Of a stretch of DNA of 64,000 nucleotides, positions 1 to 64,000 are shown piece after piece (position 1 is the first letter of the stretch; each line of letters begins with the position of its first letter). Source of the stretch: Amoeboaphelidium protococcarum X5 (Eukaryota; Fungi; Aphelidiomycota); the NCBI GenBank assembly GCA_023515725.1, contig JALDTO010000158.1:248001-312000 (forward strand), written 5' to 3'. Made by a program: the position numbers and the translations under genes. The notes beneath the pieces were generated by a model that did no database searches, had not been told where the DNA came from, and worked only from the letters and a program-made list of their open reading frames with translations.

Positions 1-333
1 CGTGAAGAAGGAGGCAACCAGCGGATGGATTTAAGCATTAAGCACTCGCGGGTAGAAATGCTTCTCACTCTCAAAATCGCCGGCTTTCACAACATGCGCA
101 TTGAATTAAACCTTTTTGGTGTCAGACTCATCAGTTTTTGACATATCACCATTCAACTTGCCATCTCTTTTTGCCTCAAGCTAGTCTGTAACCGCCTTCG
201 ATTGTTAAATAGACTTTCCAGCCAGGTCAGAATCGCTTCCAAGTGCCACAGCATCATTATTACCCTCAGAATCATGAAGACTTGATCCAGACAGTTGGGA
301 AGGCAGAGAGTCCAGCGAGAAGTTTCTAAACAT
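1..333 (-). CDS. Hypothetical protein, N-terminal part (runs off the window start)
   Basis: ATG at 333; frame MFRNFSLDSLPSQLSG... has no TGA down to position 1 with TAR=Gln; no recognisable domain. Confidence 0.55.
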
Positions 334-699
334 GTTTTTCAAAGTAATCAAAAAATAATGCAAGTAAAATCAGTGTAATTTATTTCCGAGTGGCAGCTAA
401 AGGCAACTTGGGAAGAAGAGATATACAAAATATAATAGTCGACTGTTTTATTCTACGCTTTGTGACTACTGGCCTGTGTGAACGGCGGGCCGGACTTTGA
501 AACTTGGCGAATCACAAAACATCGGGTCGACGCGTCGAATCGACCGCTAAAATTGTCGTTCGTTTAAGCTTTGCACATGAGTTTCGCATGCTCGGTGATG
601 CGATCGTTTGTGACTGTGTTATTCAATTCCCTTCCTAAATGATCGTCATCAGTGTTTCGATTTGAACTGTACTGCTAAAACTTACAGTCCTTGACTGGT

Positions 700-1128
700 A
701 TGAATTAAATTGTCGTTTTTAATCACTTCAAACAGGTGCGGTTACGCAGAGTGTATGGCAATGACAAACAAGTACAGGCGATTGATTAATTGATGGACTG
801 CATTCTGGATAGGCGGCCGCGCGATTTGCCGTTTGTGTATTATGACAATTGTATCGCTATATATAGAAATTATGGGCCATTGTTTATAATGGTCATTATC
901 GATGGAAGTGGAGTTAGTGGCGAGTGCTTTAAATGGTTTGAATGGATACAATTTTTCATGGAGGCGTTGGCTGGGTGCTTGGGACGTATCGCAGAGATTG
1001 ATTTTATTGAACGATTGCCATAAATCTTGTTAGTTCTAAACGAGCTTATTGTCGATGGAGATATTGTATGTAACAGCATACAGCAATGTAAAGATAACGT
1101 GCAAAACATGATAGATGCTTTCTAATGA
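700..1128 (+). CDS. Adaptor protein complex sigma (small) subunit, divergent, most like AP-4 sigma
   Basis: 142 aa: MNQIVVFNHFKQVRLRRVY...IYRNYGPLFIMV...RIAEIDFI...LVLNELIVDGDIV matches the clathrin adaptor small-chain pattern; internal TAA read as Gln; ends TAA TGA. Confidence 0.75.
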
Positions 1129-1166
1129 TGATCTTATTATATTCTATTCGATTTCTCTAATTTCAA

Positions 1167-3980
1167 TCAAAGTATCAATTCCTTATTTACCACTTCGCTC
1201 TTAAGACACTGCTTTCTCAAATACTCAATAGTATATAGATTCTAATGAGCAAGTGATGATACATCAGTCTATAACTGTTATAAATGCTTCTTGATTACGC
1301 GCATCACTACTTGTATTGATGATTTTTCGTTCAAGCCAGCCTTTAGAATGCCTTCATTTACCGAGTAATCCACTTTACCATAAGACTTACGGATGAACTC
1401 TCCATGAAAGTATAGCAGCGATTTAATGAATAGCAGATGGAACTGGATATGAGGTGACTTTGCAGTCTTGTTCATCTAAGCTATTGTATCACCATTCTGT
1501 TGATCTAATAGCAAGGCAATCAATCTCAATAGACTGCAGATGTAACGTGTGTGTAGATTCTAGACTAAAAATTCAATCTAATCTACAGGCACGCTCTCAT
1601 ACACAAACTGCATGAGACCAACTTCTCCAAGTCGGAGAGACATGGTAAGAGCCAGTTGCCACGAGTCTAAATTAGTTTATATACCTTTCTTCAACTGTTT
1701 AACCATGTTAATCACACTGTCGGGAGTGAGATCCACGCTGAGGTCAACTGGATCGAAGGATGTCGATTCGCTAACTGCGTACTCCATCAAGCCCTCCGTT
1801 GTGACTACTGCAAAAGACGCACCAACAGGACTAAACTGCAAAGCCTTACACCTAATGTCCGGTTTAGTACGCCTAGAAGAGCGATCATTTTTCTAAGCAC
1901 CAGGTAAAGCATGACGCTATTGCAGACGATCCTCCAAATCACTCTATTCATCGCCACTGTCATTTAGATCAACAACGCCAGCTTGGGTGACATTTCTAGA
2001 GTTCAACTTATCCTAGACTCCATCCAATGATAAATTACGCGTCAATTGAAACTTCTTGAGCAGAACATGATTATTTAAATCATAGAGGCAAACATATTTA
2101 GAATTTCCGCCAGCTAAAACGGCCGCTCCATCTGCTGTATAACAAACTGTGGTGAAGTACTTATCTTAAGCAGAATTTGCAGCAGTCCTCACATCGTAAG
2201 ATTTTCTCCCGCCTACAATATCACGACGCCCTTCAATCAACTGTACACGTTTAGAATGTTCGCCACTCAGAGGATCCCAGAAGAGCAGCTGGCCGTCCAG
2301 AGTAGCTGAGCACACCTCTTTACCGTCATATCTAACGGTTACAGCCAATACATCAGACTTGTGCTTAAAAGTCTCAATACATTTCGTTCCTTCGCCACGA
2401 CTATAAATGTCCCAAATCTTCACACTTTTATCCCAGGAGGCGCTATATAGATAGCATCCGCTGTCTGGAACTATAGGTTCAGGAGAAAAGCACAGAGAAC
2501 TTACAGGACCCTCATGACCGGGAAGAACTTCTAACAACTTTCCCGTTTGCACAGACCAAACATATATTTCAAAACTATCCAAAGAGCCAGCACACAGAAT
2601 ATCTCCATTCGGTTCTACGGCGATAGAGGAGAACTGCACTCTCTACGGCGCCGTGAACGTTCTAAAGTTACGATATCTCACAAGATCGTAAGCTCTCACA
2701 GTTCCATCGTAACTTGCACTGAATACAATACTCTACTTGCCACCTTGCTTGCCAGCAAAGCATACAGCCGACACAGGACTCTAATGCTCTTGAAAGGTGA
2801 TGAAGCAAAAGCCCGTGTTGGCATTCCAAATTTTCACTTTCCCATCATCGCCTCCACTGGCCATCAGCTATCCATTAGTGGAATACGCAACACAATTCAT
2901 ATCGTAATAATGACCCTGCTATTTCATAACATACGACTCAGACTTCCAGTCCCAGACTAGCAGCTATCCAAGTGTAGATGATGCCAAAGCTATCCAGTCA
3001 CCAGTAAGAGAAAACGCGACCGTATCAATCTTCTTCTAGGATATGCTCAGCGTATGAATAAGATTAAAATCCGGCAGTTCATACAGAGCAAATACGCCAT
3101 TACTGAATCCAACAGTTAACAGTTTAGATTCTGGATGAAAATCAGCACAACGTGCCTGAGCCGTCCCATATTCCCCCTTCTAGGCAAAATAATGTTTCTA
3201 ATGCAATTTCAACGTACTTTCGGCGGGTATAAACGTAGACTGACTCAAATCATCATTACTTATAGAGTTCCAAATGAATAATGCACCATCTTTGCCGACA
3301 CTGTACACTTGTGTATAATCTTCACTCCACCAGCAGCCAACCACAGTATCCCGGTGTCCACTTAAAACCAACGGCTTATAATCTTCAACCGTGTGCAGAT
3401 TCCATAACCTCATGGTCATATCTTTCGCAGCAGAAATAAGCATCTAACCATCACTGGACCAGGTGAAATGACAAATATCATCCTAATGTCCCGAGTGCTG
3501 ATGATGAAGAGAAAACGGCGCAAAGTCCATTTCAACTTCAAAAGATCCTCCATCAGTGGCGCTCAAGTTATCACTGCCTCTTCTATTATTATAAAGTGGA
3601 GTTTACCATATCTAAACCATATGTTTATGATGCAGAGCAACAGCGACATACATACCATCGGGACTGAACTTCATGGCAGTGACGCGACTTTTGAAAGTGA
3701 AACGATGAACAATGACGCGTCTTTACACATGAGCCATAACAGCACGTCCATCTTCATCAATACACATTATGAACTATCCATCAGGAGAGACGTCCATAAC
3801 GGTAATATTTCTCTAAGTCTCGAAGGGGAATGTGAAAGACAGACTACCCACAAGATCAAAGCACGACACCTTGTTACCCACAGGACTGATCAGGGATTTC
3901 TTGTCCGGCATAAACACGACATTTCCCTTCTTGTACACTGCTCCCAACAAATTATTCAATTGATAATCGAAAGACACCAT
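1167..3980 (-). CDS. PWP2: WD40 ribosome biogenesis protein Pwp2/Utp1
   Basis: N-terminus MVSFDYQLNNLLGAVYKKGNVVF; WD repeats (GHRDTVV, GHEGPVSSLCFS, SASWDKSVKIWD); track fragments share one frame; 937 aa. Confidence 0.93.
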
Positions 3981-4308
3981 ATTCCTTACACTAGTTCCAC
4001 TCAAATTGACAATACTAAAGCTTTTTACAGATTTTCTCTTCTTCTGATATGTCGTCCTGTAATAGATAAAGAACAGAGAGAAATGGTAAAAAGAAGCACG
4101 AGTGAAACGCGTCGCTGCGGATCATCGCGTTGTTTCAAAACAGTTCTCAACGCGTGCGTCATCATTGTATTTGTTTACAATAGAACTGAATACGTCAAGG
4201 GAGGTTTTTTTGTTTCGCCGTGTTATTTTTGCGTCAGAGTATACATATTTTGCATTATATTTTTGTTAAAAACTATAAAATAGCTTGAGTTTTGTTACAT
4301 TATTCAGT

Positions 4309-6000
4309 ATGAAGGGAAACGTTTAGACTGCATCGCAGTGGTCCGTAAATCCTATAACGGCGGAAGGCGACCAAGGTGTCGGCCAGTAGAATAGCGGTCA
4401 GGATACGCTGGCGTCTAATGTTGAAGACCCTCTGTATTTAGCTACCACTCAGGTGAAGTCCTCCCACAAATAGCTGAAGGTTCATATCTATAGTGATGCT
4501 TCCGACTTCAGAACTGATTCACAAGTCACTGGCTGCTTCGATGTCAAGTGTAAAGTTGGTAAAAATGCCATTGGGATCAAGAATATTGTGGTGTAGCTGT
4601 GTGGTGTTGCCTCTGTTCCTAATGATACAGCTTTTGCTGCTGGTAGAGGTACAAGAACTGAAGTATTTCACCAATAGAAGCTTATCATATAGGCTCCGGA
4701 CACTCCGCCAACTGATGCTGTGATTCCCTAGATGCTTAATGAGAATGTTGAAGGCTATCTGAGTGCCAAGAAGGGCAAAACTCGGTTCAACTACCAGTTC
4801 AAGTTGCCTGCCGAATTACCTCCTTCAGTCACTACTAAATTGGGCTCAATCGCTTACAGCATTGTTGTGGTGATTGAATTCAGGTAGAGCTTTGGAGAAC
4901 CTCAAGTACTCCGCTAAACTAAAGACATAGTTGTTCATTAGTTGGTTCTAAAGCCGAACGCTGGTACCGCTATTTCTTTGGTCAGTGAATGTCATGAGTG
5001 GGGTATGTTTAATGGTAAAGGCCAGGTGGAGTTGAGTGCCAATTTACGTAATAACTGGATCTAAGCTGGCTCAAATGCGTAAGTGTGCGTGAATCTGTCG
5101 AATAACAGTAACAGAAGTGTTGGTGCTATTACTTTGGAGTTGGTGCAGAGATTGAAGTGTTTTACGCGTCTGACTGCCGACAAGTATATGTCAAACAAGT
5201 TCATGCGCAAAGTCATTGCAAAGCAGTAGTATTCCACTAAGGATTATGATTTTGATAATAGACGCACTGTGCTGTCTCTGCTGGTTCCTCCGACTGAATT
5301 TTCGATTACTAATAGCTAGTCACTTGAAATTTCGTACATTGTGCGTGTTGTGGCGTCTGCAGTCTTCTCCAAGGATCTCGTGGTTGAATTGCCTCTTCAC
5401 ATTTTCTTTGAATAGTCTCAGTAATCTGTGCCTGTCGTTGATGCTCCTATCGCCGGTAGTCAAAGCTAGTAGCAATCTGATTAAGTTGATGTTAATTCTA
5501 ACCAGGCATTGTCTGTCTTAGCGCTCAAGCCTTTTGATAAGGGTGATAGTGCATTCTAAAGCTCAGCTTCTTTAGATCCAATTGTAAATGTTGATGAGTA
5601 AGAACTGCATCAACATCTGGACCTTCCATTGACGTAAAGTAGCAGGAGAAGATCATCATTGTCCAAGTAGTAAATTGATGATATTAATGCTCAATTCGCA
5701 GATGTCCCAGCAGTAAATGATGCCTCTAACGTGCAAGCATCAACGGATTACCCATAGGCATCTTAAGATTTAGATCCAAGAATCTCTGCTCATTTGGCCA
5801 GTGCTGATAATAATAATAAGGCTTAAACTAGTGACGCAAATCAGTCCAATGAGACCGTTTTTGATGATGGTGAAACTATCAAGGCAGGTAAAGCCAATGA
5901 TTAGAACCCCAATGGATAGAATCAGACGAACAATGATGATAATGACGATTTACATAAATCGTTGGACGACATCATGAGCCGCTTGAAGTCAGATTGGTGA
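4309..6000 (+). CDS. Arrestin-domain protein with low-complexity C-terminal tail
   Basis: 563-aa frame ending at TGA 5998-6000; arrestin-N-like motif FNYQFKLPAELPPSVTTKLGSIAYSIVV. Confidence 0.7.
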
Positions 6001-6128
6001 TGGTTTGTGGATTTCTATTTAATAATATTGTGCTTAATCTCTGAAGCCTTGGTTGTATTAGGGTGAAATGATAATAATTGAATGTTTTTTGAATAGCTGA
6101 TAGTAATTATATTCCTGTATTATCAATT

Positions 6129-7478
6129 TCATTTAGTTTTACCGTTGAGCTGCGTGTCAAGTTCATTCAATCTCTTCACCCTCTCAATAACTCCCGGATG
6201 CGAGTGATAATAGGCAGAGAATATAGGATCATAAATCAACCAGGACTTGTTCTCCTTGGACAGTTTGATCAGCGCAGACTTCAAATGACCAATATGATGC
6301 TTACCCTTCTGTGCGGCGAATTCATCAGCCTGATACTCATTATGGCGACTGTACATATGGTAAAAGAATCGCACCAGACTCTCTATCGGACTAAGGAGAG
6401 ACATGAACAACATCAACTGTATGATAGTGCTACAGCTATTCTCAATCTTGAGTGGACTGAAGCCAAAGGAAGAACATAATTATACAGAATCTTTGCGCAT
6501 CAGAGAGAATAGATAAAACTGTAGAAATATGTCCACCTATCCGATAGCCATCATCTTGAGAGCATGTGAATGCTTCCAGTGACCAATCTCATGACACAGC
6601 ACTGCGACAATCTCACTATTATTCAGCTGCTTTATCAGAGTATCAAACAGCACAATTCTCTTATTATCACCAAATCCATACAAATAGGCATTGGAGTGGT
6701 TGGATCTTTTGCTGCCATCTATAACAAACAATTTCTTGAGGGGAAACTTCTCCTGCGATGCCATTTCTTCAATCTGAGTCTTTAATTCAGATTCCTCTAA
6801 AGGTTCCACCTTATTAAAGAGTGGTTAGATAAATGTTGGATACACAAAGATCATAACAAGTTAAAATACAACCAGGAACAACCATACATACACATAGAAT
6901 CTCTCTCCAGTCTTATTGATCACCCAGAGAATGGCGCCGAGAACAGCTGATATTAAAGGCACAGATATAAGCAAGCCTTTGATAAAGTCACTAATAAACA
7001 GCCCCAGTGTCTGCTTGTTAAATCCATGACGTTCCTCCAACACAAATTCTCGGTATAGACCAAATGGTAACTTGATCACAGTCTACAGGCCTACAATGAG
7101 TAGAATCCAGACGATAGAGTGCGTGATTTCATAATCCTGAGGCAGGTGACGAATCTTGATAGGCCCATAATACTTGCCTAGTCCATAGAGCACAATAGAC
7201 CATGCATAGTCCCACAGCATTGGCAGAAGATCATAGTGAATAGTGGCCAGTGAGAGTGCAGTGTCAAACACACTAACCAGGAATCCAAACTGCATCTTAT
7301 CCTGGGAATATGCACGACTTGACTAGAAATCCTTTTCTGTGGTCACTGCAGCAACTTCACTCTTGGGCTTCATCTTGGTATTAGCAGACAGCACCTGATA
7401 CTATCTCCATTTGATGTAAGCCTCAAATAAGAACACTGCCACAGTGCTACTCTACAAAATCAACTTCGAATCATACAT
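6129..7478 (-). CDS. STE24: CAAX prenyl protease 1 (M48 zinc metalloprotease)
   Basis: LEERHGFNKQT, DGSKRSNHSNAYLYGFG, HEIGH zinc motif, EYQADEFA, HSHPGVIER; 449 aa. Confidence 0.95.
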
Positions 7479-7924
7479 TCTGTAATATTCTAGTTTTCAA
7501 TTTCTGTATGTCAAGTGCTATATAAAATCTTGGATTATATTCAGGTATACAGTATAAATGCAAATTTAATGATAGTGAATAGTTCAACTTAAATGTTTAG
7601 GAATTCAGCCTTTTAAAAGGAAGAAGAACGGATTAGAAAGAGAGTTACTGTATGTTCAGTAATGCGACAGAACGAATCGCGCGAGAAAGACCGTGGACTT
7701 ACAGTTCTTGCCTGGGCCACAAGATCGCTTCCCGTTCTATTCCTGTTCAGTTTTTCTCTCTTCAGTTCCCTCGTCTTGGTCTCTTTCTGGTGATACATTT
7801 AACACTGTATTACAAACTACTACAAAGAGCTAGTGAGTATTTGTTAGTCTTCTACTGGATATTTTTAAGCATTTTAAATTCTGATAGATTTTACATAGAA
7901 CATTCAATAATACCTGGGATAGAG

Positions 7925-8341
7925 ATGCAAGACTTACCGCCAAAGCAAGGTTATCCAGAAATTAAAATTAGGCGTAATCTTCCTATAAAACCTATTTCTG
8001 CCGCTGTCGTTGGTTTTGGTATAACATTGACGATGATTTACGGTCTATTCAAGGTTGGCGATATCTGGCGGGAGCGTAAAGAGTTGAAGCGGGAAAAGCT
8101 ATGGGCTCGTCTCTACCTGCTTCCACTCTTCTAATCAGAGTGGGATCGTGAGTGGATGAAGTGGCGACACGAAGAGCTGGAGAAGGAGCGAGAGATTATG
8201 AAGAATGTCGAGGGATGGACAGTCGGTCAGTCGCCATATCATCATCATCAGGAGCGGTTCTCTGCTCCCAAGTTTGATCTCGAAGGTAACCCGGTGCGTG
8301 CACCAGTCATTCGCTACGTTGACACTGGCGAGCCAATGTGA
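7925..8341 (+). CDS. NDUFA13: NADH dehydrogenase subunit NDUFA13/GRIM-19
   Basis: MQDLPPKQGYPEIKIRRNLP...EKLWARLYLLPLFQSEWDR...IMKNVEGWTVGQSPYH; the Gln of PLFQSE is TAA. Confidence 0.92.
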
Positions 8342-8452
8342 TTGATTACATCTCAAGTAAAAATACAAAACTATAATTAAGACAATGCTTTACATAATTA
8401 TTCTTGAAAAGTGGTGTCAATACAAAAGTTTTAAACTTTACACATAGTTAAA

Positions 8453-11400
8453 TCACTTTTTAGCATCACTAGAACCATTCACGCTATTGCCAGACATCCG
8501 CGTGAAAGATGCAAAAGAGGCAGAGAATCCAAACTTTTTACCAGGTACACCCAGATTGTCTTGAGATTAATTCTACTGCTTTGATGTTAAATTTGACAGA
8601 GAACTTAGCAGAGGATTAGCGGCTGAAGCAGGTTTGGATTGATTGGAGGGTGGCTATTGATTTACGGCAATTTATGGCAGAGCCTTCTACTACTACTACA
8701 TCTGCTGCTATTATTAAAGAGACGGCTATGGCGATGGTGGTGGCCTTTCGCGCTTGTCTTTGATGCGGATATTATTGACCACAACTTCGAGCTCATTACT
8801 CACAGAATCGACATTATCCAAAGAGGAGAGCGTTGTGATAAAGTACTACACATCAGCAAGCAGTCTACTCTTGGCACCAGCAGAATAAATATCCAATTTC
8901 TAATACTCCTAGGAGAGCTTCTTATTGTAAAGATCGAATATCTGTACAAAAATCTCTCTAAGTCTCTCCGCGAACAGATACTTGTGCAAAATCTTGTGCA
9001 ACTTAATAGTCTCCTTCACCAACGCCTTCATATATGGCATCGCATCAAGTTCCGCCGGTTGCTGAGCGTCTGTACCATTAGGATTGACACCAGATTATGC
9101 ATCTATACCACTTTAAGAATCAGCAGTCACCACATCTTACTCCCAATCCATTAAAGGTATTTGTGAGGCATGAGCCGCGACTCTCTCCTGCATGATAAGG
9201 GTAATCCTCGAGTACACTTGCTAGCGATTATTGGAGAAATCAGTCACGACTTTATCAACTTCCTGCAACATCACCTGCTACTGCTTGGAAGTCATAGCTT
9301 TCTCAACTTGAGACTTTATTTTCGGCAGCAGCGCAATCATAAGGCCCAGAGACTGACCAGCAAGTGCCAAATGCTTCGCTGTGATACTTTTTAGCACAGA
9401 ACTTGACACGGCATTGCCTCCAACGATTATGCCACTAGTCTTACTATTAAAAAACTTGGCCAGATCTACAATTCTATTTAATACATCCGAAGCAAGGGCA
9501 GGTGCATTTTGAATGCATATAAGATACTCATCAAGCATTTTTACAAGCAGCAATGCACAAGGAACGATGTGATAATGTTTATCATCGATTTCCAAATATG
9601 ATTACATGTTCGCGTGAACACCAGTACGCACACTAACATTATCATCGTTGTCTTCTCTATTTACAATGTCAGCAACATTTCGATCAATCACAATATCCGG
9701 CCTAGTGAGCAGAGATTTCGTTCGAGAGTGCGCATTATATCCACCACTAGTTGTAATTGTCCTGGTGGAATTACAAATCTTGTCCACAATCAATTAAAAA
9801 TCTATAGGCACCTCAGCCTGGCTCCATTTCTCTTCATCGATCAGGAACGTGAGCTACTTCATTCGCTCCATATGAAAGTACTAAACAAAAGACTTGGCCT
9901 GACTCAACACAGATCCTTTAAGTCCGATGCAAGCGCGCCCACTCATCTCTTCTCCGCACGCTATAAATCTCCAGCACAAATCAAATAGCTTAAAAAAATC
10001 CTTCATATTCAATTAAGTATTCTGCTCCTGTCTCAACATCAGAAATTTTCCGCATCTAACATGAGCCAAATCAGCCGCTGCAAACAGAACATCAGATACA
10101 TCTGAGAGAATCTGCGAGTACTTGGTTTAGGTATCCGCAGTGGCGACGGCCGGAGACTCTGGTAATACGGACATTGACATATTACTTCCGTTACTGAAAC
10201 TATCCTTATCCTTCTTCACTCTACTAGATCCAATTTAAATTCCTTTCTGTTAATTATCAGCCAAAATTTCACTCAGCAGTCCTAAATTAAGATGGAGTTT
10301 GCGTAAATACATCAACAACGCAGTGAAAACACTATACAACAGTCGATAGAAATCATCGAAACTGAGAGCTTTAAATCTTCTAGCCAAAGCATTGTCAATT
10401 GTGCGACCATCATCCGAAGTCATACCACGTTCATCTGGTAATGGAGCAGGAAAATGCTACTTGGTGATAGCCTTAATATACTTCATCACCCGATCTCGGA
10501 ACACTTGTAATGCGTGACCAAATATATCTACTCGGATGAGGCCATTGATATAAGGAGACAGCTTCATACGAGTATTTTATATCTCTTCAGCATTATCACA
10601 ATCTGCAAGCAACTGGCTTTTATCTATCGCGGTATCCAATACTTTATGAGCCCAATTTTGGTAATGCTATGAATTTTTCTCAATATCCGATATCATGAAG
10701 TCAATAAACTCATTCTCAATCAAACTGCCAATCAATTTAATCATCTCATTCAACTGAGAATGTAAATGAACCAAACCCCGCACTGCACTCAAATATACAG
10801 GAGTTCTCAATACCTTCTACTGATCTGACTATGGAGAACTGGCAACCTGATTCCTCCCTCTTAATAAATTCTCCGTATCTCTAATCACATCTAAAGCACC
10901 AACGTAATCTCCATGATTCAGTAAAATCTAGATCGTCGTCTAAGTTTTTCTAACATTATCAATAAGACAGATGGCATCGTATACCTGATTGACTGTATTA
11001 CGCAACTTTCGCTTTTGCACCACCTGCAGCGCTTCCTTAGCCTGACGGTCACTCAAAACTTTCAGGTATGACCTCAACTGGCGAAGTCTACCTAAACACT
11101 CGACAGTCGTCTATTACAGAGTTTTAATATTCGATAAAGCAGAAAAGAACTCCAGTGACCTCAAGGATATCTCAGCGACCAAATGCACTTCCACAGTATC
11201 CAGATAGTGTGAAAGTTTTTCCTACTGGACTGCATTCGTAGTTTTATCTTGTGCACTTTTACCATGACTTTTAAAACTAGAATCAGACTCTGTTGATTAG
11301 GAGGACTAAATAGCAACATTCACGCTAGTAACATTAGCAAACTCAGTGACTGCATCGAACGTTCGAGGATCTTAAAGATTGAAATCTTCTTGAAAAAATA

Positions 11401-12079
11401 TAGATGGGATAGTGCTGATGGCATCTGCCTTGTGGGCACTCTTCTTTGCCACTGCTTTAATACGCTCATGCTTCAACTATCTCCTATGCTAAGCAGCAGT
11501 AGAATTAACATCTTCTCCATCCATAGCCTCCTATTCTGCGTCCTCTTCTTCAAACAGAATAGGATCGCCATCACTGACACTGTGCTTAATTTCAGTATAT
11601 CGATCACTGAGCTGATCAACGTTTTAAATGTAGGCTGTAAAATCTTTGAGCTTAATCTACTTTATGACCGTCTTTGGAATAGCAGCAGGTAAGAGACCTA
11701 ATGACGCAGTGGAAGCCAACTACTCTATGCGATGACCAAATTGTGACAAACTCTTGCCAGAGAGGGCAGATTGAGATGATGTACTGTTAGGATTATTGAG
11801 CACAGAGGCAATGCTATTATGACCAATGTCAGAGATGGTCCATGATCGGTGATCAACTTCCGCCTAAGAATGGAGAGAAGTTGGTGACGCTTGAGAAACT
11901 GCTATCGTTGATAATCGGTCAGAAGTTTTACTTGATACTTACGCAGATTAAGAGCCATCTTCATTCTTAATCTCATGATGACCATCCTGTTAGGAACTGC
12001 CTGATTAACTTATGTGCCTACCTGAATATTCGTGATCCTTCAACTTTGAAGAAGCAGTATTTTGTTATCTATCAGCCAT
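8453..12079 (-). CDS. VPS54: GARP complex subunit Vps54
   Basis: QEKLSHYLDTVEVHLVAEISLRSLEFFSAL and KFFNSKTSGIIVGGNA..LKSITAKHLALAGQSL motifs; 1208 aa in one frame. Confidence 0.92.
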
Positions 12080-12726
12080 AACGTGGTATATTTAAATCCA
12101 AGTATCAACACACAATAAAGACAGCTTTGTATTGTATTACACAATACAGTAAGTAATGTTACTGATGTTGTTTAAGAGTGAAAAGGAAGAAATCAAATGA
12201 AAAGATTCGGGAGGAGAGAAGTCAGTGAAAGCTTAAACATGAGCTTGATTAGTATTTGATCAATAACAATCAAGATTGGAAAAGATTTACATCGTGATTA
12301 AGTTTAATATTATCTCTACAATAATAGCGCTAGGAAACGTGGATAACATTTGCTTTGAAATAGTGAACTAATCTGCCATAGGTGGAAGACTTGAAATCCG
12401 CTGAGAACTGACTGATCGCTCTGTTCTCAAACAACGCCGCCGCTCATCGTTGCTCGTTTATTCTCGCGGACGAGTGACTGCCACTCAGGATATCTCACAT
12501 CTTATCTGCCGCTCTTTGTTTCCGTTTCGTTTCGTTTCTCGTCCTCTTACTCTCTCCCCATCCAGAACTGTACTGTTATTACTGTCGATCTCACTCTGGT
12601 CTACTGACATTATTAAGTCAACGTAAGGCTTGTACGTAGTCGTTTATAGTTTGATTGCTTGATAATTTATTTCAAATTGTGTTTGTGTGTGTGCTAAGAG
12701 TATACGATAAGCATATAAAAATAAAT

Positions 12727-14940
12727 ATGGAAGATGGAATGAGTATGGCGAAAGCCTTGTAGTATATTTAGAGATAGCATGTGGCTGCTCTCTAAAGAGA
12801 TAATGACTGGAGATGTGAGAGGGAGGAATTGCTGGACAGAATCGCATTTCTTGAAGGACAGTTGCGTGGTCATGAGTTGGTGAAGGAGAATCTGTTTAAG
12901 CGAATCCAACTACTTGAATCTGTGGTGAAAGAACTTCGGAATGGAGTCAGCGTGGATGGAAGCGGTAAATCAATAGATTCTGCTGCTGTTGTAGATACAA
13001 AAACTACGGCTCCACCTGCTGTTACCACTAATGGAGCTAAGAGCTCTTCTTCCAAAGCGAAAGATATGTTGAAGAAGTATTTGGCAGAGGTGGGTATCGA
13101 TGAATCGACTGATCTTAAATCTGTCCACTTTCTCCACAATCAAAGCAGTGATGATGATGACTAACAAGGTCCGCTCGGATTGACTAACGCTGTTAAGCTA
13201 TTTGAAAATGTTAGGAGAAAGTCCCTAGATGGTAAGAATAGAAAAGACTCTGATGCAGCGAAGGCGAGATCTAGAGTTACGGACTCTATTATATACGATC
13301 CGGATGAGCCATCATCTCCATTGATTAGTAATATGAATGGAATCGATGATTTAGACTCGCCGTTAACATCGTAAAGCGTATCTGAGTTGGACCTGGTAGC
13401 TGGCGATACTAATGATTAAGGTGCTGGCGAAAACTCTTAATCCGCCGGTAAGAAGGGCTCCAGTTTTTTCGATAGCGGGACAATAGTGTTGTTGAATGGA
13501 AAGTCTTAATCTGGAAAGTAGAATCAAAATCATCAGTCTCAAATGTAATCTAATGGTGCTCAGCCAAATCATTCAGATCCTTCAGTCTCATCTTTAGATG
13601 ACTCGGTGAGCAAGTCCACGGAGAAGTATTCATCTTGGAAAAAGAAGAAGAAGAGCCCATTCAACACCGTAGTAGTTACTTCGTCTACCGCTGCTGCGAT
13701 ATCAAATGAACTCGCCGGATTGTCTATGGATGATGTTAATGCATCTTCCACCTCTGCTACTGCTGGAGATATTAGCGGAAGCGAGACGAGTCCTGAGGGT
13801 CGAGTGAATGAAGTCAAGTTGTGGAAACCTAAATTTACGTTGAGAAGTCATTTCGATTCTGTGAGATGTGCCGCCTTTCATCCGGAAGAGTTGACTCTAT
13901 TGAGTGGAAGTGAAGATGGAACTATCAAATTGTGGAATTTGGAGCAGTAGAATACAAAAAAGAGTTCGGATATTGAGCCTGTACTGACATTTAGAGGTCA
14001 CACTGGCTCGGTGAATGCGCTCTCTTTCACCACAATGTTGACTGATAAGAACGCGCAAGACTCTGTGGGTACATTCGTATCCGGTGGTTATGATGGAATG
14101 GTTAGACTATGGTCTCTTCCCTCAAAGGTCGAGCCATATGGTAGATATCAGCCAAAGAGCTTGTAATTGGCGTGCTTTTAGGCTTTTGATGAAATCATTT
14201 GGGACTTGAAGTTTCATCCGCTAAGCAACAGGTTTGTTGTGCTGAGCAGTATTGGCGTCAAAGTGTTCTCTATCGATGATGTGTTGGAAGCGGGATCTGG
14301 TGTTCCAGCAGCACTTCAAGAAATTCCAGCTGGGGAATCTTGTCCAACTTCGTTTGATTTTGTCAAGAATGATCCTACCAAGATCTTGATTGGATTCGCT
14401 GATGGATCACTATGCAGCTATGATTTGGAGACTTGCGAGCTGATTTAAAAGTTTGGCACTGATCCGCAGTCGTAGAATGAAAGCGAAATCACTCAGGATA
14501 TGAATCATGCCGAGGATGCAGCTGGATCGGCGTCTGTATCATCTTTGCTGGTGAATAAAGTCGTCTGCCACCCGACAGAGTCCATGTGCATTACCGCTCA
14601 TGAAAATAGAAAGTTGAAGTTTTATGATATCACTAGTGGTTAGTGCACGTATCAGATGATTGCACATTTGGATTCTGTCAGTTCACTGGACATTTCCCCC
14701 AATGGACAAGTTATAATCACTGCAGGTCATGATTCAAGTGTCCGCCTATGGGATATAAATACCAGGTCCTGTTTGCAAGAATTCTCAGCTCACCGCAAAA
14801 AGTATGACGAATCTATTCACTTTGCTCTATTTCATCCCAAGAAGGCAGTGGGTGGTGATACTTTAGGTGCATCAGGCGGCAGTTAGTATCTCGCCACAGG
14901 TGGTTGCGATTCATGTGTAAAGTTGTATGGAATAAATTGA
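12727..14940 (+). CDS. STRN: Striatin (STRIPAK PP2A regulatory subunit, Far8/Pro11-like)
   Basis: N-terminal striatin coiled coil (WRCEREELLDRIAFLEGQ...LFKRIQLLE); C-terminal WD40 (WKPKFTLRSHFDSVR, AHLDSVSSL, AHRKKYDESI); 737 aa. Confidence 0.92.
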
Positions 14941-15233
14941 GAGTTGATTTTTTAAATTTATTTTATTTGTCTAGGTGATCTCACCGTTAAGTTAAGAGAG
15001 ACTTTCTCTTCATCATTGATATTTGATCGCGATCTTATTTCAACAAATTGAACCATCTTTATAAAGTAAAATCTATCTCTAAACAGGATATTTTATCTTT
15101 AGGAATGCATATTTTAAAATCACTTCAAATTGAGGAAATTAAGGTGTTTTATCCTTAATCGCTGCACAGGGAGGATGTTGAGAAGTAGATTGAACTGATA
15201 AAAAGTGGAAATGATGCTGCTACTACTTTAAAT

Positions 15234-17092
15234 TCCCGAACCTCAAAAGGCGTAGGGCGGCAAAAGACTTGCAAAAGGCTTGGGGCGGTGCAACAGTCGC
15301 GGGGAAGCAAACAAATTTGCGGCGGTTGCGAGTGTGGCTATTTATAGCCTCACGGCCGTGAGGTACGGGCTTATCTAGAAAATCTGGTTCCAAAATACAT
15401 ATGCCATTTTCGTGTTGTCAGGGTAATTGATCACTAAATAAAGCACACATTTGTGCTATTTTAAGTTTTAGAGTCTGAATCAGAAGCAGATCAAATCTAT
15501 TAGTCTTTTATATACATAGCAACAATAACGGCATATAGAATATCCCATTCATCAATGAATTTTAGCAAAAGAAATTCAATTACCAACAATATCAAACTGT
15601 TAAAATGTACAAAATTCAAAAGTTTTGCCAAGCATTACGCTAATAAAGTTGTAAAAAACATAAAGGCGGCATAATAATTACATCTGATACGAGATACATG
15701 GAGAGGAAATCTAACAAAAGACCAAAGCTTAGGCGCGTTTAGAATAGAAGACTCTATAGCAGATGCGTGATGCATACAGAAGTTTTTAAGTCTTTTCATT
15801 GGGGCGTCGTTTAGATCTAATTAATGCCTATCGTGAATCAGTGCTGGGCACTCGTATGAATGACATGGGATGGATCGAATTTAGAATTACCTACATGGAG
15901 AAGTCATATGGTTGGGCTATATGGGTCAAATGAGCCATGTAGACGTCATACTCATATGGAAATGACTACTAATCCTTTATTTGCTCCGTATAGTCATAAA
16001 CAGGCTGTAAAGTAATTGAACACATATTCTTCGTTTCCATCACTAAAATTAATCATTGATCTTCCATAGCAGACTCCTCCGCTCTCCAATCAGTGTTCAC
16101 TTCCAACGTTCTGCTACAGTGTATTGTAACGTATCGAGTTTTCAATGTCCACCCATCTACAATCTCGTCTCGAGTGACCATTAGCTATTAATACCAGACT
16201 CACTTCCGGATGCGCCGCTTTCAATGTAGCATAAACTAAAGACCGATCATCTGATAAATGGCGTTAAATCTAAAGAAACATGGAGAAACTTGGAGATCAA
16301 AAGACATCAAATGATTGAATAATATATTTCTTGACGCGTCAAATACGTGCTATATCGCACAAGAAGTTTGGAGGGATCAATTTCTACGTATGAGATAGAT
16401 CGACTAAAATGAAACGGCAATGCGCGCTTGCGTTGAAACAAATAGGATGTGATCGCGTAGACTCGACCCATATATTTAGTCATGGAAGTCATATGGCGAA
16501 TCCGAACCCCACATGACTAATGACATGAATACATGGATTATGGCCCATATGGATATGGATATGACTCCGCAATTCAAGTTTAAAGTAAGTTGAAAAGAAG
16601 TCACTCTACAATCCGACTTACAAGACTCTGACTGCAACCGTAAAAAAAAAAGCACCCACGGAACGTCATACGTGCAAATTACAAACTGGGTATCCGCGAC
16701 TGAAAAGGCGCCTATGGTATGGACAGATATATTAAAGAAGGTGCTGGTTAAACTGCTGCCCTAGAACTAGTCATCTACGGTGACTATGACGCAACTCTGT
16801 CAAAAGTGAACATCATAGCAGAGTGCGTACATCAAATTTACGTCACTAAACAAGAGTAATCCCCTACCGTGGCAACCATTTCACCAAAAAGAAAAAGACT
16901 ACAGTAGTCTGATTTTTATCCATTTGCTCCGACACGCAAATGTTCACTGATGATTTACTGCTAAGAAGATATAATACACGGTTTCAACTTTATGTGTTTA
17001 ATTTCTTCCATTTAAAAAAATAAGAACAACAACACTCTTTTGAGGTTCGGGGCAAACCAGAAGCTCTCCGCCACGCGCGAGAGAGCTCTGGG
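15234..17092 (+). mobile_element. Non-autonomous rolling-circle-type (Helentron/Helitron2-like) element, 1859 bp
   Basis: Perfect 15-bp asymmetric inverted repeat CCCGAACCTCAAAAG (15235-15249) / CTTTTGAGGTTCGGG (17037-17051); GC-rich hairpin 17057-17091 at the 3' end; TTAAAT on both flanks with T|T junction; no intact transposase seen. Confidence 0.7.
15862..16566. repeat. Two clusters of short CATATGG/CATGG/ATGACT repeats inside the element
   Basis: GAAGTCATATGG at 15900-15911 and 16485-16496; TATATGGGTC 15918-15927 inverted as GACCCATATA 16465-16474. Confidence 0.6.
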
Positions 17093-17729
17093 TTAAATCA
17101 GTTTAAATCAGGCAACATTCTCCTCCACTGTAAAAACAAGTACGACGTGGAGTATGCCGTCAATTATAAAGATCGAAATAATTGTAATAATGCGATTGAT
17201 CTGATACATATTGACTCGGAATGTAAAGCTCTAATTGCGTAGATTAAACGGGAACTCAAGTTGGCGTAAGTGTCCTCCATCGCATCATTTGCCGTTACAG
17301 CTCTTGCTCTGCCTCTTACATCGCTGTATGCACCGAGGCGATTATCGCTACATTTTACCGTTTTGAATGTGCTGTCGTTTATGACATTTCAGAGTTCAAT
17401 AAAGCAGCGATTATTAGAGTACCGCCTAATAGAGTTGAAGCATGGAACGTACCTGGTTAGACAACCGTTTAAATCATTTGGAAGATCAGTCGCGAGTATT
17501 GTCGCAGCGATAATGATGACATCCGCTGTGAGTCTCTAAATCTATTCTAGACTAATACGTAAATAATGATCAATAAATTAGTAAATTTGAATACAAAAAC
17601 TATAAAATGTTCAATAATAAGTAGTTGATAATACATTGAGCATAATCATTCTCGGATAAAGTATTCAGTATTAAAACAGCGACACTAATAACCGATTATA
17701 AATACTGATGATCATTAACCATATGATAA

Positions 17730-18704
17730 TCATTGAGCAGTCTTATTATCCTTCTTGCTGCTATTAGTAGCTGCCAGATTATCAATCAACTTCTTATCCT
17801 ACTCAGCCTAATCTTTAGCCTATTCCAAAGCCTGAACTTGCTCCTTATTCTGCAGTTTATTGTCAATGAGTTCATGCAGAACCACAATAGAGCGCGATAG
17901 AGAAGCCAAATACACAGACACCAGACGGTCATTGTTCACCACATTAAAAGATTTGGCCACCTGTTCATTACTCAAATCAGGCAGAAGATTCAAAATCTTT
18001 TACAAATTGTTCATAATTGGCTGATTAACTGGCAACTGACCAGCTAGCACTTTACCCAAGTACGACTGAATTTGGGATAAGTGCTCACCCAGACGGCCCA
18101 GAGAAGTCATCTTCTATTCCACACGACTGGCCAGATCTCCGGTGGCAGTATCCTTCACATTTCTCAACAAATGCTCCACACCAATCTCTTCACTCTCCTC
18201 ACTCGTGATCTAGCTGGGAAGATGTTCAAAAGTTCTCATTGTGGCAGTGCCATCATCCCGAATATCTTCATAGGCGACATAGGCATTCGTTGGCAGTCCC
18301 GGTTGGTCGGACGGTTCAACATTGATAATCACAAGCACTGGATGCTGAATATAGCGTTTAAACACTTGATTAATCTCAAGATCACTGGCTCTCAACTTGG
18401 GACCAGAGTGGTACCATCCAACGACTCGCTCTGTAGAATTAATCTTCCTGAACAGCTCAAACATATCCTACAAGTAATGATGATCCAAGAACCACACAGA
18501 TGTATCCTTCTCATCCTCTTCAAATGGGAGTGCATAACTATTAGCGACATTAACCACACCGCCTCTTCTCTGACCAAGGAGAACACCAACCACTCTCTTG
18601 CTAGTATTAGATGCCACACGGTTGTAATGGTCCACCACAGACAGCAGAACCAGCGGATGAACTTCAACACTCTCGGGCAAATTCAAATTTAAATCCACAG
18701 TCAT
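17730..18704 (-). CDS. RPN8: 26S proteasome lid subunit Rpn8/PSMD7
   Basis: [46 protein letters not shown]; 324 aa. Confidence 0.96.
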
Positions 18705-18950
18705 AACTATAAAATTTCAATAATTAAAAGTTGAAATATAAAACCAAAATAATCACTGGATGGTCAAAGTTATCAGTGTAATAGACACAGCTAGATGACT
18801 AACAGTTTTAGCAGAGAGAATACCGGCGCCAAAATGAAAGAGAAACGGCGAAGGAAAGACTGTAGTTCTATGAATTTAAGCGCGCTTTCTTGGTTTCATA
18901 ATGGGCGACTGACAACGACGACGAAAGGAATAAGAAGAGATCGTTTCAGA

Positions 18951-18969
18951 ACTGACTGACTGACTGACT
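18951..18969 (+). repeat. (ACTG)n tandem in the RPN8 upstream region
   Basis: actgactgactgactgact read directly. Confidence 0.8.
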
Positions 18970-19035
18970 ATTCTGATATGGACAACTGTAAAATAGGAAC
19001 ACTGTGAGGCCTAAACGCGAACTGTTATATCACTC

Positions 19036-20770
19036 ATGGACTTTCTATCGTTTTTATTCCAACAGTACCTCAAAATGTGTTTCAATCAAAGATCAACCAT
19101 ATTTACGCTGATCTTGGTCGATCTCTTTTCTGTTAACGACCGTTGTTTTAGGCAAATATGACTTTGTTTATAACTGTTTTGCGACGCTCAGCAGGCATCA
19201 GTCAATACATCTCAATCTTTTTTTTTAAATAAAGTCAACACTTTGGTTAGATTACTAGAGCGGCGGTATTCCTTTAAAAGTTCTGCCATTGAATTTTAGT
19301 TTATGTCACTGGTGGATTCGGAGGTCTTCGTGAAAACTGCTAGTGTTGGTTGTTATAAGCTGTGTGAATTACCATTACATATACAAAGTGTGCTTTAGGA
19401 GGGCCTTTTTGAGGTATACTGGTTGTGCGCAAGGTATATGTGAAGCTGCTGATTACAACTTTCTGGAAGTTCTTGAATATCGCTGTGAGTGTCGAGTCCT
19501 GGTGAGCAAATATTAGATGGAGCATCGCAAACTCCTCCGGTATAGTACTATTCCATCAGCCGAAGCTGGTAAGTTGTTCGAATAGTATCGGTTGTTGTGA
19601 GAATTACTTTGGGGTGGGGGTGTGTTAAGGACGAGGCGTTTGAGCTCACCTTCAGCGGCGTCTTGGTGGTGTCGATGTTTAAAATGGTTCTGATGCTAAT
19701 GTGAGATTCTTGGCTATAGACTACTTTGGCCACTGTGAAACGCGTTATAAGGCCATTCAGCGGCAATAACGATGGCTCAGATTTGCGTGAAGGCAACAAT
19801 CCTGTAGTAATGGGACTGGCTCGCGAGTACAAGGCACAGGTTTGGGCTTAGGAAGGCATCATGCATCTATAAGGCGGTTTTTGCTGCAATCAGTTGCCGA
19901 AAATTTGGCTCGGGAGTATTATACCTGTGAGAAGATCGACAAGGAGTTGTGTCTGTGGTAGGGTGCTCGAGTAATGGTGATAGAGAATTACAAACCTGAT
20001 GTCTCTGGAAACACGTGAGGGACAATTTTGCCTTGGCATTGAAAAGATATGTCTTTGCGATGTTGAATGGCGCCAGGTTGTACGTGGAGTACAAAAAAAG
20101 AGACTTTGGCGTCATTTTTGGTCTTGTGTCGCTACTGAAATGCAGTTAAGTCTTGTCTCTGTTGGTAACTGCCTTCCAGATGGCAGTTTACAATTAACTA
20201 AGGATCAATTTTACCGTGCCTGTGATAGCATTATGTTAAGAGTGCGCAACTTTTTGGTTGGTCATCCTTCTGACAGTATCAATCGCGAAAATTTTGACCG
20301 CTATCTGGTAATAATGTTTTGCCTGTTGGCAGAGATTGATGAAGTGGCAGAGCGCATTGGTGCGCAGAAGTCTGTGGTCCTGACGCTCTCCTTCAATGCT
20401 GGATGTCAACATATGCTTTTTTCAAGGAAAGCTTTTCTGGGATGTGAAGATCCAGTTCTTTCTAGAGAAGATAGTTTGACGGCTGCTTTGACTTCCAGCG
20501 TCATCATATTCCATATTGCAAGACTGCTTGCCTGGATATGCATTCATGGTAGCTTTATGAGCGATCAAATCTGTAGAAATTTGGAAAAGTTGCTTAATAT
20601 CATTTAGCGTAAAAAGTGAAGTTCAAGATGTGTACCAAGAGTACCTGATTAGCGTCAAGATTTTTCCAATTACTATTGGAATATCAATGAGATAGTTATA
20701 GCTGTGAATTCACGTGATGCCGAGCAGGCCAAATAATATTATATGTAAAGTTAGACACCATTGAACACGT
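19036..20770 (+). pseudogene. Decayed coding-like region of unknown family
   Basis: Long open stretches (e.g. 19999-20619) broken by TGA at 19159, 19441, 19702, 19978, 20617 and apparent frameshifts; no domain recognised. Confidence 0.4.
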
Positions 20771-20776
20771 TTTAAT

Positions 20777-23356
20777 TCATTACTTTCGTTATCTGAGATC
20801 ATACACTGCTGGTTTATCAGATTATAACTTTGTTGGTTCCTTTTATAAACTTAACGAATCACTGTCTGAAGCAATATGTCCAAGGAGCGACTTTGATGAC
20901 ATTCTTAACTTATCAGGAAGCTTTTAGAGTCCGTGAGTCAACTTGGATACTATAGACGATGAATCAGTATTAGCATCCTCCAAGAGGTCCACTTCGCGTC
21001 CTTTAAAACTCCATCTATGCTTGTACAAAGCATAACACGCCCAGCAGATAAACCAACTCTTACCAGGACTTACAAGCATAGCGATTGGCCCATAAAAGAT
21101 TGATATGAAAAATGCACTGTTAAATTGATACCAAATCACCAGCACCACCAGGATGCGGATGTATAACCTTCGATGTAGCGGGAATCTGCGTCGATTATGA
21201 ATGGGCGGTAACCAGTATACATCCTATCCAGCCGCTTTCACTTCCTCTTCAAGAGGTTGTGGTGCATAAAGCTGCTCAGGTGGTGTGATACAGAACGAAA
21301 GATAGATCACCAGAGGGCAGAAGAGATACACTAGTTCAAGTAGACCATACATCCACGTATCTGTGATGGGTACCCACTTATTTTCGATCCATATACCATA
21401 CACATAAAACCAAGCAAACTTACTCCTACTATGGAATGGTGACTAGCTAGTGTCCAATGCTGATGGAACCAATTCTCCGATGAAATACGGACCTACAACA
21501 ATGTACAAGAGATATGTCAATAGAGGATAGTACGTTCCTCTGATGGAAGCCAAAGTTACCAGCCTGTATACTGAGGCATACGCGAAATATTAAAAATCCT
21601 TATATATAGTCAATAGCCAGAAATAAACACACGCAGCACTTCTCTATGTGTATTAAGATCTATGAGGCAGCGGGTGTGGAATTGACTTGTCCATTTGAAC
21701 GAGCATCCGAGAGTATCTCACTCGCCAAGAGTAGTAGGATTTAGTTCGGTGCAGATAAGCATAATACATCTTGGGAACTAGTATCAGAACAACAAAGGCT
21801 AGTAGGTAAGCCATTAGAAATAGAACAGGCACTCTATTGGATAAATTGAGATGTAGAATGTATCCGCCAAATCCAGACTACACTGCCACCTTATTACGAT
21901 CATACGGGAACATAAACTCAATTTCATGAGATCCTGAATTACTATTCGAACCAGAGTGTTCAACTTGAACTTTTATGGTGTGAATTTGGCCATCGAGATA
22001 TCCTTCAGAAGGACATTAGATCGAATAGAAATCCCTTTTAATCATATGCACAGCGCCAATCAATTACTTTCCATCAATACTTACTGCTATATCATTGGCA
22101 GAACACTGAGGACAATTAAAGACAAAAAATCTGATATCAAAGGAGTCTTGGGTGAATAGCTAGTTATAATCCTCTTTCCCGTCAATAACATAACGAACAT
22201 CTTTCGGGCTGGTTATTAGCACGACAGGATTCGAAGTATACCGACTATCAGAACTCTTTTTAACTGTATTCTAAGACAGTAAACCATCCCAAGGCATTTG
22301 CTTCATCGATTGAATGTAATCCTAACTCAATATACTTCTATCAACAAATGATATCATACCCTTGTCAATCGATATAACACGAAACATACCATTCTACTTC
22401 ATATCTCCAATCTCCAACTCTAGAACAGAAGATTTATCACCGCTATCATTACTATTCTATCCGCTATTAACTTAATCTTATACTTGATGACTGTCAAATT
22501 TGGCATGCATAACATCCCCAAGTCCAGCCACCAATTTATGCAAGTGACCATTTAGAATAACGCTTACATTCACGGCAATATCCTAAAAGGTTAAACCATT
22601 ACTTGTAGTGCCGGTTAGAATGGTCGCAAATGGATAGTGGGATAGAAGAAACACGTGACTATACTTATCCTAACTAACAGCATGATAAATCTTATCCATA
22701 TCGGACGTATCAAGATACCCAAAAAAGTTGAATGGCCTAGATGGACCTCTTGCCGGACAGGCATTAACAGCAAGAAACAGATACTTGGCATGTGATGTCT
22801 AGTATACAAAAGAGTATCCATTCTTCCTCTACATGGAATACTCTTTGTAAAAGTTATTCGCGCTATCCCATCCATAGACGTTGAATACATCATGATTACC
22901 AGGCAAATCAAACCAAAAGTCATCCTTAATTTCATACTTTTGCAGCAATTCCCTATACATTTACCATTCCTCCAGATGCTGCAGTGAAGACAATTTCCGT
23001 TAATCTTTCGCGTCAGTCAAATCCCCAGTGACAACTACGAAAGCAGGCCGGATACCAGGCAGTGTTGAATTTAAGAAATGCTCCAGATTCTCTGCATTCT
23101 TCTTACTGAACCGACTTATATGCAAATCTGAGATATGAACAAAATGCAGTGGATCATTATCAGACTATTAATTTTCTTAATTTGCCTATAAAATTACTCT
23201 AGGTGTACTTAAGTGAAGATCTGAGGTGGATGAAGAGTTTAAATCAATCGAATCGTTCCATCTATTGTTCAAATCTTATATTGCATCCAAGTACAATCGA
23301 TACCCAAAATACCAGCAGATTGCAGTAACAGGAATAATGACATACGTAAACTTCAT
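20777..23356 (-). CDS. TMEM62: TMEM62-like metallophosphoesterase with C-terminal transmembrane region
   Basis: HFVHISDLHISRF and FVVVTGDLTDAKD motifs, hydrophobic C-terminal helices; 859 aa. Confidence 0.85.
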
Positions 23357-23771
23357 TCCTTAATTATGACTGATTTTAATAGACTGTTTAAATTCCACTG
23401 TATGATCAAATACACTGGACAGTAACTGTTTATTGCTGCAGAAGAAAAGAAAACGTATAAGAACAAAGAGAAGGCAGGTTTGAATGTATTTATTAGCGCG
23501 ACAAGGTCCGAATGAAAACGATGGCAAGAAAGAAAGACTTGCCGATCAAATGACAGACTGACTGAGAGATCACCGTCGGAAACAAAAATCCAATGGCCGA
23601 TCTTATATCGTCGTCTCATTTCGTGTCATCACTGACTGATCGTCGCTTACCAATCTCTCATGTGCTTTCTCTCGCTCTCCGATTCTCATCTCTTCTTCTT
23701 TCTCTTCCTTTCGCAGATCTCATCATCGTTAATTGTTAGAGTCTATAGTTAGATTTATTCTGATTGTACGA

Positions 23772-25454
23772 ATGGACTCTGTTGTTCACTCTTAAAGTAG
23801 TGGTGATATTAAATAGAATCAATAGGTGGGGATCGAGGCTACTTAATCGCATATTGAGAGTGGGGAAGTTGATATGCCTCCTGCAATGATTAGACAATCT
23901 TCTGCTGCTGCCGCTGTTTCCGCTTCATCATCTTCATCTTCGACCGTGCTGGGAGGCGTTTGGAATCTGATTGGGAGAGCTTATTCATCAGTTACGTCAT
24001 ACGTACCTTATACTAATTCATATCGCGTGGAATTGTTTAAAAGAGCCAAAGATGCGGAAATTAATCTCTTGCGAAATTCTCTTGGATTCTACAAGGGCGA
24101 GAAGTCAGTTGATGGTGACTCGTTTGATGTGAATGTTTCAGCTGATGGAAGCATTGGCAGCAGTAATCAGGTTTAATCACCGCGGTACAAGTATAATCCT
24201 GATGTTTAGGCGTGGACGGAATTGGTTGATATTGGCAATGATGTCAAGGTTAATACTTTTGTGATGGAGAACAATAAATTTAGCTCGTACCAAGACAATT
24301 AAAAGAGGCACTTAGTATTAACTCACGGCTATGGATCCGGTCTGGGAATGTATTACCGCATGTTTCCGTATCTGTCTTTTGCACCTGATTATTACAAAGT
24401 ATACAGTTTTGATCTTCTCGGAATGGGTCTATCTAGTCGTGTGGCACTTCCTCCTAAAGTTTGTAAGAGTAAATCGGAAGTTCAGAAGAGTGTTGAGTAG
24501 GATTTAGATGAGAATCTGCGAGACTTTGATATGGACGATGTACAGAAGGTGGAGAAGTATTTTGTTGACTCAATGGAGAAATGGCGCGTATCTATGGGCA
24601 TTGATAAGATGGTTCTGGGAGGTCACTCGCTCGGTGGATATCTCGTGAGCTGTTATGCTAGTTAGTATCCGCAGCATGTAGAGAAATTGCTCCTGATCAG
24701 TCCTGCTGGAATGAATGCAAGATTGGATTTCAGCAAGTAGATTGATAGTTTTTCGTTTACTCGACGCTCCGTAATTAAAACTGTGATTACGTTGTGGGAC
24801 TGGAATTTGACTCCGCAGTCTGTTGTCCGAATGGGAGGCTCCCTGTTTGGCGAGAGACTGGTGCGTGGCTATGTGCAGAATCGATTTAGTACCAATGTCG
24901 ATACTAATGCTGTCAAAGGGGAAGATGGTAGTATTGGTGATTTAGCATCACAATCGTCGACTACCACCAATCTTGAGACTATTCAAGATGATGATCCAGC
25001 GAGATTGAGTAAAGGAGAAATGGAAGATTTGATAAAGTACATACATGGAATGTCTTCACTTGAGGGTAGTGGCGAGTTTGCTCTTAGTCGCCTGTTATTT
25101 CCTGGTGGTTGGGCAAAGCGAGTTCTTACAATGTCTCCCACCTACAAAGCTGACCCGATTAAGTACGGAGAGCCTGCCGTGCCTCTACCAGTGGAAGCTT
25201 TTCAGAACTCACTCCTTAATCTCGTATCGTAGTAGCATCAGATTCCGATCGTATTCTACTTTGGGCAGTTTGATTTCATGGATAAGAGTACTCCAAGTCG
25301 TATGATTGAACTATCACGCAGGAGTCGCGATGAGTCCAAGAAGTTGTTTCATGATGGAAGTGATGTTGTGGTTGTTCCTGATTGCGGGCACCAACTTATC
25401 GTTCAAAATCCAGAGTATCTATGTAAAGATATTTTGAAAAGATTATCTGATTGA
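23772..25454 (+). CDS. Alpha/beta hydrolase, ABHD4/ABHD5/Cld1/Ict1 family
   Basis: LVLTHGYGSGLG, DLLGMGLSSR, GHSLGGYL nucleophile elbow, GSGEFALSRL, CGHQLIVQNP; 560 aa. Confidence 0.85.
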
Positions 25455-25611
25455 ATATAAAGTTTAGATATTGCATTCTTTATTTTACTGAATTACTTTA
25501 AAAACATGCTAACTTTGACGATATAGAGTGTAAATAGTACAGATACAGCCTGGATGTAAATGATGCGATGTTAAAAGTACTAACTTCGTACATACTATAT
25601 AATTCAATATA

Positions 25612-28600
25612 TCACTAAATAATAGATATCACAGGCGCATCATTAGGAATTGTGAATGTTTGAGCATAAGGATTCATTTCATCAGCAAAGAACCATTGAG
25701 GAGCCAGGTGACGCTTCCAGGCCTTGTAAGCCTCAGCGAACGCCAAAAACAAAGCCATAGAAGCTATGATCAGACCCCACTCCCATGAAATTGGCAGTTA
25801 TAGGAAAGCACCATCATTAAGGCCCGGAATGTAAAGTGATATTGCCGTAACAGCTGCGCCGAATAGGATGGACCAAAACAAAGCCTTATTTCTCAACAGA
25901 GTCTGGATACCAAAAGTCTTGCTCTTAAACATGGACAGTCTCAAATGTCTGCAGTTGATTGCATGTACCAGAATTAGAAGAGACATGGCACAGTAAGACG
26001 CCCCTCTAGCTCTGAATACATTTTGACATACCATAGAATTTTGCGAATCATTGCAACCGCCTGATCCTAGAGGTGACGTGATACCATTATCAGGATCTGG
26101 CTAAAACTACCCATAGAGCGCTGCAGACCATACACCAAGCGTTAAGCTTCCCATGATGATTCCGTAAACAAAAGTATCTACAATAACCTCGACACTAAAT
26201 ACACCAGATCCACGTTTGGTAGCATCACGAGGAGGTACACGCATCTAATCAGAGGAAGCACGCTCTACACCCAGACCAACTGCAGGTGGAGTACTCGTCA
26301 GCATATTCAGAATGAGAATCTGTACGGCTGACATTGGAAATACAGATTATCCCGTTGAATCTTGATAAGCAAGACCAATAACCAAAGCTATAATTTCAGC
26401 AACATTGGTGGACATTAGAAATTGTACAAACTTTTGAATGCTAGCAAATATTCTTCTACCTTCAGCAATAGCCTTCACAATAGAAGCAAAATTATCATCG
26501 GTAAGAACGATATCGCTAGCCTGTTTAGCAACATCAGAACCATTCATTCCCATGGCAATACCAATGTTGGCCTACTTCAAACTAGGAGCATCGTTAGTAC
26601 CATCGCCGGTCATGGCAACAATTTGCTTTCTATATTACAGAGCATCAACCATATTGACCTTAGTAGAAGGTGTACAGCGAGCAATAACCAGAGGAAGCAT
26701 CATGGTACGGCGTTTCTCTTCACTGAGAGCATCAAATTCAGCACCAGTCATCACGGCGTTAGAAGAGTAAACAGGAGGCAAGATTCCGATACGCTGAGCG
26801 ATATTGCATGCAGTGATTTTATGATCCCCAGTTAACATGTGCACAGAGATACCGGCCTAGTGACATAGCTAAATCACATCGCGAGTCTCCTCTCTAGGAG
26901 GGTCGAAAATACCGACCAGACCAAGAAAGATTAACTCCCTCTCTACACTCTCTCTGCTCAACTGTTCAATCTCATCTGTGTCGGTACTTGCCACCGGTTT
27001 GAATGCCAACGCCAACACTCTTAAGCCTTCTGAAGCCAAACGCTCAACATTCTCTTCAATCTGGGCCTTGAATTACGCATTAACAGGAGCAGTGCTATCA
27101 TCATCCTTGAGATAAGATACACAGAGAGCCAAAATGGATTCCATCGAGCCTTTACTGAAGACAAAGTACTCTGAAGAATTAACTCTGTCCTGATAAATGA
27201 CAGACATACGCTTGATCGTGGCATCGAAAGGATACTCTTGAAGGAGTTCAAAGGACAGAGGCTCCCTGCGAGATTCATCAGATACCAGAGCTCTCTTGGC
27301 CATGTTAGCCTTCCAAGCGTAGACTTGCAGGGCTGCCTCCGTAGAATCGCCAATAACTTCCCATTCATTCTCTTCGCTATCCTCTATTGGGCTTGCATGA
27401 GTCATTTAAATTCCATTATCATCGCCAGCATTAGACGCGTATTTCTATTCCAACTCTTATTCAGTCTTACCGACTCTTTTCAATACACTCAAGTTGCACA
27501 AGGATGCACATTAAGTCAGTCTATACAACGATTTCGGCATATTCTCACGGTGATACGCGGTACTACTGTCACTCACATGAGTTATAGATCCTGATGGTTT
27601 GTACCCATTGCCACTCACAACATAATTTCCACCATCTGGAGTGTAGACAGACTACAAGAACATTTTGCCTTGAGTCAAAGTTCCAGTTTTATCCGAACAA
27701 ATAGTGGTCACAGAGCCAATGTTTTCCAGTGCAAGCATCTTTCTAACAATGGCTTTCTAATTTGCCATTTTGCGAACACCATATGCCATAGTAATTGTGG
27801 TGACAGCAGGCAGGCCGGCAGGAATCACAGCCACTGCCAAACCAATCGCATAAGAAACTATACTGCTGGTCAAATTGAATCTATTGACACCAAACACAAT
27901 TAGAATGAGGAAGATGACAGCAATCAGACAGCCGATAGCAAGCTGCTTCATGGCCTTCTACAAAGGAGTTTTCTACTCGACACTACCACCTTTTTTACTA
28001 TTCAATCTGTCTGCAATCTTTCCAATCTCAGTGTTCAAACCAGTCCTAGTGACAATCACTTTGCCACGACCACGCGTCACCACCGTGGATGAGTATACCA
28101 TGTTTATTCTATCAGCCACAGCAGTCTCGGGAAAGTCTACAGAGGCAATGTCTTTCACAACAGGTACAGACTCGCCAGTGAGCATTTATTCATCCACCTC
28201 CAAGTGGAAACACTCAACCAGACGACCATCAGCCGGCACGATATCACCTTCTTCAATCATGAGAATATCACCGGGTACAGCATCGCGGGCGGCAATGTAT
28301 TTGATAGTAGTATCGCGCAGTACTCTAGCGATAGGCGATGCCATTTTCATCAGAGCTTCCATGGTCTTTTCAGAGCGATACTCTTGTACAAATCCAATAA
28401 GGCTATTGGTGAACACCACGAACCCAATAACGGCGCAATCGATCCACTCTTTATGATAAGCAGATAGTGCCAAAGCCACCAGCAATATCAAATTCATGGG
28501 ATTGACCACTTGAGCAAACAGCAGCTTATACCAAACAACGGCACTATCACCAGACAGCTCGTTGTAACCAAGTTCTACAAGACGCGTCTCAACCTCAGAC

Positions 28601-28755
28601 GTTGTAAGACCAGCAGCGATATCAGTCTTGAGCCAATCTTGCAATTCAACCGGTGTTAGAACGTGCTCACTCATCCCATTCAAACGATCTTAGAGAGTTT
28701 TGGCAGCATAGTTCAACTTTTCAGTACTGTCGGGAATATTAATATTGACAGTCAT
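25612..28755 (-). CDS. ENA1: P-type IID Na+/K+ efflux ATPase (ENA type)
   Basis: [59 protein letters not shown]; IPAGL in place of the Ca-pump IPEGL; 1047 aa. Confidence 0.88.
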
Positions 28756-29483
28756 CTCAGTGTTAAATTCAGATAGTTCTTTCAGTTTAATGTTGATCTC
28801 AATATGTTACAGTTAGAGAGATACTAATTAATGTGATAAAGATCCGGCGTATGGTGGCAATAAGGTACGGATTATTGCAGGTGACAAACAATGAAAATGG
28901 ATGAGGTTGACATGGAGATTACAGCAAGTTTCACGATCTGGTTAATCGATTTGTTTGCATCATCACCTCATTTGTTTAAGCATTGTTTACTCCATTATTA
29001 TCACTCGGTTTGAGGGATTTATGAGATCAACTTTTGATATTCTCGGATGGGGACAAGTGACGCGCGGGGTGGCCGTACAGGTCGTCTGAGCATTTGCTGC
29101 GAGATGTAACATTGACTTTAAACAAGGACCGATAATTATCGCTGTCATTATTTTAAGATTTGACCAGTGTTACTGTATTAGCGTTTCGGATTTATTTGAT
29201 TAATCCTTAGAGTGCTATTAAGAAGCGCGTGTGATTTTTGAATCTAATCCACCAAGTGATTCGCTTTAGTCCTATATCTATACATCTCCTAATTATATAC
29301 CAGTATAAGTTTATTACTTTCGGATTTTTTTTAATAAAGTGATAGTTTTGAAAGAGTTTGGGATCATGAATGAGTAGAATATCGGAGTATATTTCTACGT
29401 CCCTTCCTTTCCTATATATTTAAACTCAGTTTTCTAATCTCAAAACGGATAACAATCAGCAGCGAGACACTTTTAAATATAAT

Positions 29484-29813
29484 ATGGCAGATGAACGACC
29501 AACTAAGCGCTACAAGTCCGAGATGACTGTTCAAGAAATTGAAGATGCGGAGGAGGTATCCTTATTAACTGGCCCAATGTCATTACTGACTGATGCATGT
29601 AAACACCACGATCAAATTCTAGTAGCGATGCGACACGGCAAGAAATTGGTGGGACGCGTCAAGGCTTTCGACAGGCATTTCAACATGATTATGGAAAATG
29701 TGAAGGAAATCTGGACTGAAGGACAGGGTGATAATAAGAAGCCAAAAGACAGATTCTTAAGCAAGCTATTCGTACGAGGGGATGGCGTGATTTTGATTGT
29801 CAAAGCGGAGTGA
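29484..29813 (+). CDS. SMD2: Spliceosomal Sm protein D2
   Basis: GPMSLL...KKLVGRVKAFDRHFNMIMENVKEIWTE...KLFVRGDGVILI. Confidence 0.95.
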   Translation: MADERPTKRYKSEMTVQEIEDAEEVSLLTGPMSLLTDACKHHDQILVAMRHGKKLVGRVKAFDRHFNMIMENVKEIWTEGQGDNKKPKDRFLSKLFVRGDGVILIVKAE

Positions 29814-29922
29814 TTTGATTCTCTGTCCATTGGAAGGGTAATTTAACTATAATATGTCGCGTGTTAAATAAAATTGCTGTTTACTCAAGTTTTAATAATT
29901 TTATTTTTAGCGCAGTAACAAT

Positions 29923-30333
29923 TCAGCCTAGGAAATTAACCACGAATATGTACAGAAGGAGATGACATGAGATGAACTCGGCAAACGGTATAATATCATC
30001 AGCAGGAAGTCCATACAGTCGCGCAGATGAAACCTTTTTATTAACTAGCTCGGTGGAAGAGTCAAGCTGTGCAACGTTCTGACTCTAAGTTTTCATTCTC
30101 AGATTCACAGTGAATACAAACTGTCCAACAGAGCATCCAAAAGCAGCCAGAAATGAGTTGTACGGATAAGCAGAGGTCAGCAGCCCATACACAAAAATCA
30201 ACACACCGTGGGCCATAACCGTCGCCAAGTAAGCGTCAATCATTCTAGTCTTCAGAGTTGTACTCTTAACGTATGAGGACCACAATGAAGCACTTGCGCC
30301 TTTGATTTAAGTAACAGCTTGATTCTGAGCCAT
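29923..30333 (-). CDS. OST2: Oligosaccharyltransferase subunit DAD1/Ost2
   Basis: MIDAYLA...AYPYNSFLAAFGCSVGQFVFTVNLRM...FAEFI...VVNFLG*. Confidence 0.92.
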
Positions 30334-30601
30334 CTATAAGTAACGGTAGCGCTTATTTACAGTGTGTTCTGATAACTATTGACTTTTCTAGTGGAACAGG
30401 ACGCGAGAAAACACTCTTCTCTATTCTCGCTGGTTAAATTATTTCTTTACCGGTAGTTTCCCCAGTTTTCTCGTTAGTCTGCGCGCCCTTTCCTCTTTTC
30501 ACTCTCAAGTATAGAATATTTGGTGCTTGTTGGTAAAATTATATTTTAATTTGAGCATTACATTTCACATAATAATCTTTGATTTAAATACATTGGAAAG
30601 T

Positions 30602-30799
30602 ATGACTGTCACATTCTTAAAGACTTCCCTCTAGGCTGCAAGCGCGTTGAGATCTGTGTTGAAGGAAGAGTTCAAAGTGCAGGCTATGCGTCGTTCCCAT
30701 AAGGAATCTGCTGCCAAGTACACTGTGAACAACAAGGATGGAAGCAAGGAGAGCAAATGGTTATTCAGTGACTCTAATGCTGCTTAGGCTTAAAATTGA
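30602..30799 (+). CDS. ATP15: Mitochondrial F1 ATP synthase epsilon subunit
   Basis: 65 aa, TFLKTSLQAASALRSVLKEEFKVQAMRR resembles the epsilon AAxAxRxSLKEE pattern; absent from the ORF track. Confidence 0.7.
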
Positions 30800-30915
30800 A
30801 TTTGACAATATGAATAATAAAAATCATTCTACAAAATTAATGCATTTATATTATGGCTTTTCTCAAATCTTACTAACTACATCATTCACGGGCAAAAGGT
30901 TGCACATGTCCAGTA

Positions 30916-31227
30916 TCACTACTGGTTGTTGGCAACAAATTCTTCAATCAACTTTACCAGTTCGGCTTTCACCTCATTTGGTACAGAACTACGGGCGTAT
31001 GGAGATATTTCAGCCACCAAATCTTCTACAGTGACATCTGGATTCTGGGGGTTCTACTGCGTCTTACTCTTAACAATGTCCCGACAGTACTGCTTCAATC
31101 CATCCTTCCATCCACACTCTGATAGACGTTGACGCAGGTACTCTCTAAGTTTATCCTTCTCCCCTGATTCAATTAATTTCTAATTAATCTTGTTCCTCAA
31201 CTCGTTCTACTCTTAGCTAGTGGCCAT
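30916..31227 (-). CDS. SUS1: SAGA/TREX-2 subunit Sus1/ENY2
   Basis: [29 protein letters not shown]...VTVEDLVAEISPYARSSVPNEVKAEL; 103 aa. Confidence 0.93.
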
Positions 31228-31519
31228 TATTGGGAAAGTTGCTTCTATATATTGCAACTATCAAAACTTTTCAAATTTGGAGATTCAAAATGTGCAAGTA
31301 GTTATTGTTGCTCTTCTTGTTCAACGCGACGAATTGTTCACGCTCGCGCAAGTCTTTTTACTTTTCGCCAGTGAGAGAGAGACCATTTTCTGTAGTCTTT
31401 CCCTCATCTTGCATTTCCTTTGTATTTCCAGTAGTGATCAACATCTACAGTACAATCTGAAAGAATTTAACTGCTTTATTAAATTGGACAATATTTTAAT
31501 AGCTTTATAGATAGTAAGT

Positions 31520-31885
31520 ATGAGGCAAGTCATGTAGAGATTAGCGATGAGGATGAAGTCTGATTTGACAAAGTAGACGATGATGAACACAAGCGGGTAG
31601 AGAGTGGCCAACGTAACACAACCGCACAGTAGATCTCTGTAGCAGGTTCTCGGTTCTAATCCTCGATTTGAACAGATTGATATCTCCGCTTAGCCTAGAC
31701 CGCCATCTGCCATGGAATATATTGCCAAGTAGCCGATCATTAAGAGTAAAAGTAGAGTTGTGGCGTGTGATGGTGGACACAGCGGTCTCGGTCATTAGAA
31801 GGTGTACATCAACCTGGACAAGGGTGTTAATAGATGTCGCTACTGTGGACTTCGCTTCGAGCGGGAACATGATCATCATCACTGA
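31520..31885 (+). CDS. NDUFS6: NADH dehydrogenase zinc-finger subunit NDUFS6
   Basis: PRFEQIDISAQPRP, VVACDGGHSGLGHQKVYINLDK, CRYCGLRF; 121 aa. Confidence 0.92.
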
Positions 31886-32034
31886 TTATAAAAATAAAAG
31901 ATTTATATTGTTATACCTTCCATTTTTTTATATGAGCACATCGTTTCTTCTAACTGTTCTCTGCCAATGCTTTCTCTCTCCTTTTAAAGTTTCAAGAAGA
32001 GTTACAACTATCTGCCATTTTCATCCCGTCAACT

Positions 32035-34557
32035 ATGGCAGGTAGCGTGTCTAGTGAAGCGGAATCTGACTATAACGAGTAAGAAGTATCCATCCTGCCT
32101 GATGATGACTTTAAGTAGATCTCAAGAGGTGAATTTGAGTAGAGAATTTTGAACTTCTTCAAGTAAAATGACTCTGTTTAGTACGATGAGAAGGAGCAAA
32201 TTCTCATACCACAGCTTAAATAATTCCAAATTGATGGTGTGAAATGGCTTATAAATTTGCGTCAAGTTGGTTTAAATGGCATTCTGGCCGATGAGCAAGG
32301 CTTGGGAAAGACTATACAGTCAATTGCTTACATTCAATGGTTGACATCTTAACGTATCATTACGCGATCTTTAATTGTTGTGCCACTCAGCGTTCTGCGT
32401 AATTGGATGGAAGAGATGGTTTAGTTTGCTCCGTAACTCACATGTATTGCTTATCATGGAAGTAAAGAAGTAAGAGCATAATAAATGGGTAATCTAGAGA
32501 ACGCACAAGTTATCGTTACATCGTATGAGATGGTTCTGCTGGATTATTCAGTTTTATCCAGACTTTAATTAGATTTCCTCTGTGTTGATGAAGCATAAAG
32601 ATTGAAGAATGACTAGTCAAAGACTTTTTAGATGCTCGATAGTTTGAACATTAAATAGCGATTACTGCTGACAGGTACTCCGATTCAGAATAACTTGGTA
32701 GAATTGTATTCTCTGTTGAAGTTCCTCAATCCCCAATTGGTGTCACACGTCAATTCAAAGGTATTCGTCTAATGGTATAAAGATGATTTGAATTCTTTAA
32801 AGCTTTTAACGGATAAGGTGATGCTGCGACGAACCAAAAGACAAGTTTTAACTCTACCAAGATTACAGGAAGTTGTTTTAGAATGTGGAATGTCAGACTT
32901 GCAGCGGGATTTATATCGCTCAATCCTGAAGTAGGATATCAGTTTGATTGTACACGCATATCAGTACCACCAGAAATCTACTCAATCACTAAATAATACT
33001 TTGATACAGCTGAGGAAATGCGTGTCTCATCCGTACCTGTTCATTGGAGTTGAGAAGGAGCCTTTCGAGTTGGGTGTACATCTTGTCGAGACTTCTGGTA
33101 AATTGCTAGCTTTGGATTCACTATTAGATAGACTGAAGTTGAATGGACATCGAGTGTTAATATTCTGTCAAATGACTTCAATGTTGGACATATTGCAAGA
33201 CTATATGGACTACCGGTAGTATGAGTACGAACGTTTGGATGGATCTATTCGCGGTCAGGATAGATTTCAAGTGTTGGATCGCTATAAAACTAAGAGTCCC
33301 TTTGTATTTCTTTTAAGTACTAGAGCTGGTGGTGTGGGATTGAATTTAGTCAATGCTGATACAGTGATATTCTACGACATTGATCATAATCCGTAGATGG
33401 ATTTACAGGCTGCTGCTCGTGCCCATAGAATTGGACAGTCGAAGGAGGTGACTGTCATTAAATTGATATGCAAAGGCACTGTAGATGAAATTATATACCG
33501 CCGCGGGTAATCGAAGTTGTAGTTGAGTCGATCGCTATTAGATGACCATGATGATGAGATTATAGATGGTACTGGTGATGCTGAACGACAGTCATTAAAC
33601 TTGAGTGAAATAGTCACGTTTGGAGCAGAGTAGATAATGGAAGATGATAAATCTACTCAAATTGCTGATCATGAAGATTTATCAACTTGGATAGACAATC
33701 TGTTGCATTAAAGAGGACCTTCATAGCAGGATGATGAACAGTAATCTTGTTCTACTTCGTAGCCAGATAGTATGTACGTGTATGAAGGTAAAGATTACTC
33801 TGGGGAGCGCAAAATGTCCGCTTAGAATCTCATTGACCTTGCTGCGTAGATCAGCGTCTAGGATCCTCGTAGCAATAATAAAAGTGATTATAATTAACTA
33901 TTAGAGAACGAAAGGCTTTTGCGCAGAATAGCGGCAGAGGAGAAGAAGCAGAAGAAGTTGCGAAAGCTGTGGGATGATAATGACTATATATCACTTAGAA
34001 TAGCTGATTAAGAAATCTTAAATGATATCACAGAGCTTTGCGATGAGAAAGAAATTGTATACGTGAACGGCGATGTTACCCGTCCTAGAGGTGATGACAA
34101 TTGCATTATAGTCCATAGCGTGGATGATTCTGGTAGATGGTCTCGATTTGGTCTTTTCCGATCATTATCATAATTATCGCCAATCATACAAGAAAAGTAT
34201 CTGCTTGCGTATCAGATTAAAGATTTACACTTTGGCGATGTCCATTGTATTCCCATCGGCTCTCATGATGATCATCCATAAATTTATGTGGCCCTGGTAG
34301 TTGCTCAGAAAAGATTGCGTAATGACTAGGTGTCTGATATAGATCTTGACGTGCTGAATACAGCGCTGTAACGGGTTTGTTCGTTTGCGATTCAACACAA
34401 TGCGTCTGTTCACTTGCCTCGATTTGGACAATCAATTCACGTCTAAGACTGGTATAAAGCCGAAAGAATCATCAGGAAAAGCATAACTTCTCGTGGTGTT
34501 TAAGCTTTTGTGTATTATTACTCCAGAAAATAATCTGCTCCTGACTCTAGTTGTTGA
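32035..34557 (+). CDS. CHD1L: SNF2 remodeller with C-terminal macro domain (CHD1L/ALC1)
   Basis: [65 protein letters not shown]; macro part [37 protein letters not shown]; 840 aa. Confidence 0.9.
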
Positions 34558-34769
34558 TGTAAATTACGATAATTTAAATTGAATTCCAACTTGCTTATTG
34601 AACATCTTTAGCTGCAACCGCTTGATCGTTTCAGATTCTTCATACAAATTTCTTCTTTTCTTTCTGTGATCAGTTAAAGTACCTTATATTCGAGTACAGT
34701 ACAGTATACTGTCCTAATCAACTCGTCTTATTAGCAGTATTCATCTTTTTTGGATTGTTCATTAACAAT

Positions 34770-37700
34770 ATGGATGATCTGGATAGTTTGAAAAAGGTAT
34801 ACACGACTTATGCTGGAGATGCTCCAGTCATCACTGCTCAGTAGGCCTATCCAGTTCTTTAATAGAGTGGACTTCCTTAAGATGTTCTTATCAAGGTACG
34901 ACATTGTATTATTAAATTTTACCTAATATATAATTATATTTATTCTATTTAGATTTGGAATTCTGTCGATGTTATGTTGAAAAAATAGCTGGATTTTAAT
35001 GGGTTCGTTCAAGTGATGAAGGCTGTAAAAGCGCAATAGATGTAACAACGTTCGCCTGGTTAAACCTCTTAGCAATTCAGTAAGTCTATGGCTATTAAAC
35101 ATCATTGAATTGGTTTAAATAATTTTATTTTGAAAATATGTAGTCCCTGTGTAAAAGACTGGTAGCTCTGTGAATTCTTATTATCAGCCTTCTATTACAG
35201 ATGGCTCACTGTCCATGGGAATGAGTAATCAGTAATAGTCTTAATCCAATGTTGGGCCATTTCAACTGTCTGATGCTGATCTTTAATAGTTTACAACAGT
35301 GTTCAAAAGTATCGACACTATGCAATCGGGCTCTATCTCCAACTAGGAGTGTGCTTAATGTTATATGAAGTCTAATCTTGGTTAGGATATTCTGTCACAA
35401 GTCTGGAAGTTGTTGACAACCTCATCACTGGTACCCACGACTCCTGGTAGAATCAGTAAAGCTTAGTTCATAATTGGAATGTCTCTGATAAAGAGCGTTT
35501 TATAAGGATCTACATTGCCTTAATAGATTCCTCAGAGTCTCGTAATGAAAGTTACCTCTTCTGGGCAGTAATAGTCATCTATGATGTCGCACTAATCTAA
35601 TACTTCACCCTCTTATAATCAGAGTTATACTAGTATGCACACGTCTCCGTCTCAAGGCATTAGTAATTTATCTAATCAGTTTGGTGCGGCGGGAGATATG
35701 GATTCTAAGCGCTAATCTATCTTCTCTGTTCCTCACCAGCCTATCCAGCCGCAAATGACTGGTGGTAGCATGTATGGCGGTAATTATAACAGTTCAACAT
35801 TAGACAGGAATATGTAAAATAGTCAAGCAATGGCGCAGAGCGTTGAAAGATTGTAGAAAAATGTGCAATAAAGAACTGATGAAATTGCCAGTCTTTAGAA
35901 TAATTCATAAATGCTGAACAATGAGGTGGCTGAATTGTAGGCGAAGTAATAGAAGCTGTAATAAGATCTGGGTGGATTAGATTCTTAAAAGAAGGAACTT
36001 GAATAGAAAGTGATGTTAATAAAGTAGCAGCGAGATTAAGAGGTGAATAATGTCAGGGAAATGTCTTCCAAGTTTGCAGCGACCCAGCAATAGATTGAAG
36101 AATTGAGTCGAAGAATATCTCAAGAATCTGGAGAGCTGGAATAGATCTAGTAAAAGTCGATCGAAGGAAGATAGTGGATAGAGAAATAGAACTAAGACTT
36201 GTAAATGTTGAATTAACAATACCAGAGTATTTAACATGAGAAGGAAGCTTTGCTACTATAGTTTAACGCCGATAGGACTTAGGCTATGCGTTTGGTAGAA
36301 GAAAAGTAATAGACGGAGTAGTCGATTGCCCAAATCCAGTAATAGATTGCATCAATTCAGCTGGAGCGTTAGCATTAGTAGTCTGAGATTTAGAATCTTT
36401 CTAATAATATGGATAATTTGCGTAATTAAAAAAGCCAACTGGAGCAGAATCTGAAGGATATGTAAAATGCAAATTAGCCAGAATTTACAAGTTTGAATTG
36501 GGATAACAGAAGCGTCAAATCTGTAAAGACTGAGCCTACAGCGTAAACATCTCTATTTACATCTCCGGTCACTGATTCTGGTACGCGACGCTTGTCATCA
36601 ACCTCTGTGCAGTTATAGCTCTCATAAAAGAATGATACCACCAAGTCAGCCGTAGCTGAATAGGATTTCTTTTCTGATCTTGGCTTTGGTTCTACACAGC
36701 CGATGCCTGTTAAATAGTAGCAGTAGGCTGCTAAGTAAGCAGTCATTGCTTCAAGTTCAGGCACTAGTAATTATGATAGTCCAAGTGATGCGTTTGATGA
36801 TGACTTTTTTAAAGCTGCTGCTACGTCGCCTTAGGAACAATAAAAGGCGGTTCTTGATTAGCAGCTGGAGAAGTAATTGGCATCTACTTAAGTCGCATCT
36901 TCACCTGATAATGTTTAGCAACCAGTAAAAAGTGGTGAATTGAGCAGTTTTGATAAGAAATTCCCTTCCATCGATGACTTTGAAAAGGATTTTGCCAAGA
37001 AGCATGAAAGTGAGCACGCCAAAGAGTCTTAAACTGTCGACCAGCAGTAATAATAGTAGTAGAAGGAACCGAATCCATTCGATGAATTTGAAAAGGAATT
37101 TGCATCTCTTGGTCAGGATGGAGGAGCTGGAGTGGTTGTTTAATCCGATTAAGATGATTTTGAGGCTGATAGTTCGCCTTTTGCCCAAGTACTATAATAA
37201 TCATCCCCTCAAAAATAGATGGATGATGGTTTGGATTTCTTTGGAGTGGTCAGTTAACCGTAGTAGCCAGCTAGTACGGCTACTTAATAGCAATCGCCTA
37301 GTAATTCGAAGAAACCTGCTACTGATTCATCTAGTCCGGATCCATTTGGTGATGATTTCTTCAGTCAAGCCGCTGAGAATCCATTTGTGTCTCCGACAGC
37401 TTCTACAAAAGTCCCTGCACCTGCCTCTAATTTTGATCAGACGGATGATTTCAACTCGCTGTTTACAGCTAATAATTTGGCAGATAATCCGTTTTCTTCT
37501 TCTAATGCAGCAGCGTCTATCACAAGCTCTCCTTCAGTCAAGAATCCAACTGATAAGGTGAGTAATGTCGTATCTGCCTAAAGTCAACCTTCTGCAGAGA
37601 TCATTGCCGACACTTCATTCTTTGATGCTGTGGCTAATGATGAAAGTGGTGATCGTGATGCAGGTGATAAAGCTGTAGATAGCGAATCATCACCAGACGC

Positions 37701-37977
37701 GTCTAAAGTATAAGAAGTCACCAGTATGGGATTTTCTGAAGAGTAAGCCACTACAGCTCTAGCTGCCGCTAATGGCAATGTATAATAAGCTCTGAATATC
37801 CTCTTAGACCAAGGAAGTGCGCCTGCGGAAGACACTGCTGATTAGGCGTAGAAGCAGCAGTCTTCACACCAAAGGCAAGGCAGTCAGATGAGTAGTAAAT
37901 CATCCAAGAAGGGAGAATCTAAATCGGGAAGTGGTAAGAAGAAGGGATTGTTTGGACTATTGAAATCAACAAATTGA
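34770..37977 (+). CDS. EDE1: EH-domain endocytic scaffold Ede1/Eps15-like; introns 34896-34952 and 35080-35143
   Basis: EH repeats (SGLPQDVLIK|IWNSVD; SNLGQDILSQVWKL), Gln-rich coiled coil rich in TAA/TAG, NPF/DPF motifs, C-terminal UBA (TSMGFSEEQATTALAAANGNVQQALNILL); GT..AG introns. Confidence 0.85.
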
Positions 37978-38236
37978 TTGAGTAGTATGTATTGTTCACT
38001 CGTCTTTACTTAAACTATGTTATTTTTATTGTCTCAACTGATCTGAAGAATCAATGCAGAGTTCTATCCTGTCAATGAGATTCATCATCGTCTAATCCCT
38101 ATCCTTGATATGATTTTACCAGGGCGTCATTTTTAGATAGCAGGTAGAGCTGATCGCTTTGACATTTGCTACCGGGCCTGCCAACTCAGCATCTTCCAGA
38201 TTTATCGCGCTCATCATCTCAGCCACCACCTCAGAT

Positions 38237-38896
38237 TCAGAGTCTGGCGTTGATATAGCAAAAATGTGCCGTCATTGGTAAGTAGCATATTGTGATCGTC
38301 GTCAGGCATACCGAACTCTTCTGTAGATTGATTATCATTATCAATATCTCCTCAACTTCTTTTACGTATAAGTTATATTTTTATACCTCCTCACACTCGA
38401 CGCGAGCAGTCGTAGTTTGAGTTTCATAATTCACCATAAAATCCTTCTGTTAACCAAACTTTTGTATGGTGGCCTGGTGAAACACCGCCATTTGGCATTT
38501 CCACTTGTTGATGGTATAGTTACAGTCAGTAAGCTTACAATACTAAGTAACGTTAAATGTGGAGCCAGAGGAGATCTCAATGCCCAGAGTAGTCAGCAAG
38601 TTTCTTAGAGCAAGAACCAGCGTTGAAGCATTTACACCATCCATCAAATAAGAGCTCGTCATAGCAATAACAAATAACAATACTGTTTTAACACGATAAA
38701 ACGGTTTAAAAGTAGCAGGTCTTGCAGCGCGTTTTGGTAATATGCTCTTCTTGAAATAGAATTCTAGCAGTAAGTACTGGTGGATTAGTTAGTTCGCTGG
38801 TTTTGTCACTCTTTCTACCCATTTTCTGGCCTTACGCACGACGCACTCTCTCTAGTCCGTCTTCGTCACGTTTAACGCGTAGTAGTTGTAAAACAT
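38237..38896 (-). pseudogene. Unknown 219-aa ORF within a larger frameshifted coding-like region (about 38040-39320)
   Basis: MFYNYYALNVTK...CYINARL* is open; neighbouring open stretches lie in other phases and are cut by TGA. Confidence 0.35.
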
Positions 38897-39531
38897 CCTT
38901 TCTCGAACATTCTCTCACATCTTTGATACATGTACCACGTTCTGACCATTTTTCTATGCTCAACCCATAAAAAAACTTGAACCAGCTCTGGTTTACAATT
39001 CATTTGCTCCACAAATCTCTCGCAACGAATGAATTCCATTAGTAACGTCTTTTCACGATCGCACTTGCGAGTCAGCGCATAGCGAGACCAAGAGTGGCAA
39101 ATGTCAGATATTGTCAAAAACGGTTCGGATTAAATGCCCCAAATTGCATGTCTGCTTCTTGGAATCTCTTTAATCTTAGTTGTGTCACATTATATACAGT
39201 AACGCGGAAAATAGAATGATTTTAATGTCAACAACTTGATCGACGTGCAATGAGCATTGTTCACTTGGTAATCAGAGATTACAACTACATCTGTTACACT
39301 AAATGCCTAAAACACGGTTCAAGACATGTCGCAGCCTCCCACCACCGTTCGCGCGGCTTTGATGTATTGTCTACAGTAGCCACCAAAACTTGATCCTTTT
39401 GCTATTTAGTTTTGCTGTTTGTTATTTGATTTTGGTGCGTGCAATTTTGTACTTGTTGTTATTTAAAGTAATTGGATAAAGTCAGCTTAGCATTTTAAAC
39501 GCTATATACAGTAGTTATTTATAGGTATTTA

Positions 39532-40680
39532 ATGGACTTCTTATAGTAGTAATAAAAGGTGATTGTTAAAATTTTGAGTGCAAATTCTCCTTCCCATAAT
39601 GCATTGGCCGCTTGTGGACTGGTGACCATTGTTCCCCTCCTGCTTGTGATGCTTCTACCTGCAAAGTTGCCTAAAATAGTAATGACAATCCTGGTTGGTT
39701 TCGCTGTTGGAACTCTACTTGGAGATATATTCCTACATGTCATACCGTTTGTGATTGAACAGCATTCTGAACATGGACATGAACATCATGATCACAGTTC
39801 TCACCCTCATCATACTGATAATCATCATCATGACTCTAAATAGGAAAGTCACTCACATAATCATGCACATACTATTGGGCCTATGTTGGCTATTTTGGCT
39901 GGATTGATTTGCTTTATGATTGTAGACAAGTTGATACGCACAGTGTCTGGAGGTCATCATCATCACCACCACCATCATCATCAGGAAGATCATTGCAATC
40001 ATTCTACTTAGGGCACTGCTGAGAACCATAATGCTGCTATTCAAAGTGTTGATTTATAAAAGAAAGCGTCAACTTCATCTTTGAAAGCTACCAAGGTTAA
40101 TGTGACAGAGCTACGCAAACGTAAGGCTGAGTCAACGACTTCAGCGTAAGGTCAAGACAAAGCTTCAATTGGACCTCCTTCACACGGACATCACCATGAT
40201 GATCATCATCATTAATCCAGTGCTGGTTATCTGTCGATATTATCCAGTCTGGCACACACTTTTACTGACGGCCTGACTTTGTCTATATCACATTATGCTA
40301 GTCCTAGTATTGCCGCTTCAACTACGTTTGCCATATTTTTGCACGAGATTCCACATAAAGTGAGTGATTATGCAATTCTAATTTAGAGTGGATTCTCCAA
40401 GCCGGTCGCCGTGTTGATGCAAATGTGGTCAGCGATGGGAACGGTGCTGGGTGTTCTGTTCGGCATATGGATTCAGGGAGAGTAGGCGGCATCGGTTCTG
40501 GCAGGCTTTGAAAAGTCTGTAATTCCATTCTCTGCCGGTGGGCTGATTTACACTGCCACTGTAGCTATACTTCCCGAACTGTTGGAGGCTTCCGATGTGA
40601 GCGTATTTGAGTTTATGCTCTAAATCTGCTCAATGTGCAGCGGCATATACCTTATGGCTCTAATCGCCCTGAATGAGTGA
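39532..40680 (+). CDS. ZIP (SLC39A7/Yke4-like) zinc transporter with His-rich loops
   Basis: GFAVGTLLGDIFLHVIP, poly-His loops, AHTFTDGL, HEIPHKVSDYAIL, PFSAGGLIYTATVAILPELL; 382 aa. Confidence 0.88.
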
Positions 40681-42159
40681 TTCTTGTATAATTTCTGAAA
40701 AGTTTTTTTGGTACTAGCTTTAGTACGTTTCAATGTGTTTATAAGAGCGTGTTTACAAGTGTCCATAAATTCAAATACAAATAAAATAGTAAAGCTAAAG
40801 CTTTTCGGCGAACCGAAATATTGTAATTCCACCTATGGCGGAATTATGAATGACAACAACAATTTGCGAGAGAGTTATCAACGAAGAAATTTATTAGCGA
40901 CTCGATCAGTACATTGTAAAGTTTCATATGCAAGTACTGCTATCAAGTGTCATTATGTTTTATTAATGAAAATGGTCCACCTTTACTGTATATGCTTCAA
41001 CGCAACAGAGATCACTGTCAAATGCACGCGATTTTTTTACTCTTGATACAAAGGTGACATCCCAGATCTTGCACTTCATACTCCAACTCAATTACAATTT
41101 TTTATGAAGCATGTATTGCTCCATGAATACTTGCTAATCCTAATATAGTTACGAAGGCAATCTTTATTGTTCTATCCAGTGAATACGATCGGATTTTAGA
41201 TACTCACCTTAAACGTACCTCTTGCTCAAATGCTTATTGCCCAGACCAATGCACTAACAGAGCTTTCGTCAACATCTTTAATATTTGGTATACGGAAGGA
41301 TTCTCCTCTCAGTGATGCTATTAATCTATCTAAAGCAACAATCTACTTTCTCAGAGAGCACATCATGTTGCCGATTCAAAAGGCGTTTTGCTATTGAATG
41401 TTAATGGGATTTAGCCGAAGGGACTGCAAGTAATGTCCCAGACATCTTAACTACTGTACATAGTGCTTTGATTGATCATCTTGTGCAGTAAATTGCAAAC
41501 GGTGCGCTCTATGGTAAGCAAAGATATATGTTATGAACTCAGTACTCTGATTATTAATAAATGACAATTTCGAGTATATTATGAAGGACGTGGACAAAAG
41601 TTTCATTAATAAAGTTCATTTTCATTATGCTCAATAACTACTGAATAGCAATTCTAGATGTTCTCACTCTCTGTGTAGATTCATGTCTGCACTGTATCAG
41701 TGCAACTGGCTTGAAACAAAGCGAGCGCATTGAACTTTAGCGCACGATAACAGTGGAAACTTCAAGTACAATTGAGAGCGTTGTTATAGCTCCGTTGCAA
41801 AAAATAAAAACAATTTCAGAAATGCTTTTTTATGCTTAATCCAATGGTAAAATTGGCAAAGAAATCGGATAAGAACTGACGGAGATAATTTTCTCATACA
41901 ATCACTCGATTTTGCCCCCTCCGTTAAAATTCGGTTTGTTTGTTTTCACACGCGCGCGCTCGCACACAGCGGGAACACTTGTGCTCATTTAATTGCGATC
42001 CTCCGTATCGCAACGCTTCGCCTTGCTCCACTTCCGGTTCGCAATAATACGAAGAACGACTCTATAAAAAGAAGTTGACGTGAAACGCTACAAACTATAC
42101 TCATCCCTGAGCTAATACTTCACAGCTCTCTCTGTATGCATTAAAGGAACGCATGCAGA

Positions 42160-42168
42160 ATGACTCAC
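42160..42168 (+). promoter_or_regulatory. Gcn4/AP-1-like site upstream of GLT1
   Basis: ATGACTCAC about 410 bp upstream of the GLT1 ATG; TATAAAA at about 42064. Confidence 0.3.
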
Positions 42169-42574
42169 TCTCATTGTGGCCCCCCTGGTTGTTGAAATAG
42201 CACTGCTGCGCCCATTCTTGTTTCAGCCACAGCCCCGTTCCCTCGCCCGACCGTCCCATCCGTTCTTTCTTTCGACGGTCCCTTCCTTTAGAGGAACAAC
42301 AGTGACAGTGAGAGCGAGAAAGAAAGAAAGTGTGAATTTTGTTGAATCGATCTCGGCCGTTTCCACTTTCAGTCAGATCGATTTCATCATCATTTACTGA
42401 GCCTCACTTACTTGTTCCACCTTTGTTCAGTTTCTCTCTCTCTCTCTGTGATTTCAATACATTTATACTTGCTGATACCAGAGTCAAGATTGAGTTTTCA
42501 TCTATTCATTACTCTGACATTATATACGTTCATTGCAGGAAATAGAAAAAACCAGTGATACAATTGCATAAGTT

Positions 42575-45500
42575 ATGGAGTCTTAGTATTATGGCTGGGC
42601 CGATTCAATGCCGGCGTAATAAGGATTGTATGATCCGAGTATGGAGAAGGATTCTTGTGGTGTTGGCTTTATTGTAAACATTAAAGGTCAGTAGTCTCAT
42701 TCTCTGGTACAAGATGCCTCCAGCATTCTTTGTAACATGACACATCGTGGTGCTGAAGGAGCGGATGATAGGGACGGTGATGGTTCTGGCGTGATGACTG
42801 GTATTCCGCACGGATTCTTTCGTTAATAATGTTTGAATGAATTTAATGTCAATCTACCACCTGAAGGCTAGTATGCTGTGGGAAATGTGTTTTTAAGTCC
42901 TGATATGAAGCAGGCTGAGACAATGATGTCCAAGTTTGAGTCGATTGCCTCCGGTTATGGTCTCAAAGTGTTGTGTTGGCGCAAAGTTCCGACAGATAAT
43001 TCGATGCTTGGCAAAATGGCTGCATCCAAAGAGCCAACTATCATGTAGCCATTTGTGGTAATGACCGACGCATTTGATAGCCGGAAATTCGAAGTTTAAC
43101 TGTTCATGTTGCGTAAGCGAGCCTCCCATGAAGTGTCTCTCAGACCTTGGTTCTATATCTGTTCCCTTAATCCGCGTACTATTGTGTATAAAGGTCGTCT
43201 GTCTCCGAAGCAAGTTTACTCTTATTTTCTGGATATCGCCAATTCTGCCTATTAGTCTCATTTCGCTTTGGTTCATTCTAGGTTCTCAACTAATACATTC
43301 CCCAGTTGGGATAGAGCGCAGCCGATGCGTTTGTGTGCTCATAATGGAGAGATTAACACGTTGAAGGGGAACAAGAATTGGATGAGAGCCAGGGAGGGGA
43401 TGATGAAGTCGCCACTGTTTGGTGAGTCTATTGCAGATTTATTTCCTATTATTGAAGAGTATGGATCCGATTCTTCTGCGTTTGATAACGTGTTTGAACT
43501 GCTCACTGTCAGTGGTTTATCAATTGCCGAGGCTGCCATGCTTATGATCCCGGAGGCCTGGTAGAAAAGTAATTCTGTACAGCCTGAAAAAGCTGCGTTC
43601 TATCAGTATGTGTCTGCCGTGATGGAGCCTTGGGATGGTCCTGCTTTGATTACATTCTCTGACGGAAGACACATTGGTGCTATTCTAGATCGTAATGGGC
43701 TGCGTCCGTGCAGATATTATTTGACTAATGATGATCGTATGATCTGTGCAAGTGAGGTTGGTACAGTAAAGGTTGATCCTAGTACTGTGGTGCACAAGGG
43801 CCGTTTGATGCCTGGTAGAATGCTGCTGGTTGATACCGTGAAATAGCAGTTAGTCGATGATACCGAATTGAAATCTGAAATTTGTACCCAGTTTCCTTAT
43901 GGAGAGTGGCTTCAGTAATAATCTCTGAATCTCAAGTCACTGGTAAGTAATAGTTCCAAGTTGTCCGATTCTGTCTTAATGTAGAATAGCATTGATAGTA
44001 CCAGTGTTTAGAGTGATGCGCGCCTGAAAGCTTTCGGATTTTCTATCGAGTAGCTTAACATGGTCTTTGTGCCAATGATCAGAGACGGTAAGGAGCCTCT
44101 TGGTTCTATGGGTATTGATGTACCTCTCGCCTGTTTGTCACAGTAACCTCGTTCTATTTATGAATACTTTCGTCAGTTGTTTGCTCAAGTGACTAATCCG
44201 CCAATAGATCCTATTAGAGAGGAGATTGTTATGAGTTTGTCATGTTTTATTGGTCCAGAATGGAATCTACTGAGTAGGAACGCGTAATAATGCGATCGAT
44301 TGTACATTGACTCTCCGATACTGACTCCATCACAATTTCAGACTATTACCTAGACGATACCTTAATAATATCCGAAATGGAAAGTTGGTGTTATCGATAT
44401 TACATTCAAAAAGGCGGAAGGTTTGCAATAATATAAGAATGAAATTGATCGTATTTGTTAGTATGCTGATCATCTGGTCGAGTAATAGAATCGGATTATT
44501 ATTCTATCTGATCGGAATGTTGGTGTTGATAGAGTCGCAGTCAGTAGTCTGATAGCTCTTGGTGCTGTGCATCAACATCTATTATCTTCCAGGTAGAGAA
44601 GCAAAGTTGCGCTCATCGTGGAAAGTGGTGAGGCGCGAGAAGTTCATCACATGTGTGTTCTTCTGGGACACGGGTGTGATGCCATATACCCATACCTTAT
44701 GATGGAGACTATTGCAAAATTGAAAAGAGACAATGTGATCGAACCTACCGCTTCTGTCGATAAGCTGATTGCTAATTATCAGAAATCCCTGGACAATGGT
44801 ATTCTCAAAGTGATGTCCAAGATGGGTATTTCTACACTTTAATCGTACAAGGGAGCTTAGATATTTGAGGCTCTTGGTATTGATCCTTCTGTCATGTAGG
44901 TGTGTTTTGCAGGTACTCCCTCCCGAATTAGAGGTGTCACATTTGAGCACTTTGCCGTAGATGCGTTCAATTTACATGACATTGCCTATCCTAATCGTGA
45001 TGATGTTCTCCAGTCTATTCTGCCCGTGTCTGGTGAATATCACTTCCGTAATAGCTCAGAAAGACACATTAATGATCCCAAGTCTATTACATCTCTGTAA
45101 CAGGCTGTCAAGTTGAAGGATGTTTAATCATTTGAAGAGTACTCCCGCAGTAGTTATGAGCAAATCAAAGATTGCACCCTCCGTGGTCAGTTGGAGTTTA
45201 AGAAAGATTTGACTCCAATTCCATTGGATGAGGTTGAGCCGTGGACTGAGATTGTGAAGAGATTCTGCACTGGAGCTATGAGTTACGGCTCAATCTCTAT
45301 GGAGGCTCATTCCGCTTTGGCTATTGCAATGAATAAGCTTGGTGCCAAATCTAATACGGGAGAAGGAGGTGAAGATCCTGAAAGGTCGACGTAAGACGCT
45401 AATGGAGATTTGCGCCGCTCTGCTATCAAGCAAGTAGCCAGTGGCAGATTTGGTGTTACTAGTTACTATTTATCCGACTCTGATGAAATTTAGATCAAGA

Positions 45501-48500
45501 TGGCTCAAGGCGCCAAGCCTGGCGAAGGAGGTAATTTGTATTTGTTTTATCATGATCTAATCGACTAGTATTCGTGCTAATTGTATTATTGTAGGTGAAT
45601 TATCTGGACATAAAGTGTCGGAAAGTATTGCAAAGACTAGAAAGACTTCGGTCGGCGTCGGTCTTATCTCACCACCTCCTCATCATGACATTTACTCTAT
45701 TGAGGATTTGAAACAGCTCATTCATGACCTCAAGTCATGCAATCCTCGTGCCAGAGTCTCTGTGAAACTGGTATCCGAAGTTGGAGTTGGTGTCATTGCC
45801 AATGGAGTGGCCAAAGCAAAAGCTGATCATATCTTGATCAGTGGACATGATGGCGGTACAGGAGCTTCTCGTCTGACTGGTATTAAATACGCTGGTCTTC
45901 CGTGGGAGCTTGGACTTGCTGAAACTCATTAAACGCTAGTGCTGAATGGTCTCCGTGGTAGGATTACTTTACAGACAGATGGACAAATCAAGACTGGTCG
46001 TGATGTCATAATGGCCACGTTGCTTGGTGCCGAGGAGTTTGGATTTGCCACTACGCCTCTCATTGCTATGGGATGTATAATGATGCGTAAATGTCATCTT
46101 AACACATGTCCTGTTGGTATTGCTACACAGGATCCCGTGTTGAGAGCCAAGTTTACAGGTTCATCAGAGGATGTTATCAATTTCTTCTACTTTATGGCGG
46201 AGGAAGTGCGTCAAATTATGGCTCAGCTTGGATTTCGCAAACTTAATGATTTAGTCGGTAGAAGTGATCTGTTGCAAGTTCGCTCTTAGCAGAAAGATTA
46301 GAAGAGCTCATGTTTAGACTTGCGCTCTCTACTTACACCGGCGTTTAGTTTACGCGCCGATGCTTCCACTCATTTCTCTGAACCTCAGGATCATATGGTT
46401 GAATAGAGACTGGATAATAAACTGTTGCCATAGTGTGTTGCTGCTTTAGAGGGTCACGGTAAAGTAGTGATCAACTCGCAGGTTCTGAATACTGACCGTT
46501 CTGTTGGTGCTATAATCTCCTATAATGTGTCTCGAAAGTTTGGCGAGCAGGGTCTACCAGATGATACCATAACGATTAATTTTAATGGATCTGCTGGACA
46601 AAGTTTCGGTGCTTTCTTGGCAAAGGGCATCACCTTGAAAATTGAGGGCGACACTAACGATTATGTGGGTAAAGGTCTCTCTGGTGGAAAGATTATTGGG
46701 CGTCCTCCAAAGAATTCTCTCTTTGATCCGAGTTAGAGCATCATATCAGGCAATGTGTGTCTGTATGGTGCAACCAGCGGTGAGGCGTACTTTAATGGTG
46801 TGGCCGCTGAGAGGTTCTGTGTCAGAAATTCAGGTGCTCGCGTTGTGGTGGAAGGTGTCGGTGATCATGGTTGTGAGTACATGACAGGAGGTATTTGTAT
46901 AGTATTGGGTAAGACTGGCCGCAATTTTGCTGCTGGTATGAGTGGTGGGTTTGCGTATATCCTGGATGAAGATCAGTCTTTCTCATCTCTAGTCAATCCT
47001 GAGATGGTTGATTTAGAGAGGTTGACTGATGCTGCGGATATTGATCAAGTTCGTGGTTTGATTCAGAATCATTATGAGTATACCAATTCTGTCAAAGCAA
47101 AAGCTGTCCTCAACAACTGGAAGCATTACGTGCAGATATTTGTGAAGGTATTTCCGCGAGATTTGAAAAAGGCCTTGTAGTCGTAGCGAGTGAATAAGAA
47201 TAAACGTAGCTCGGCAGTCATTCAGCCTCCTGTATTATCCGCGTCTATTAAAGATATAGAAGATGGTGCGACCAAGATAACAGCTGAATCGCCTGATTCT
47301 AAACCTGATAAGTTGCGAGGCTTTATGAAGTATAAGCGATAGACGGATAGATATATAGATGCCAAGGAACGAGTCAAAGGATTTGGAGAGATTAACAAAC
47401 GTCTTACAACCAAGGAATTGTAGGTATAAGGTGCCAGATGCATGGACTGTGGGGTCCCATTTTGTCAATCTCATACAGGCTGTCCTATAGGAAATCTTAT
47501 CCCGAGATGGAATGATCTTGTCTATTAGCACTAGTGGAAAGAAGCGCTGGAGAGACTGTTGTAAACTAACAATTTTCCAGAGTTTACAGGTCGTGTATGT
47601 CCTGCGCCGTGTGAAGGTGCCTGTGTGTTGGGCATTAACTCTGATCCTGTGGCGATTAAATCTATTGAATGTGCCATTATAGATTATGCTTTCGATCATG
47701 GCTGGATGAAAGCGAGTCCTCCAACTCGCCGCTCCGGTAAGACTATAGCTATTATTGGCAGTGGTCCAGCTGGTCTTTCTGCTGCCGATTAATTGAACAA
47801 AGCTGGTCATGGTGTGACGGTTTATGAGCGTGCTGATAGAATAGGAGGTCTGTTGATGTACGGCATTCCAAACATGAAGTTGGATAAGTTGTTGGTGGAC
47901 AGGCGTGTGAATTTGATGAGAGAAGAAGGTGTTAAGTTTGAAGTTAATGCTCATATTGGATACAATGTAGATGCCGCAAATCTTGTGCGGGATTATGATG
48001 CAGTTCTTATTGCAACAGGTTCAACTGTACCGCGCGATCTGAATATCAAGAACCGCGCTCTTGATGGTATTTACTTTGCAATGGACTTCCTGACTGCCAC
48101 TACACAGAGTCTTTTGAATTCCAACCTCAAGGATGATCAGTATATTACAGCGAAGGGTAAGAATGTCATTGTCATTGGTGGAGGTGACACTGGTAACGAT
48201 TGTATTGGAACTTCAGTTCGCCATGGAGCCAAGTCTGTGATCAACTTTGAATTGCTGCCAGAGCCTCCAGGCACCAGATCGATTGATAATCCATGGCCTC
48301 AGTTCCCAAGAGTCTTTAAGGTTGATTATGGACATGGCGAGGTGAAAGCTGTTTATGGCAATGATCCTAGATAGTACTGTGTGCTGAGCAAGGAATTCAT
48401 ATCTGACGGAAATGGCAAAGTGTCTGGTATCAGAACGGTTCGAGTTGAATGGACGAAGAATGCATCCACTGGCAAATGGATAATGACTGAAGTCTAAGGA

Positions 48501-48872
48501 AGCGAACGTGTATTTGAGGCTGACCTGGTGTTGTTGGCTATGGGCTTCACAGGGCCAGAGTAGCATTTATTGCAGCAGTTGAAGGTGAAGACAGACGCCA
48601 GAAGTAGTAATATTGCTAGTCAGAATATCACTGGTATGCACAAGGATTCCAGTCTGCAGTATAAGACCAATGTTCCTAGAGTTTACTCCGCCGGTGATTG
48701 TCGTCGCGGTTAATCTCTTATTGTATGGGCTATTAATGAAGGAAGACAGGCGGCAAGAGCAATAGATCTCGATCTCATGGGCTCCACCTATCTCCCTCTC
48801 ACCGGAGGTATTGTGAAAGTTGAGAAGGCTAAACGTGAGACTTTGATTCAGGGAATGAAAGAGTATGTGTGA
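42575..48872 (+). CDS. GLT1: NADH-dependent glutamate synthase (fused alpha+beta GOGAT); intron 45531-45594
   Basis: [44 protein letters not shown]|[47 protein letters not shown]; the 64-nt GT..AG intron restores the frame; 2077 aa. Confidence 0.97.
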
Positions 48873-48945
48873 TCGATCATTGTACTAGATGTATGCGTAT
48901 GTCATGCGCAGAGTTAGTGAGCAGTAAAATAAAACTATACTATAA

Positions 48946-50178
48946 TCAAAAGCTTTATTGTAAATTTAATTCATATTTCCGCTTAATCTGATTCCTGTAA
49001 TATTGACGAAAGTAATGGCCCAGATGATTAACAATCGCCAACGCGCATAACGCTCTGACCACCAGTCTCCCTCTACCATTGGTGATGATAGCTTCATATG
49101 CTTATGTCTACTTGGAGTAGTTGCTGTTATGATTAATTCTGTTAGTACTGTTAGAGAAACGAGAGCGACTCTTGTTCTACTAAAGCATTCGAATCTTACT
49201 ATGCATGGCCGTCTTCAATTTTAAATTGAGATACGTCGAATTCACCATCATTATGATTATAGATAGGAATGAGATCATCAATTTCATCAAAGAGCGGTTG
49301 CAATTCAGTGAATGCTTGGTAGAAGATATCGCCGACAAAACTCTCTTCTGTACCAACTTATTATTACTATTATTCTACTAACAGCTACTCTTGGACACCA
49401 CGGTCTGTGGCTAAGCTTGAAATTCCACCATCGTTGATGATGACGATTCCAGGGGAGTAAGCGGAAACCTCTGCCGGATATTCACAGTTGGATACTTGGT
49501 ATTAATATCGTCACTGTGAACAGTCTTCAATACTGCAGATTGAGGACTTTCCGCTTACTCCTAAACCTGGAGTTGTAAATGTTGATGAGTAGATATGGAT
49601 TAGAGAGGAGATGGAGGTAGTAGATACGCATTTGCATCAAGAGATAAATCATCTTTAAGACCATGACTACCAACATTGCTTTCGCCAGAGCGTGTATTAG
49701 AATCTGAGCCAACATTGGTAGATATCATCTAGGACATTAACTCGAACTGGGATTACAATTGCTCCATCTTGGACATTAGATCGATATTCTACTATTCCAG
49801 GACTTGTACGCGAGATTGGAGTAATTAATTTTCACATCGAAGTTAATCATTATCAGCCTTGGCCTATTACAGCGCCAGCTCCTTCTTCATCTGACTAGCT
49901 TTGGCAGAGGCGCGATTCTTCAATACCCTCTGCTTTTACTTCTCACTCAACTCAGATGTGTCAATCTTACCGCGCTTCTTCTTACGCACATGTCCAGCAT
50001 TCAAAACATCTTAGGGATCATTGACAGAGGCAGCAGATAGGTTGTCGGAGTTTAATGATTATGAGGATTATTGTGATGGTGATAAAGATGGCTACTATTC
50101 CAGAGATAAAGATGGAGAGGAATCATTAACAGAGTCCGCGACAGACACCATATCTGCTGCATGCCTTGATCGCTTCAT
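48946..50178 (-). CDS. HAC1: HAC1/XBP1-like bZIP factor (unspliced form 410 aa; predicted IRE1-spliced form 340 aa ending at 49094)
   Basis: EKQKQRVLKNRASAKASQMKK followed by a leucine zipper (LRCENQLLQSRVQVLEQQNIDLMSKMEQL), then ESPQSAVL overlying an IRE1-type stem-loop. Confidence 0.8.
49474..49535 (-). other. Predicted unconventional (IRE1-cleaved) intron, 62 nt
   Basis: Loops CTG|CAGT (49538-49532) and CGG|CAGA (49476-49470); 14-bp exon-exon stem 49548-49561/49454-49467; removal shifts into a second long open frame. Confidence 0.8.
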
Positions 50179-50652
50179 TATCAATTACTTTTATTCTTAA
50201 ATGCTAGTGTAGAGATTAGAAACTATTGTTAAAAGATCTCTTGAAAATTGTTTTAAACTGTAAAGAGGAAGAAGAAGCTGGGCGAATCAAAGAGAAAATG
50301 AGAGCTGTCGGCTTCAGTGAGAATTGACAATTGGCAAATCAGTCGTCGCGTGATCACAACGTTGCAAACCATCTGCTTATGGTAGTGATGTGACGATCGA
50401 TCAAAGAAATTGCTGGCTGTATATTTGGTGTATAAATAAGGAAATTGCCATATTTGAAGAATAACAATGCATTAAAATAGATGGATAGATTTTCTTACTA
50501 CTGGCTATTGATCATTATTACTTTTGTTTCCACTTTCCTCCTTAATACATTATAGAGCCATTGCACTTTGGTGTATCACGCTGATTAACTCCCTCCCCCT
50601 TCAATCCGACTCAAATTCCTACTATCAAGTCATATACGTATCAGCAATATAA

Positions 50653-53600
50653 TCAGTCATCCATGTCTTCACGTTCAGCAGGCTTTAGAATACCAGACAC
50701 TTGCTGGGCTGCCTACATCTCTGCAGCCTTCTTCTTCTGCAACTCCAACTCACGCTCCTCCAGGAACAACTCTTCATTATCATCAGCCGCCTGGAACTCT
50801 TTCAACTTCACCAAGAAATCTCTCAGATGCTACTTGAACGTCTCACTATCACCCTTCAAGTCAAATAAGCCATTCACAAATATCTTGATCTGTCCTGGTT
50901 GCAGGTTCGGAAAGGCATTCTGTAGCAATTGCATCATATACTCGCGCACAAATGCAGAATTAGAAGTATTAGGATCAGAAACCTATCCAGGTTGGTACAG
51001 TGGTTAAGTAATAGAGTTTGAGTCCACCACTGTGCACAATTGCTGCAGTATCTGAGCCTAGTACTTGAATCCAGACTTGTGTTCACGATCAGTCAACACA
51101 TAGAATACATCTTGAAATATAGGTAGATAGTAGCTGCGATAGAAAGCACTAGAAATACTAGAATCCAACTTTGACACATTGTTCAAGAGTTCCAGCATAA
51201 TCTAAAGGCCCATGTCAGCAATATCGCGCATAGTATGTCTAAATCCCCAAATGATGGCATTCAGCACAAGACGGAACAAGTTTGGTGGTAGATTGAGCAG
51301 GGCGATGAAGCAGTTCTAATTGATGGCCCTGATCATATTGTAGAAAGCCACTCTGTGCTCCGGATACTCTTAAAAATCCTTGTCAATCATGTGCAGCGTG
51401 GATTCAAATAGAGATTCCAGCAAGACTGGCACCTTGTCAGTCATTAGAGGTCCAAGCTTTTATACACATGTGGCCATCAGAGCCAGGACTTCAGATTCTC
51501 TGGCCGGTTCAACATTGCGAGCATAATCAGTCAACACTGCCTCGAGAAGTGGTGGAATCAGATTATCCATCACCACCTGCAAATCTTCAGCCTTCTAAAT
51601 GTAAGTTGAAATAAGTTTAAGTACCTCCTTCTTAATCGTGCGATATCCCCTAACTTATGGAGTCTTGGTCTATAAGACACCACCCTGGGCGACTGCTCTT
51701 GAGATCAGCTCAGACACGGCACGATACAGATTCAGCATATCCATGTAGATCTTGGCCATCTGGGAAATGAAAGGACTACCAATAGATGAACATGCGGCAA
51801 CATTTGTCTTGAGAATATTGGCCAGCTACTTGACTTGATCCGGATGATTCAAGATATCTGGATTAGCATTCGCCTGAGCCATAACCTCTTCCCAAGCCAC
51901 ATTAGGTCCCTCCATCAGCTTGGCAATCAACTGCTCCTGAGTCTACCTGTTCGTCTGTGAAGCTATAATACATCCAGTGGCATCGTAAAAGGTGTGGACT
52001 TGAGACGGCTACAGGTCGGATATAATGTCGGGAATAGTGTCCAGGATTTCATTGATAAACGGCTGAATTTCATTCGGCTGCATAATGACAAACTATCGCT
52101 TGCACTTTTGTGCAATCTTGATATACGTATCGCACGCCATATCCTGTACACCTTCATGCAGCTCATGCATAAACTCAAACAGCTTCAGCACAACAGTCTT
52201 GAGAAACTTCCAATGAGAACGCAGAAATCTTGGATACTAGCCGACAATGTACATGATATTAGATGCCACCACAGCCTTGTTGTCTTTACCACGCACAGAT
52301 TCAGTATGACCAAGCAGGTCTTTGATGACAAACACAATGAATCTCTTCTCATGATCTTCTGACATTGCACCACTGATAGATCCAATGGCCCAGCAGAGCT
52401 TGTTCAAATTAGACCATGACCACTCGGTGCGATCAATCTATTTGGCCAATTTCTCAGACATAATCTACTCAGTGTTATCCGGATCTAAATGCGTCAGGTA
52501 CACTAAAACTTCGCGCATACTCTTATATAGAGTGATAGTATCAGTCTCCTTCACAAATTCTCTCACGATTTCACCTTCATCATTCTCCACAATCAGCACC
52601 TCTTCTGGACGCACCATAGACTCGATCATAACAACTCTCAGCTGTGGCAATATGTCACTGTATAACAACTTTCTCTCCGGCTACTTGCTGTTCAGAACTA
52701 ATCCGGAAGCATTATTCAATGAAGAAGGCAATTCATTGTATAAACCACTAACCAACTTGGACCAGTATTCTAAACACACTTTAAACACCTCACGATCCTC
52801 CACTTTGGAAATCTTCAGCAAGTACAAATGACCAAGCAGAAGTGGTTGCTTGTTATCCTATCTCTCCAGAAGCTTTACATGAACACTGAGGAATGATGAG
52901 AAGAACAGCGCAATGTTCTGAATAAACTCTTGCTCTTCATCAGATCCATTCTCATAAGGACCTGCGAAATCCAGGTGGGGGTTCATTGGAATCTGAATAG
53001 ATAGAGCTTCAACCACACCATTGTATAACTCAATCAATCTCTGCTCATAGTCACTCTTCACCTCGAGGCATCCAATTTCAGTCAGGCACTTTAACGTGTA
53101 ATTTCTAAAAGCCGCCACCTGCAGAAATCGACCAACCAACATACTTATCAGATTAGTCTCAAACACAAAAGCCAGCGGAATCCAGTTGAGAAATCTAAGC
53201 AAAGTCTACAAAGTCGCCTGTATTAGTGATGGCTTCTGCGCCTTCTACAGAACTTCATCGCACAACTCGAAAATCTTCATAAACTCTCCATTCAACTGAT
53301 CCTTCATCGTACGTGCCTTGACACTAGTCATTTATTCAGCACTGAAATCGAAAATCTCTTCACTTAACAACTTGAGAATGACCATGTTGTTCTCACATAG
53401 CGTCAGACTTGTTCGCGAAGAGTCCACAATCTCAGAGATGAAATTGGGCCACTGCTTTGGCCATTCATGCTTAAGAATCTGCACAAGAACCAGATTCAAT
53501 TTGTTCAAATAAACACGCTCCTTCACAAACAGCTGTTCATCACTTGCAATCTTGATGATCGTTCCAACAATAAAATCTCTTATACCAGTACACTGTTCAC

Positions 53601-53913
53601 GCGGCAGAACTTTCCATCTGGTGGAAATCAACTTTTCAAGCACTTGCAACCCAATATACTACATTCATTTACAATAAGAGATGATTATGATTAACTGATA
53701 CATATTACATATTTAGCTTACCTTGGCTTGTACAGATTGTGCCTGGGTGAGTATAACATCAGCTCTGGTCCATGCGTCAGGATGCTCCTGAAATTGGGCA
53801 ATGATAGTCTGGGCCATCTTTTGATCATTTCCATGACCACCATAGAAAGTGTTAACAACTTGGTCAAAGAGTTGCACGTTAAAGTCTCTCGAAAAATCCA
53901 GTATAGCATCCAT
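50653..53913 (-). CDS. CRM1: Exportin-1; intron 53659-53721
   Basis: [73 protein letters not shown]; 1065 aa. Confidence 0.97.
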
Positions 53914-54095
53914 ATTGTTAACAGAATTAGGCTAAGATAGCATATACAGACGTTTTATATGACTTATGAATAGAAATTCTTTTGGTGGCACAATTGGAAA
54001 AGAAGAGGAAGGAATGAAATTACGCGCACGACTCTCTTCCTTTCTTTGAGAGAAACTGGCAGGATTCACATTTAAGCGAACAGACGGAGTGAATA

Positions 54096-54121
54096 AGAGA
54101 GAGAGAGAGAGAGAGAGAGAG
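54096..54121 (+). repeat. (GA)n microsatellite in the CRM1/uL10m divergent promoter
   Basis: Continuous GA dinucleotide run read directly. Confidence 0.85.
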
Positions 54122-54275
54122 CTGTACAGTGAGGGGAAACCAAAGCTTTCTAAACGCGCGAACGAACAAGAAGAGAGATCAAGGGAGATTGGTCCAATCA
54201 TTGTTCAGAGAATCAAAATCTTTAAATCCAAAACACCTAATTAGATACGCGTCGTTTCACTTGCAGATACCCAAA

Positions 54276-55004
54276 ATGGCAATTAGTAAATTGAAAAAGG
54301 CTGCAAAAGGGAAGTTCTCTGTGCCGCTGCCTAGGAACAAGTTTAGTCCTATTCAGTATGATGCCGTATCCTTTGAGAGAAACAAGTCACTCCGAAGATT
54401 GGATTAACGTGATCTGTATCTGCAATAGCACTATGCCAATGTTCTGTCTAATTCAGATGTGATACTATTCTATCATGGCAGTCAGTTGGATCCACAATAG
54501 TAGTAAAAGTACCGCACTCTGTGTAAAGCTAAGCAGATTAGACTGGAATTTTTGAATCGACGCGTCATGTCTGGTGTCATTCTAACGTATCCAAAGTATC
54601 AGAATCTATTGCCTCTTCTGAGTGATTTCACATTTGCATTATATCCATATCAAGGTCAAAATGATGTTGATTCCTCTCCTCCTCCTCAGACTGGTGTATA
54701 ATAGATGCTGTAGCCTGTAGACCCGGTGCAGTTTGTTAGAGATTCGCGACAGATAATCAGTGCTAAACATGTACTTTTGGGTGGAGCAGTGGAAAATGTT
54801 CTCTTTGGTAAATAGGAATTGGAATAATTTGCTAAAATGAAAACACGTCAAGAGCTGAATGGGGAGCTTCTTGGGCTTTTATAGTCGCCAGCCTCAAACA
54901 TTACCTCCGTGCTTGGTCATTCTGCGTCTCAAATGGTTAGACTTTTGTAGCTGCGTACTGATTCTAATAATAAGCCGTCTGAATAAGATGTATCTGCTCA
55001 ATGA
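54276..55004 (+). CDS. MRPL10: Mitochondrial ribosomal protein uL10m (yeast Mrpl11-like)
   Basis: VILFYHGSQL, YQNLLPLL, HVLLGGAVENVLF, TRQELNGELLGLLQSPA; 242 aa. Confidence 0.75.
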
Positions 55005-55310
55005 AACAATACACATGTTGATCCAATAGAAAATAGTTTAAAACTTTACATGCCATTCAGTATTACACTGCATTGGATACATCATATAGTACACTGCTCC
55101 TCTCTATAATTACTGTATGTGCTCAATTCAACGCGTCTTACAGCGAGCGTTATTGATCGCAGACCGGTTTCGGTTAATTTTCCAGACGCGTTTCTTGAAA
55201 TCTTTTTTCCGCGTCTTTTCAGTCGCGTTTAGTTGAGGTTGAGCAATTTTACTTTTAACCTTAGTTGATTCTTTCATTAAGACAATTAAAAATCACGTAG
55301 ATTAATAAAA

Positions 55311-55808
55311 ATGGCACCTAAAGTAGATCCTAATGAAGTGAAAATTATTTTCCTGCGTGTCACTGGAGGTGAGGTGGCCGGTGGTAGTACCCTGGCTCCA
55401 AAGATTGGTCCTTTGGGTCTTGCACCGAAGAAAGTTGGTGAAGACATTGCAAAGGCCACCTAGAACTGGAAGGGATTGCGTATTACTGTGAAGTTGACCA
55501 TTCAGAACCGTCAGGCTGCAGTTGAAGTCGTGCCTACCGCGTCATCGCTTGTCATCAAGGCCCTGAAGGAGCCTGTACGTGACAAGAAGAAGGAGAAGAA
55601 CATCAAACACTCTGGCAACCTGTCACTGGACGATATCATTGATGTTGCGCGAAAGCTTCGCTTCAAGTCCTACGCCAAGGATCTGGCTGGAAGTGTAAAG
55701 GAAGTGCTTGGAACTGCCTTCTCTGTTGGATGCACAGTCGATGGATAGAATCCAAAGGATTTGACAGATAAAATTACCGCTGGAGAAGTTGAAATCCCAG
55801 AGGAATGA
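55311..55808 (+). CDS. RPL12: 60S ribosomal protein L12 (uL11)
   Basis: [22 protein letters not shown]...[10 protein letters not shown]...[16 protein letters not shown]; 165 aa. Confidence 0.97.
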
Positions 55809-55930
55809 TTATGCCATATCAAATACATATTGCTAATATATCTCACACATTTCACTTTTCTTGATTTCTTTACTTAGTATTGATACTCGTCGTGATACTT
55901 ATTATGAATTTACAGCGAAATGCAATAACT

Positions 55931-57540
55931 TCAATCTCTGAAATGAGCACCTTCAGGTGCAGGGATTGTCTATTAGCGCCGGTAATCTTCAAGCAGTAAT
56001 AATAATCGCGTCTTGGCAGCTTCAGTTCCTTCAGACTTTATTCTTGACATATAATCCTTGTCTATGAATTGTATCAACTTGTGAGCTTGCTAACCATAGG
56101 TGCGTAGTAATTGATGTCCACCCAACTTTAGAGCAATCTCGAGCAGATTAGGAGTAATCTTGCGAGGAGTCTAATTAAGCAGACGCGCCATATATGACCA
56201 TAAGTCTTTCAGTGATAGCTGAGCAGGATTGGAGACATTTAAAGTGAATTAAGTTGGATCTACAACTGTGATGGCTGTGAATAAAGCCACAATGCCAGCC
56301 ATTCTCTCCTGGTATTAAGCATCTGATTCCCATTTACCATCAACTTTCTTCATTCGCATCCTGGCGCGGAGATCATCATCGCCATTCTAATCTGAAGGCA
56401 GACGTTTAGCATAAGCAGGAACTACATATATACACTTTTTATACATTTTGCCAAGGAGATACTGGAGCAGGAGTGGATGTTCACAAAGCATAAGTTGAAT
56501 TAATGCAGCAAGCGGGAAAGCTTTACTCAGATTCACGCTAACTTCTCTCATGGCTTGCGTTGTGACAGCTTTAGCGAATGCTTCAAGCAGATACGGGTAC
56601 AACAAATCTGGTGACACTTGCTTAGCTTTACTGAACATATCATTCAGATCCTGATAGAATTATCTAATATGAGATTTGGAATTAACAACAGCTCCAGTTT
56701 TCACTGTAATCTGCATTCTGTATCGTCTAGCTTCATTGGCCATCTATCTATTACTGTCAATCTGCGGTTTGAGTACTTTTTTTACATTGAGCACAAAATC
56801 AAGATACTATTGATACTACTACAGCACATCGGCAGGGCCATGATAAGGCATACTCTCCATCTACTTCTCTTTCAATAATCTCTGTTGTTCAGCAGCCTCT
56901 GCTTCCTTTTACTTTATCAATTTGGCAGCTTCCTCTTCCTAACGCTTCTTCTCCTATGCCAACCTCTCCTTCTCCTTTGCCTATAACTACCTCTTTAGTT
57001 CTTAGTCTCGTTCCTGGGCCTTTTAAAGAGCTTATTTAATCAGAGCATCACGTTCCTACCTCTTCTACTTCCATTACTAATCTTCTGCCGATTACTCTGA
57101 CTTGCGATTATTATGTTTGGCAACGTTTGACCTTTACGCTTCTAACAGAAAAGACTATGGTGACCGTAAATCTGAGCGAGTACTCCCACTATGAGCCACG
57201 GTAGTGTGTCTGCGGTATTGCAAATCTAATTCTCTTAGCTTAGTGCCTAAAAGATCGTATATATCTTCTTCTTGCTTGGTAGACACCTTCTCGCTGGACA
57301 TTAGAACGCTGGACTTGACAGGTGATGATCTAGTATGTCTTGTCTAAGATCTTCTTTACCTTCGTAGTCGATGCTACTCTTCATCATCTTTCAGTTATTA
57401 ACGCAGCTTCAAAAGATCCTATTCCCACCTACAATAACACATCGATAACTACAGTGTTGATAGTTTACGAACCATCCCATTAAGAAATACCTTCCACTAT
57501 CCTCTAGAATAAAATCATCCTCATCAACAGCAAATTTCAT
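55931..57540 (-). CDS. GLE1: mRNA export factor Gle1; intron 57429-57490
   Basis: Charged coiled coil, then AFPLAAL, KKCIYVVP, YQERMAGIVALF, WSYMARLLNQTP, YGQQAHKLI, IPAPEG; the 62-nt GT..AG intron fixes the phase; 515 aa. Confidence 0.85.
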
Positions 57541-57670
57541 AGTACTCTTGTTATAAATTGGTAAATTAATAGAAATGTTAACGATGATGTGATCAAGGAT
57601 TAAACCTTTCTCTTAAGTAAGATTAAGCAAGAAATTTAAACTTCAATTTCACAAAAAATTAGTAAAGAAA

Positions 57671-58365
57671 ATGTTCACTGGCCTGGTGGAAGAGATAGGA
57701 GTGGTGCGATTAGTTAAAGAAACACCTGGAACGGGTGAGAAAACTTTGACTATACAATGTTCATTGGTTCTGGAGAAGGTAAAGCTAGGTGACTCTATTG
57801 CTGTGAACGGTGAGATTTTGAAACACATTGCATTGTAGTCGCTGATTACTTTCTCTATTGAACATACGCGTTACGTGTAGGTACCTGCCTGACTGTGACA
57901 AATTTCACTGGGGAATCGTTCGATGTTGTGGCCAGTTTGGAGACGCTGAGGAGGACTAATCTGGGCCAGCTGGTGGAAGGATCACGCGTCAATTTGGAAC
58001 GATCAATGAGTGCCGATGCTAGATTTGGCGGACATATTGTGCAAGGACACGTTGATGCTACGGTTGAGCTGGTGGATAGGCGCGATGACGGTTAAGCTCT
58101 GTGGATGACGTTCTAATTCTCAACTGAATCTTGGTTGAGTTTGGTGGTTGACAAGGGATATGTATCGCTGGATGGAATTTCGCTCACTGTCTGCAGCATT
58201 GATGACGTCAAGCGCCAATTTTCAATCATGCTGATCCCTTACACTCAGACAAATGTTGCATTGAGCTAGAAGCAAGTAGGCGAGTTGATCAACTTTGAAG
58301 CTGATATCACAGGAAAGTATATTCTGAGATCCTTAGAACTATAAAAATTATAAGCGTAAAAGTGA
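57671..58365 (+). CDS. RIB5: Riboflavin synthase; intron 57810-57880
   Basis: MFTGLVEEIG, GDSIAVNG|TCLTV, VNLERSM, FGGHIVQGHVD, KGYVSLDGISLTV; 207 aa. Confidence 0.95.
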
Positions 58366-58491
58366 ATGATATTCATCGGTTTGCAGGAAATGGATATACA
58401 ATTCTATTCCATAAATACTAATTTATCTATCATTCATCGCTCACGGATTCATTGCCATCATTAGCTCTATTTTAAAGGATTTATAGTACAA

Positions 58492-59448
58492 TCACACGGA
58501 AAACTTCTTTGGGGAAGTAGGGCTTAGTGAGAGAGGAGAGGACTCTGTGCTGACGTGCGATGGGTTGAGAGTGGCAGATCCGTCGAGATTCGGCTTTTGT
58601 GACGCCTTTGGAGTCAGCGCGTCTGGAGATTGTCCCAAAATGTCAGTGAGAACCGATCCCAGAAAGTTGTTCTTGGTGTCAATTGACAACTTAGAATCAT
58701 TGGTTGCAGCAGTAGTAGTGGTGGAGCTAGCTTCGTGCAACTTTAATGCCACGCGCCTGTCCTGAGCCTTCTCCATGATGGCTGCCATCTTCATTTTATC
58801 ATCGCCACAGCGCAATTCACACAGGGAAAGCAGAAACTAACTCACAAACTCTTCAGTCCATCTACTCTTGACAGCGATGCACATGATCAACTCCTTCACC
58901 TCCTCTACGTACCATTCACGCGTCAGATTGTGGATAAACAGGGACACAACACCTGCCTATTCACCAATCAGCAGTGTGGCCACAATATCGATAATCGCAG
59001 ACCATTCTTTGCCAAGAAGATACAAAGACATCACAGAGGTGAAAATTTCTTAATTAAGACCCTTCTCATAGAACAGCTTGATCAACAGGGATGCGACACC
59101 ATTGATATTCCATCCATCCATAAGCCAGGTGAGAGCACGCGAAATACTCTTTGCACCATCCTCCTGCTCTGCGTATTCATACACGAGCGGTTTCAAGTAG
59201 TTGCCAATGTAATCGACATTATCTTCGCTCTTGATCCAGCCGTAGAATGACGTCTTGTATCGCAAATCCATGATTTTCACTGACATATCCACACTGTTGG
59301 CATCAGTCAGGATTATTTCATGAACATCTCCCAGGTGATTCTATTTGTTAAATGCAATCTATGAAGTGGGCTACGCGTGAGTATCTTGTCTTCTAATCTG
59401 CATTGAGATTTACGAGAGCATAACATTGACATCATTAATATCACTCAT
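58492..59448 (-). CDS. Hypothetical protein, helical core with periodic Trp and a Ser/Thr-rich tail
   Basis: Track fragments 59050-59292 and 58492-58815 join in one frame from ATG 59448 to TGA; 318 aa. Confidence 0.65.
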
Positions 59449-59809
59449 ATGATTAAGGTATACACGGAAATATAAAGGATATTAATTGGTGTAGGTATAG
59501 CAATAATAAATACGACCAAGGTAAAAGATATAACTGCGAATTGTGAAAAGAAAAAGGCAAATTGATATACTTTGTGCACATCTACTAAAGAGCGATCGAA
59601 GGCAAAATGTAACTATATTTGGCATCAGTTGATCCAAATTTGGTATCACTTTATCATAATAGTCTTAGCCATGACTGGTGTCTGATCTGATTGGAGAGAT
59701 CGCCGCTGAAACACTTTGCGATTTGAAGTCGGCGCGGATATTTCGTTTTCGTCGTTTTCTACACTTTTAAACGTCATCATTAAAACACGATTATCGTTGG
59801 ATTATTATA

Positions 59810-61153
59810 ATGTTGAGATATAGATCACTTGGATTAGATAAAATCTAGTCTCATCTATAATTATGCAGCAGATATAGATTTATTAATGTGGTACGAAAGC
59901 TTAGTGCTGAAAGTCTGGCGGTGAAGAATTTAGCGTCGGAAAGTATGCAGAGCATTCCACCTAAGCTGTCATCAGTTCCGCCTTCGATGATGAACAAGGC
60001 GGCATCTAAATTTGCAGCATCGCCCCTGGTTGGATACTGGCTTTTGGGTACTTCAGTATCAGTATTTGGTATAGTCGTAGTCGGCGGTCTGACGCGTCTA
60101 ACTGAATCTGGACTGTCCATGACTGAGTGGTCTTTGGTCGGCAGTAAGCCACCATCGAGTCAGGCAGAATGGAATCAGTATTTCACCAAGTATCAGTAGA
60201 GTCCAGAGTATTAAGTTCTTAATCGCGGCATGTCTTTGGATGAATTTAAAAAGATCTTTTGGTTTGAATACATCCATCGAATGATTGGTAGAGCTATTGG
60301 GTTGTATTACATTGCAGGTGCCGCATTCTTCTTGACTTAAAGTAAGAAGTTTGGTGTATCAAGTGCGTTGAGAAATAGAATTTTGGGCATTGGAAGTCTT
60401 ATTGGGTTCCAAGGACTTCTAGGCTGGTACATGGTCAAATCTGGCTTAGATCATGATTTTGTCAAAGAGGAGCTGGACGGATATCCACGCGTAAGTCAGT
60501 ACAGATTGGCTGCACATCTCGGTAGTGCTTTTGTCATTTACTCTGCTAGTTTAGTCACGGCGTTATCAGTGCTTAGATCTAGAAATCCTGCTTAGTTACA
60601 CAAGTTAGTCAGCTCTGTTAACGATTATAAGCGAATGCGAGTAGCTACTGGCGTTACCACATGTATGGTATTCTTGACGGCGTTGTCTGGTGCTTTTGTT
60701 GCCGGTCTTGATGCTGGTTTAATTTATAACACTTTCCCCAAAATGGGTACGGAATGGGTACCTTCTGACATTGTGGATAAGAAACGATCTGTGATTAGGA
60801 ATCTATTTGAGAATCCCACCACGGTGTAGTTCAATCACAGACTTCTGGCAATGTCCACACTGACCGTACTATTGGGTACCAGTGTGTATGGAAGACGCGT
60901 ATTGTCCACTAACTTGAGCAGATTAAGGCGAGGAGGAACTTCTATTCACACAAGTGTATTGCAGTAGTTCAGCCGTCTAAGAGCGGGATATAGTGTAATG
61001 ATTGGTGTCGGTCTTGCATAGGTGACTCTGGGAATCACCACTCTATTGTGGCTTGTCCCCATTCCTTTGGCTGCTGCGCATCAAGCCGGTTCCCTCACCC
61101 TACTCACGGTCTCCCTATGGCTCCTGAATGCTTTGAAGCGTGTTCCCAAATGA
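59810..61153 (+). CDS. COX15: Heme A synthase
   Basis: VVVGGLTRLTESGLSMTEW, FWFEYIHRMIGR, GWYMVKSGL, VSQYRLAAHL, GAFVAGLDAGLIYNTFPKMG, AAAHQAG; 447 aa. Confidence 0.96.
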
Positions 61154-61592
61154 ATTTTTATAGTTGAAATTATTAATTTCTTTAAATTATAAAATCGATA
61201 ATTTTAACTTTACAACTACAATTTCACGATATGGCCCTATGTATGCGCGAAAACGAACGATAAAGTCTATTGGACAGACAGTCTCATTCGCCATTGTTTC
61301 TCTTTTTACGGTTGCAATTGTGATTGTGACAGGTCAACACGCGCGTTTTGATCGCCGTTGATAATTGCGACTAAATTTTCATCATTTTCTCAGTGACTTT
61401 TCGCGTTTCGTTAGCTAATCGCATCAACGTCACTCTGCTTGCTTGAAGGATATACTGTAGAGTGGAGGTTCTGTTGAGTCTTATTCATTAAATATATAAT
61501 CACCTGATTGTTTATATTTGCGATTGTATTTACTACCTCTCGGAAATTCAGATTGTATTTTGAAATTAGTAAAGAGAGGGAGTGAGTGAATA

Positions 61593-63359
61593 ATGATGAT
61601 GAATTAAGATTATGTGGAAATATATCAAGGTGTCTTTCATAGGCTTTCTAGTAGGATGATTAGGCGGAGGAGATGGAGTCACTTTTTTACACATCTGCTG
61701 GTGTTTGCGCTTCTGACCGTACTTATGATGTTCAGTGTGGGATATCAACCTGTTGGGCCTTTGATTATCCCAACTATGGTGCTGCTTGTTCTATTTTGTC
61801 GCAGTGCTCCGTCTATGTTGAGTGTGTGGCTTTGTGCTGTACCAGCTGTTATCTTTGGGCAGTTTCTTGCTTTTGTTGGCGCCTTCTAATTTGGTAGTCT
61901 ATGGGAGCCAGAAAGTGCTGGTTCGATGTTTGGAATTGTTCTATTGCTGTCACTGGTCAGTGGCTTATTCTTTAGTTTAGATCGTATTATTGCCAATACT
62001 GTTCGTGCGCATCATCCCTGGATTGAAGTGTTTCTCACCTTTCCCATGTTATGGTGCGCGTTATGGACTATAGTGGCACATGTGAGTCCATTTGGAGTCT
62101 TTGGGAATCAGGGATATGCCTTGTACTTGCTCGGCGTAGATCCACTGACTGTGGGCACTACCTGGTGGTTTGGTGCGTATGGAGGCGGAAGTTTCATTAT
62201 TGCTCTCATTGTGTCTAGTCTGATATATTTATTCAAGGTACAGATCATGTCGCGTGATCGTGTTCTTGGCTATGAGCCTATTGGTGGCGCTGGATAGTAA
62301 GTGTTTAGTAGAAGGCCTTATATAAGTCATCCTATGTACTGGGTGCTATATCTGCTCGTATTTCTGTATTCATTCGGGTGGATTTACCAGTATTATGCAC
62401 CTTCCAATGTCATGTATTAGAAGCCACTGTCAGAATATGCTCCTCAATACCTAGATGTCACCTGTATGTCCAAGTACAATAGAAGTTATTTGGAAAATTA
62501 TCTTGGCGCGCGTCAGCAGATATAGTAAAATGTTGCTACTGATCATCTAGTAATGTGGGCATTTGACTCTACTTAAACCACCATTGGAGATTAACCTCTA
62601 TTGAGAAACGAGTCTGACGTTTTACATGAGATTAGGAAGATTAGCGATCGTTATGGTGTGTATCTGGCTGTATCGTACACTCTATCCGCATACAAGTAGC
62701 CTAGTACTAGCAAGTTGGCTTTCGTTGTACCGTCAAAGTCCACTCTGCCACCTGGTAGTATGCTTGGCAATAGTTATGAAGATGAGGCCAGAATTGCTTT
62801 TATTTATGAAATGGCTCACCCACTTCCTTTAATTCATTAGAATTACAACAGCGGCCAGAAGTGGAGACTCCCATACTTTGATACACCATTCGGACGCGTT
62901 GGTGCCAGCATCGGTTATGATTACGATTTCTATGATATTGTACAGAGCTCTGATCACAAGGTTGATGTTATGTTGTAACCTGCAGCTGAGTTTGGCCCAT
63001 CTGTTCCAATGCACACCCAGATGAACAGGTTGACTGCCGTGTAGAATGGATTCACTCTGCTCAGATGTGCCAAGGGTGGATACTCTGGAGTTTATGACGC
63101 CTTTTACAAAGTTCAATCAGAGAAAGCTACTATCGCACATAATTTTACCATGTATGAGACTTATATGCCCATCCATCAACATCAAAGTACTGCTTATGGA
63201 GCATATAGAGATTTGCTTGGTTGGATTGCCACCGCAATGACCGGTATATGGATAATCCTGCTGGTGCTTTTAGGATTAAAGTCCAAAGGATGGTTACCTT
63301 AATCGTTGTCTCGTCAAATATTTAAACTTGAGAGATGGCTCACTTATGAGCGCTTATGA
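61593..63359 (+). CDS. Apolipoprotein N-acyltransferase (Lnt)-like membrane protein with a degenerate nitrilase domain
   Basis: Multi-TM N-terminus (SPFGVFGNQGY), CN-hydrolase scaffold (DTPFGRVGASIGYDYDF, VDVMLQPA, AVQNGFTLLRCAKGGYSGVYD), C-terminal TM; 588 aa. Confidence 0.75.
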
Positions 63360-63567
63360 TTCCCTCTATACCATTATGATACTAGAGCTTAGTAGTCATT
63401 TTATTCATTATCGCTTAAATTTCTAATAAAATGCCTTCTTATGTATCTTCGTTCTTGTTTTGCCATTGAATTTAATCGCGCGTGTCCTCCTCGCCTTGTT
63501 TTGCCAGATCACATCTCTTTCCCTTTCGGTATAAAACTGTGCTGTGTGAAAATTGCGAAAATAAAAG

Positions 63568-64000
63568 ATGACTGAAATCAAAGCATAAAGTGAATAGCCA
63601 TAGTAAGAATAATAGTCACTGCAGACTAGTAGTAAGAGCAGTGATGCTAGTAAGAGCGAAAAGAAGAGCTACAAGATATACAAGGACCGCGCCACCATCT
63701 ACGTGGGACATATTCCGCATGGGTTCTATGAGAAGGAGATGCGTGCCTACTTTAAATAGTTTGGCGATGTGACGCGTTTAAGACTGAGCAGAAGCAAGAG
63801 AACCGGTCGATGCAGAGGATACGGATTTGTGGAATTCAAGAGTAAAGACACTGCGCAGGTGGTGGTGGATACGATGCACAACTATCTGATCATGGGCAAG
63901 CTGTTGCAGGTGAAAATGTTGGATCAGAGCAAATTACATCCGGACATTTGGATTGGATGCAGCAGAAGGTATGACGCGTTCCCTACCACCAGTCTGAAGA
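63568..64000 (+). CDS. NOP15: Nucleolar RRM protein Nop15/NIFK (3' partial)
   Basis: [47 protein letters not shown]...TMHNYLI. Confidence 0.92.

Follow-up and report, generated by a model that had tools for sequence, protein, structure and literature searches.

In yeast and human, ER stress is answered by a splicing switch in which IRE1 excises an intron and a transcription factor is activated. As this switch is common to animals, fungi and plants, its presence in Aphelida, which is sister to Fungi, is expected and would be only moderately surprising. The literature search retrieved no report linking aphelids and IRE1. Among the described systems, HXL1 of Cryptococcus neoformans is by its features the closest analogue of the element reported here from the aphelid Amoeboaphelidium protococcarum (PMC3154848). 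At 56 nt (2 mod 3, as here), the HXL1 intron is comparable in size and has CAG at both borders, its bZIP is likewise divergent and beyond BLAST reach from Hac1 and Xbp1, the unspliced ORF is long in both genes (~406 aa in HXL1) and pairing between intron and 5' UTR is found in neither of them (PMC3154848). Unlike the aphelid splicing, which is predicted, HXL1 splicing was shown by RT-PCR and is Ire1-dependent, and HXL1 possesses a conventional intron too (PMC3154848).

Metazoan XBP1 shares with the aphelid gene the 7-nt loops, a long S1 stem and a zipper after cleavage, the last being predicted here (PMC4687415, PMC11077094). In both, a frameshift, again predicted for the aphelid, replaces a hydrophobic tail by an activation domain (PMC11077094). 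The 26-nt element of XBP1 has a three-stem fold, whereas the 62-nt aphelid one has a fourth helix resulting in a linker-free four-way junction, and the aphelid 3' loop CGGCAGA falls outside the metazoan C(C/U)GCAGC (PMC4687415, PMC11077094). The distance from the hydrophobic segment to the stop is ~95 aa in the aphelid and ~50 aa in XBP1 (PMC11077094). Plant bZIP60 also has CxGxxG twin loops beside a stem and loses a hydrophobic segment on splicing, as predicted here. Its intron has 23 nt and its activation domain is N-terminal, whereas the acidic tail of the aphelid protein would be gained by splicing (PMC11077094). Fungal HAC1/hacA introns carry twin hairpins at their borders as well, and the long second-exon ORF of the unspliced form resembles that of Aspergillus (PMC6222058, PMC13703316). 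Heal-and-seal ligation is likely to be shared with fungal HAC1, including that of Rhizopus (bioRxiv 10.1101/2023.11.16.567474). In contrast to fungal HAC1, no yeast-like pairing of the intron with upstream sequence was found (candidate pairing was no better than in shuffled sequence) and folding revealed no structured 3' targeting element (z ~0). The initial annotation had called the aphelid intron unusually long. This did not hold, as 62 nt is an ordinary length because known introns span 19 to ~850 nt (PMC6222058), that of HXL1 being 56 nt (PMC3154848).

On the basis of its sequence and predicted fold, the aphelid element very probably represents an IRE1 substrate intron of the HAC1/XBP1/HXL1 kind in a UPR bZIP gene, for which splicing is predicted. 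If true, the IRE1 splicing switch would be placed in Aphelida, in a parasite of algae, and a gene model annotated in unspliced form only would be corrected. The gene would also be a test case for whether hydrophobic-tail targeting of the XBP1 type predates fungi, and for which ligase is used by early fungal relatives.

The gene is situated on the minus strand of the window, the 64,000-nt stretch of A. protococcarum X5 contig JALDTO010000158.1 that was analysed. ORFs of the window are long only when TAA and TAG are read as glutamine, and UAR-to-Gln recoding is on record for A. protococcarum (PMC5304391). The ORF and its domain are as follows.

48946 to 50178, minus strand: unspliced ORF of 410 aa in a single exon, bZIP-like (TAA/TAG = Gln)
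49768 to 49947, minus strand: degenerate bZIP domain, about aa 78-137 (Pfam bZIP_2, Atlas features)

The ORF (50178-48946) is flanked by the genes for exportin-1 (CRM1) and glutamate synthase. The aphelid origin suggested in the initial annotation was supported by the protein relatives, which are those of A. protococcarum. A stop-free piece of the ORF used as query retrieved a 410-aa hypothetical protein of this species with 95% identity, and the related proteins MP228_001293, MP228_012658 and MIR68_006617 are all annotated as hypothetical. The same genome possesses a duplicate gene of 91% identity and a second assembly has two more copies, giving four in total. Homologue searches with the bZIP ORF found copies from A. 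protococcarum only and none outside the species, and metagenome scans with the DNA pattern and with the protein gave no match to the element or the gene.

The bZIP domain is divergent. Pfam bZIP_2 matched with E=0.001, which is below the cut-off, the Atlas hits were bZIP, and a PDB sequence search with the protein gave non-significant bZIP matches only. The bZIP signature is NxxSAxxS(R) (PMC4736632). At 49917-49891, four of its five residues are kept while the arginine is replaced by glutamine in all four copies (CAG, 49891-49893, minus strand); other clear bZIPs of the genome keep the arginine. The DNA specificity of the Gln-bearing bZIP may differ.

The twin-loop element is composed of the following parts.

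49566 to 49571, minus strand: 5' arm of the outer exon-exon stem, pairing with 49448-49453
49548 to 49561, minus strand: 5' arm of the main exon-exon stem (S1), pair probability ~1.0 over the first 12 bp
49522 to 49548, minus strand: 5' splice hairpin of 4 bp, a 1x1 loop, 5 bp and a 7-nt loop (49538-49532)
49474 to 49535, minus strand: intron of IRE1 type as predicted from the loops, 62 nt long and in phase 1
49480 to 49521, minus strand: intron-internal hairpin of 9 bp + 6 bp, including the stem 49520-49513/49488-49481
49467 to 49479, minus strand: 3' splice hairpin of 3 bp (one U-G) with a 7-nt loop (49476-49470)
49448 to 49467, minus strand: 3' arm of the exon-exon stems (main 49454-49467, outer 49448-49453)

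Both 7-nt loops fit CNGCAGN and are 62 nt apart. If each loop is cut behind its third base, as predicted between 49536 and 49535 and between 49474 and 49473 on the minus strand, 49535-49474 would be taken out, and the 62-nt spacing (2 mod 3) agrees with what had been claimed. Loops, arms, outer arms and intron stem were all found at the minus-strand positions assigned to them in the initial annotation, with small adjustments. The exon stem had been described as a perfect one of 14 bp. Its arms (49561-49548/49467-49454) are indeed 100% complementary, and the stem has 13 bp with both loops displayed because A49548 and U49467 had each been assigned to two helices at once. The intron's own stem is present as placed and is longer than claimed, and the 3' hairpin amounts to no more than 3 bp.

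The region folds at -54 kcal/mol with z=-7.65, none of 200 shuffles being as stable, and the element showed the highest stability among 913 minus-strand windows of 140 nt. The conformer displaying both loops is a linker-free four-way junction composed of the 13-bp exon stem, the 5' hairpin, the intron hairpin and the 3-bp 3' hairpin, with -51.1 kcal/mol. In the minimum free energy structure (-53.0 kcal/mol) the exons are already paired further, akin to the post-cleavage zipper of XBP1 (PMC4687415). The 3' hairpin has ~1% predicted ensemble probability and is the weak point of the fold. When cofolded as separate strands, the exon arms gain four extra pairs.

The combination of twin CNGCAG hairpins and an exon-exon stem was found at two places in 205 kb of genome sequence, namely this gene and its duplicate. 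The scanned sequence includes 28 loci from a genome search for bZIP (PF00170), a search which did not list this gene, and no twin loops were found within ~1.5 kb of these loci. The pattern was also absent from 60 shuffles of the window. In the 23.6-Mb genome, an RNA model of the element matched the two copies, on either strand, and nothing else, and Rfam contained no relevant family for it. A CAGCGTG motif 405 nt upstream was discarded as evidence because it is altered in the duplicate gene. At 48976-48988 (minus strand), shortly before the unspliced ORF ends, 10 nt of the S1 5' arm are repeated and kept in all four copies. This repeat may pair with the 3' arm, and chance or codon constraint are possible as well.

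Removal of the 62 nt in silico changes the 410-aa protein to a predicted one of 340 aa. The reading frames concerned are given below.

49094 to 49473, minus strand: exon-2 frame after the predicted removal, 125 codons and a junction Ala, with the stop TGA at 49096-49094
49234 to 49290, minus strand: hydrophobic stretch in the tail of the unspliced form, aa 297-315, with a Kyte-Doolittle value of 1.76 here and 2.17 in the duplicate
49009 to 49065, minus strand: a further and less pronounced hydrophobic stretch in this tail, aa 372-390

The tail after removal contains 18% D/E, 18% Q and 2% K/R, and the unspliced tail 3% D/E and 14% K/R. The assignment as a bZIP gene with IRE1-type twin loops and a frameshift to an acidic/Gln-rich tail was supported. 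Both frames have the same stops in the four copies, with indels of 3n only. The net acidity of the exon-2 frame is 0.16, and among 1017 overlapping off-frame windows from 14 other ORFs none was both open and that acidic. A direct test for selection on both frames at once was not significant (P=0.10-0.33). By comparison with XBP1, the segment at aa 297-315 appears HR2/TMD-like and would be lost on splicing (PMC11077094). Gaining an activation domain in place of a hydrophobic tail follows the logic of XBP1 and may work in the same manner here (PMC11077094). A 62-nt patch at 49249-49310 (minus strand) has 2 variable columns in the four copies; one of its frames codes for the hydrophobic segment, the other for an acidic-aromatic motif. 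Further downstream, a G+C-rich stretch of 29 nt at 49030-49059 (minus strand) is invariant in the four copies; it falls in the would-be spliced 3' UTR and showed no significant fold.

Conservation analysis showed that the duplicate gene has the same 121 nt as 49565-49445 without any difference, against 7.9% of differing sites in the remaining ORF. This identity is significant within the ORF (permutation P=0.008), and no identical run in 9 kb is longer; conserved flanking genes contain others of 113 and 118 nt. Across the four copies, 49563-49445 has 2 variable columns against 155/1288 overall, and loops, 62-nt spacing and phase are invariant in all of them. The four copies (91-97% identity) revealed no compensatory, one compatible and two breaking changes in the stems. 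The intron hairpin has an A-U to G-U change in two copies, position 49462 of the main stem is mismatched in two copies (C-U in place of C-G), and the outer stem has one broken pair in one copy.

From these features, the following mechanism can be proposed. In the resting form, the unspliced mRNA would be translated into the 410-aa protein, and the hydrophobic tail of this protein may direct the mRNA to the ER in the manner of the HR2 of XBP1u. Under ER stress, Ire1 would cut behind the G of each loop in the four-way-junction conformer. The exons would then zip by the four added pairs, which join 49545-49542 to 49471-49468 and resemble ES1 of XBP1, and the intron would depart as its own hairpin. 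A heal-and-seal ligase, probably the ligase-kinase-2H-HAD protein described below, would join the exons, and the frameshift would produce a bZIP of 340 aa whose activation tail is acidic/Gln-rich.

Two expectations of the initial annotation concerned the machinery of the switch, and one of them was borne out. Ire1 is encoded by the genome in two copies, as ORFs with TM, kinase and KEN (PF06479, E=4e-37; signal-peptide exon not resolved). Trl1 or RtcB as such did not appear. The genome search gave no candidate for RtcB (PF01139 and TIGR03073), the ligase of XBP1 (PMC4687415, PMC11077094), and, unlike in fungal HAC1 systems, none for the canonical Trl1 ligase/kinase domains (PF09511 and PF08303) or Tpt1 (PF01885), such blanks being no proof of absence. 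The tRNA splicing endonuclease (TSEN) was found, therefore some ligase should exist. A divergent ligase-kinase-2H-HAD protein was found instead, in the form of a duplicated 990-aa ORF which combines DUF7920 (KENG motif), a P-loop, a Trl1-type 2H phosphodiesterase (PF08302) and a HAD-like end.

L035, 4466 to 1488, minus strand: first copy of the 990-aa four-module ORF
L038, 1861 to 4833, plus strand: second copy of the 990-aa four-module ORF

Its first domain is weakly linked to T4 Rnl1-type ligases by Atlas features, and PDB searches with the ligase pieces gave nothing useful. The T4 ligation route works without Tpt1 (bioRxiv 10.1101/2023.11.16.567474). We hypothesise that this protein is a candidate ligase for tRNA and UPR exons.

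The exon-exon joint was not found in the assembled contigs of three runs covering the gene, contigs being prone to drop rare forms. Two deep contigs cross the element unspliced, one run has a low-depth hole there and one run gave no contig for the gene. The two deep runs are not recorded as RNA, but they cover the ORF region and nothing beyond it; one deep contig stops five bases past the unspliced stop. Without ER stress, unspliced mRNA is the expected bulk form. Since this form is expected in bulk and contigs lose rare forms, the contigs neither confirm nor refute splicing. A contig of run X8 extends 176 letters past 50173 with unlike sequence, which is either a divergent 5' end or a chimera.

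The lack of a junction in the contigs, the weak 3' hairpin, the Arg-to-Gln change in the bZIP signature and the canonical ligase not found in the genome would all suit an element that is cut by Ire1 for decay (RIDD-like) or controls translation and is never ligated, possibly a relic of a UPR intron in a bZIP without usual DNA binding. Such an element is improbable here, as loops and 62-nt spacing are invariant in four of four copies, the second frame remains open, ends at the same stop and resembles an activation domain in composition, and the bZIP shows strong purifying selection (pN/pS 0.08).

Removal by the spliceosome is still less probable, and very much so. The retention of the stretch in deep contigs argues against constitutive removal of this kind. 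Suitable GT-AG pairs do exist, as GT at 49533 would give an in-frame intron of 63 nt if the acceptor AG is the one that ends at 49471, or a 65-nt one if it is the AG that ends at 49469, the latter leading into the same exon-2 frame as the 62-nt removal. However, this GT and AG arise from the CNGCAGN loops themselves, donor and acceptor sit within hairpins, and the 62-nt unit cannot slide to GT-AG ends. Introns of this size are present in the genome, and a likely 64-nt GT-AG intron at 45531-45594 (plus strand) joins two frames of the neighbouring glutamate synthase gene. That intron has 27% GC and 48% T, is unstructured and carries CTAAT 18 nt before its end, whereas the element has 39% GC and 27% T and is folded, with no near branch motif. 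Since the GT-AG pairs would give introns of 63 or 65 nt, the junction needs base-level resolution.

Chance, or gene conversion between the duplicates homogenising a coding stretch, would fit the identical runs of 113-118 bases in the flanking genes and the absence of covariation in four copies, and is the least credible reading in view of the fold (z=-7.65), the pattern-free window shuffles, the equal conservation of the two copies in the second assembly, and a site just after the bZIP with a frame outcome matching the known system.

For the preferred reading as an IRE1 substrate intron, the ligase and the bZIP are possibly the unusual parts worth following. A wider version of this reading would join three features: a real intron ligated via the four-module ligase-kinase-2H-HAD protein, with neither RtcB nor canonical Trl1/Tpt1, as a naturally occurring T4-like route that includes a phosphatase of its own; XBP1-style ER targeting by the hydrophobic unspliced tail; and a signature-Gln bZIP with, hence, a changed DNA target. 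Taken together, this combination is tentative and rather doubtful. The Ire1 gene and the bZIP gene are ~95 kb apart on one contig in both duplicate sets (contigs C158 and C200), a shared location which is probably without meaning.
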